DNA of 63,533 nt, filler included, from Atractiella rhizophila (Eukaryota): NCBI GenBank assembly GCA_021432655.1. It is 28 parts of 28 records of this genome, joined end to end, with 100 filler letters (N's around TTAATTAATTAA, not from the genome) between each part and the next. Parts side by side here need not be neighbours in the genome. Positions count along the whole stretch, not along the records: positions 32,272 to 34,441 come from MU272744.1; 27 more parts are not named here. One strand, given 5' to 3'. Each line of letters opens with the position of its first letter. Position 1 is the stretch's first letter. The position numbers and the translations under genes are program-made. The notes under the pieces are model-generated. The model was not told where the DNA came from, searched no databases, and saw only the letters and a program-made list of their open reading frames with translations. Below, in pieces: positions 1 to 63,533 of the stretch.

Positions 1-2162
1 CGGGGAGACGTAGGAGAGGAGAGCTCGTCGGATTTGGCATCGTCAAAGTCTTTGATATCTTCAAGCTTTTCCGACATGATCCAAACAGGAGCGAAGGAAA
101 TAGCGAGAGCCAAGGCACCAATGAATCATCTGGCTCTTTTAACTCGCATTAATGATTGCGGGACGATAGCGCCTTATCGCGACAACCTTGGTGTGAATGG
201 CAAGTCACCAGAAGACCTTTCAAATTCCACAAGTGCGATAACATTTTCGTCCATGACGAGACGCGCAGCGGCATGTGCACCAAGCTCTGATAAATCGTTT
301 AGCAGGCTTCTGACGGCTCAGTACGCTCAGTAACCAGCAATTTGGTATACAGGGGACAACGTCCAACATTCAATATTGAGTTCCCTTAGAATTTGACACT
401 GAGTCATTACAATAAGCTCTTATTGATGCATATTGATGGGGACAAGAACGGAAGGCATTGCTCAACCGTCAGGATATGATATATGTGATTTAGTAGGCTG
501 GGCGTGTCAGAGGGTAGAGCCTTTCTGCACAGAACATCGGTTGACGGTCCGTTTTCTCTCTTTTGTAATTGTCGGATTGTTTTGGTGTGATTCAAGTGAA
601 GTTTCGCTGAAATATCTACACTCGGGCAGAGCACCCAAGTCCGTGAGCTCCGAAGTCAATGACTACATGGTCCTTCTTATCAAGCTCAATTCACGTTTTA
701 GAGTGGAGTTTGGTAATGAAGTTTTATCAGCCTGCAGGTGATGGCTTTCAATCCTGCGCTGGGCAGGATTCAAGTCATTGCTTCAAGATGACGTTGATCG
801 CCCCATGTTTTGTGTCGTGGTCACGTGACGTTTTCAAGTTCCACAGACATAGTGTGCCAAAGTTTCCATCATTTTGAGGCTTGTTAACGCGCGAATTTTG
901 TGTCAAAAGCCCCGGTTACGACATTGATAATAAGGTAGAGCTCCGAACAATTACGCATGTGCCAATTATAATCTTCTGGCGACTAGTAAGCAAGACATTG
1001 TGTTGCCTGCCCACCACGGGGTGATGTCGGTTGGATCCTGTAGTTGAGAGCCTGCCCATCGTACCGCAGCGTAATTCCCTGCACGTAACTTCCAGCCGTA
1101 TTGGTGACGGTGAGGTTCTCGGTTGTCGCCTCCTAATCGCCAGCAGACGGCTGTGTAGTTTTGGTCTAGCAAGCTATGCAAAGCGTCCACTTCTTTCGTT
1201 GTGTAAAATTCAGGAAATGCAGCGGCCAATGCAATTCTGCGGACTTGTTTTGCTCCAAACGTCTTCAAACCGGTCTGCTCTAGGACAGAATGATCAAAGT
1301 TTGAACGGTACCAAAGAACCTAAATACGGGTGGATTGCATTCGCTTTTATCGAACTAAAGACTATCCTTGAAATCGAAGGTATCAGCTTTTGACTTGTAC
1401 ATTGGAATATACCTTACGGTGTATTGATGCCGCTTGCTTGAAGTCACAAGGATATTATTGAAGCTAGCTTTTCAGAGGTCTTTGTAAGGCATTCGATCTA
1501 ACGCTTTAAGTACAATAGAGTGCATTTTGTCAGTCGTAATGCATGAGAAATTGATGCACAACCAGCAAGTGCATCTTTCAGATGCCATCATGACTCACCC
1601 TCAACCAACCACTCAAAATCCGCCCTGTTTTTCAAAACGATTCCAAAGAAGCTCATTTTCGAAGTAAATTGTACCTTGACAAACGCTGTGCTTGCTGTTG
1701 GTTGGTTGCGATTGTTCATCAATTGTGATTACTCAATAATATTGCTCTCCCAGATTGTCATCCAAACTGCATGGATACAATTTGACTGATCCACACCTTT
1801 TTCTTCAACCCCAGCGGCCCAGCCTGGGAAATAGTATGATGTTTTTCTGTACAATTGTTCGTTCTACAAAACTTCAACTCTGAGGGCATCACAATAGTGT
1901 GCTACTTACTGTGAAGCTGACTACGAGGCCTTTCAGGCCCGTAGACAGGCTCAACTCCTTCTCGGAAACCGAATTTGTTTCCAGTGGCAGGATTCCTTTG
2001 GGCCTGTGCCTCCCATTTGTTGGTAAGGTTGGTCTCAATCTGCTGATCAATCTGATCAATGTTGGATCTAGGAACGTTTGAAGCCGTCCAAGGGTAGAGT
2101 CTGGCATCTTCTTCTTCATAATGGGGGTGCAAGTTGGGGTCGTGCAATCTGCCGTCTCCCAA
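1..2162 (-). pseudogene. Decayed spliced gene of unknown family
   Basis: Long protein-like frames broken by isolated stops, e.g. Y*AY*AVRSLLNDLSELGAHAAARLVMDENVIALVEFE...SR*GAIVPQSLMRVKRAR*FIGALALAISF. GTAAGT and GTGAGT donors are present. Confidence 0.5.
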
Positions 2163-2238
2163 TCTAATTAGTGGCTTTCGAGCGACCCTAAGTTGTCGTC
2201 GGATTAAATACTGAAACCCGTGAATGTGCGTACCATCT
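244..2238 (-). repeat. Near-identical reverse-complement copy of 11836..13842
   Basis: The ORF translations mirror those of contig 6. Differences seen are a few SNPs and one 12-bp indel (ATATCCTATGAG at 12308..12319, absent here). Confidence 0.97.
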
Positions 2239-2338
2239 NNNNNNNNNNNNNNNNNNNNNNNNNNNNNNNNNNNNNNNNNNNNTTAATTAATTAANNNNNN
2301 NNNNNNNNNNNNNNNNNNNNNNNNNNNNNNNNNNNNNN
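2239..2338. other. Artificial contig-joining spacer (first of 27 identical 100-bp linkers)
   Basis: N44 + TTAATTAATTAA + N44. Others start at 4566, 6893, 9215, 11529, 13843, 16156, 18458, 20757, 23047, 25333, 27614, 29893, 32172, 34442, 36710, 38978, 41227, 43475, 45716, 47954, 50185, 52416, 54646, 56872, 59094 and 61315. Contig lengths never increase along the window. Confidence 0.99.
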
Positions 2339-2675
2339 GATCCACAAACTGGTGCAAACGACCAGCCCTCGTTCGACTGGCTCGTATTTGCTAGTTTCCA
2401 ATCCCTCAGAAATGGAGCCATGTACTCGATCTAGAGAAATGTGTATCAATATTGTAACTGATAATGGAGGGGTACCTACGAAAGGAGCATAATGGTCGAA
2501 GTTTTTGTGGTCGGAAAGGGTTGGAGGGAGCTCCGGTGTCGGCATAGAAGATATCGAAGGATTAGGTAGCATGTTCAAAAACTTTTCTGCATCGATGTAG
2601 ACAAAGCGTCCTGCCATCTCTTCAGCTGCACGATGTTTTGCTTCATCCGGCACTTCAGGCTGGGAAGCTTGGCTG
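2339..2675 (-). CDS. Gene fragment, possibly the N-terminal region of a FunK1-type fungal kinase
   Basis: Exon after a GTGAGT...CAG intron reads AAEEMAGRFVYIDAEKFLNMLP...YAPF. The family call rests on weak recalled similarity. Truncated by the spacer. Confidence 0.25.
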
Positions 2676-2739
2676 AGAAAACTGGTGCGGCTCGTGGTAT
2701 GATTGCAGAAGAAACTCACCTAGGATCCTCCCTATCACA

Positions 2740-3170
2740 TTGCTCCATGCCCTGTGGAATTATCAGAGACAACAAGAGCCGTCTGCCCCAGATGCAGTCT
2801 CTCGAAAACTGGTATAAACTTTTCTCCACCTGGAACAAAATCACCTTCAAAGCTCACAGATGTACAGACCTGCAAGCATACCTGCTCAATAAGCTTCTCA
2901 GCATCCCAATAGCCTTCATGGGGCCTCCCATATTCCAGGTACCCTCCTGCATCCTCCAGCCAACCATAAGTTGAACAGATAGGCCATGAATTCCACTTCC
3001 TGCTCCTTCCTTCCGAAGCTTTGACTGACCATCCAGTACAATGGATGGTGCTGACCATTATTGGCAGTGAAGGTGGACTCATCATGGAAAACAGCAATAA
3101 CTTTGGTGATATCAGAAGGGAGGCCTTTAATGATCTCTTTCTCAATAGCATCAATGTCGTATCGATGCAT
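2740..3170 (-). mobile_element. Tc1/IS630-like DDE transposase remnant (frameshifted)
   Basis: VIAVFHDESTFTAN in one frame, then GYWDAEKLIEQV...FERLH...VVSDNSTGHG in another. These match the HDESTF, GYW and DN-S-x-H motifs of fungal IS630/Tc1-like transposases. Confidence 0.75.
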
Positions 3171-3519
3171 GGGAGGGAGAAAGCTTTCCCATGTTGAAAT
3201 GATAATGTTCTGACGGTAATCAACAACAGTGCTCCCACCATTACAATATAACGTTAAGGTCTGTAATGTTAGGGGTTGTAGTATAAAGATCTAACATTAT
3301 ATTTGTAATGTTCAGACACGGGATTATCACAAATGCTCAGTAATTTAAATGACATTACATTATAAGCCCTATAATGATCATAATGTGGTAAAGAAAGAAT
3401 GAGCCAGAATGAAGGGGAAAAACCATAAAGACCATCTATTTCATGTTTATTCACCACCCTTTCAGAACTTGCACTCCCTGTATCATCCAAGCCTTTGTGG
3501 TCATCAGCTCTGCAAGTGT

Positions 3520-4400
3520 CTTTGCAGTCATAGAAGCTCTTTTTTCAGTATTGATCCACTAGCCCATGAAAAGAGCCTTTCAACACCAGCGTTGGAAGCT
3601 GGTATAGCCAGGAAGTTCTGTGCCATGATGGTGCAAGGCGGATAGAGCGATTAGTTCATCTAATAGAGCCCTACTCAGTGTTTTCCTCCAGGAATAACGG
3701 CAAACTACACACCTTCCAATAATTTAAGTCAGTTTGCCCTTCACCAAGCTGTACCGTTAAGTTGAATCTGTCATACTCATGTAGACCAACAGTTACCCCA
3801 TCTTCACATTCTGATAAATCCTCCAATGCAGTACTGTTGCTGGCTTTGGTGGTGGCATTCTGCTTCTGATTTGCCGAAGTCGGTAGACTGGCAGTTAGAC
3901 TCACAACCCTGATATATTCTTGCTTGACCTTTCCTTCTGCGAGCTTGTAGCTGACCATTCTAAGCTTGTTGAAGCACTTTAGTTGGTAGCATGGTAAAAG
4001 AGCTGTGGTGCCATGAGCAAGTGGGTTCACTATGATCAAATAAACAGACAGACGGGTTGCCATGAATAGCACTTCTTAGTCTTCATCGGATCATAGTAGG
4101 CACTGAATTCCGTAAGGCCCATAGTGACAGCGTGCTTCACAGTTACCTTTGTAGGATCTTGGACAATCTTCACCAAAGATTTTTGAAGGCGATAAAGTGT
4201 TGATAACACATCTCCACGATGCGATGACAAAGCATACAGGATCATCATTGTATCCTTGTATGGCTCCAGAAGTGGGTGTCTGAAGAGCAGCTTTATGTAT
4301 AGAAGGGAATTGAATAACATACTTTAAAAAGATCGGCAATAATATTCACTTGTTTCCACTCCGGTTCACTAAGAGTATAAACACCGAATGTAGTGCAGTA
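3520..4400 (-). mobile_element. hAT transposase remnant with C-terminal dimerization domain
   Basis: Minus strand 3644..3567 reads YPPCTIMAQNFLAIPASNAGVERLFS, a hAT dimerization motif, preceded by DLNYWK. Upstream LLEPYKDT and GLTEFSAYYD blocks fit the hAT core. Frameshifted. Confidence 0.8.
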
Positions 4401-4444
4401 TTTTACACAGAACCTCTGCAGTGCCTATTGTTGCCAGCAATCTA

Positions 4445-4565
4445 TTCCTCTAAGATTCATCAGTTCTTGGCGTGAGTCATAAAACGCACTTTTGAGCCCT
4501 CATACCTCCCTCACCAGGCACATTGAAATGAAATGAAGTACACCATCTTACTGCATATGTTTGCG
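4445..4565 (-). repeat. Dispersed repeat copy 1 (non-coding, upstream of the hAT remnant)
   Basis: The reverse complement contains GATGGTGTACTTCATTTCATTTCAATGTGCC...GCTCAAAAGTGCGTTTTATGACTCA, shared with 36940..37136 and 40897..41096. Confidence 0.9.
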
Positions 4566-4665
4566 NNNNNNNNNNNNNNNNNNNNNNNNNNNNNNNNNNN
4601 NNNNNNNNNTTAATTAATTAANNNNNNNNNNNNNNNNNNNNNNNNNNNNNNNNNNNNNNNNNNNN

Positions 4666-5617
4666 ACAGGTCGTACCTCCTTGTGAAGGGTGGAATAAAC
4701 TTGAAAGTTCTTCCAGTTGCTCCGGTCAGATAGAAAGACAATCCTCTGCTCCTCTGTTTTGGAAGGCAGCCAAAGAGGCTGATCAATCACTTCTCCTCCC
4801 TTCATCTCTCCTGCTATCTTCACCGGGTTCGATTTCCAAAATCTCTGATCCTTTTTGTCGGTGATAGAGGGTTCTACCTCCCCAATCCACAGCTCTGTCG
4901 CCTCGAAAGGCATATCGGGAAAGTTCCAGGTCAGAAACGATACGTATTTGCCGTTCGGGGACCAGCGCGGGGCAGAATAAAAATCATTCCCTCCCGCTAT
5001 CTGCGTCGATGTTCCCTGGAGCGTATTGATGACAATGAGACTGTTCACGACTGTAGACGGTGTATCGACTGTGTGATCCTCCAGGATAGAAAGGATGAGT
5101 TCAGGATGGTGAGGATGAATGGAGAAGTCGGCGTAGCGATATGCTGAGGATTCTGTAGTGAGTGTGAGACGGGTTGTGGATGTGCAGAAACGAATGGGAT
5201 GAGACCAGGAGTGACCCTCACTGCATTTCCCCAATTCGACTCCTTCCTGTCCATAATCCAAACTGCGAAGTTTTTGGAATGGGCATAAACGATTCTGTCG
5301 CCTTTAACCTCCCAAGCACCACCTCCGTCTACGCGCTCTCAAAGTTAGTGCGACTCCAACTGTAAAGTGTTGAAGGTGAACGCACATTCATGCACCTTCG
5401 ATCCCACTGTCACATCCTTACCAACAATATCACTTTTCACTCCATGTTCAAATTGACAAATGACGCTTCTTCCCTCATCCGCTCGTGATTCAAGCAGGTA
5501 TATCCCACCGTGCGAGTCGACTTGCAATCCAGGCCCAGAGGAGGAACCAGATTTGATGACAACCTCCGGAGTGATGGGAGAGACCCAGGAGCCATATGGA
5601 GCTTCGATTTTCGACAT
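4666..5617 (-). CDS. S9 family (prolyl oligopeptidase/dipeptidyl peptidase-like) peptidase, 5' part
   Basis: N-terminal APYGSWVSPIT, ESRADEGR, YRYADF and DFYSAPRWSPNGKYVSFLTWNFPDMPF are typical of the S9C beta-propeller region. The catalytic domain lies beyond the contig end. Confidence 0.9.
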
Positions 5618-7599
5618 TTAGAATCGAGCAGGGAGTGGAAAAGGCAGAGACAATCGTAACCTTTCTCCTTTGGTCCTTTTTATAAACAGCCTGCACAGCG
5701 GGGTCCGGTCAGATAGACTCGACACGACTCGGACAAGCCGACTCACAACATGGCGCAAAGCTGGCGAATTCTCTCGTTGATGAGGAGACGCGACAAAATC
5801 TAAGAGGGGAAGAGCGCAGATTTCTACACTTCTTCAGGTGGAGCCTCCTCAATTTTATTTTTCAAGGTTCGCAAAAATACCGCGCAACCTCTCTCGCGAA
5901 ACAACCTCCAGATTCGGGCAGATAAACAAATATTGATGGATTGTGTCCTCAGCGACTTCGAGTAGCAACTGACTGAGCGTTGAGGGGCTGACAGTCCAGA
6001 TCTTTATTTCTTCCCCATCGCTTACAATTGGACCTCTGCAGCCATACCTCCTGGAAGTAAGCTGGAAAAGAAAAGAAATTGAACACACAACCGTCAACCA
6101 TAGATGGAGGCTGTGGGAATTTCGCAGGTAGATAAAATAAAGCGAATAGAAGAGTCTGTTTGTATCCTTATTAATAATTCAATACCTGTTGCTTTAGGAA
6201 TTCGACTGGCGAAATGGTGAGTTGACAATGAAGGTATTCTCCAAGAGAAATGTGCCGAAAATCACATTAATTTGCTTTCGCCAGATATTTATGCATCACC
6301 TTGAACTGATCATTAAACTCAGATTTTTTTTAGGATTGTGCTGCATGTTATGGTGTAAATCTACAACCACATATGTCTCTTCCTAAAATAAAAGGATGCT
6401 CCTTATCGTTCCTATGGAGGGCATGGCACAGGCTCGACAGACGTTGCAGCAGCACTGCTTAGGAATCAAATAAATTAATCCAGTAAGAGAAGTATATACA
6501 GAGATGGCAGCTCTCACCAGGACTATTCAGTTGAACAATAATGGTCTCGCGTTGAACTCAAAGGTAATTATGAGAGACGTGAAAACGTCCGAAAGAAGTA
6601 ATTACCGCCAGACAAACCCAAGCCCTAACACTCAGAAGCTCCTTTACAGACGACAAGGGCGCCAGCAAAACAACAGAGGCGCTGCATTTTCTCTTTCATC
6701 AGTATTATCGTTGCTCAACATTTCGTATTTCATTGCAATCGGCACATCCTAGAAGGATCACTCAAATCACGCCTGCCAGCGAAACGATCTTTTCCAACCA
6801 CTCCAGTCGACCGACCGTCCATTAGACTAACTTATTAGAATGAGTGATTGGCAAGGCCTTAATTTCCCTCAAGAGACTAGCAAGGAGAGGGCNNNNNNNN
6901 NNNNNNNNNNNNNNNNNNNNNNNNNNNNNNNNNNNNTTAATTAATTAANNNNNNNNNNNNNNNNNNNNNNNNNNNNNNNNNNNNNNNNNNNNGAGAGACA
7001 ATAGTAGAACTGGCTTACCCCTCCAAAAAAATATTCCACCACCTTCGTATGTAACTCTCCTGTGCGATGTCCTCTTCCATTAAAGAAGTTTGAAGCGTCT
7101 CCTCCTTTTCATCAATGACAATGGTAGGATCCGAGAGTACGTTAGCCTGTCGAGTAAGAGGTAGCGGAAGGGGAAAGTGTTTCTGAAGGGAATAAATTTT
7201 GGTGTGATGCTTTCGACGAGCAGTTGCAATCCTCCTCCAAATACTTCAGCTTCAGCACGGTTGACGTGTAACGGTCTGCTTACAATGGTGCAGATAAATA
7301 TGAGCTCCTCCGTGCAATTATGGAGAGGAAAGACATCCAAGCAGGTGCCAAAATGTGCCGGTCGACAGTTATACGTGCACCAATAACTTTTCTTTGGCTT
7401 GACGGTCGGAAATGTAACTCTTATGCGGTACCGACACATAAATGCACATTGATGTATGACAGTGAAGTAAATTCAGATCAGATAGACAATCTACATTTGT
7501 GGGAGAATTCAAATTTGATATCCGAGGGACAAAATCCTCCCATGCACTCTTACAAATTATAGTACTCAGCGTGAAAACTTGAAGGTTGAAACCGGTCGA

Positions 7600-8325
7600 T
7601 TAATCGTCATCGTCATCGTCGATAAAAGCCGTCTTCGCTGCTCCTTTCCTATTCCCCAGACCATAACAACATTAGCTACACCTTCTATTTACACATAATA
7701 AAGGAAGAGCAAGAAGCATAATCATGGACTGAGGAAGAAATCAAAGAGAAGTTCAGATTTAAACATACACACGCCGATTGCCGCCCGTAAGTGTCGGCGC
7801 GGCTTTCTTCACCACCTTTTTCGCTGGCGGTGCCTTCTTCTCTTCCAGATCCACAACGGACCCTAAATCGACAGGTAAACTCAGTATTCGTGAGCGGATG
7901 AGAGGGTGGAGGGGAGGTGTACGCACCATCGTGTGGAGACTTCCGTTTCGTTCCGCTTGTCGTCGTACTACTGCTCGCTATTGGCGCGACCAAGGATGTT
8001 GGGACAGCAGCAGGAGCGGGAGGTAGGATGGATGGAGGGATTTGATTTCGGGTTTGCGTAGGGAGGGAGGAAGTGGAAAACGGGACGGGGAGAGGGACGT
8101 CAGAGTCGGATTGAAGGATGGACATTATCTGGTTCGCTTTGACTTGGAGTGATGTGGCTCGCATACATGCCTGATTATTGAGGGCCATCAGGTTTGTGGG
8201 AAGGAGGCGGGGAGTGGAGGGAGGAAGAAAATTGTACCATGCTCAGCACTTCGGGAATCGAGAGTGGTGGTGTTGAACAACGGGTCAGGTCGAGGAGGAC
8301 AGCTTTGCCTTGGGGATCGAGCATT
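7600..8325 (-). CDS. Hypothetical spliced protein with Pro/Ser-rich middle and basic-then-acidic C-terminus
   Basis: Manually joined exons MLDPQGKAVLL... / ACMRATSLQVKANQIMSILQ... / EKKAPPAKKVVKK / KTAFIDDDDDD*. The true start is uncertain. Confidence 0.45.
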
Positions 8326-9702
8326 ATCTACACACCAAAGCAGGATCAGAATCGAGAGGATAGAAAATTCTTTAAGTTCACATCGACTATCAAAGGTGCA
8401 GGTGCACCCCAAGTGTAACAACCACTGATGTCGAGTGTAATATGTCAATGATCTACAATATACACTCAAAAGTTGTAACTGTTAAACATTTAAACAAGTG
8501 TTTTGGGCCATGGACTCAAGTAAAAGAACCTTTTATCGCTTTTAAAATTGACGGCGCAAAGACCAAAAAGGTTTCAACCATATAGGGTCTGAGCATTTCT
8601 CGCTAGCCAAGAGAACATCGTCAAGGACTCTTTCACGTAACTTGTGCCTTCTGAGACTACCCAGGAGCAAAGAGAGCCCAATGGAGGCTTTGCATCCTCT
8701 CCAACATGCTACTCAATTCATTGTTTTATTTTTGCAGTCGTAATACTTAGAATTGAGACGCAAACAGATTTGGAACGCTCCACTTCTCTCCATACCAAGC
8801 AAAGCATAGTCTGACAGGTGCGATGAACAAGGCCAGTCATAAGAAACAAATTGTTTCCGGGCTATACTCTCAATGCTTCAACTCGCAGCGCCTCAAGAAA
8901 ATAAGAACGAATGGACAGCAGAATGAAAACGATCAGAATCGAACAGAGAATCAAACTGACGGACGGATCCTCATCACTCCCTTGAGAGTATCCAACCAAC
9001 TCCACGCTCTCAGCGGCTAGAACGCCTTTCAACCACCCGAGTCTCTCCTCGTCGTTATCTCCAATAGACCGTAGATTACTTCGCCTGCCGGACGCGTTGA
9101 GGGAGATGGAAAACCAGTTTGGGGTGTCAGACTCGGAGGCAGAGAAGGTGAGGACGTTGAGGGTGTCTGTAGAGGGGAGGCTGAGTAGGAAGAAGGGGGG
9201 AGTGGACGTGGAAANNNNNNNNNNNNNNNNNNNNNNNNNNNNNNNNNNNNNNNNNNNNTTAATTAATTAANNNNNNNNNNNNNNNNNNNNNNNNNNNNNN
9301 NNNNNNNNNNNNNNAGGGCAGTCCAAAATTTGGTATGATTCCTCCTGTCTATGGCACTCTGGTTGACAAGCCCATTTAGATGAGATCTATGCCCTCTCTG
9401 AGCACAACAAGGAGAGTCTGATACAAATTCGCTCGGTCGTGCAGAAGCATTTTGACAGATGTGGACGAAGATTTGTGGACATGGGTGCACTATTCAGTTT
9501 TATGAAGATTTCTTGATATCTCCCATTGCATTTGTTGGCTGTACTTCGCTTTTCTCTCGGTTGGACTTCGCATATACTGCTTGCTTGCCGTAGCAATGTA
9601 ACAATGTATTGATCTCTTTCACGACACTTCAGCTGTGAGTGGACCAAACATAAGCATCTTTGATATTGTCCCCACAGTTTTAAATATGGTGATTGTTTAC
9701 AG

Positions 9703-11528
9703 TCACAATAAAGTGATGCCTTTTTGAGAGTCGCCCTGTGCAACAGCCCTGGAACCAAACTCGAAAGGGTCTCCCTGTCCCATGTAGCGCATTAGGGAAG
9801 TGCTATCATGGTGAAAAAAGAACTCACTTCGTATGCCACAAAATCACTTTTCGTTCCAACCTTGAAATCGTTTGTCTCTATTCCGAGAATCGACTCGATA
9901 CCTCCAGCGATCCAGCCCAAACCCGTCGTTTTGGACACGCGTCCTTTGGAAGTGCGTTGAGCAATTGCTGCTTCCCACAGTAAGGTGACTGGTTGCGACT
10001 CTTCGACTACTCCTAGAGCGACGGAGACATTGTGGGTGGTGAGATAAACCGGGAGCGAGACTGGTGAGAGAGGAGGACCGTCGATGGTACGGCGGGTATC
10101 CCATTCGCCTATGGATAGATTAGCATGGTGGCTCCTAAGCTCAGCTCATTCGATCACATACCGGGGAACGTTCTGGCACGTGGTAGGAAAACACTAATGC
10201 CCTCTTCCGCCAGATATTGCTGAGGACAATGATGAGCTCTGTCACAGGGAGATGGGAAAGCACCTCACAGCAACCAGATCAGCTTCGGAAGCGCCACTAA
10301 ATATCCACCTCCCTTTTTTGCCCGTCTCTTCCTCAACCTCCCTCTTAAGAGCGATCAATGAAGCCATCATATCTGCCTTCTCCACAGAGATAACGAGGGG
10401 GAGCTGGCCATTAGCAGCCAGATGGAAATAGTTGGTATGATGGGATGAGCTGGAGAATCCCCATTTACCGCCGATGAGGAGTTCTCGCAGCGTCCCGATT
10501 TGTGTTGAAATGCTAGGTCCAGATCCCCAGCCATGTCCAATATTGACGTGAAGGGCTGCGATCTCCTTGATGATGGCGCCCCTCTCCAACGCTATCACGA
10601 AATCGTCAGGTTTGTCTTCGAAAATCTGTTGACGTACCGTGCTTGGCGTTCGTCTTAAACAGAACAGAGAGACCGTGGAAAAAGCCGCTGCCCTGAGGAG
10701 CTGTGAGGGCCCTTGAAACGCCAGCCTGTTACGACACTCAGCTAAGGTGCCATCAAAGGAACGAAGCTGCGAGACCTTATAAGTGTAGTGAAGCTGTTTG
10801 CCTTTGCGGTCGTCAATATTGCTAAGGTGGTGAGAGCTGTGTAATGCGTACCTCCAAACGAAAGTCCGTCTACAGCTCTTACCGGAATTTGGTCTCCAAA
10901 CAGCTCCTTAAGTTCAGAAGCCTGAGTCGATGCTTTCAGCCTATTTACCAACCGTGAGTAACCTGATGATAGACCTGCTAGCACCTACTTATCGTAGACG
11001 CTGCCATCTTGCGTCGACTAGATACATCTGTCAACTCCTACAACCAAGCGAAGAGGAGTAGTAGGCTTACAGACTCCTGCGCAATCTCAACCAAACCCAA
11101 ACCTGGTCCATAAGCCGTGATTGGAGGCATCAAGACACCCCCTTTAAGGTCAACAACGCGAAGTCCTTCAACTTCTTTCACGTTCAGCTGCGACCCAACG
11201 CTCTGCACCCTTCCATCCCGGATGACAACGTTCAACGGACCATCAAGTCTCTGAGCAGACTCAGTAAAGGATTTGAGTTCGCCGCTTTCGCGGTAGTAGA
11301 TTTCGTTGACATTGGTAAAGGCCACATTTTGAAGAGGATCTGAAACCGTCTCGACGTGAGCGTCGAATGATTCAGGATAGGAACCCGAGGGAGGGGCGGT
11401 CGCGCTTCCTTGGAAAGACCTGGCGGGGTAAGGATTCTCGAGTTGTGGGATACCGTCGATGTACACTTGAGTCGGAGTAGCTCCAAGTGACAGTGGATGA
11501 CTGTCCCACATCACCACATCTATAATCC
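9703..11528 (-). CDS. Fungal amidohydrolase-family (metallo-dependent hydrolase composite domain) protein, 3' part
   Basis: DVVMWDSHPLSLGATPTQVYIDGIPQL, VVDLKGGVLMP, RAVDGLSFGG, LPLVISVEKADMMASLI, and terminal SDFVAYE/GDPFEFGSR...LL* with stop at 9703..9705. Confidence 0.88.
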
Positions 11529-11835
11529 NNNNNNNNNNNNNNNNNNNNNNNNNNNNNNNNNNNNNNNNNNNNTTAATTAATTAANNNNNNNNNNNNNNNN
11601 NNNNNNNNNNNNNNNNNNNNNNNNNNNNAGGCAAAAGCCTTGCCTCTGAATGTTTATGGTAACAAAGCTCCTTTGATTAGCGAAGTAGCCGGAATAAAAG
11701 GATGTTCAGGCAGGGACTGAAGTCATCTGTGAGCTAAGACATCACCACGCCGTGGCTGATCGAACGACTCTGTGAATCAGTATGCCCTTCATAGACTTGC
11801 ACCCGTTGTACGCAGACAAAATCACGAAGTCTAAG

Positions 11836-13842
11836 AGATGGTACGCACATTCACGGGTTTCAGTATTTAATCCGACGACAACTTAGGGTCGCTCGAAAGC
11901 CACTAATTAGATTGGGAGACGGCAGATTGCACGACCCCAACTTGCACCCCCATTATGAAGAAGAAGATGCCAGACTCTACCCTTGGACGGCTTCAAACGT
12001 TCCTAGATCCAACATTGAGCAGATTGATCAGCAGATTGAGACCAACCTTACCAACAAATGGGAGGCACAGGCCCAAAGGAATCCTGCCACTGGAAACAAA
12101 TTCGGTTTCCGAGAAGGAGTTGAGCCTGTCTACGGACCTGAAAGGCCTCGTAGTCAGCTTCACAGTAAGTAGCACACTATTGTGATGCCCTCAGGGTTGA
12201 AGTTTTGTAGAACGAACAATTGTACAGAAAAACATCATACTATTTCCCAGGCTGGGCCGCTGGGGTTGAAGAAAAAGGTGTGGATCAGTCAAATTGTATC
12301 CATGCAGATATCCTATGAGTTTGGATGACAATCTGGGAGAGCAATATTATTGAGTAATCACAATTGATGAACAATCGCAACCAACCAACAGCAAGCACAG
12401 CGTTTGTCAAGGTACAATTTACTTCGAAAATGAGCTTCTTTGGAATCGTTTTGAAAAACAGGGCGGATTTTGAGTGGTTGGTTGAGGGTGAGTCATGATG
12501 GCATCTGAAAGATGCACTTGCTGGTTGTGCATCAATTTCTCATGCATTACGACTGACAAAATGCACTCTATTGTACTTAAAGCGTTAGATCGAATGCCTT
12601 ACAAAGACCTCTGAAAAGCTAGCTTCAGTAATATCCTTGTGACTTCAAGCAAGCGGCATCAATACACCGTAAGGTATATTCCAATGTACAAGTCAAAAGC
12701 TGATACCTTCGATTTCAAGGATAGTCTTTAGTTCGATAAAAGCGAATGCAATCCACCCGTATTTAGGTTCTTTGGTACCGTTCAAACTTTGATCATTCTG
12801 TCCTAGAGCAGACCGGTTTGAAGACGTTTGGAGCAAAACAAGTCCGCAGAATTGCATTGGCCGCTGCATTTCCTGAATTTTACACAACGAAAGAAGTGGA
12901 CGCTTTGCATAGCTTGCTAGACCAAAACTACACAGCCGTCTGCTGGCGATTAGGAGGCGACAACCGAGAACCTCACCGTCACCAATACGGCTGGAAGTTA
13001 CGTGCAGGGAATTACGCTGCGGTACGATGGGCAGGCTCTCAACTACAGGATCCAACCGACATCACCCCGTGGTGGGCAGGCAACACAATGTCTTGCTTAC
13101 TAGTCGCCAGAAGATTATAATTGGCACATGCGTAATTGTTCGGAGCTCTACCTTATTATCAATGTCGTAACCGGGGCTTTTGACACAAAATTCGCGCGTT
13201 AACAAGCCTCAAAATGATGGAAACTTTGGCACACTATGTCTGTGGAACTTGAAAACGTCACGTGACCACGACACAAAACATGGGGCGATCAACGTCATCT
13301 TGAAGCAATGACTTGAATCCTGCCCAGCGCAGGATTGAAAGCCATCACCTGCAGGCTGATAAAACTTCATTACCAAACTCCACTCTAAAACGTGAATTGA
13401 GCTTGATAAGAAGGACCATGTAGTCATTGACTTCGGAGCTCACGGACTTGGGTGCTCTGCCCGAGTGTAGATATTTCAGCGAAACTTCACTTGAATCACA
13501 CCAAAACAATCCGACAATTACAAAAGAGAGAAAACGGACCGTCAACCGATGTTCTGTGCAGAAAGGCTCTACCCTCTGACACGCCCAGCCTACTAAATCA
13601 CATATATCATATCCTGACGGTTGAGCAATGCCTTCCGTTCTTGTCCCCATCAATATGCATCAATAAGAGCTTATTGTAATGACTCAGTGTCAAATTCTAA
13701 GGGAACTCAATATTGAATGTTGGACGTTGTCCCCTGTATACCAAATTGCTGGTTACTGAGCGTACTGAGCCGTCAGAAGCCTGCTAAACGATTTATCAGA
13801 GCTTGGTGCACATGCCGCTGCGCGTCTCGTCATGGACGAAAA
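11836..13842 (+). repeat. Second copy (allele or recent duplicate) of the contig-1 pseudogene
   Basis: Reverse complement of 244..2238 with few SNPs and a 12-bp insertion. Confidence 0.97.
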
Positions 13843-15520
13843 NNNNNNNNNNNNNNNNNNNNNNNNNNNNNNNNNNNNNNNNNNNNTTAATTAATTAANN
13901 NNNNNNNNNNNNNNNNNNNNNNNNNNNNNNNNNNNNNNNNNNTGTTGGTAAGGATTTCTCCTTTTCAAAAGATATCCAGGTGTAGGGAGGGTGAGCCAGA
14001 GCTGGTTGATGGCCGTTCTTTGAAGCGCCATTTAAAGACGAGTTCGCTTCTTGTAAAGCGCCTCAGACGGAGACGCCTCACGTTTAGGGCATCAAAACGG
14101 GAGCGTCGTATTCCTAAAACGCTTAGCCGTTCACCCAGCCCCCTGGGAGTTAGGCTGACGTGGTGCGGGCTCCGTCGAACCAGTCCACGATGGCGAGACT
14201 GGCCCTCTGGAATCCGGTCAGCGCAGCTCCTCAAAACCGCGAACTTCTGTTCAAGGACGCATCCGGCCGGCATCTTCTATTACACACTGCAAGGATTTCA
14301 TTCTCCATAAAAGCCAACCTGACAATAGAATGTGACAAAGCAAAAGGCGCTGATGGCGCCAGCGTGCCATGCAATAGCAATGACAAAAATTCAGGGACAA
14401 GTGTAGCCCGCGCTCCGATGACCGCAATCCCAACCCTCACCTAAACATGCGACGCACTGCTAAAGTGACTGTCCTTGGCTCTTTCCTTCCTTAAGACTTG
14501 AATTGGCCGCGAACAGCCTGGTTGAGTTAGCCGGACACTGAGAACGGTAAAAAAAAAAATCGAGACCGGACGGTTGGGCCAAAATTCAAAAATGAGGAGG
14601 CAAATGAGGTTTAAAAGCTAAATGCACCTTGCCATCCCCAAACACTCTTTAAGACCTGTCGGATCCAGCAAGGTGAGAGAAATGAGATATGGAGTGCCGA
14701 GCCAACCCTGGAAGACTCGCGGAGAGCAATCCGTCAAGCAATGGGCACCAATGTACCAACGGGGCTAAGTGTGAGCCATGCGAACGGCTGGATTGAAGCT
14801 CAAAAGGTTCAATTTCCCTTGGTAACCAAGAGTTGATTTGCATATTTCAACGCTGGTTTTAAGCCTCTCAGCTCCCTCGGCCGAATATTACACCCTTTAT
14901 CATTGCTGACAACTATGTCAGATGGGTCGACAACCACTAACCCGCTCGCACGGCTAAAGTCAGTCAAAGCCCAGAGTCCTAGACTACGACTTCTAAGGAG
15001 TGCTCAGGTAGTGATGTTGGTTCTTGGGAAGAGTTTGTATTACGAAAACTGTTGATTCGTCTCAATGGTCGTGCTCAACGTATGCAACAATGAAGGTAAC
15101 ATGCGAGATAAGATCGCGGACCATCTCATACAAATCCTGCGTGGTAACCCTCTACTACTAAGGCAGCAAGGGTTACCATACGGACAAAGGGTTCGGAACG
15201 CTCAGACCTTAAGCACAGAGCGTTGAACCGGGGCAAATAGTTCCGCCGAGATCATGGTCATCAGCAAGCGAGGGCCACGATGACATCAAACTTGGTACAG
15301 TTAGGTGTGTAGCATCGAGGACGTGTTGAAAATCTCTCACGCTTGCGTCGAAGGGAGCTCCTGATTGGGCTTCGGTAGTTCGATAAGCGGGAGAAGGGAG
15401 ATGCAACATATCAGTGTTTTCGTTTTTGAGGAAGGCAAAGTGGGTTGATGTGGTGGAACGATCACTTAAAAGTGCCAACCCCTCCGTAACAATTTCCTTG
15501 GGCCAGTATTTTCGTTGTAT

Positions 15521-15720
15521 CATACTAATTATCATTATAATTATAATAATTAATAATAACAATAATAATATGTTACCTAAATAAATCATATATTTTATAT
15601 TTCATTTAAAATATGTCTTTTATAATAATATTTATTTAATGGTAAGAATATCATTGATACATTCTACTATAACAAAATTAGGTAATACTCTTAAATACGG
15701 CGTGAGAGAATTATTAACTG
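15521..15720. other. AT-rich island, candidate mitochondrial insertion (NUMT) or other foreign DNA
   Basis: Hand count gives 34 G+C in 200 bp (about 17%), with abrupt edges in ordinary-GC flanks. Confidence 0.5.
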
Positions 15721-16286
15721 ATCAGGATCAGTCCATTTGATGCTTCATCGATATCAACAGCATGAAAAATCAAGAATGTGGGTTGTCTTCCTCACTTACA
15801 CCGAACGGGACACTCCCAATGGCTGTAACCTTCTCACTAAAGCATCAAAGGAAGGGTTTCAGACTTTGTTCCAGTCGAGTGCGCTTATTACAGCGAGGAT
15901 TACCACAACCTTCCAGGAGTCGCCAATGATTCAATGTACGTCAACAACGAGCTGAGGACCAGCAGCCGAATCGGGCAATCCCAACACGACCGAACACTTG
16001 GCTACACTATGAACTCACATTCCAAATATTTGCTCTCACGTCCCTCGAGTTTCCCTCGTCGATAACAACTCTGCATGATGCGATGGGCAATCCCCATCAA
16101 TTCCTTCACTTATAAACCACCCAGAGCGCCTCCCAAAGAGCCCTCACCATCACCANNNNNNNNNNNNNNNNNNNNNNNNNNNNNNNNNNNNNNNNNNNNT
16201 TAATTAATTAANNNNNNNNNNNNNNNNNNNNNNNNNNNNNNNNNNNNNNNNNNNNTAGGATCTGACCGTCACGAAATTCTGTACAG

Positions 16287-18457
16287 GACATTCTTTCCCG
16301 TTCAACCCAAGGTTTCGGCATCTATTGGTCTGTCCCATTTCTACTCACGCGTTCTCCTCCCAAAATTGACGCGCTCTGTTTCGGTGTTTAGGCTTGCGGC
16401 GACTCTTGGTGCACGGTCTCAATTACGAAGATTGACGAAGAAGGAACTGTTGAGCGCTTCCATCACGAGTGCATGGTCTGTCTTCCCTTTATTTGAACCA
16501 TTAGGGCTTTGAAATTGACGAGTTGGTGGAGTGAACAGTGCAAAGCTTGCAGCACCCACGGAACCGCTCGCGCTCAGGCTTAGTGCCAGCCTGCTCATGG
16601 GCATTGCGAGAGTGTACGGCCAACAGTGGACGCTTTGGATCGCAGACTGCGAAGCTTTGAAGTCTTCGTTGAAGCGTGCTGTACATGTAGCCACGATGTT
16701 TGTCTTTCTTCATCTGGTTCTTTTTCTACGTTGATGCGATTATGAATGACATAGAGAAGAGAAGGGAAAGGAAGGGTTGGATATGCCCCATCCTCAAGCT
16801 AGAAAAGAGGCGATTACGAGAGGAGAGGCGTTCGAAGTGGGAGATTACGCAGGATGGGTACGAGCAATCATTCACCCATCTTCTTTACAATGGTAACCTC
16901 TGACCACCGATAGACGTATGATCCTTACGCTTGGTTCCTCGTGAAGCAACAATGGACGGGTCGGGCAACTCCTGTTGATGATGAAGGAGAAGAGGGATGG
17001 TTTGGTTTGTAAAATTGGATTTTGTTATCAGTGCTTATGTATGGGGTAGAACCGTATGCCCCTTCTGAGGCACCACCATCGACTGTAGAACAGAAGCGCG
17101 CAGCTGAAAGCGGCAAGAGGAAGAGGCGACCAACAACCGTGGCTAGTAACGAAGAGATCAGTCTGCGAGAGGAAGACCTAAACTACAATTATTCCGTTTG
17201 TTTCCCCAAACTCTTAAGTCATGGATGTATTGAAGTTGTATGTAGCAAGATAGGGAGGACGATGCGTTGAGAATGGAAGACCTTGGTCTCGAAGGTGACA
17301 TGGGATGGGAAGGCAGGGTCCGTTTCATTCCTGTTCCCCTCTTAGGCCTCGTCGTTCGTTAACAGAGAGAATCTCCACAATGTCTAGGGTCTCCTCGCCG
17401 GTCTCGATGCGGAGCTTGACGCGCAACTGGGAATCCTTGACGAAGCGGAGCAGCAGATGCCGATGGACGAGGGAGGGTTTGCACTGGATCAGCAAGGAGA
17501 TGTGAGTTTTGCAACGGATGGGGGAATGGATTTTGGGATGGGTTTCGATATCGGTGTTCCTGGGTAGGAACTTTTAGGTTCATCCGAGCCGTATTAAATG
17601 AAGAAGTAGCACGGGAAGTTTGAGCGGAAGTGGAGTTGTGCCATTGGGGATGGATGAGACGCAAGCGCTTGCCGCAAAAGACCCGCAAGGCGAAGGAATG
17701 AGTGCCGGAGATGCAAAGGCGAGGAAGAGGAGACGTGCAGAATCAGCCTTCGTAATCTCCTTTTCTTCTGTCCCCGTTCAAACTGATTGGAGCTGGGCAG
17801 GAAGAAGAAGTGGTTCAACTTCCTACCCCGAAGGAGTGGAAAAAGAGAGCTCGACGAACTTTCCATCTCGATCGAGCGACCAGCCTAGCATCCGCTGAGG
17901 TCGGCGGATTGGAGAGTTATAGGGAATTGATGGAACAGGAGAGAGATGAGAGGCAAGAAAGAGAGAAAAGGAGGGAGGGAGAAGAACTTGCAAGGAAGCT
18001 TGTTTTAGGTTCCCACAGCCTTTTTGATGTCGAAGGTGCTTTTCATTTCACAATCGGTCATGAGCTGATGTGACGGTTACAGGCGCAGGGGGAGAGCTTG
18101 ACAATTGTTCGTTAGCCTAACCTTTCTGTCTCGGTCATTGACGGTGTTCCCAGTCTTCAAGGATAGCGTCGACGCAATTTGTTCGTTCTCATTCATGTCC
18201 CCACAGATTCCTTACACCCTTCGTAGTGAAAGCCAGGCGGGAGGCTCGCCAGGGTTTCGAAGACTCGCCGTCAAGGTCCATTACCCGCTCCCAACGACGC
18301 GGTCGCCCTCGTATCCAGATAACTTCTCCTTTTCCCAGCTCACGTCCTTCTCCTCGAGACATCCCTCCATTTGACCCACAATTAATGGATGTCGACTTTC
18401 CTTCTGTCGCTACTGGGGTGATGGGAGACTTTCAGTTTAACGATCAACTCCCTGCGA
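16287..18457 (+). CDS. REC8: Meiotic cohesin kleisin Rec8 (Rad21/Rec8 family), partial
   Basis: Spliced N-terminal kleisin domain DILSRSTQGFGIYW/LAATLGARSQLRRLTKKELLSASITSAC...PTEPLALRLSASLLMGIARVYGQQ. It diverges from the canonical Rad21 LRLSGQLLLGVVRIY, which favours Rec8. Confidence 0.8.
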
Positions 18458-18789
18458 NNNNNNNNNNNNNNNNNNNNNNNNNNNNNNNNNNNNNNNNNNN
18501 NTTAATTAATTAANNNNNNNNNNNNNNNNNNNNNNNNNNNNNNNNNNNNNNNNNNNNTGTGTTGTTCTCGGTTCATCCTGCCATCTCAGTTGAGTGGTCA
18601 TTACTTGTTCTAGAATATTCTTACTTGGTCTCGTGTTTTCTGGTTTCTCACTATCTTACTTTTTCTTGAATGTTCTAGAATAATGTTTCTACAAGTATAT
18701 AAAGACTCAAAAAGGCGAAATAATAATCATTGCAATTCCACAATAACAACAAGCCTTCTTGAAAACATCAACCGCTTGTTGCTTTACAT

Positions 18790-19030
18790 CTGATCACTTG
18801 TTGAAGAAAGCAGCTCGATGGAGCTGCTGACAATGACAGCGTGTTATTTCCATGAATGCAGAAGATAAGGGAGTGTATGTGCCAGTAGTAATGATGTAGA
18901 CCTTATGGGAACAAGAGGGAAAGTGGTACTTGTTCAGCTTTTCAATTGCTCTATCCATTGAAGAGTTCTTTCTAGGGATGTATAAGCAGACAGCACATCA
19001 CCAGAGCAATGCATCAAGAGCCTGTACACA
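18790..19030 (-). mobile_element. Probable hAT transposase fragment
   Basis: Minus strand reads DRAIEKLNKYHFPSCSHKVYIITT, resembling the hAT KL.KYY...Y.IA block. Heavily decayed. Confidence 0.35.
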
Positions 19031-19859
19031 AGAACATCAGAAAGGAACTGTTAATTATGACAATTGCCTAGAAAGAGGCACAATATACTTTCTGAAGTCG
19101 CTTCGCTCTCACAAAGACCTTGTACTCCAGTGTGTCTTGTTGTACTCCAAATGCAGACAGCCCAAATCAGCCTGTTGGACGTGCGAGCTTTTGAGCGAAA
19201 CGAAATAGTGTTGTACGAGGACGATTGTGATTACGGAGTGGACAAAATTTCAATGTGGTGTTAAGGTGTTATTGCAATCCTTCTGCAGAGCTTGAGCTGC
19301 TATTTAAACATGGAAGGACATCAGACAAGGATTGGATGTGAACTCAAAAACTTGCAATCAAGTCTTCCGACAACGGAAGCACAGTTTAAGCGCCTTCAAC
19401 GTGACAATCAGGTGGAGAGGATCGACGTGGGTGTAAATAATTAGTCCCCTCCTTCAATCAAAGTAATTGATGAACTCAAATCGTTTGCTGTCGCACAATT
19501 GCTTAGACCTGATGCTTCTTCAACTTCGGATATTGAAGACACTATTTTCAACACCGCTAGCTCAATCACCCTTCCCTCTGTGGAGACCATGTCTGCCAGT
19601 TTGCAAGACACTGCAGTTTATTGGCCTCCAAAAAAGAGCCCAGCCAAGATGTTTGCTACCACAGAGATTTTCAGAGCTCTTTCAGGCCCAATCATCCTGG
19701 AAGCCTTCAAGGAGGATATTATGGAATTATCCCCAATGGTCAACCTCCTTCTCCTCCTCTTCCTTGGAGAGCACCCATCTAAGTTGAATATGTCAGTCCG
19801 AGAGACTTCAGCCCTGCCTTCACCAAAGCCTCACTCATCTATCGCATCATGATGTACAA

Positions 19860-20628
19860 GATTGACACCTCAGAACCCAATGGTTGGAAGATCTTAGCAG
19901 TCCTCAACTATGATCCTTAGACAGGAAGACACCACCCAATTGGAAGACCTATCTATTGGCTAACCCTTGAGGATTTACACAGGCAACCCGCTTGTAGGAA
20001 ACTACTTGTAGCTATGAAAGCTACTAGGAAGTTTTTGAAGGCTTTTGATGCTGCCAGACACTAAACATCAGAAAATTTCCTTCTCTTTCTAAAGGATATA
20101 GCAAACAACTTGTACTTATATTGCTAGACTGAGAGAACCCCTTGTATTTATATTTCTCAAGCAAAGAACTTGTATGATACAAAGGCACTAGATCAATAAG
20201 AACAATTGAACACTGTTCATGAAAGAAGATAGTACAGTGCCACATTCCCTACAGGTTCATTTCTAAACCAGGCTTGAGGACAAGACTTGCTTTCAAGGAG
20301 GGGAAGTTGTAATGGTTAGGCCACATACATTATAGGAGATACTAGGACCTTCTGGAACCTCTTAGAACAGTCTAGAATATTACTCTGGAATATGGTAGAA
20401 CAGTCTAGAACATTCTCTGAATAACCTTAACTGCCATTGGCCAGAGTATCTGGAATATTCTGGAACAATTCCATAACCACATAAAAGGAGCTCAAACGAG
20501 TAAGGATTCCCAATATTCCAACAACTCTACTCCTTCAGCACATTCCAGAGACTGGATCAACACCTCCACAACCAACCCTTCTAACCTCTTGTATACATTT
20601 CATCTTATAGTACTTCTTCAGAATAACA
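19860..20628 (+). mobile_element. Ty3/gypsy LTR retrotransposon 3' end: decayed internal region, PPT and 3' LTR
   Basis: CTTGAGGACAAG...(LEDK.FQGGE) ends in polypurine tract AAGGAGGGGAAG (20295..20306), followed by TGTAATGG at 20308. The LTR is rich in TCTAGAA/TCTGGAA motifs and its probable end is ...ATAACA at 20628. Confidence 0.75.
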
Positions 20629-20856
20629 TAAGGATGACCAACAACCAAGGACATTAAGTCTTATGTCTAGCTTACAAAAGGATTATTGTTTAAACTTAGT
20701 GTGAAAGAGATCAAAGGACATAAACTTTGTAAAGTCTAGTTGTGAAACCTTCTAACNNNNNNNNNNNNNNNNNNNNNNNNNNNNNNNNNNNNNNNNNNNN
20801 TTAATTAATTAANNNNNNNNNNNNNNNNNNNNNNNNNNNNNNNNNNNNNNNNNNNN

Positions 20857-21696
20857 CTCTGCTTCTTACCTCAATACGCCAGTCAAATCCACCACCCCCC
20901 TCCCCTCCTTCTCCACGCCACAACAAAATTCATCAATTTCCTCTTTCTCTACTCCAGGTTCGACATTCGTCCATCCTCCAAGCACTCCCCAGTTACAATT
21001 CTCGACGCCTCAATCAAAGGCACAGCCTCAAACTGCAAAAAAGCAGCCACAAGAGGAGTTCTATACCCACAACTTGCCTCCTAACGTGCGGCCTTACGCG
21101 CCAGAGATCGCTTCCAAAGCGCGGGTCAACATCCTTGTGTCTGCCCTGCTTTGCGTTGGGTGGAACTACCTTCCCTCTCCGTGGTCAAACAATGTGTACG
21201 TTCTTTCGCTTTTCCGTAAAGGTTCTAGCACTGACGTATGATGTATAAAAGGTGGATCAAGTCTTTCCTCCTCGCTTTCCTCCTTCTCACAACCTACAAC
21301 TCCCTCGCCTCCCTCTTCTATCTCTACGGTCCCCAATCCAACTCCAGCTCCAGCCCCACGAACAGCGTCCGTATCCGGCGGGACCCTCGTTCGTTCTCGC
21401 CATCCAAAGCGTCTTCACCTAGGCTTGCGGCCCAAAAGAACAAATACGATTCTCCACGTCCGCTGGATTATAGATTAGAATCCCCTGCGAGAGGAGGAGG
21501 AATGGGCCTCAAAGTAGGAGGAGACATCATCCCTCTCCCTGCCTCCCCCAGTCCTAATAAGACTGGGGCTGTTGGTGGAGCTGGAAGCGTGAACAGATAC
21601 ATGGGGACTCCAATGGGCAGGAGGGAAGACGCTGCGGTGGGGAGCCCGCTAGGTAATTGGAGGGCGAGGAGGGTGGTCAGCAGTGGCGGACGATGA
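20857..21696 (+). CDS. Membrane protein with two adjacent TM segments and SP-rich disordered flanks (possibly nuclear-envelope/Pom34-like), 5'-truncated
   Basis: Exon 1 ...RVNILVSALLCVGWNYLPSPW, then an intron, then WIKSFLLAFLLLTTYNSLASLFYLY followed by an SP-rich tail. The family guess is from architecture only. Confidence 0.5.
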
Positions 21697-21918
21697 GATA
21701 TAGATGCGCCGCAGAACCACAGCTTTGGATGGATGTACGTTTTGAATGACTGGTTCAATGACTGTTACGATTTTTACATGACTAACTAATGTCCATAACC
21801 AAGTTTTAGCCATAAAGAAAGGTGACACGAATAAAGAAGAGGAGCAGTCAGGATACTCTGAAATCGAATGGGTATCTCGATGACCTTCAATGGTGGAAGG
21901 TACGCTGAGGAAGGACCG

Positions 21919-23028
21919 TCAAGCCCTCTTCATCAGCCAGTTGAGGGTGATATCGATATTCTTCTGACTCTTACAGCTAATGCCTGTACCCATGATTAGC
22001 AAAACATCTCTAGCTGGACAAGAAAGGAAGGGGAAAGTACTGTAACAGCTAATCTCCCTATCTGTGACTCGTCCCAGTTCCCTGTCGCCCCAAATCCAAA
22101 GCAACATCAATATCCACTCCAAGGGAAGCAAGTCATGTTATTATCATCTGAAAACGACGTACAGTCCGTCGATAATTTCCTTCGTCCCCAAAGCTCCTTC
22201 AAGATCGTTCTTATTCCCCAGCACAAGTGTCGGTACTCCTTTCATCGCTTCCGACTCAATAAGTGCTGTGAACTCCCGATGAGACTCTGGGAGGAGATCG
22301 GGTCGAGAGGCGTCCAGGAGGAATCTGTCGCGCTTAACATCAGCCTGTGACGTGACTGAGCGTGTGAGACGAACACGACCGCAGACACTCCGCGACAGTA
22401 GCGCTCCCACATTGAGCGGAACCGTGGTTGCCCCTATCCATCCAGCAGAATTGGTCAGAACACTTCCTGGTTCGCGAGCACAGAAAGAGCGGGAGACGGA
22501 GAGAGATAGAGAACCACAAACCCCAATGTCCCACAACTTGATGGTGACGCTGCCTTTGGTAACTAGCATTCCGCTCAGTTTCATCCATTCTTCTAGATAA
22601 GAAGAAACGATGAAAAGTACCTTTGCGCATGTTGAATCCCTATCACAGAGGTGTTAGGCAAAGCGCAGAGGGAAAATCATTAAGTGCACGGACGACGGTC
22701 GGGATCATCTCTTCAGAGAATTGACCGTTCTGCAATAACAAGACTCATTAAATTTATCAGTCTTCGAGGAGAAATAGAAAACCCACAGCAAGTACGTTCA
22801 CTTATGTTTCCAAATTTTAAAAGTCAGCTAACTTCACCACCCCTAAGTACATAAAACGAACCCAGTGATGTCTTTCGCCATGTTTAGGTCAGCGTACGGC
22901 AGCAAGAAAACAACGGGTGGGATACTTACCTTCCCAGAATTCTGTAAGCCAACTAAGGTGATCTCTAGCTCTTTGGTGAAGAAGAGCGATTTGAGCCAAT
23001 TGAGGAAGGATGTTATGAGAGAAGTCAT
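21919..23028 (-). CDS. ARL8: ADP-ribosylation factor-like GTPase Arl8
   Basis: Reconstructed [89 protein letters not shown]...VLGNKNDL...[29 protein letters not shown] is the Arl8 signature. Confidence 0.95.
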
Positions 23029-23639
23029 GGTTGCTCAAAATGCCAANNNNNNNNNNNNNNNNNNNNNNNNNNNNNNNNNNNNNNNNNNNNTTAATTAATT
23101 AANNNNNNNNNNNNNNNNNNNNNNNNNNNNNNNNNNNNNNNNNNNNTTCGGAACGAAATACCCTGTAGACCGTGTTTCCAGGTGTTTCCAGTCAGTGTAC
23201 TGTTGTCTAATATCTATAGCACTGCGAGGTACTTAATGACATCCATTTCAATGCTACTTTGGGGTTAACACCTGCTTACGGACAAGCTAATCGATTTTGA
23301 TACTGTTAATGGAAACGATTCAAGCGCCGAACTTGAAATAAAGAACGAAGCTTGGTATAAAAGATATAAGACGATTGTGACGAAAAAATTACATAAGCGA
23401 CCAAACACAGACGAGGAGTCGACCACAGAGGCATTAAGTAGGACGTCGGTTAAAAGATGCAATATGAGCGATGATGCCACGAAGGAAGGACCCAAAAATG
23501 AAGGAGAGAGCACAACGAAGGGAGTACGGATGAGATTGCTAACTTGTTAGCACTGATCATGCAAAGACTGTCTTCCAGCCGATCTTGAGACGACAGTCAG
23601 GTTTGAAACGAGGAAATGAGAGCCCTCAGAGTACTGCTC

Positions 23640-24714
23640 TCACAGACCTCGAACGTCATAAGGGAACTTCAAAGCCTTTGGCTTTTTCTCTTCATGACAC
23701 TTTCCCTCCTGCTTTACCCTCATGGGAACAGTAGCAAGCATCGTCTTAATGGAAGGAAGGAAGACGGAAGAAGCTGAAGAAGAGGCACTAGATCTCCTTG
23801 ACGAAGTGGAGGATATTGAAGAGGAGGAAGAATAAGCGGAAAGAGGAGCAGGAGCAGTTAGAAACAGCGCCTGAGCTTGAGGCGGGAACACGACGGGATA
23901 GGGAACTTGGGGCTCGTGCGGTTCGTCTTCGATAAGTGGCACGTCGGTTGGATGACGAGGGATGTAGCCCATGTCTGACAACAGAAAGAACACTGAATCA
24001 CCATGGCCGCGCGAGGATAATAAGGAGAAAACACACGGCTTGGGAGAACAAAAGGTGGTCGCGGCCCCAACGGACCAGTTCGACTAACAACGTGGGCGTT
24101 TCGTCCTCCTTCGACTTCTTCACATGGCGTACCGAGGACATAACATCGTTCGCATGGGCGAAAATCCTTTGCGATCAAGCTTTCCGTCAGACATAGCTTT
24201 CAGGAGGCGAGAGGCCACACGTACGGAGCAACGCTTACACGCCTGCAGGATCGATGGCTACATCAGCGTGACGAAAATGACAATTGATGATGCACACCTT
24301 CTTGCAACCCTTGCAAGCTCGCTTTACTTGTTTCCGTTTATGGTGTTGATTGTATCCGTTTTCCTTCACAACTGCCTCCTTTCTTCCCTTCCAAAATCGA
24401 GGGGACACATCCACGATCTTTCCGCGCTCATCTCGAAAGATGGGACGACCATTCTTCAAGCCTTCGAACTTAACATAAATCGCGTTCTCTGGGACGTTTG
24501 CAGGGCGAGCTGGATGTTTCTTTCCGGCGGTCTGGCGAGGGAGACCAGTCGTCACAGGAGATGAAGGACGCGATGGCTCGATGTCCGTTGCAGATAGGAG
24601 CTCGTCTTCTTCTTCACTGATCGCGTGAGCAGGAGATGGAAGAAAGACATCCACCGTTGCTGGAGGTTGAACGGAGGACTGTATGGTGACGAAAGAGTGC
24701 TGGTGGCGCTCCAT
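23640..24714 (-). CDS. Zn(II)2Cys6 binuclear cluster transcription factor
   Basis: KRKQVKRACKGCKK / ACRRCS / RPCERCYVLGTPCEE gives six Cys split over introns. Confidence 0.85.
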
Positions 24715-25432
24715 GATGAGATGATTTGATGGGCGGACGAATCGGGAGAGATGAGCTAGAAGAGGTTCTTATACCAATGACCGTATTCGTGCCACAACGA
24801 ACACCAACCAAAAGTTTCCTGACCGTTCTGAGATCTCACGACACTGAAAAGCTTCCGCAATTTTACAAAGCTACCGATCGTGTGGGCACGAAGGAATAGA
24901 TAAGTTTGAAAGTTGATCAATGCCAGATGCAATTATTCCGTCTATTACCGTCCTTCAGTGCGATTGCACAGGAATGCAAACAGCAGTAAAACAAAGAGGA
25001 CCAGAATCACAGCTATGCAGCGTGGTTCCCTCACGCTCCCAGGTCCCCTTCTTTCTCAGGGCATCGGACCAGGAAAGGTAATAAGCATGAGAACATCGAT
25101 CAAGAAAGGCATTCCAAGATGGCCTCCAACCCACAAACACTATTTAAAACTCAGTTTCAAGCTCGCAAGCTTCGATATTCTGAACTTCTGGGGTCCAGTT
25201 TAGCCACAAACGGTTGAGGCAAGCTAGAGCGGAGTTGGAACCTAAGTTGGAACGCTTGGAAGGGAGAGACTAGATTAACGCGATTGATAAAGTAATGGAG
25301 CACGAGCATGTACCAAGTGATCGCTCCGTGACNNNNNNNNNNNNNNNNNNNNNNNNNNNNNNNNNNNNNNNNNNNNTTAATTAATTAANNNNNNNNNNNN
25401 NNNNNNNNNNNNNNNNNNNNNNNNNNNNNNNN

Positions 25433-26175
25433 TTCATGTCCAAAGGCAAGTTCAAGATATACAGATTTCGTTGCTGTCCTTCAGGAATGGGGGCGGCGAT
25501 GGGAGAGAGAGACAGAGCGGCGCCGCCCAGCTTGGGAGAAGGCATTGCGGACGCTGACATTCCGGAAATGGGCAAAAGCAAATTGGCATTGTCGACGTAT
25601 GCGCCTGGAGCAGGGGTAGGAGGCGGCGTTCCCGTAGGAGGAGAAGCGTATTTGACATGTCTGCGCGCAGGTAGTGATGTCAGTAGATTGTAGATGTCGA
25701 AGGTGGGGAGGAGACGCACATTCCCTTTCCAAAGAGAATTGTCTCATCTAGTTGTTCAGCAGCGCGTTTCGCATCTTCGGGTCGGGAGAAGATGAAGGCG
25801 ACTCCAACTGGATTCGGCGCAGAGGAAAGAATAGTTCCTGTCCAATGAAGGTTATAGCCTGCACATGGGAGGCCGGGGATCTGTGACGAACCAAAGGGCT
25901 TAAACAGGCTGAGAAGAAAATGCTCTTGCACTATTTCGATATTTCCTTCGTGAATAAAGCAGTTCCGGCGAGAGAAGAAGAAGAAATAACGGACCATCCT
26001 CTGGTATTCTCGTCACATAGACGGTTCTTTTCGCCACATCTCCAGAATCTTGAACTTCTTGAACAGGAGCGACCAATCCGTTTGATATCGGCGCAGTGAT
26101 ATCAGGGATGCTGGGATCGCTTTCCTCAACGATTGACTCGAGTGGAGACACGATATTATCGACGACAGGATTCAT
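25433..26175 (-). CDS. RRM RNA-binding protein, 5' part
   Basis: RTVYVTRIP...AFIFSRPEDAKRAAEQLDETILFGK (RRM1) and RNLYILNLPLDM (RNP2 of RRM2) at the contig edge. Confidence 0.8.
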
Positions 26176-29100
26176 ATCGAATGCTGATAGAGATGAACTC
26201 GGTTAGCAGATTGTAGTATTCGGCCAAGATGTCTCGCAGTGAGAGGAAAAGGCGAATCGGTGGAGCAAGGCAAGGGTGGGTGGCAAGAGGGAAAGAGGGG
26301 GACTGGGGATTTGTTCTGGGGAGATGGCTTTTATACGCGTCATGTTGAGAAATTGAAGTGAGACTGAGACGCGTTAAGCTTCGCTACTCGAGAGTGAGAC
26401 ATTCCCCCATTTATTCTCCACGTGTCGGTTCCGATAACATGTAATATTGCCCCGACGCTAGCATTAGCTCTCAATCAGCGGAGGCAGCCGTTTCTCCAGC
26501 CATTCCCATCTTCCCAGCCATCTACTCACTGTTTCCGTGAATGTTCCCCAGACGCATCCACGAATCGTTCTATTTCCTGGTAGTTAGCCAACATTTCAGG
26601 TATCCTAGAGTGATGAAAGACCTCGCTGAACTTTGCGCTCTCCAAAACTCTTAACATAGCAAGGGAAAAGGAAACTGAGTGACTGGGGAGGGAGTCTCTT
26701 CAAGTTGCAGGAAGGCGTTTCCCACCGCGTTCCCCAGACCTCCGCTTTCCCACAGCACGATACGAAGGTCGAGCCGTCGGTTCTTGGTGACCCCTTCATC
26801 GCGTCTTCTTTTGCCATCGGCTGCAGCATCGTGGTGAGGGCTGCAGTTATATCTCTAATAGTCTATCTTGCGAGATTCTTCGCTTGGCTCGACTCTGATT
26901 TGAGACCTTTTGGGATCCAATCTTTCACATATTGATGAAGTCGCAGAAAAGTTAAGGAATAGAAGGAAAGGAGAGGAAATGAAATTCATTGCCGTCGTGT
27001 CTATTACGCTGATTTCTCTCTTCTTCAGTGCCAAATTTTTGGCCCTGAAAAGAGAATTTGTTATGCAAGGGACATTCATCCCCGACTCTCAGACCCCCTT
27101 TGCTGTGTATCAAGTAAAAGTAGTTGTAGGAAGGAAGGCAGACAATGTCGAGTAACCTCCACCTCGAACCGCTTGTGGCATTTGAAGCGCTAGGTGAAAT
27201 ACATCCAGCCTGAAGTGAAGGACGAAAGCCAACAAAGATGAAAATTGATGATGCCACTTGCAGGTCTTGAGACACCACAATCTGGACCAGACATAAAAAT
27301 GAGGGCTCATCGACCAGTAGTCGGAGGGTTCCCCATTGCAAAGAAGAGTCGGCATCGCCCAAACCCCATACGACATGGGGATAAGAGACACTCACGATGC
27401 CTCCAACTCATTGTGATCTGGTACGGCAGATTCGTCACATTTTCAGCCGCAGCGTGTTCAATACGTGCAATTGGAAGAGTGCATTTCATATTGACATAGA
27501 AGGGAGAACGAGCAGTAGGGTAAGGGAAGGATGAATGAAACAATTAGCGCAGATGAGGGATACTGTAATTGCAAAGCTGTTACCTCTTGTACAAGCATTC
27601 CTGTGCACAAGGCNNNNNNNNNNNNNNNNNNNNNNNNNNNNNNNNNNNNNNNNNNNNTTAATTAATTAANNNNNNNNNNNNNNNNNNNNNNNNNNNNNNN
27701 NNNNNNNNNNNNNGCCTTCAGATATATCTCCATCATCATGATGCCGACACGGGAGACAATACTCTGTCCGGAACCTAAATCTATAGGCTCCGGAAGATCC
27801 GTCCGCCTTTACTTGAGACCGGGACCCTTGAGATGATCCCATATTCCCAAGTGGAATACCCCCATGGCATCATTTAAGGTTCCCATCACGTGACTATGCG
27901 CAAACCTGCGCAAGCGCAGAGAAGCATTGACCCACTACCTCTCCCTCCCTCCACGCTCCGTCTCCTCCTCACTCCCTTCAATTACACCACGAACATCTTT
28001 CGATGCTTGCTCCGATAACGGGCCCGCTTGATAACCAACAAAATCGACCGGATCATGGAAGCTTCCTTCGACGACGAAATTTGTGAGAGGAACAGGTTTT
28101 AGGATGTCCTTGTCAGCTTGGAATGGGTTGCAACAAGGTGTGTTGTCTCATATCACGGAGAAAAGGACGTAATTTCGTTTGAATGGGGGAAAGGAGCTTT
28201 TTTGTTGCAACCAGAAAATACTGCTAGGAAATGAAGGAACGACTGTGGAATGGATGAAAAGGTATGCACTTACGCTTATACTTACTTGAAATCGCTGAAT
28301 TTGGTGTAAAAGCTTTAATTCCCATCGAAATCACATGAAATGACCGGAACGGCGACGACGAATGGACTTTCGGCTCAGTCGAATAAACGCCCCTTGGATC
28401 GACGTAGAATAGCACCAGGTGTAGCTGTAAGCCCTTTCCTATCTCTAACAGTGCGTAAATCTACATCGCGAATAGCCTAACGTACCTTAGCAGCGCTTTC
28501 CGACACCTCCACCTCCAGTCCGCGATGACACCCTCTTTCGCCTCAATTGTCACCTACTTCGACTATCCCTCACGCTTTTCCCTCGCTGCGATCTCCCTAT
28601 GTGGACGAGTGGTTGATGTGTGGCGAAACTCACTTGCAGAACAGTGGCAAAGGAGGAGTTGCCGCGGATTTGGAGGACTGGATTGGAGGGAGCAACTCAT
28701 ATAATCACAAAGTGTTGACAGATAAATGAGATAATAGAAACTGATTTCTTTCATTTATTCTGACTTAAAAGTACAAAGGAACATGAGGAAGTAACTCATT
28801 CGACTGAGAAAATCCACATATCTGCACTCGAAGGGAGGAGACCATTGCTAGTGTTGGAAATGGGAGGAGACGTCAACGTGGTGAGAAACGAAGCGGACCT
28901 GTTCCGACAGTGGTTAGGACAGGAGAAAGGGACAGAGATGCAGCGGGACATGGAGAAACATTGTACATACCTGTGAAATCTCGCCATACCATATCGTGCA
29001 GTACAATATATGCGCCTAGCATGGTGCAATCGTTCTGATTGATGTCGAGCAGGTATTTGCCACGAACGCTGGAAAGGGGACGGGAGGAAATTGGTGCTAT

Positions 29101-30986
29101 CATTCACAAAAACCGTTTTTCCACTCAACCCGTGTCGAAATGACCGAAAGAGTGGACGAACCGTCTCCAACCAGCCCATAAACACTGAAAGGATTCATAT
29201 GCACGACCTAAGTACTCCCAATGCCGAGCGCAACACCTCAATTCGTCGTTTGGTCAGAAGTGGAAACGGCGAGGTTCCAGCAGGTTAGGAGCGTTCGGAA
29301 TAGGATTTCGGCGTGAGGCATCATTTGGGGGGGTCGTACTAGAGCCGAGAATGATGCTACAAGCATCTTTAGCATGAAAATGAGGCGAGGGGAGTGGGGC
29401 TGACCTGATTTTGGCGGTGATGACGGTGGGGAGGTGCTACTTCGCAAATTTTCGGCGGAATAAAGTCATGTGCGGCGAGGAAGGTTGAGGTAAGTGCACG
29501 AGGGGAACTGGAGAGCAGTAGGCTGTTTATCGAGGGTCAGAAGAGGTCAAAGTTATCGTCTCTGCATTCATGATGGGCTCAGAAACAAGGCAACAAAAAA
29601 CGGTCAGAGAAATGGAGAACTCACTTCCCCAAGCCTCTCTACCCACCGAAGGCTCTCAATCATCGTCCAGATCATCGTCAGCGACAGTTGAAGACTTCCA
29701 CTGGTCATCAAGGAAAGTGGTGGACAAAGGTTGCGCATTGCGCGCAATGCGCGCCTTGCGACCATGGCATCATCTGGGGGGTCGTACTAGGTAAGTGGAT
29801 GATCCCAGTTCATTCAACACGACGTGAAACCGCGTACCTTACATTTCCGTGTTTGTTCGTGTTTATTCACTCTCACCAAAGAGCGATTTCCTNNNNNNNN
29901 NNNNNNNNNNNNNNNNNNNNNNNNNNNNNNNNNNNNTTAATTAATTAANNNNNNNNNNNNNNNNNNNNNNNNNNNNNNNNNNNNNNNNNNNNCCTGGTTG
30001 TACACTTTCCAAATCGTCACCAAAATCTTTGCAAAAGCACATAGATTGCAATCTACACTGCATAAATACCTGGACTTCTTTCTGGAGGTCAGATTACCTG
30101 ATGTCCAATTTGCATTCCAAAATTTAGGTTAGATTGGTGTGTGTCCAATTTGTGACCAGAGTCTTGCGTCCAAAATGGGTCCAAATGGGTCGGATTTTTA
30201 TCTGACCTCTGAGCGGATATTCCGGGGTCCTGATTAGAGTCGCATGAGCAACGAGTTCAGAAGCTATTCAGAAGTTGGAGGTCTCTTATTTTGAACGAAG
30301 GTGGCATCGTGAAGGTGCACTGCGATCTCCTGCCCTGTATCAATTTCGTTGTTCGTTTCGTTGTGGTGCAGGTCCAAGTCCCAACCTAAAAGGTCCAATT
30401 CCTGTCAATGCCCCCCAACTTGCCACATTTTCCATACACCTGTTCTCTAGGAAATACTTACCTGACAAGATAAAGTTATAGAGGTCGATGTTTCCAACCT
30501 TAACCTTGACCAAATAGGAAGAGCAGGATTCCAGAACAAAGAACGGACCTGGATGGAGTCCTCATTCTCTAAGAACGATCAAGATTCGCTGTCTTGCTAC
30601 AGTACCACATTCGTTTTAGGAAGCGAAGGCATGGAGACGAAGTTTATAAGAAATCGCAACTTCGCGAAATGTGCGGTCTGTTGAAAGTGGGCACGCCTCA
30701 GGTACTCTCCGCTGGACAGACAACCACACCAAAATTGACGCCCGCGAAGATGTGGGAACGAGGGCAATTCAAAACAACGCCGCCAAATGGAGAGTCGCCA
30801 CGCACCATTAAGAATAAAATAATAATAATAATGTTCTACAAATTTTATGCTTGAATACCTGCCTAAACTCGCTACCACACCCCCGCTTGGGTCTCTAAGT
30901 ACTTTATAATCACAATCTCTCCTGCCCCGTTGTCTTTGGATGTCTCTGGCTCCGTTGCTGCTGCTGATTTTGTGCTGTTGAGCAAG

Positions 30987-32171
30987 ATGCCTTTCCATTC
31001 ACCTCTTATGACGCATGAGGAGTATGAGCAGTCGAGGCGACTGCTTGGTGAGTTTCTCTCCTCTTGAGAGATCAGGTGAACATGACTTGATGCTCCTCGT
31101 TGGAAGGCCCTTGGTTTATAGGTCTTTCACTCGAGTTCATTCTTTATGGCATCCTTCTTGTACAATTTCACACTTGTAAGCCGATTCTTCTTCACACTAG
31201 TTAGCACACAATTCATGGAACCTGCTAAAACTATCAGCACTACAAGGACGATCGTCGTTGGCTGAAACTCGTTGTCGCAGGACTATTTATCACTCAGCTC
31301 CTGAAGAGCATTCATTCTTTGTGAGCATTTTCAAAGCTTCCAGCTTCCTCCGCTTGACTCTTTTCGTCAGTGTAACCTGCTGGATCCAATTTGTGGCTTT
31401 TTTTACGGTGAGTCCTTTCAACGATAGAACGATTGTCTCAAAACTGCCTGCAGGATCTGCAAGGCGCTATTTTCCTATCATACACAGAGTGGTGGCAGAG
31501 TGCCTTCACTTTAATAGTACGTCTGCCATCCCTCGTTCTTTTAGTCACAGCTAATACACGGCAAGGACGCCTCTTGTGGTCTCTATGTGTACGCCTTGGC
31601 TACGAACAAACAAGGAGGAGGACTGACAACTGCGAATGGTAAAACAGTCAAGCTTACTTCTTATATCGATTATAGATAATCTGTAGGAAGTGGTGGGTTA
31701 TCGCAATCATCGTCGCGGTCCTCATTTTCTCGTATATTTCCATCATCATTGCGGTGAGTGAAACCTTTGGGCAGTGCAGTGTCTAAAAGGTAAGGGCCGC
31801 AGACGATCCTCATCACGGAAGCCAAATTCAATCTCATAGCACGCTGGGTCGCTGGTCACTACAGGTGCGATACCGTCACTTTCACAAATCAAACCAGGAA
31901 GGCTCAAACGCTTGAATCTAGCGGTGTATTAGCAGGCGACATCCACATCGCAGCGTGCACGGCTTACTTTCTCCTCACACAAACAAAAAAGGCTATTTTG
32001 CCTCAGTAGGATTACTTATTGATCTCTCCGAACGATCACTAAGCCTACACGGTTCCAGAACTCGCAACCTCATATTCGCATTGATCAAACTCTCCATCCA
32101 ATGTGCTGGTCCAGTAAGTCCGCTATTTGATTGCAAGAGATAGAAGTAATTCTATGACTTGAAGGCCGTAA
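30987..32171 (+). pseudogene. DUF6534-type basidiomycete multi-pass membrane protein with an in-frame TAG
   Basis: GPWFIGLSLEFILYGILLVQ, QAYFLYRL*IICRKWWV (TAG 31673..31675 where TGG is expected), DIHIAACTAYFL...RTRNLIFALIKLSIQCAG. Confidence 0.7.
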
Positions 32172-32271
32172 NNNNNNNNNNNNNNNNNNNNNNNNNNNNN
32201 NNNNNNNNNNNNNNNTTAATTAATTAANNNNNNNNNNNNNNNNNNNNNNNNNNNNNNNNNNNNNNNNNNNN

Positions 32272-33129
32272 AGGATCAAAATGGCCCTATTCGGTTACAA
32301 GACCTTGCGATACGCTCAGGCGTGGACGACTTGCTAACAAATAAAGATCTGTTTGAGGCATTTAGGAATCACGAGAAAGTCATATATGACGACCGTACAG
32401 AGCTGTGGAGGTATAAGGTATGTCTCACCCTTTCCTTTCGCCTACGTCCAGTCCACCTTCTGTCCGTTTGTTTCGGTTGAAGTCCCACTGACGATGGGAG
32501 CGTAGCCAGACCATCATCTTCCCACTGCCAATGCACTTCTCCACGTTTTACGAACGACAAACTCCCAAGGTGGTCAGAGCGTGAAGGTTCTGAAAGACTC
32601 CAACAAAGAAGTGCGTCAACAACCTCACATCCTCCTTCCGAAATGCCTACCTTTAACTGATGGCATGACCAATAGGTGGGACCCATGATTGAGTCCCTGG
32701 AGAAGCAGGGCAAAGTAATCGTCATCCGCAATCCCAACAATGGGCAAATGAAGAACGTATTCCTCGACGAGGTTGCTGACAAGTTACAGCAGGGATTGTT
32801 GGACTTGAAAGTGGACAAAGTTGACGAAGGTTTGGTTTTGCCACCTCTCCTTGTCTTCACAACGCTCACCACCCTCTTAACTAGAATTCAAAGAAGTTTA
32901 TCGCTCCTTACCACTCCCCGCCACTGTCGACTTGGCTGCTGAGCTGGCGGCGGAGGGCATCGTTTCTGTCAGACCGCTTGATGGGGGGAGGAAGAAGAGT
33001 GGCGGGGCGAAGAAGAAGGGAGGAAAGGACAAGAGGTATAACAGGAGAGTTAGGATCACTAATACCCATTTAAAGAACGTAGAGGGTATCGACTTGAGCA
33101 AGGATTTCGTGCCTGAGCCGCAAAAGTGA
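32272..33129 (+). CDS. TFA2: Transcription initiation factor TFIIE beta subunit, 5'-truncated
   Basis: NHEKVIYDDRTELWRYK/PDH, GQSVKVLKDS, IESLEKQGKVIVIR, VDEEFKEVY and C-terminal basic region plus RITNTHL. Confidence 0.92.
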
Positions 33130-33543
33130 CAGTTTTTCGTTCCTTCGTGGCCGTGTGATATACTTCATGCGCTCACGTTTAATATCGATTCAAGTTACGA
33201 GTTCACCTGTGGAAAAACGTGTATAGACCAATTGGTTATGCATTACAAATGCGTTACAAAGAATGACACTACCCTTGCATGCAAATCTTCAATTCGTCAA
33301 GAAAAGAAAAGGTCAAGTAATGCCAGTGGTCATCAAGCCTACACAACTCAATGTGTGGCTCGTTTGAACCAAGTAATAAAAGCGACAACAACAGAAGTCG
33401 TAAATCGTACCACAGTCAAGTGGTCGATTAGTGGTCATTGACATGCAACGAAGCGTGAAAAGTAACGAAGACGAAAATGCTAAGACGACGACCCAAAACA
33501 GAAGAACGACGACTGCTAATGACGATGGAGGAGAGGAAGGGTT

Positions 33544-34441
33544 CTACGATTGCTCACGAGCGACGGACCGAGCAAGACGTCGTACGACGACATCCTCAAA
33601 GAGACCACGATCAGCTTGGATGGTGGACCTCTTCACACGGTGAGAAGTCGGGTGGGCCCTCTTGGAGTGAGAAGCGACGGAACGAGCGTGTCGCTTCTTG
33701 ATCATCATCCTCGCCTTCACTGCCTTCCTAGCCGCATTACCACAAGTGCTCGACATCGCATCGACGGCCTTCGAGGCCTCAGAGGCGGAACAGTTATCGC
33801 TCAAGCATTGGGCAAAGGCACCAGTAAAGGAAGAGGTAGAGCAGAAGCAGTTAGCATCTCCATCGAGAGAGCACGATGGGGCAAGGGATCCAGCTTCCGA
33901 GAATTTGATCGAGAGACACATGTTGGCACAGTCGGAGACGCCAGAGAGAGTAATGGGGCCTTCAACATCGGTGCAGTCTCCTTCATCGTCAGAAGAATCA
34001 TTGCCTGTAGAGTTGTCTCCAGAGTCAGTCGAAGTTTGGGATCCTCCGTTGTTGTCGGAGCCAGTGGAGACGGAAGAGTCGCCGCCGTTGGAATTATCGC
34101 CATTGTTGGATGAAGATCCAGAAGACGATCCAGATGAAGCAGCATTAATGACAGCGGGTCCAGGAACGGTGTTTTGGTCGATGTTTCCGTTCTGATAAGC
34201 ACCCGGGAATTTGACAGTCTCGATGTTGTTCAAGTTAATAGCTCCAGTCCCATCCTGAACGTCAAGTTGGGCACAGAAGGGATACTGATTGGAAGAGACA
34301 ATGACTTTTAGCAACCAGGAAGAAGGACAGAAGAAGACATACATATTGATCTTGTCCTCCCTCGGCACCACTGCTCTGGCCAAAGGCGATAAGTTCGTAC
34401 CTCATAAGATATTTTCCGTTCTTCAGGCCGGCGGGAATGGC
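33544..34441 (-). CDS. AA9-like lytic polysaccharide monooxygenase C-terminus + Ser/Gly/Asp linker + CFEM domain, 5'-truncated
   Basis: Splicing a 58-nt intron (34285..34342) gives IPAGLKNGKYLMRYELIAFGQSSGAEGGQDQYYPFCAQLDV...VKFPGAY. An 8-Cys CFEM follows: DCANMCL...CSLDGDANCFC...FAQCLSDNC...C (about 33740..33950). Confidence 0.85.
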
Positions 34442-34541
34442 NNNNNNNNNNNNNNNNNNNNNNNNNNNNNNNNNNNNNNNNNNNNTTAATTAATTAANNN
34501 NNNNNNNNNNNNNNNNNNNNNNNNNNNNNNNNNNNNNNNNN

Positions 34542-35863
34542 AGGATTACGAACGCGCCAGCGTTAAGATTGCTACTAGTTTGGCCTTCTTGAATGGGGGA
34601 CAAAACTTCATCTTCTCAGCTGCGTTGACCGGGATCATGTGGCTTGCAGCAAAGGGAATTGCAGCTGGCACAATGACAGTCGGGGATCTGGTTATGGTCA
34701 ACCAACTCTTGTTCCAACTTTCTGTCCCTCTCAATTTCCTTGGTTGGTCCCTGTTTCCTAACCGAGCTCAGACACTTGTGCTGATGATTTACACTCGAAT
34801 AAAGGAACTGTTTACCGCGAACTGCGTCAATCCCTTATCGACATGGGTACCCTCTTCTCTCTTCAAAGCGTGCGACAAACTATCGCCAACTCACCTACAG
34901 CCACACCGCTCGCCTTCTCTGGCGGCAAAATTGAATTTCGCAATGTCTCCTTCGCCTACCATCCCGACCGCCCAATTTTCAAACACGTCTCCTTTATTAT
35001 TCCGGCTGGGAAGAAAGTCGCGATTGTCGGGCCGTCAGGATGCGGAAAGAGCACCGTGTTCCGTCTCTTGTTCAGGTTCTACGATCCCTCAAACGGCCAG
35101 ATTCTGGTGGATGGACAGGATTTGAAAGATGTGACACTCGAGAGTCTCAGGGAAACAATCGGTGTCGTACCACAAGACACGCCGCTCTTCAATTCGGACA
35201 TCATGCATAATATTCGATATGGACGCTTGTCCGCAAATGATGAGGAAGTCAAGGAAGCAGCCAGACTAGCAAGTGTGTCGGATACGATTGAAAGATTGCC
35301 TGAGAAGTGGGCGACGAAGGTGGGGGAGAGAGGACTCATGATCTCAGGAGGGGAGAAGCAACGATTGGCCGTCGCCAGGTTGCTGTTGAAAGACTCGCCG
35401 ATTCTATTCTTCGACGAAGCTGTACGGCACCTTCTTCACCATTCTTTTGCAAACCTGACGAGTATGGCAGACGAGCGCTCTAGACACGTATACTGAAGAA
35501 GCGCTCATGTCCAATATCCGACAAACGCTCCTCCGAAAGAACAGGACAAGCATTTTTGTTGCTCATCGTCTTCGGACGATCGCAGATGCTGGTTAGCTTT
35601 CCGCCTCAAAACTTCTTTGCTTCTGACCACGACTTGTCATTATGGCAGATATCATTATCGTCCTCAAGGATGGCTTTGTAGCCGAGCAAGGATCGCATCA
35701 AGAGCTGATGCTTCGGGAAGGTGGGGTGTATAGGGATATGTGGGAGAATCAGAGCAATGGCAAAAGTGCGAACCTCCCTGAGGAGGAGCAGGAGACAGCA
35801 GAGATCACAGTGGAAGATGGGAAACGAGAGAAGCGGGAGGAAAACGTTGTATCATCATCGTGA
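34542..35863 (+). CDS. ATM1: Mitochondrial ABC half-transporter Atm1 (ABCB7), 5'-truncated
   Basis: [38 protein letters not shown], Walker [46 protein letters not shown]. Confidence 0.96.
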
Positions 35864-35965
35864 AGGATTTAGAGGCAATGGACCATAGATTGCATGTGCA
35901 TAGGCAATAGTATCTCAATCTGACCTCATCACTCCGTTCTTCACCTCACCGCGCTCAACTGAGAA

Positions 35966-36639
35966 TTACTCGCTACATGCAAGACATGATCGTTACTCTT
36001 GATGAAAAGAAGAGAGAGACTCGAACGCACAAGTTGATGTTGAAGAATTTGAGCTCATAGGTGTTCTTGCTAGTGGCAATAACGCGGAGCCATTCCCGCA
36101 TTTGGTTCTTCTTAAGGAATTTTTTCTGTCAACCCATATCATCAATGGGATATTCCTTTCTTCTCCACTGGAGGCTATCGGGGAAAACGAACCGTGAGGT
36201 ATTTGAGGGAGCGTTTCGAGAAGGGGATGTTGGTCGTGACACTGATCTTTCCCTCACCTAGACGTTATACCGAGCTCAATCAGTCCAGCTCCTCTCTGTG
36301 GCATGTAAGGATTGACTGCGACATGATACGCACCCTCACGCTTGATAAGGACCTTATCCTCCAGTTGCCCGGTACGTCCTTCAATCTTTATCCGATCGTG
36401 GAGGAACTTCTCGAAAGCGGCAGCATCGAACTAGAAAACTAATCAACCAGGCCCCTAGAATTGGTCGAAAGGGGTTGGCGTACAATTTTGTCATTAGCCG
36501 GTCCGGAGAAGTCGATGAAGAATTTCTGCGTCTTTGGTGCAGACGGAGTTGTGGTTTTTTTCTGCAACACCAACTTATTGGTGGGTTGTTCTGAAGAAGA
36601 GCAGAATAGACATACAGCAGGGGCGGCGGCTTTGGACAT
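35966..36639 (-). CDS. RPL22: 60S ribosomal protein L22 (eL22)
   Basis: [37 protein letters not shown]...[40 protein letters not shown]. Confidence 0.95.
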
Positions 36640-36939
36640 CTTACCTATACCTTGAGAAATACGAAGAGACGAAAAACTGGAAAGGAGGTCCGTGAAAGTC
36701 AGGTGCACANNNNNNNNNNNNNNNNNNNNNNNNNNNNNNNNNNNNNNNNNNNNTTAATTAATTAANNNNNNNNNNNNNNNNNNNNNNNNNNNNNNNNNNN
36801 NNNNNNNNNAGCGTGCGGCCTTGTTTTGGCGCCGTGTGCTGCGGTTGCTTTGCGGGGCAGCTGCGCACGGTGTTTAGCGGCCAAGTGGGCCAAGTGGGGA
36901 AGCCCGTGGAGCCGGGGAAGACAGAGTACACAGTTGCAA

Positions 36940-37136
36940 AGGGTTTGAGTCCGCTGCAAAACACTTTTTCTCACCACTTCAAATAAAATTTCCTTGCAGC
37001 TTCAGAAAGGTGCCAACATATGCAGCAACATGGTGTAATTCATTTCGTTTCAATGTGGCTGCTGAGGGAGGTATGAATGCTCAAAAGTGCGTTTTATGAC
37101 TCATGCCAAGAACGGATGGCTTTTAGAGGTAAGGAT
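36940..37136 (+). repeat. Dispersed repeat copy 2 (probable DNA-transposon subterminal sequence)
   Basis: Aligns by eye with 40897..41096 and, inverted, with 4445..4565. Ends TTTTAGAGG-TAAGGAT. Confidence 0.9.
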
Positions 37137-37223
37137 GTATGGGCAACTTTTCGAAATCTTGCTTCCCTGGGAAGCAATAATTTTTTGACAAGACATTTGG
37201 AATTATATCTTGTTATGTGTCAG

Positions 37224-37352
37224 GGATCTCTTGTACGTGGCGCAGCAGGTCACGTGACTCGTTGTACATGTTACTATATGTCAGGTGACTTGTTGTACGT
37301 GCTGCTGTACGTCAGGTAACTCGTTGTACCTCTTATTGTAGGTCTGGTGACT
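37224..37352 (+). repeat. Degenerate tandem repeat, about 31-bp unit x4
   Basis: Units start at 37224, 37254, 37285 and 37316, with consensus GTGACTCGTTGTACxTGxTxxTGTAxGTCAG. Confidence 0.8.
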
Positions 37353-38551
37353 TTTCTTTGCTTTGTCCTTCTCTCACAACCATAACCATACCCCACAGCT
37401 TGATAACGTTGCGCAACCTAGCTGCCCACTCAAGTCAGTACTCAAGCAACGGAGCATGGGAAGAAACGGAAGGGACCTGAACAGCCATCTCACATCAAGG
37501 AAGCAAGATATGCAGCCCCGCATGTGGCACGCAACAAAGTACAGCCACACTCAGAATGCAGCCACCGTCCCTGCATTGAACGTCTTCATGATGAACTCCC
37601 GATTGTTAAAAGATGAAGGAGGTGGCAAAACCCATCTCAGAAGGTCTATGTACGTTCCTTTATCCTCTCATATCCTATTCAACTTGACATATCTTCATGT
37701 AGGATAGTCGCCTTGCCAGAGTATTGATGACTCTGAGGACTTAGATAGTGAAGAAAAAGGAAGATACAAGTGATGACGATGAGGAGGAGGAACCAGACAG
37801 TAGGGAATGACCAGCACTGCTGCTGAAACCGAAGGACAACCTCCCTGGAGTGGTCTATGACGAGCTGATGAAGAAGGGGATGGATCCAAATGCCAGGACT
37901 AAGGTAGAGAAGCGGTAGGGGAAGTCAAGGTCACAGGGATATGGGGATGGAGCAACTTCAAAGGCAGCGACTTCAGTGTGGTGCAGAAACAAATACAATG
38001 AGGCATGGCAACGGCAAGTCTTTGCATTCCCTGCTTCTAGTAGTTGGTAATTCTAATTCTAATGGATGTGAACGCATTAACAACATCTTCAAACCTCTTC
38101 CTTGGCAACCACTACCACCCCTAACACCACTTGACCAATGATCTGCAACGCTAGACACCATCATATTACTGCCTGATGATGAAGACAAAGAAGAAGCTCC
38201 TCTCCATCCTCATACCACCGTCGTCACATCTGTCATCTCTATCCCTCCTCCAATGCCCTCTCCAACAAGTCCCTGCCACTCTTTCTCTCTGTTAGGTTCC
38301 ATGGCATTACCTGGGACTCCCACAGCACCATACTCAGATACCTCTTCATCACCTATGGTGACATCAGAGAGACCCCAAGAAGAAGACCCAACCTTTATTG
38401 GATACTCTTGCCAAAGCAGAATCGCTTCATGATGGAGGAGAGCACCCAGCAGAAGAAGGCAAAACTTATGGAGTATGGAATAAGGGCTGCTTGGACCGAG
38501 CAACTGTTGCAACAGAATAAATTTATGATACACCTTCAAGGTTTAAATAAG

Positions 38552-38762
38552 CTTTGTTGTGTATGGTCCAAAAGGCGCTGACACGCGTATTCTGGTGGTA
38601 TGCTCACAATTTTGACTGGGTTGTTGTGGAGCAAAGAGTCACTTGAGGCAGTAAGAAGACAATTTTTTTGGTCTTTCAAATCAACTTTGTTGTATACGGT
38701 TCGAAAGGCGCCGACACGCGTATTCTGATGGTATGCTCAGATTTCTGGTAGGGTTGTTGTGG
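38552..38762 (+). repeat. About 77-bp imperfect direct repeat (38552..38628 / 38686..38762)
   Basis: CTTTGTTGTxTAxGGT...AAAGGCGCxGACACGCGTATTCTGxTGGTATGCTCA...GGGTTGTTGTGG occurs twice. Confidence 0.9.
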
Positions 38763-39077
38763 GTGGTGAGAGAAGTGCTCAAAAGTACATGTGTGAGTCA
38801 TGCTAAAAACCCGTCGTGCTTTATATATAAGGATAAGGATGGCGGCGCGTTACACGTTACATACCCCAAAATAGTGGACTGGAATGTGCTTGGCGTTACG
38901 CGTTACCACTCCAATCGAAAGAGTACTGTATAAGGATAAGGATGCCAAGAACTGACACATCTTAGAGGAAAGCATCTNNNNNNNNNNNNNNNNNNNNNNN
39001 NNNNNNNNNNNNNNNNNNNNNTTAATTAATTAANNNNNNNNNNNNNNNNNNNNNNNNNNNNNNNNNNNNNNNNNNNN

Positions 39078-39830
39078 TTCTGGGTGAGAAATGGAGAAGG
39101 TTTGCAACAGTTATTGTGATTCCTGAAAGTGGTCGGATATATTATATTGCGCCAGGGGAGCTCTTTTACCTTCAACACAAGGTCCCAAGTCCTAAATCTT
39201 TTGAAGATATTCGTACAATTGATGGTCAAGTTCACGAAACATTCAAAGCAGCCTGTGTGGCATCAGGTCTACTGGAAAGTGACAAAGAATGGGATTGGTG
39301 TCTGGAAGATGCCAACGCAGTCAAACAAGGATCTGCAATCCGTTCTCTTTTTGTCTATATTGTGGTCTTTGGAGTTGCCAGCGAACCATTACAACTGTTT
39401 CGAAGACACTATGACAAGCTCAATGATGATATGATGATTGTGCGCATCATCTGCAAACAGTTTATGGAATCGCTGCATCTTCTGAAGACCAGATCCGAGA
39501 CTTATGCCTTATTGAGCTGGAGGATCTGCTACATAGTCTAGGCAAGACACTAGAGGAGTATAGGCTGCCATTACCTGCTCACAGGTTTGGACAATGGGGA
39601 GGAGAGACGAGAATAATTGGAGAAGAGCTGGCGTACAATGTTACAGAGTTGGAGCAACGTCTTGATAGGGATCTTCCTCGTATGAATGAGGATCAACGAC
39701 ACACATACGATACAATCATCAAAGCCTGGCAGAGTGGCACCGGAGGACTCTTCTTTCTTGATGGACCTGGAGGAACTGGAAAGACTTTTGTTCAGAATCT
39801 TATACTGGCAAGATTTAGATTTGATATGTT
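39078..39830 (+). mobile_element. Helitron Rep/Hel remnant (PIF1 helicase start)
   Basis: GELFYL...PKSFEDIRTIDGQVHETFKAACVASGLLESDKEW...IRSLFVYI, and, after a frameshift, NEDQR...LFFLDGPGGTGKTF (Walker A). It stops abruptly. Confidence 0.93.
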
Positions 39831-40896
39831 AATAGGGGGTGTTCAACGCTTGGGTGTTTGATGTGTTCTGGAAAAACGCTTTGGGAATCTGTCTGGGAAC
39901 AAGTGCAGACAACAGGGTCTTTTATAACTTTTGGGGATCAAGGTTGCAATACAAGTCATGTGGGGATGATGGGTTCTAAGAGCGATCAATCTATTCGACA
40001 CAATAGGCCCTGTTACCACAGATGTAGGCACGTAGGACAACAACAATCAGATGCAAAGCTTAGGAGCCAGATGTATGGTAAGCCGGATGTGTGGCGAGCC
40101 AGAGGAGCAGACCTGTCGCCCAAGGGGTCGGAGTTGGTCGGTGATAAAACTGGTCGACCAGTTTTGACCTTCTTTTTGGCAGCAAATTTTCTCAAAATTC
40201 AAGCGCAAAACCATTTTTCCGCTTGCGGCCTCCGGCCGCTTTCGCAAAACCCTCGGGGCGACCATTTTGCCGCATTGTGCATCCCTTTTGGAACCTGCCT
40301 GTGCGCCTGTTCGCCAATTTGCCGTCACCCGTTCCCGTCTCTCATCTCTCATAGTCGCTTGGCTACGAAATTCATTGTAGAGTGGGCATTCATCAACCTT
40401 ATCTCATGCTCTCGATGTCTCGAAAAGTGAATTTAAAGAATATGCCTTCCGTTTATAGGTATCCTCATATGTTGCATCTGCATGGAACAATTTTCGCTTA
40501 CTATAGTCGAGGCTTCGCATTGGCATCCATTGATCCTGCTTCCTAGGAGTTAAGTCTCGCAAGCGATATTTGACCTTTTCTTTTTCCGTGCCAATTTTGA
40601 ATGCAATGCCGCTTGCTCCAGTCCCGCTTCTTCCTTGAGCGGCTCCGCTGGAGCGTCATTCAGCGTGGGAGCGAAACGTTCGGGGCTCTATTCTTTCAGA
40701 AAGAAAGTTTGTGAATCATGTTGAAGCAAACAGTTGAATGCATTGATCCGCTACCAACATCGAGGTTCAGCCAAAGATGTTGAGCAGCCTAAGATTGCAT
40801 TTAGAAGCTACAAGTGTGTCAGAGGCCTTCGTCCCTCAGGCCCCCCAACCCACTCGCAAGGGGCATGGCCCCTTGAACCCTACAGTGACTCTTGTG

Positions 40897-41096
40897 AGGG
40901 TTCGAGTCCAGTATGCAACACATTTTTCTACCCCTTTCAGAATAAAATTTCCTCGCGCATTCAGAAAGGCGCAAGCATGTTCAGTAAGATGGTGTAATTC
41001 ATTTCGTTTCAATGTGCCTGCTGAAGGTGGTATGAACGCTCAAAAGTGCGTTTTATGACTCATGCCAAGAATGGATGGCTTTTAGAGGTAAGGATA
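40897..41096 (+). repeat. Dispersed repeat copy 3
   Basis: Shares GGTGTAATTCATTTCGTTTCAATGTG...CTCAAAAGTGCGTTTTATGACTCATGCCAAGAA...GCTTTTAGAGGTAAGGAT with copy 2. Confidence 0.9.
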
Positions 41097-42682
41097 AAGA
41101 AGCTTCCTTCTCCAACCTCCAATCTTGAAAAGTGAAGAAAATTGGTTTATACAAGCAGATTGGATGTCGTCTTCCACTCCTCCTCCAAATCTGAGTCCAT
41201 TCGTGGAAGAACAGCTCGAGCTTTGCNNNNNNNNNNNNNNNNNNNNNNNNNNNNNNNNNNNNNNNNNNNNTTAATTAATTAANNNNNNNNNNNNNNNNNN
41301 NNNNNNNNNNNNNNNNNNNNNNNNNNCTGAAAAAGAACTTATTTGGTTTTTAGCAAAGAGATTCCTCGGGATTGCGTCGCCAGTCATTTCATCAGAGGGA
41401 ACTCACCGGGGCCGGTCTCTCCCCATGAACTCAAATGACATCATACCACTCAGGCTCCCATCCCTCTTTTTATAAACATCAACGTTCTACCTCGACGTTG
41501 ACTTCAAGTTCCACTGGCAACTTACATTTATGTCCCAACAGGTTGAAGAAAAGATCGAAATGACGCACCCGTTGGAGTCTTCACTGAAACTCTCAACTCC
41601 ACTATCCTCCCTTCCCGTCAAGCTGGACCCGAAAAAGGCGTTAGAAAGTAGGGAGAAGTATGGATTGGACGAGGTCATGAGATTCCAAAGATTGTGCGTT
41701 GCTCCCACATTTAAGTTACCTTCACGTCTGTCGAAGCTATTGCAGTTGATGACATTGCAAGCCCTATTGTTCAAAAGGTTCATTAATCTTACCACCACTT
41801 GGACCGGGATGATGTTGTGTCATTCCTTACAGATCTAGAGTTAATTTGTTGTCTTATTATTTCTTCTTTCCGTTGGCCATGTATCTTGAGGCAGTAGGGA
41901 GAGAGAGTATTGTGCCTGCTGGTGTGTGGAAGTTAGGTAAACTTCTCAGGATACAGAAAGGATGGAAAGAAGTTGAATATGTCAGAGAACGTTTGCTCCT
42001 TTTCAGCAACTGCGCGATGTTGTATCCTTATATCCTCGATGATATTCCTACCGTTCACACGTAACGATGCTGCCGATCAACGCAGCCCTTGTTTTCGTTC
42101 TCGAAGCCAACCTTGTTTTAACAAAATGGTATTAATTAAGAGATTTCAACTGTTTTCGACAGAGAATGCACTTTTTTTAAAAGCGTTTGATATCTAGGTA
42201 TATCCTCCTTGAACTTGTAGCGCTCAAGGTGTCAAATTGCCCGCGAGTCTCCTTTCATGTGTTCTACAGAATTGAAGGACTTTGGTCGTAACGAAAAGTT
42301 ATGGAAGGTGTTCTTCTATAAATGTTCCAAAGTCAAATCATCTCAGTATCATCTTGCACATTGATGGCGAGATCAATTGGCATGTTTTTGAATATTGATT
42401 CCTGACAACATAAATGCAACAGAAGAAGCAGTCGCTACATTCGCAGACTTGAAGGATGCCTACTTAATTTCTCGTGGAAGAAGCAACGAAAGCATTGATC
42501 TTGCCTATTCACCCTGCAATCTCTTCACGTTGTCGAAGAGCAGAATGTTATATGATGATATTACGATACTGGGGTTAACCAAGTGCAGAAATTTGTATAC
42601 ATATAATGGTGCATAGTTTATTCTCGCTTTAATCTGCGTCATGGACACATCTGCCTTCAACTCAAATTCCAGTACCTTGCTG

Positions 42683-43474
42683 ATATGCCGGACAGGGCCA
42701 ATTACATCTCCGTAGCACAAATATTCCTCCAATCGAACGCCTTGCTCGACTCCACTCTCCAAAAATCAGATGTCAAAAAGCGACTAGTATGTCAATATCT
42801 TCGTTGTATCTTATTCGCACTCAGCAATTCTAGTTGGGGCATTGGGGAACCTGTCCCGGTTTGACCCTCTTGTACTCGCACTGGTCCTCAATTGTCACCC
42901 GTTCTCTTAATTCGGATCCCATCAAATCTATCTTCGTTACAGGACCTGGACATGGAGCGCCATCCGTTCTCTCTTGTTTGTACCTTGAGGGGACCATCAC
43001 TCACTTTTATCCTCAATACTCGCTTGACAAGAAAGGCTTCGAAAAATTCACTCATGACTTCTCTTTCCCGAAAGGGTTTCCGAGCCATTGCAATTCGGAG
43101 ACGCCCGGACAAATTCACGAAGGTGGTGAGTTGGGGTATGTCCAGCTTTACATTTATTGTACTAGAGGTGATCGACACCTGACGACTATAAAGATATGCA
43201 CTCGCGGTGGCTTACGGGAGCGTGATGGATGATCCTGACCTCGTCACTCTTTGCGTGGTTGGGGACGGAGAAAGCGAAACCGGGTACGTGTCAACTTCTT
43301 TCTAGAGTAGTCAGCCTGCTCATAGCATATCGTGATGGCAGACCAACAGCTACCGCATGGCACGCCCACAAGTATATTGATCCCACTGAGAGTGGGGCGG
43401 TCCTTCCCGTCTTGCACCTGAAGTTAGTGCTTCCTTTTCCGTTTGCCCCTTTGTTACCAAAGTGATTCCTTCAC
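42683..43474 (+). CDS. xfp: Xylulose-5-phosphate/fructose-6-phosphate phosphoketolase, 5' part
   Basis: RANYISVAQIFL...KRL/LGHWGTCPG, GPGHGAP, FPSHCNSETPGQIHEGGELGY, TPP motif VVGDGESETG/PTATAWH...GAVLPVLHL. Exact start uncertain. Confidence 0.95.
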
Positions 43475-43574
43475 NNNNNNNNNNNNNNNNNNNNNNNNNN
43501 NNNNNNNNNNNNNNNNNNTTAATTAATTAANNNNNNNNNNNNNNNNNNNNNNNNNNNNNNNNNNNNNNNNNNNN

Positions 43575-43856
43575 TAGTTGATCACGTACATGATCCAGAG
43601 AATGGGAAGGAGGTGAAGATCCAACTTGAGTCGAAGACGACGCTCTTCAGGAGTGTCCGGGGTGTAATGGTATTCCACATATTGAAAGTCGGCACCGCCA
43701 TCGTTCCTGTCGATGAGTTCAGTTGACGGGATAACGATGTGGATAGGCAGGAACATACCGGTATTGGTGTGGCTGGAATTCCTCTTTTTTCACATCAAAA
43801 GATGAACTTCCAAAACTCGAAGTAGAGGTTCGCGGTTCAGATCGTTCGGAACTCAT
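43575..43856 (-). CDS. MFS transporter (anion:cation symporter/allantoate permease-like), N-terminus only
   Basis: EERRLRLKLDLHLLPILWIMYVINY is the typical lead-in to TM1. Confidence 0.8.
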
Positions 43857-45093
43857 CCTTCCCAAGCCTCGATGACTATACAGAGCAGCTTGAAAGCAAA
43901 GCAAAGTTTTGACGGATGGCCATGTTTTTATGCCCTCTGTCCCTTATCAAATCCAGCGATGGACGGACCGTTCGGCCGACTGGATCGTGGAGGAGGGGAA
44001 ATCGGGTATGCGAAGTAGTGATGGCGGAGACCACCATGAAAGTGATCAGCGCAGAAAATCGCGCCGAATTCGACTAGTAAATACTGTTTATCCGCAACAG
44101 TAGGTACATCTTCTCAACCTACAGGCCTGATTGTCACATAATGTACTGCATGTTGGGCTTGAACATTAATGTTTCACCTGCAATGCGGTGCATGGATCTT
44201 TGGTAACTGCTTTCCCCTTGTCTGTTCTGCTGCATCATTTCGAGACAGCATCCCTGACGGATATCAGCTTGTCTATTTTAATGGCGTGGAGGGAATATGT
44301 AACCTCCGGCGATGAGGCGAGCCAGGAGAATGTTCCCAGTTCCGTTGAGCAGAACTCAGGTTAGAAACGTGGGTACAAAATGCAGCTCTTGCCTTGCCAT
44401 ATGGACGAGGAAGTGGACGGTTATAATGTACGAGGTAATTCTAGTTGTCTTCCGCGACCATAAATTCTTTTAGAAGGAAGGAAAAGAGCAAGGTGTGATA
44501 CTCAGAGCCCACTTTGAGCTATTAACAGTGCATGTTCAACACGCCTCCCTTGCATGTTACAACCAATGCTCAATTGGGTATACACTCCAGCTCACAAGCC
44601 TTTTATCATCCGCTATCCCTGTTCTCGTTCCTTGCTATCTAAGCACCATAAACTGCACTCCTTCCTTCTGTGTTTCTGTCTCTGTCTGCTTTACAGTTCA
44701 TGCCCCCTTAAGATGAGTCATCCTCATGTCCAAACTTTGAAGCAGTTGGCGCGCCTGCGCCTGGCATGGACGCTGGCATGGACGGGGATGGATAACACAA
44801 GAGTCATTCTACTCGTCTCTAGGATGTGCGCTTGCTGCTATTCTCGCATTATGAAAGTCTCTGAACCAGCAACGACGTTGTGAACTCTTCCCGGTTCTCC
44901 TTCCGCTCCTCTCGCTACTCCGGTGGAATCGTACACTCCGATTTTTTGGCCGCTGGACTTGTTCTTCGTAACGGCAGGTATAAGATGGCACGCTTTACTT
45001 GTTGTCCTACCTCCAAGCCTATTCTCCAACGCGTCTTTTGCATAAACAAGAAGACAAAAGCTGCTGTGCAGTTCTCACAGTCGAAACTAAAAT

Positions 45094-45715
45094 ATGTCAA
45101 GCTCCCAAGACGACAAGAACCTCTACAACTACGAGTGCGCTTTCTCCTTCAGACCCTTGGGCATTAACGTTTATCTTGAATTGAACAAGCCCGAATGACA
45201 TTCTCCCTCTCGTCGCGGCTGCCATCTTCGCCGCTACGTTGGGCCTACACTTATGGCAGGCTTTTAGGAGCAAGTCGTATAACTACATGGTTCGTCGTTC
45301 CTCAGTTGTTAGCTTCATACTGCTCAACAAAATTCTGCCGTTGTCACAGTGGGCTTTCATACTGGGAATTGTCCTCGAAACTGGAGGCTACCTTTGTCGT
45401 CGCCTCTCAACCCAGAAGCAAGAGTACGTCTACCCCTTTGTCCTTTTCTTGAGCTATAAATGTTCAATCATCTCTCTCTTACAGCTCCTTGATGCTTTTT
45501 GTGATTCAACAACTTCTTGTCGTCGTAGCGTACGCTCTCTCTTCCTTCCACGAAGACCCGGCTAACAGACGAATAGGCCAGCACTTCTTGGTACCTCTTC
45601 TCTCTTCAAGGTAATAACGTCTTGAATTGACTCTGGTCGGTGAAGCTGCAAGCCTTTACCAATCCTACGGCCGCCTAACACTCTTCGTACAAGAGTCCTA
45701 TTCCCCGATGCGGCC
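45094..45715 (+). CDS. RTA1-family (lipid-translocating exporter-like) membrane protein, 5' part
   Basis: Spliced LYNYDPNDILPLVAAAIFAATLGLHLWQAFR...LETGGYLCR...FVIQQLLVVVAPALLAASLYQSYGRL...SPMRP. Confidence 0.9.
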
Positions 45716-47338
45716 NNNNNNNNNNNNNNNNNNNNNNNNNNNNNNNNNNNNNNNNNNNNTTAATTAATTAANNNNNNNNNNNNNNNNNNNNNNNNNNNNN
45801 NNNNNNNNNNNNNNNTTTCCAAGCAAAAGATCAGAAAGAGGATACCTTTGTTTGGATCCTGCATCGTCACCACTCCGACAAACAAGAAACACACTTTTCG
45901 TGTGAGCCGGGAGCAGACGACGATCTCGTTGATGACAGTGAAGGAGTGGGTTTGGAGACACATGTATGACTTCAGTTTCGCTGCGACTTCGATTCTCCAG
46001 CTGCAGGTTCAAGTTCGAAGAATAAGGACGTGTAATTGCGCGAATATATGCAACTAAGAGCATACAGTGACTACTGCCATGATTAGAAGCTGTACGTGGT
46101 TCATGGAAGTCAGAAGCGCACCTTATCAATAACAACATTGACCGGGACCTGCCATCTTCCTCTTCCAAGCCGCTCCGTCTCCGACCCCCATCCACGACAT
46201 CAAATCCGTCGCTTGGCATGAGCTTCCACAAGCCCTTGTGTGACGTTAAGACCCTCAATCGCGTAGTACTGCAATCTATCCGAAAGAGGGTAAGGAGGTG
46301 ATATTGGAGGCAGAGCGTCGAGTAGGAGAAGGCTGTGAAATGAGAAGCTTGATCGGAATGTTCGAGGTCCAGCGCCGAATCCATCTCGTGGTAAAGGAGG
46401 GTCGGACGGACGTATGTGAGAGGTTTCTGCAACAAATCCAAATCATTGATCAGTACACGAAGAAAGGCATGAGATTGAATAGAAGCTAGCTTCGTCGCAG
46501 TGGTAAGTGCCTTGTCTCCATGTCCCGTACGCCGATCCTAGACCTGCTATGCTGCTGAATGTCGTTCGTTCCAATGTCACAAATGCGAACGAGAAGAAGC
46601 AGTGCGTGGCGAGGGACATCGGATTCGGGTCGTTTTGTTCGCTTGATAATGCAAATCTGGGTTATTCGAGGACAAAGGACGGGACAAAAGGAGGGAGGAA
46701 AGCAATAGGAAGGTCAAAGAGCAGGACGCCGAGGTTGGAGTAAGCAACATAGCTGTGACATCAAAATGCACTGAGGGATGGAATAAGAAAGGAAAGTTGG
46801 TGGCTGCAGAGCAGGGCGAAATAGTAAGCGTGAGCTTCAAAAGCTTTCGCAGCTAACCGGGACTGGAAGGATACATGTGGAAGAGAAAAACACACCTGTT
46901 GCAATACCCCTCAACTGCTGAGGCACTCATTGGATGGTGGAACAAGTTGATTGCGTTGTTCAACGTGCGCGGTTGGGCAGGGCAGACGCAAGTTGGGTTA
47001 TTTGCTAGTAGTTGTCACTCGTCAATTGGCTGATGCGGTTGATGTAATTGATGTAATTGATGAAAAACCGCCAAAGTTTCAAATCAAGCCCACAGCGTCC
47101 AGAAGTGTCTCGAAAGCCATTGAGAGCGTCATAAGGGTGTCTCCAGTGTCTACAAGGCGTCAAACCAGCAGCTGCAAGTTCCCAGGGGATCATTAGGCAT
47201 AACCGAAAGTGATGTCATCCAACTTCATCTCTTCGATATAAGAACCCTCCGGCTTCTCTTTCAAACGAACGAAGGATCTCGCTCTGGCTTGATCACAGTT
47301 ATACGATATATCACAAATCGACGCTACAAACCACTGGC

Positions 47339-47953
47339 ATGACCTCCACCACCAAACAAGTCTGGCCCACCGAGTCCCCCAACGATCCCCCAACCCAAAA
47401 GCAAAAGGGCTTTGCTGAACAGTTGGTGAAATCTCGAGCAGTAAGAGAGGAGGAACTTGACTCAGTGAAAACGAAGGGGGAAATGTCGGAGTTCATCGCT
47501 CATGTGCGTTTTCACTCCATTCTCCTCTGCACAAACTGAGGTGGTGAATAGGCTGTTTCGGATGCGAAACATGCAGGACAAACGGGGTTCGATCCCACCA
47601 AAGCTCCTTCTCAAGAACAGAGGGACGGGCCGGCGACCCAAGCGCAATTGAATTTTGCGTCTCGGTAAGTCACTCTGAGACTATTTTCCTAGGATGCTCT
47701 CTGACTTGTGGAATGATTGCTGGCAGACTTGCGAAATCGACCTTTGTTGACTCCGCGTTGCTCGATAGTGGAGCTCTCAAAACCAAAGGAGCAGTCTCAG
47801 ACTTCATCCAAGATTCCCAACGCGCCATCGCTCATGCTGCAGATGGTCCAGTGAATCCTGTAAAGACTGTGAAACCAGGACAGGCGGAAGATGATCCTCC
47901 TACCAAGAAGCAGTTGGAGTTTGCTCAACGGTGCGCCTCCCAGTATTTTCAAG
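47339..47953 (+). CDS. Tandem-repeat protein with at least three PxTxxQxxFA...TKGxxSxFI modules, 3'-truncated
   Basis: DPPTQKQKGFAEQL...KTKGEMSEFI / GPATQAQLNFASRL...KTKGAVSDFI / DPPTKKQLEFAQR. Clean GT-AG introns. Confidence 0.8.
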
Positions 47954-48053
47954 NNNNNNNNNNNNNNNNNNNNNNNNNNNNNNNNNNNNNNNNNNNNTTA
48001 ATTAATTAANNNNNNNNNNNNNNNNNNNNNNNNNNNNNNNNNNNNNNNNNNNN

Positions 48054-50184
48054 CATTGTCCCAGCTGGGACTCATAATCATCCATCTGCTCCTCCGTCCA
48101 AGATTACCTCAAATCAACATCAAGAAATAGCTATCTGGATTGAGAAGATGGCTGCAGCTGACAAAAGAGTAACACCGGCAAGATTTCTTCGAGGTATGTG
48201 GACGTATATCAATTAACTACAATGGCTTCTAATGACGGGTTCAGATGGTACAGTGCGGCAAAGTCTGAATAAGAAATTGCCAGTTCAGCATATTCCAGGC
48301 TTAGTCAATCGAGCTCAGACAGCTAAATCAGTTAGGGACGCTCTCGCTAAAGGGAAGAGTAGTGTTGGTCGGGAGCAGCTTTCGGGTTTAGATGGTATGT
48401 ATTTGATTGTCCTTTTGGTCTATTCTGATATTGGGCTCAATGTGACAGAAATAATCATGATGCGGATAGAAGAACAGAAAGCACAAGATCCGGAGAACCA
48501 ATATATTCGACTAGCTGAACGCTACGGTCCAAAAGGAGAAAATGAACTTATCATTTGCTTTCTTAAGCATCAGGCACAGTGTTTGTTGCAAGCAAATCGA
48601 CTTGCTATTGACGACACTTATTCTGGCGCTGCTGGTTACATTGAATGGGAGGCAGCAGTGATGTATCGAGGAAATCGTAGGTTATTCACTATATTTAATG
48701 AATTCTGATTAAACATTGCATAGGTATGTGTGTCGGAACAGCTTTTCATCGTGGCGCACAAGATGAAGATGCAATGTTCCGTCTCTTATCAACTTTCTTT
48801 AATCTAGTAAAGGAAGTTACCGGAAATGCGGTCATCTTTAGCTGGATGACAGGATATCAAACAGAGGGAATTAATCTGGTTCTGGAGGACTTCAACTCTC
48901 CAGGAGGAGGCGCTCTTGACCGCTACTGGCGCTCTCTTCTGATGGATTACGTAGAGCCTCCATTTCAACTTGCGGATGGAGATACATGGCCACTTGGACG
49001 CTTTCAGACACTGAAGCATGGCCATGCATTATGTTACCGTCATGGAACAGTGTACGTTCGATATTTGATATATTAGATCCTAAATAATGCCTTTATGGAT
49101 AGGAATCTTCATCCTTATGCGAATTCCCTCCAAACCAATCCTGAAGCCATCAAATTCTGGAATGAATGTCTTTCGGATCTTGAAAGATTGGAGCTCAGTT
49201 CGAGAACTCTCTTGAGGGAACCATGGATGGCAGGAATCTTTATTCAACCTCAATCACTTTATACCTATATTACCAAATTTCGAGAGATTACAGACAGGTC
49301 CCAGTGGAGAATGTGGCTTTATATCTCTGAACGCATGCCAGACAATAACTTTCAAAGTGAGTATTCAATTTTTGGTTGGTAGATGCCTTTTTAGCTTCTT
49401 TTAGATTGGTTTCGAAACAAACAAAGCAATCCTTGGTTCTGGGAATCAAGTGTCGCCTGTCTAACGCGTATTCCTCTTCAATTATGGAAACATGAAGATA
49501 GAACAACAAATATTGTCGAAACTGTTCATGACCGTAACTACACAGAATTTGGGAAGAACCTCGCGTTAGCTGCTGCAGTGCAACAGTCTGTTTCTCTGCT
49601 TATCTTATGGAATTCAACTAATCTGTGGTTTATACTCAGGCGCAAGAAGTATCAACAGGATATTCGGGAGACTGATAACATTTCCGAAAACACAGGTGTA
49701 ATAAGACAGGGACCAAGTGCAGGCAGCCAGACTGCTGCTTTCCGAAACAAGGCAACACGACATCAAAACCTCGCAACTCACACTGCCAGCAGCAAGATGA
49801 CAGAAGTCGAAAAGTCGAAAGTGGAAGTTGATGTCTTGACTGTCATCAAATTCCTTAGACTTCACAAGAAGAATACTGAAAGTACAGTCCAACTAATGTC
49901 GAGAGGAAATGCACCGGAGCACTTCAAAGAAAATGTCGAAGATATCAAAATCAAGCTGAACTGGCTGAAGCAGTGCTTGACAAAGTGGAATACCTTTGAA
50001 AAGAGACTGAGAAATATGCGGCAACTGACGAGTACAACATACTCCGAACAGAGTGCGATGGTAGAGCATAGAAAGCTCTTCTCTGAGCTATTTATGTCGT
50101 CTCCATCAAATATTTACGAGTCAGTTTGGGGAGATACAACTTTACAAGCAGTGGCTGCTTATTGGGTAGCTTTCTTATTTATTT
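48054..50184 (+). mobile_element. MULE (Mutator)-like DDE transposase gene, intron-containing, both ends cut
   Basis: GTHNHP (WRKY/GCM1-type end), IDDTY (D1), LEDF (D2), CYRH (CxxH) and TTNIVETVH (E) occur in the expected order across exons. Confidence 0.7.
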
Positions 50185-50284
50185 NNNNNNNNNNNNNNNN
50201 NNNNNNNNNNNNNNNNNNNNNNNNNNNNTTAATTAATTAANNNNNNNNNNNNNNNNNNNNNNNNNNNNNNNNNNNNNNNNNNNN

Positions 50285-50600
50285 CCGAATTCTTTGGTCT
50301 CTGCTCAGTCTACATGCCACGCTTATGCCACCTTTCTCGTCAATGGTCATTGCTCTAGCTGGACTCCAATCTCCGACAGCTCTCCCAAGGCGGCCTAACT
50401 TCCCCTCCCTTGTGATATCTTCATCAATGAGTGAGCTGCCAGCCTTACCATCATGTTGTCCTCGCGCTTATATTCGCTGATGACGTCTCCTTCTATGAAG
50501 GGTCAATTCAGCGCATTCAATCATTACTCTGGCGCTCAGCCCTCAGGAACGATATGCTGCTTAATATCCCCAAAGTGTCGCCTTGTTGCTGCCTCAGCAG
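50285..50600 (+). mobile_element. Non-LTR (LINE) reverse transcriptase remnant
   Basis: Frameshifted FLVNG...PQGGLTSP..DIFIN...LIFADDV...NDMLLNIPK, matching RT motifs 4-6. Confidence 0.75.
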
Positions 50601-52545
50601 TTAGAGCTTTTATTGATAACACAGGTCTCCAGCAGGACGATACCTTCTCTACCTGGGAGTTGAAACAAACCTGCTCTGGATTGGACTTGCAGGCATGGCT
50701 TCTGTGCAAGGTCCAGAAGATGGATGGATATATTCTTGAAGAATCTTAGGGTCTCCGGCTCTAGTTGGCACCCTCGAGTACTCATGGCAAGTATAATCAA
50801 CCACTCAGCTTTCACCTGTTTATTGAACTCAGTAGAAAAGTAGTTATGGTCCCTTGAGGGACAGAGGTTACACTCGGCTTGCACAAAATAAAGAAACACC
50901 TCCCGAGGAAACGTGTCTCTCTCGTGGACCCAAGAACCCTTCTCAGCTTGCCAGTAAGTAAGTTCCGGCGGGACCAAACTATCCTTTGTCCTGTAGCACC
51001 CTTCTAGCTAATGACCCATTTTCTCAGAGATTGTCCTATCCTGGTCCCGAGTGCTGAAGTTGACTTTTTTTGGGGGAAAGTGGTTTAGGTTGCATGAAAC
51101 AACCCTGATGGAATCATATTCAGCTAAATGTATTACCAGATCAATATCAAAGATACCAAGAATGGTAGAAATACAGTGACTCAAAGAAAAAGGCAAATAA
51201 GGGTCGAGAAGATAGAGTAGGCAGATGACAATGCGAGGGAGGAGGAAGGGGAGAATTGTGAGCACAGAGTGAGGCATCTGTGATGTGCATTATGACTTCA
51301 GATACTTCACAAAAATGGTCAAAGAATGAATGCACTTGGAAGCCTAGATCTTGAAATTTGGGAGAAGCAAAACGAACGAATATCTAACCTCTACTGCTGC
51401 TATATCCCTGTCCTTATGCTTCTGATCCTAAGCATTGCTAAACTCATCTAAGTTATCCAATGAGAATTTGCTGGTTCCAACAGGTCTTACAGAGGGATGC
51501 CAACGTTGCTTTTGAACCATTTGACTGTGTGACTCATGATCCATCCGTCCCCATGGCCATCCCACAAGTACCCTTCCGGTGTGACACCCAACTATCATGA
51601 GCTCTGATTCTGTGCCAACTTCCCTTCGCTACAATTTCCACTGACAGGTCTGTTGGAAATCGACACACTGAGGTGTGGAGTTAAGTATGACTTGGTTACG
51701 TTTGGCTGAGCTCTTGCAAGCACATGAGCACCAGGAAATGGAATTCTATGTGTTTATATAGCTTACAGCAGTGGCAACTAGAAAGTAGTAGATCAAGAAA
51801 ACTAAGGAGCTTTGCCACTCAATGGCACTAAACTAGACTGCAAAATCCAACAAGGTCCATCTGCCATGAGTATAACCAAGTTCCTTAGTGGCACATGGAC
51901 CATCATGGGCACTATGCCTATCCTCTGGTTCGCCTCCCATTTGCTTATGTATGAATGTGTTTATCTGAGTGTTAACGCCAATGTAGGCGGCAGATGGATC
52001 GGCCACCCTGTTCATTTTCCTTTCCTCATGAGTTGGACTTGATTGACTGAATGTTCAGCTGGAACACTTGCCTTGATCATCTATGCCCCCTCCCTCCCCC
52101 TCCTGTCTGACGGTGTCCGCTACTTGCATGAATCTAACGCCAAAGTAATAAGTCATAACACCTGTTCAGTGGGAAGCATGATGTTTGAGATCGAGTCTCT
52201 CACGGTGCCTTCAGCCTATCGTCTGCTGATGGGTGAGCCGTCAACGGACAGGAGCTGTCTCCTTTTTGAAAGTGTTAGAGGATTGGTCAGACGGGTCCAT
52301 TGGGTCTCAATCTCTTCTTTTAGGAACAGGATAGGACTGGAAACATGCAGGAAGTCTCAGGAATTTTGCTTCCTGCATCGGATCAACTCTCCTATCCCTC
52401 TCTAGCTGGTTCCTTNNNNNNNNNNNNNNNNNNNNNNNNNNNNNNNNNNNNNNNNNNNNTTAATTAATTAANNNNNNNNNNNNNNNNNNNNNNNNNNNNN
52501 NNNNNNNNNNNNNNNTTCAGAGACTATAAGCACTATGTATCCGTT

Positions 52546-53696
52546 TTATGCAGTGCTCAGGTACTTCTCAAATTTCTCAGGCTTCCACTCTGGCCAGACC
52601 TTAACAGCATTGATACGGTCCGAAGAATCGTTCGGCCCCAAATCAAAAGTCGTCGTCCCACAACCCTCATCAACCTGTCAAGGATTGTTATTCAAACTGA
52701 TGGTGTTGAAGAAAGAATAACGAACATATCTTTGAAAGAAGTTGATGAATCCCGGAAAATCCGGTGTAAGAGGAAGGTCGTCCTTTTGAACGTGGACAAT
52801 TTCACCTCCGTACTTATTCTTCAGCAAGTCCTGTCGGAGAATGAATTGGCTAACGATATGAGCAATACGGAGTGAAGGAAAGCGTACCGCAATCTGTTTG
52901 ACATTGAGGCGATCTCCTTCCAACCTCCAAGTAGAGTTGTAAAGCTGTTGCTCTGGCAACGTGGTCAACGACCAAGCGAGGAAGCGACCAACATCTGCAG
53001 AAGAGGTGATGCTGACGTGGCCATTTCCTTCGTTCAAGATCTTTACTTTCTCCTTTCCAAAGATCCTGCGGAACCAGAATCAGCGTGCCATTATCCGTCA
53101 TCGTGTGGCAATTGAAAGAAGAGGACTCACAAATGCACATACTCCGAAAAGAGTCCGTTGTTGTAGACTGCAGTGGGGAGCCCTTCCGCCTCCGCCAGCT
53201 TTTGAATGCTGAGTTTGTCCGCCAGAGGGGTGTTTTCTGTGGACTCAAACAGTCAGTGCTTCCATTTCCAACCGAAATGAGTCTGAGAGCAAATAACCTT
53301 TGGGAATTGCACCATATTCCGAGGGGACGAAAAGTTTGATTCCCTCCTTCTTTGCTGCCTTGACCAAAGGTTCCTGGGATAGCAGAGTCCCATGGTTTCC
53401 GCCAAACGTGCTGATCAGAACCTCGATCCCCTTGCCCTGAAGAGCAGCGGCAATTGTGTCCTGCGAAGTGTAGTCTACTTTGACAACGATGACATTCGGA
53501 TGAAAGGGAATCTCAGGTTTGTCCTGGCGAGTGAGGATGTATATTTTTGGGACCGTTGGAAGGTCGAGAAACTGCAGTTACCCACGTCAGGAAGTCGACA
53601 AATATTTCAGGGGACGGAGGATAAGCTTACGCTTTGCAAGAAAGTCTTGGAGGTTACTCCAGAGATTCCAGCGATGGCGAAAACTTTGAAGGTCAT
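52546..53696 (-). CDS. NmrA/isoflavone reductase-like NAD(P)-binding protein
   Basis: MTFKVFAIAGISG, VKVDY, QEPLVKAAKKEGIKLFVPSEYG, NGLFSE, GNGHVSITSSADVGRF, and C-terminal WPEWKPEKFEKYL. Confidence 0.9.
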
Positions 53697-54745
53697 GTCT
53701 TGGATGTTATTCTTTGAGACTGAAGCCAAGTGAAATGCGTTGTATGCTCGAGTGATGCCACTTCGACATCCTTCCATCCTCTTTTTAAGCCCTCCATTGG
53801 AGGTGTCTCCATGACTCCCCTTGGCACCGTTCCTTGAGAAGTTGGAGGCGCTAAGTGATACTTAATGATGAAAAGAGCAGCAGGTCGAATGCTCCGGTGG
53901 ATCAGGCAGGCAGCAAACTGATTCTGTTCCTACCAGGCCACTTGCATGCGTGGCAGAACAGGGATCTACAGCACTGTTCGCGGGCAGAGAAGCAAGGGAG
54001 ACGGAACAAGAGCCCGTCTTAGATCAACTGCACAACTTCCTTTAGGCGGATGACCTGGCCAAGGGCTTACACGTTTTGTCGGCGCGCTTTGCAACGCCGT
54101 AGTTTACGGTACTCGTTATGAAAACCGTTAATGAAATCTGTCATTAGGCGAGTCTCGAAATAGTAATTCTTTCTGCAATTCACCTTGACTGTTATTCATT
54201 TGACTCTTTCGGCATCGCTAGGTGAAGTATGTCAGCAGGATGACAAAGGTTGGAATGGAATCCTGAATCTGTCGCCAACCCCCAAGTCAGAGTCAGCCCC
54301 GTTTGATCGAATCCCCTTGATTTCTGTAATCGACATAGAAAAGTCTCCCAGCTTTTTGGAGTTGTGTCTGGGTTGCGTCGTCAGTTTCCTAGACGTCTTG
54401 TCGTCGACCTTGAAATTGAGCGGGTTCGATTTTTGGACCCGTCGTGTGCTGTCAGACCGCGCAGAGAGGCGTTCCATAGAGAATAGAATGTGACGTATAG
54501 TTAGTCAGCATCCCAGGAGCAACACCATGGGGGATCGTCGTGTTCCACAGCGAGTCATGAAGCTTCGTAGCATAGTCGTTGTAGTTGGTCAGTCGCTCTT
54601 CTTACCAACAAAACACTCTTAGTTTTGCTATAAAGGAGGTAGTAGNNNNNNNNNNNNNNNNNNNNNNNNNNNNNNNNNNNNNNNNNNNNTTAATTAATTA
54701 ANNNNNNNNNNNNNNNNNNNNNNNNNNNNNNNNNNNNNNNNNNNN

Positions 54746-55330
54746 CCTACAGGAGCTTCATGAGGAAGGAGAGTGGGGTCAATAGCAATGTCTTGATATC
54801 GTCCCCTTCTTGCAAGAATAACATTTTCTTCACTGATCGCTGGCAGAGCTGATATGGCAGCCGTGACGGTTTCCTTATTAGGGACAGATTCTTTCCCTTT
54901 CCCCTTCTTGGAGATTTGGATTGTTAGCGGTGGAGTCGCCGTCGGCGCTGGAGATGGTGAAGGTCTAGATGACGATGGTTTGGCGGCTAGAAACGAGGGC
55001 ATGCTGTGGCCAGGGATGAGGATAGTCCCAGATTTTGAAGATGATGAAGTAAGTGTAGAGGCTTTGAGGGCTGGTGGAGGAGAAAGAGTACGGGCTGTCC
55101 ACGAGGGTTCTTCTTCATCCACATCGTATAATTGATTACTTTGAGAAGTAGAAGCTACTGGTGTGGGTCGTAGTTGAGATGTGGAAGCACCTTGCCATGC
55201 TTGTCGATCGATTTTGGACTGAGAGAGAGCAGGACTCGTCGGTGCAATTGAGGAAGTAGAAGGAGAGGCCGCACTGAGACGTGATTTGAACAGTGCGGGC
55301 TTGAACTTGACGCCTCCCTTGTCTACGAGG
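54746..55330 (-). CDS. Ser/Pro-rich N-terminal region of an unidentified protein (possibly TFIIIB Bdp1)
   Basis: About 195 open codons after a TAG acceptor, starting DKGGVKFKP and containing IAIDPTL. The Bdp1 guess comes from recalled basidiomycete N-termini only. Confidence 0.45.
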
Positions 55331-56455
55331 TACAATAGCGATGTCAGCCTTGCTGTTTCTGGTAATAAATGATCTCAAGGACAAAGCACTTCAACAGGTT
55401 GGCTCCACCGAAATCCAAATCATAATGTTGTGCTTCATCAGGGGACCAATGATCAAAACATTGCATATAATCACTCGCGGAGCAAGGTTCAGTGCAATGC
55501 CACCTCTAAGATGAGCAGCGTTCTGCTTGCCTGTCTAATTAGTGCCAACATCCACTTGTTTACAAGCTGCGTGCGAGCTTCGCCACTTCTCCAAATTTAT
55601 TGAGGGGTACTATCTTCAACAATAGTAAGAAGTTTGACTTCTCACTCGAGCTTGTCCCTCCAAGTTCGCACTCAAAGGATGTTAGATTGAAATATGCGCA
55701 CCATGCCCTGTATATAAACGAATAGGTGTAAATTATCCATTATAAGCGATAATGTAGCTCAGGAGTGAAGAAGATGTCGGTCATACCGCTCAATAAGAAC
55801 GACAGGACAGAAGCAAGGAAAGAACACCAGAGTCAAAGGAGCTGAAGAAACCATTGGATTTAAAGCAAGGTAGTTTCCTTATTCCTTCCAGGAAGCAGCT
55901 TTCAATTTCTCCCCAAAAGGACACGCCTTGTCGTACATTGAACATTAGAAGAACCCATTCCCCTGGTACTGAGATGTGGCTGAGAGAGAACTAACCAATT
56001 CTGGCAGACATTTCGCGATATCGCTATACCTAACCTCGCACTCTCTCCTTGATGGGCACTTCCCTACGCTCAAGACAACTAGGCGTGTCGATAGCCCTTC
56101 ACCAACAACTGTGAGATGATGCTTAAAGATGTTGTGCAAATCACGTGCAAAGCGATCAGGATCATTCATGAGAGCCTGAGTAAGGAGTAAGGCAGGGTGG
56201 AAGCTACGCAGAGGGAAGGTCCGCGTCTCAAATATTTCCCTTATAAAAATCCTATTTTACAATGCTATTCTTAATAACGCCCTGTGACATTGAGTCGTCG
56301 CATCTCGAAAAGGTCTAAAGGCAATGGGAAAGAGCGGGCGGGATGCCTGTAGGCGGCGGCAAGAAACCAATATAAACAACCACCAGCCAGAGACAACTTC
56401 TCAAACCCAGATTTCTTAGGACCTTAGCAAATTCAAGCTAAATTGCATAGCAAAG

Positions 56456-56767
56456 ATGATGAAGCCACAAGATCCCCTCCGTCTCCACTGCTTCGCGGTC
56501 AAGTGCTCCAACTGTGGTGAGCCCTGCAAGTTCTTTCGGTTTGCGATGTTGACAAGTGTAACGTCAGGAAAAACGACCTGGAAAGGATGCGGAAAGCATG
56601 TCGAGAGCGTTATGAAGGATGTGAGTTCATATTTAACTTTTAGGCACTGTTACTGAGAACCTAGCAGGTTCCCGAGGTTTGTGTTCCCATCAGCAATCGT
56701 ACAAGAACTTTGCTTATCGTAATCGGATGATGCACAGGAGGATAGGTGCACCTGTCCGAGGGAGTGA
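56456..56767 (+). CDS. Small conserved Cys/His-rich protein (CxxCGKTTWxGCGxHV...CTC family)
   Basis: Four exons give MMKPQDPLRLHCFAVKCSNC/GKTTWKGCGKHVESVMKD/VPE/EDRCTCPRE*. Confidence 0.85.
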
Positions 56768-57472
56768 GAGTCTCCTCACTCTCAGAGCTCTTTCGATCAC
56801 CCTTTGACAAAGGAGCAGGCCATGGAGTTGTGTAATTGTATAACAGTCAACATTCCACTGAGAGTTTCGCTNNNNNNNNNNNNNNNNNNNNNNNNNNNNN
56901 NNNNNNNNNNNNNNNTTAATTAATTAANNNNNNNNNNNNNNNNNNNNNNNNNNNNNNNNNNNNNNNNNNNNCTCAACTCCAAAGCTTCGCTAGAGTTGAC
57001 GCGCTGTTGTGCTTCCAACGTGAGTTTCAATCTAGTTACTAGTGCTTGAAGGAGCAGTCAAGAGAGAAGAGTCATTTCGACAATCTACGCTTTTGTTGCA
57101 AGGCACGCTTCCTGGTACAAAGATTCAGGAACTGAAGGTTTACCGTTGTCACGATGATACCAGCTGTTCCGTTTGACGGTGACACTGCACCGTGACCTGG
57201 AGGACCATCTCACGAACGTCGGCGAGGCACGCGAAGGTACCATCCGTTTCCAGGCATGGCTGATGTTCCATATATGATTCAAGGATATTAGCACGAACTG
57301 CAGTCTATGTTAGGCGTATTCTATTTTTTCACAGTGGAAATGGGAGCTCGCCATGGTGATGCTACATTTTTGGCTGCCTGCATTACTCTTCCTCTCTTCA
57401 TCTACCTTCATTCTTTGTCAACAATTTGTCAAATGGTGGGCATGACTTGTATGTTCACTTTTCTGCCAAAAA

Positions 57473-59093
57473 ATGGCTGAGATGTCCTCCGAGGATCTGA
57501 CCTTTGTAAGTATCACTTCCAATAACATTACTTGGATTCACCGGCACTGTGACGTCGATATCTTTGTAATAGGCTACCAGGTTCTTTGTTCAGACCTTAA
57601 TGTTACTCCCCATGCAGAAGTGCAGTCTTTGTCATCTGCACAAAACGCAGCATTCTTATTTTTGTTAACGAAGCAATGGCGTGGAGAGTTATATGTTCTT
57701 ATACTCACTGACCTGTTGCCTTATCTGGGCACCGGATCCGGAGCGTCGCTTCTTCTGGCGGTCTACTTCGCCGTTTTTCGTCTCTTTTGGTCCTGTTCTT
57801 ACGTGGACCTTTAAAAGCACAAGAGCAACGGAGAACTATAGGATGATGCGGCTTCCTGCCTTTCTCAAACCGGCCTTTCGTATGCATGCCAACCCTACCA
57901 AAAGTCCGCCTCTCCTACAGGATGTTTCTGGAGAACCTCACACTCTGTCGAAGTCGCTGTTCACCGGCGCGCAATTTGTGCCCACGAGAGAGACGGACAA
58001 GTTCATGAAGGTTTCATATCGTGATCACCTACGAAAAGACCTTGAGCTGCTGCCTCTGAATGTGGTTGTCCCATTTTGGCCGGAGATCCTGATTGATGGC
58101 GAAGTTCTGCCGTAAGACCAATGGTTCCTCTCCCGTCTCACTGACCGTGTTGAGTAGGGAATCTCCTCTTTCTGCGTTTTTGCTCGATATGACGACGCTA
58201 TTGAGGTATATGTACCCAGCGAGGGCATCTACACCACTTTCCATCCACGTTAAGCATCAGACCTGTTTTGCCAATGGAGTCCGGACCCAGGATGTGGAGA
58301 TTGTGAGCGTACAAATAGAGAAGGAGATATTGGCAGTTTTTGTCATCTTAGTAGGTGTTGTGTAACGGTTTGTAGGCTATACTAACATGGAGAATAGGAA
58401 ACTCCAGGCACTCTCCGTGAACAAGACTGGGAGCCTCTCGCCCACTGCTCCATCGATTTTGCGGATACGTCACAAGTAGCAGGCAACTACTTAGCCTTTC
58501 TTGATTCCCTCGGCATTTCCGACCTCAACTTTGCAGCTTTCCTCGATTTCACATCTACCATAGTCGTCAACATCTCTAAGTCTTTCTCTTACGTCTCTTT
58601 TGAGGAAGGAGCCTATCTTCCGGCATTGACGCTTCTGAGTGAGGTCTTTTCTAAACGATGGGACTGCTCAAAGTTTTCACATCAGACTGGGGCATCGTCC
58701 TTTCCCCGAGTTCTTGTGTCTGGAGCGGAAAGAAATCCCAATGAGGAGCACGATGTGGATTTGAGCACAATAACGCTGGCTGCTGACCTGGATCTTTATG
58801 ACGCTCAAAATGACGATGGTACCATCCTTGATGCGATTGCAGATTGGCACAATGATCGCCTCAATAAGGCTCGACTTTGGCTCGATGACCTCCGGTTACC
58901 AGGTCATGAGCTTCGAGTTATTTCTGTGATTTCTTTGTGCCTTCCCAGCGCAATATCGTCCATTCCACCTCTACTCATGACCGCGAAAGACCCGCTAGTC
59001 CGATTTTTTCAAAATATCCTTTTTCAAGCGGCGTCCGCCGTTCGACCATCCGTCCAGACTTTCTCACTCTGCCCAGGAGATTCTATTTGTCTC
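57473..59093 (+). CDS. Hypothetical lineage-specific protein (may be decayed)
   Basis: Several same-strand ORFs of 144-171 aa with intron-like gaps. No motif recognised. Confidence 0.35.
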
Positions 59094-59193
59094 NNNNNNN
59101 NNNNNNNNNNNNNNNNNNNNNNNNNNNNNNNNNNNNNTTAATTAATTAANNNNNNNNNNNNNNNNNNNNNNNNNNNNNNNNNNNNNNNNNNNN

Positions 59194-60281
59194 GATATTG
59201 TCAACTATATTTTATGAAGCTCTCCACGTAGAAGGGATTAGGACGGATAGACAAATGAGCAGCTGGCTTTGTATTTGCAAATCACTCTTTCCCATTGTAA
59301 GTGGTATACTTTCCTTTCTCTTCTACAATAGAATGTATTTGACTTGACTTGGATGCAGGTCTTGCGCGGACTGTCTGTGGATCCCGTTGCTCTTGTGGAC
59401 CGACAGATGATTTGGACATTCTTGCACATGCTTGGCCAGGTACAGGTTGAAGATATTCGACATCTGACTATCCGAACAACACCTGGAAATATTTTTGACG
59501 ACACAGCAGTCCTCAAAATAATCGGGTGGTGCTCTCGCATCAACACTCAGTTTGAATTGGCACCCCACCGATGGCCCTGATTCGAAGATTCGCAATGACT
59601 TCTTTCCAAAATTTTACAAGCCTTGGAACCCATGAACCATCGAATTAGAACTCTATATCTTGTTGATGACGGATCGGAATTTTTTTGGACGGCAATGAAG
59701 ACTTTTTCACGCATCACGCATCTCACTCTGCTTTCGGGAAATGGGAATCGAGACACATTTGATTCAACTATGACATCACACTTAGGACCCGCTCCCTGGC
59801 TTTCACCCAGGTTGCCAGAAAGTGACATGGACCTCTCGGCGATATTGCCGGCACAACTCACGGGCTTGCGCTTAATCGGTAGCAGGTCATCTTTGTTGGC
59901 CGTTTTGAAACATATCAAACAGATCGATGTGCCTTTTCCACGGCTCAGTGTCTTTCAATGCGAAGTAAAGCTCCTATGTTCTATCCTCGAAGCGATCTCA
60001 CCAACTATTCAAGATCTCTCTCTCAGTTGTGGCTGCTTCCATTCCCGTGACGGCGACAGTCTCTTTGACAACTTTTACCGGATCATCGGCAACTGCAAAG
60101 CTCTCATTTCACTGACTCTCAGCAAGACGGAATTGCGGCCTTGGGACTCAGATTCTCCTGGTCTATTCCAACATCAATCTCGGCCACGGAGAAATGGAGT
60201 TCTGCAAGGACAGCAATCGTCAAATATTGCCAACGGAACCGTATCGAATTGGTGCTTCCAAAAGGACATCGGCGCAAATAG
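59194..60281 (+). pseudogene. F-box/LRR(RNI)-like lineage-specific gene, apparently disrupted
   Basis: LxxLxL repeats (IRHLTI, IRTLYL, ITHLTL, LTGLRL, IQDLSL, LISLTL). There is a frame break near 59580, and a plausible C-terminus (KWSSARTAIVKYCQRNRIEL) lies in another frame after about 60170. Confidence 0.6.
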
Positions 60282-60991
60282 TTAAGGAATATGTTTTTTT
60301 CCTAGTTTCGGGAAACATTCGTGAACTTGAGTCGCCTGACTCTTCTCAAAAATTTTCCTATTGAATTGCATGCTGCATTGAATTTAATTATCTGCCAGTG
60401 AGCAACAAATTCTATGGAGGCACCTCGGGAGCTATTCCAAATTTCAACTCGATTTGCCTGCTTGAGAGACGTACTCACCTCTGAGCTAGTAACATATATC
60501 TTTGATAGACTTCTGCTATTTTTCGATTCCGATTGCATAGCCTGTATCTCGGCGTCAAAGCTATGATGATAAAAACTGTGCTTTCCTCATATCTCACCTG
60601 GTCCTCCGTGGTGAACTGTAGGGATGCACAACATGGCGTGACAGGTCCGGAACCCGTACTTCGTTCTTGTCTTTTTGGCGTGCGTGGAGCTCTCTAAACA
60701 CGTTTCGAACAGCACACATTTTTGACCGGACGGGAAGACGTGCTGCAGACATGAAGGAGTGTTCCTGTCTTCGTCCGCCAACACGTCTCCTAACGTGGCT
60801 TCAGATTTCTATAGCTGTGCAATTTATGTAGGATCTTTTAGTCAAGCAGGCCAGGTCGGCTGGCTCATCAAGAACAAGACGTCAGAGGTTCCTTTGTGCA
60901 CCTGGTGCCTGTCCAATTTAAGACCAGAATCTTCTTCTGACTAGTCTCGCCTCAGTTGCTCCAGTGCTCCATTCAAAGTGTTGATCCCAAA

Positions 60992-61153
60992 TAGGCTTGT
61001 CACACGGTTTTGGAAACCTTCAAAACCGCCAACCCACCTGACCCGTACACCGTACGGGTTGTCTGTGGGTGCAGGGGAAAATCCGTGAGGTATGAGGGAA
61101 GGGTGACGGGTTAGGATCTCTTCTCACCAAATTCCGCGGGAACCTGCGGGTTC
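60992..61153 (+). mobile_element. Possible hAT/MITE terminal fragment
   Basis: TAGGCTTGTCACACGG start followed by clustered ACCCG/CGGGT motifs. No second TIR or TSD found. Confidence 0.35.
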
Positions 61154-61414
61154 TCTGATTTGGTCGTCGCTTGAGTTTGGAGTTTCGGATTGCATGAGCA
61201 TGTCTTAGCCCTAGCCTCGAGAGATGCATAAGTTGACGTCTGGTGTTGAGATAAGTGAGCTAGAAATGGTTCTTAGACAATGATAATTTCCAAGTTTTGC
61301 GCATATCAGAAGAANNNNNNNNNNNNNNNNNNNNNNNNNNNNNNNNNNNNNNNNNNNNTTAATTAATTAANNNNNNNNNNNNNNNNNNNNNNNNNNNNNN
61401 NNNNNNNNNNNNNN

Positions 61415-63005
61415 ATCGTGGAAAGCCATAAAGCAAAATCAATCGAAGTCCCTGTGATTTGGTCGACAATCAGCGTGCGCAGTGCAGGTGTAAAATATCC
61501 TGTTGATCCATGATCCCAAGCAGCCAGCCATAGATAGTGAAGGCTAAGGAGTTGCAAATTCTCACATTGGAGGAGCAAGGAATAGAACTGGTTGCAATGT
61601 GAACTTCTCTCGCCTCTGCTTGTCAGAGCAGCTTCGATACTATAGTCATTGCCTGACAACCGCAAACTTCTGATTGACCGCTTGATCCTTCGGAGTAGTG
61701 GAAATAAAAGTTTGTCAGCTTCGTGATCAGCCAAATCTAGTTCAAGCACTTGGAGAGGAGGAAAGGTCGAGTTGAGACCAAGATCGTGAACAAGAATGTC
61801 CGGTACTGTTGTAACAGATCGGTTGTTCCCCGAATCTGGCATCAGAATGGAGGTGAGACCGACTGGGAGGAGTGGAAAATTGGGCAGAACATCCTTCGAA
61901 GATTGTGAATACTCTGAGTGTGGTAGAATAGATGTTAGAGAAATGACTCCCAACCATCCACGAAAGTACCCCTCTCTTCCAAGGATCTCTAGGGTGGTAA
62001 TGCGTATATACTTTCGAAGGAGCGAGACCAAGAATCCATGTTGGTTGTTGAAAAGTTGGATGTGACACAATGAGTTAAAACCAAACATGTCAAAGTCTGG
62101 ATCATTCTGGCCGAGATCGTGTGGAAACTCGAAAGGAGACCAGAATGTGAGTTTCTGAATGTTCGTACACAAATAGCACAGCTTCGCGAGAGAGAGGTGA
62201 TCCATGCGAGCGACAGGGTCTATCGACCTGTTTGGAGATAATCTGGTATCAGAGTTTTTAAGTCGAATAGACAGGTATTTCACTGAGGGAGCGTAAGTCG
62301 GATAAAGGTCCAAGTATCGAAGGAGCTTGTCAACATCCTTGTAAGAACGCAATTCTGGTGGTTTCTCACACAAAAGATGCCCGATCTGTTCAATCTCGTC
62401 CTGAATCATTCACAACGGTGTGCAAGTCATGGACTTACAATTGGCTGAATGCGTCTCGCTATGCAAAGTAGGTTGAAGTTTTCCATGGTCCAACCGTCTA
62501 CCACAAACGAGAAAATCGAAATAAGTAGCTCCGTAGGTAGACTGCCCAAAGGAGAGTTACATCTTGGCATTGGCAGGGGGGGCTCAGAAGTATTTTGGGA
62601 AGAAGTCCTGGCTGAACGGAGCCTTTTACTAAGGTTTTGATCAATATGTTTTAACGACTGCCTAGAACCCTGGTCAGTTTAGAAAACACAGATATTGCGA
62701 GATTGTGCACACTGGAAGCTGGAAGGTCCAAATTCGAAGTATTCGAACGAAGGGGAAGCAACATTCTTGTCAGTTTGATGATCCAACACAACCTCTCCTG
62801 TAGCCTTATTTATGTGAACTTGAATGCTGAAGACTTGAGTTGCAATTGTTGTCCAAAAATTTCTGAAGATGGTATCATCAATGGAACCATCAAACACAAT
62901 CTGCGCCTGCCAGCGCACAAGCCATTGCGACATTGTCTGCTCTAAATCTTGCCAGGCAGCTTTCGCCACATCTATTCCTTCTTTCCTCTGTGTCTGCGCT
63001 GCCAT
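61415..63005 (-). CDS. F-box/LRR(RNI)-like lineage-specific protein, 3'-truncated
   Basis: Exon of more than 330 codons with LxxLxL repeats (VKYLSI, IQKLTF, ITTLEI, LQVLEL, IRSLRL, LQLLSL, LRTLIV). Upstream ORFs are on the same strand. Confidence 0.7.
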
Positions 63006-63286
63006 TGGCCATCAGACATTACATGCCAGTGAAATGAAATTTGAGATCTAATAGTGACAGAAACCATGACATACATGCAAGAGTTGCGGAACCGAACACG
63101 GCGACCACAGTAGACTTCAATCAGTGGTTCATATCGTTTACCTCTCGAGTTCAGCTTGCCAGCAGGATCAAAGGGTTGACATGGTAAGCTATCTCTTTCG
63201 TGGATGTGAAAGCTCCGCTGATCTATTGGAAAGGCTTCACAACAATGTTAGCCCCTTACTGCACTGGCAGACTAAAGCTGATCACA

Positions 63287-63533
63287 ATGTCTTCAGCTCA
63301 AGGCATTCAGACTCTTCTCGAAGCCGAGAAAGAAGCACAGAAGATCGTTTCCAAAGCTCGAGAGTATCGAGTTCAGCGATTGAAGGATGCCAGGTTGGCC
63401 ACTTCCCTTTAGTCCCATCAAACCAGTTCAGGTGCTCATGTCAAATTATCGTTGAAAGGAGTCAAGCTGCGAAGGAGATTGAAGAATACAAAGCTACGAA
63501 GGAGGGTGATTTTCAACAGTTCTCCAAAGAGGT
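63287..63533 (+). CDS. VMA10: V-type ATPase subunit G, 3'-truncated
   Basis: SAQGIQTLLEAEKEAQKIVSKAREYRVQRLKDAR/SQAAKEIEEYKATKEGDFQQF. Confidence 0.96.

Follow-up and report, generated by a model that had tools for sequence, protein, structure and literature searches.

The window, that is, the whole 63,533 nt stretch of Atractiella rhizophila DNA analyzed here, consists of about 28 contigs of ~2.2 kb each, joined by N-TTAATTAATTAA-N spacers. The contig at window positions 32272-34441 (G000:C1565) carries, on its minus strand, a gene that joins an AA9-type LPMO domain to a CFEM domain, and whose 5′ side runs off the contig end. Its features are:

34343..34441, minus strand: last 33 codons of exon 3 (full-model residues 176-208), the rest of the exon lying beyond the contig end
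34379..34381, minus strand: Gly196, at the AA9 stacking-His position by alignment
34282..34363, minus strand: ExxQDQxY loop (E202-x-x-Q205-D206-Q207-Y208-Y209), split by the intron; E, Q, D, Q, and Y in 42 of 42 alignment rows
34342-34285, minus strand: 58-nt GT-AG intron (GTATGT..CAG), phase 0, skipped by contigs of four of four RNA or probable-RNA runs
33544..34284, minus strand: exon 4, with the AA9 domain end, linker, CFEM, basic tail, and stop
34156..34284, minus strand: AA9 domain end with a short LC segment, 10 aa from GAY to PGP, no aromatic
33931..34155, minus strand: 75-aa Ser/Gly/Asp/Asn linker from PGP to the first CFEM Cys, no aromatic, low pLDDT
33973-33975, minus strand: Cys312, unpaired, in the linker
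33742..33948, minus strand: CFEM domain (PF05730), eight Cys (C327-C389)
33856-33858, minus strand: Asp351, the Asp of DANCFC, aligned to Csa2 Asp80
33547..33741, minus strand: 65-aa basic tail with 18 K/R, 4 H, 4 D/E, and four dibasic sites

On the plus strand of the same contig, positions 32272-33129 hold the 3′ part of a TFA2 (TFIIE beta) winged-helix gene (PF18121, E 1.7e-5, just under the cut-off), which ends at 33129 and is convergent with the AA9-CFEM gene: a housekeeping neighbour with no evident link to it. The next contig in the window has the 3′ part of an ABC half-transporter gene (34542-35863, plus strand; ABC_tran E 1.7e-32), presumably resembling mitochondrial Atm1; it is not a true neighbour of the AA9-CFEM gene.

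The original prediction, made from the window alone, placed a 58-nt intron in the fused frame and put the N-terminus off the contig. The intron is present and is spliced out in the RNA, giving the junction QDQY/YPFCAQL. The gene is indeed cut by the contig end, but its N-terminus is not lost: the missing 5′ part (signal peptide, His1, and His2; exons 1-3) is found on another contig, G000:C330 (L001 1170-1821), and includes both a signal-like leader and His1. This contig is 99.0% identical to the window contig across 1596 nt. Because of this identity, the silent coding differences, and the same downstream gene, the C330 copy is taken to be the other allele or a haplotig; a separate paralogue is ruled out on the same grounds. 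G000:C1565 is thus an alternate allele of a longer contig, and small contigs of the assembly may therefore be haplotigs. The full model has four exons, three GT-AG introns (64, 63, and 58 nt), and 454 codons with no internal stop. The protein begins with a signal peptide followed by His1; after these come the second brace His, the axial Tyr, the linker, the 8-Cys CFEM, and the basic tail.

At least half of the gene's sampled words are present in 18 runs from 15 studies, of 24 runs listed; the two on record as RNA are root metatranscriptomes. All three introns are skipped at the predicted sites by contigs in the four RNA or probable-RNA runs examined, and the RNA joints rule out alternative candidate splice sites. 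A single contig (X11, record 6) covers L001 1000 to 2565, taking in His1 and the whole CFEM; the RNA-run contigs carry neither strand nor expression level. Comparison of the run contigs with each other and with both alleles gives 34 coding variants, of which 29 are silent, vs. 24% expected. Spliced RNA contigs span both domains, which are therefore in one gene; with the AA9 profile match described below, this excludes two cases named beforehand as refuting the prediction, separate genes and the lack of an AA9 hit. An artefact or chance fusion is ruled out by the single open frame, the spliced RNA contigs across both domains, and recurrence in many genera. The AA9-CFEM fusion is confirmed as real.

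The AA9 profile (PF03443) gives a weak match to the last exon of the window (E 0.016), since exon 4 has no more than the final part of the domain, and matches the full allelic copy on C330 at E 1.8e-16 (65.1 bits, cut-off 27.8). A search of the genome gave four AA9 matches, of which this was the best. By hydropathy and alignment, a 19-residue hydrophobic leader is followed by His20, the mature His1; His119 (in WPHPKGH) is the second brace His, and this residue and the axial Tyr209 align to the WPH and QFY of HiLPMO9B; Gln207 is the second-sphere Gln. One secreted chain with an AA9-fold copper site and a CFEM, as had been proposed, agrees with the signal-like N-terminus, His1, His2, and axial Tyr, and with the single spliced RNA contig.

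The residue counts relied on here are columns of a 42-row alignment of relatives, regular-expression counts having missed or mis-cut some rows. AA9 was matched in all 42 (E ≤ 0.01). His1 is found in 40 rows, with two gaps, and His2 in 41, the gap rows at these positions being truncated entries; the axial Tyr and the second-sphere Gln are in all 42. The surroundings of this conserved site differ from those of canonical AA9s in four respects. First, the second-sphere His that stacks at the active site is replaced: the column has Gly in 33 rows, Asp in five, Asn in two, His in one, and a gap in one, so that it is lost in 40 of the 41 rows having a residue there. In the A. rhizophila protein the His of AA9 “ALH” is replaced (ELIAFG), a change that was not among the original observations. 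The only family member with His at this position is P0037, from Phakopsora. Second, the Pro position of HxxGP is His in 37 of 41 rows and Asn or Thr otherwise; in the A. rhizophila protein this gives an extra His123, four residues past His2. The His at this HxxG-H position may occupy the space of the lost stacking His. Third, the acidic loop is two residues longer than in canonical AA9s, with Glu204, Gln207, and Asp208 (P0063 numbering) invariant in the 42 rows. Fourth, the LC loop is about 10 residues shorter: its GAY-PGP segment is 7-12 aa, with an aromatic in one of 42 rows, vs. 20-21 aa with Tyr212 (TaAA9A numbering) in canonical AA9s, and the substrate-stacking Tyr is deleted.

In most AA9s this LC-loop surface Tyr stacks on the substrate (PMC10166503, PMC5094447). 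Its loss cannot exclude cellulose as a substrate, because the cellulose-active NcAA9F is also without it (PMC5094447). The protein could then be an ordinary cellulose or hemicellulose LPMO, with the CFEM merely substituting for a CBM1. The AA9 match above the Pfam cut-off (111.6 bits for the Polyporus homologue P0063), the cellulose-active AA9s that are the nearest solved structures, and the white-rot genera among the carriers are all in keeping with this. We nevertheless consider it distinctly improbable, since the four linked departures on the catalytic face are common to the group, while the two other AA9 loci of the genome keep the canonical LH...QFY motif; in addition, a GH7 search of the genome, whose own controls gave no match either, found none. 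L002 and L003 (G000:C370:23172-28948) are tandem canonical AA9 genes with short exons and LH...QFY, inside a duplicated stretch.

AA9s conserve the stacking His strongly, it plays an important part in their oxygen chemistry, and its loss may impair catalysis (PMC11079946); the protein may therefore be a poor oxidase or a mere copper binder. Because it lacks this second-sphere His, it is not classed as a typical AA9. The fold was examined in a model of P0063, which is 48% identical to the A. rhizophila protein over 401 columns (mean pLDDT 87, pTM 0.64, linker disordered). The best structural match is to the AA9 7ntl (Z 25.0, rmsd 2.1, 196 residues aligned), followed by 5nns (Z 24.2; Foldseek E 1.4e-14), and His25 of the model aligns to residue 1 of AA9 structures; Z is 9.1 against AA16 and 8.6 against X325 (6ibh).

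These comparisons bear on a second possibility, a non-catalytic or oxidase-only copper protein resembling X325/Bim1 or AA16, serving at the cell surface as a copper store, shuttle, or H2O2 source with the CFEM as a tether. The X325 proteins use Asp as a copper ligand. Here the stacking His is present in one of 41 rows, an extra His is found in 37 of 41, and the acidic residues E204 and D208 are in all 42. There is also a precedent in the LPMO-like X325/Bim1 proteins, which are without LPMO activity (PMC10166503). Set against this, the AA9 Z score is far above those for X325 and AA16, the second-sphere Gln and axial Tyr are kept throughout, and the C-terminal acidic residues could equally shape substrate binding. 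A copper protein of this kind is unlikely.

As originally described, the CFEM domain has eight Cys and the DANCFC Asp, and PF05730 matches the last exon at E 1.6e-9 (38.1 bits, cut-off 22). The linker is of the Ser/Gly/Asp (and Asn) composition described, but it is 75 aa long rather than roughly 60, and has one extra Cys. A regular-expression count gave an extra Cys in no more than 14 of 44 rows, and one of the 14 has a broken CFEM. No GPI-type or membrane anchor is evident by hydropathy, since the basic C-terminal tail is not hydrophobic. In both fold searches with a model of the last exon, the Candida hemophore Csa2 came out on top, although weakly (Z 7.3, rmsd 4.5, 82 aligned; Foldseek E 1.2); against the C-terminal domain of the P0063 model it has Z 8.4.

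An N-terminal loop and Tyr36 keep the heme in place in Csa2 (PMC13586796). No Tyr36-like residue was found 22-30 residues before the first CFEM Cys in any of 33 proteins (an offset inferred from chain numbering), and an aromatic counterpart of the Csa2 Tyr-Trp before Asp80 is absent from all 33 rows. The Asp itself varies: of 33 rows with a letter in this column, 19 have Asp, 10 Gln, two Lys, and two Glu, with Asp kept in the A. rhizophila protein and in most non-rust carriers (Polyporales and Auriculariales). It was cautioned at the outset that many CFEMs have this Asp without proven heme binding, and this holds: the Asp is the usual CFEM consensus, conserved in most CFEMs, and hemin binding could not be shown for three Aspergillus CFEMs (PMC4183699). 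The protein is not classed as a hemophore.

A two-metal scavenger, in which the CFEM binds ferric heme or iron, either for nutrition or as a sink, and the AA9 domain acts independently with no electron transfer between them, would account for the alignment of Asp351 to Csa2 Asp80, for Csa2 as the top structural match, and for retention of the Asp in the query, most Polyporales, and Auriculariales; CFEM-like domains also head fungal ferric reductases (PMC9635878). The 14 of 33 rows that have Gln, Lys, or Glu in place of the Asp, the lack of the Tyr36-like handle residue and of a Tyr or Trp before the Asp, and the Aspergillus results (PMC4183699) argue against it, and make it quite unlikely.

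It was also suggested originally that the protein might be a self-reducing LPMO, the CFEM heme passing electrons to copper in the same chain in place of a CDH cytochrome. The Asp is present, and the flexible linker would let the domains meet. An exon-wise and therefore weak search of the genome gave no CDH-cytochrome match above the cut-off; of the two sub-threshold matches, the best (23.5 bits) is to a probably membrane-linked domain. However, CFEM hemophores bind ferric and not ferrous heme (PMC9635878), the wrong state for an electron donor, which must hold ferrous heme; an Asp-ligated CFEM would release its heme on reduction. There is no flavin or other electron source in the chain, the CFEM is optional or repeated among relatives, its Asp is found in 19 of 33 rows, and the heme-site aromatics are absent. 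The heme-to-copper model is accordingly judged highly improbable. At L005 1468-2300 (G000:C1178, with a copy on C296), the sub-threshold CDH-cytochrome or DOMON-like domain is followed by a Gly/Ser linker and hydrophobic segments; this could be a cytochrome linked to the membrane, and so might supply electrons at the surface.

Proteins of the same catalytic type are found in six rust genera, Puccinia (four species), Melampsora, Cronartium, Phakopsora, Hemileia, and Austropuccinia, with several paralogues; in the Auriculariales Exidia, Auricularia, and another member of this order; in Polyporus, Lentinus, Daedaleopsis, and Cerioporus; and in Phenoliferia. Among the matches listed in the protein and representative searches, two of which scored only 8000 candidates, there is no named ascomycete. 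By Pfam, 31 of the 42 aligned relatives have a CFEM and 11 have none, while some rust proteins have two or three copies. A tree built from 41 catalytic domains has a clade of 27 rows (support 96/88), including the named rusts and three unnamed rows, with several paralogue groups; the A. rhizophila protein falls outside it. Six rust rows that have no CFEM form a clade whose sister rows, from Cronartium and Melampsora, do have one (100/98). The outgroup is one canonical AA9 on a very long branch, too few to test monophyly. P0019, P0071, and P0073 have the same catalytic type, a linker, a single Cys, and an Arg/His-rich tail with no CFEM, which suggests that a tail of this sort either gained a CFEM by insertion or has lost one. 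In P0075 (Phenoliferia) the gene model is fused to a WD40 protein, and the entry has a hydrophobic helix at its end instead of a CFEM.

The explanation we prefer, which we judge to have an even chance of being right, is that this is a secreted copper enzyme of a distinct basidiomycete AA9 subfamily, held at the surface by its CFEM and acting, at the fungal wall or host interface, on some glycan that is not crystalline cellulose. It takes gene structure, residues, and fold as observed, and infers activity, substrate, and the role of the CFEM by analogy. Signal cleavage would expose His1, and copper would bind; an external reductant would prime the enzyme, with H2O2 or O2 driving oxidation as in other LPMOs. 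The rebuilt face would be directed away from crystalline cellulose and towards a glycan of the fungal wall or of the wall/host interface. The CFEM, an optional and duplicable module, would together with the basic tail keep the enzyme on the surface of the fungus or attached to a partner, a role corresponding to that of CBM1 in other AA9s, and is probably not an electron source; tethering or targeting is a plausible function for it. Two precedents are consistent with this: the Cryptococcus AA9 Cel1 is needed for the fungus's own wall and is inactive on common substrates (PMC10166503), and CFEM mutants share wall defects (PMC4183699). LPMO tails with a free Cys or a basic composition, which dimerise or bind copper, lend further support by analogy. 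Against a non-cellulose target, several carriers are wood-decay fungi, and there are CBM1 genes in this genome. On G000:C92, C1277, C134, and C525 there are genes in which two or three CBM1 matches lie near one another.

A bolder proposal would make this a new class of AA9-fold copper protein in which the HxxG-H His and acidic loop replace the stacking His and support a new substrate or reaction at the surface, with the Asp-bearing CFEMs also holding ferric heme, and which has expanded in rusts. It must be rated a rather low probability, but if it is true, a single chain would combine copper-based oxidation with the handling of iron.

Precomputed Pfam annotation already shows both domains, and databases automatically label these proteins as cellulose monooxygenases. 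In the literature searched no description of an AA9-CFEM fusion or subfamily was found, including in the available parts of PMC4469406, PMC10282164, PMC10154629, PMC8615602, PMC7990074, and 10.1101/2021.08.18.456800, although the Lenfant 2017 survey of AA9 modules may list the group under another name; CFEM has no occurrences as an LPMO module in two reviews of LPMO modularity. The ESM Atlas, which is silent on rarity below 50 members, has only generic AA9 and AA9-CBM1 clusters. The protein is a real, recurrent, and uncharacterized AA9 variant. AA9s are among the best-studied fungal oxidases, and a subfamily without the stacking His and with rebuilt loops, retained across two basidiomycete subphyla, is a natural experiment on the second coordination sphere. 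Rust fungi are biotrophs; the group has multiplied in rusts, and is therefore a well-delimited candidate to explain the retention of AA9 genes in biotrophs. The harmless homologues from wood-decay fungi make the subfamily testable.

Among known systems, the catalytic domain is closest to the AA9 LPMOs, with HiLPMO9B (5NNS) and McLPMO9F (7NTL) as the nearest solved structures: it shares their fold (Z 24-25), the His1/His2 brace with a WPH-type second His, Gln-x-Tyr, two cysteine pairs, and secretion. It differs in having no stacking His, in His, Asn, or Thr for the Pro of HxxGP, in the longer acidic loop and the LC loop 10 residues shorter and without its Tyr, and in a CFEM instead of CBM1. From X325/Bim1 it is set apart by the lack of the compact X325 fold (6ibh Z 8.6 vs. 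AA9 Z 25.0) and, its C-terminus not being hydrophobic, of a GPI anchor. With the Candida hemophores Csa2, Rbt5, and Pga7 it has in common the 8-Cys CFEM fold and, in the A. rhizophila protein, Asp at the iron-ligand position; unlike them it has no Tyr36-like handle residue, no Tyr-Trp before the Asp, an Asp that is variable in relatives, and no GPI-type tail, and its CFEM is fused behind an enzyme. Cryptococcus neoformans Cel1, compared by description, is likewise a basidiomycete AA9 with an altered binding face and a long C-terminal extension (PMC10166503), but it keeps the cellulose-binding Tyr positions and adds aromatics, and its tail is described as disordered, with no CFEM mentioned in the part of that paper available. 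The low-complexity linker with a single free Cys, and the basic, His-containing tail, resemble the tails of CoAA9A and PcoAA14A. LPMOs with such tails dimerise by disulfide, and the AA14 tail binds copper (PMC10990093; 10.1101/2025.11.04.686606); unlike in those proteins, a folded CFEM here stands between the Cys and the basic tail.
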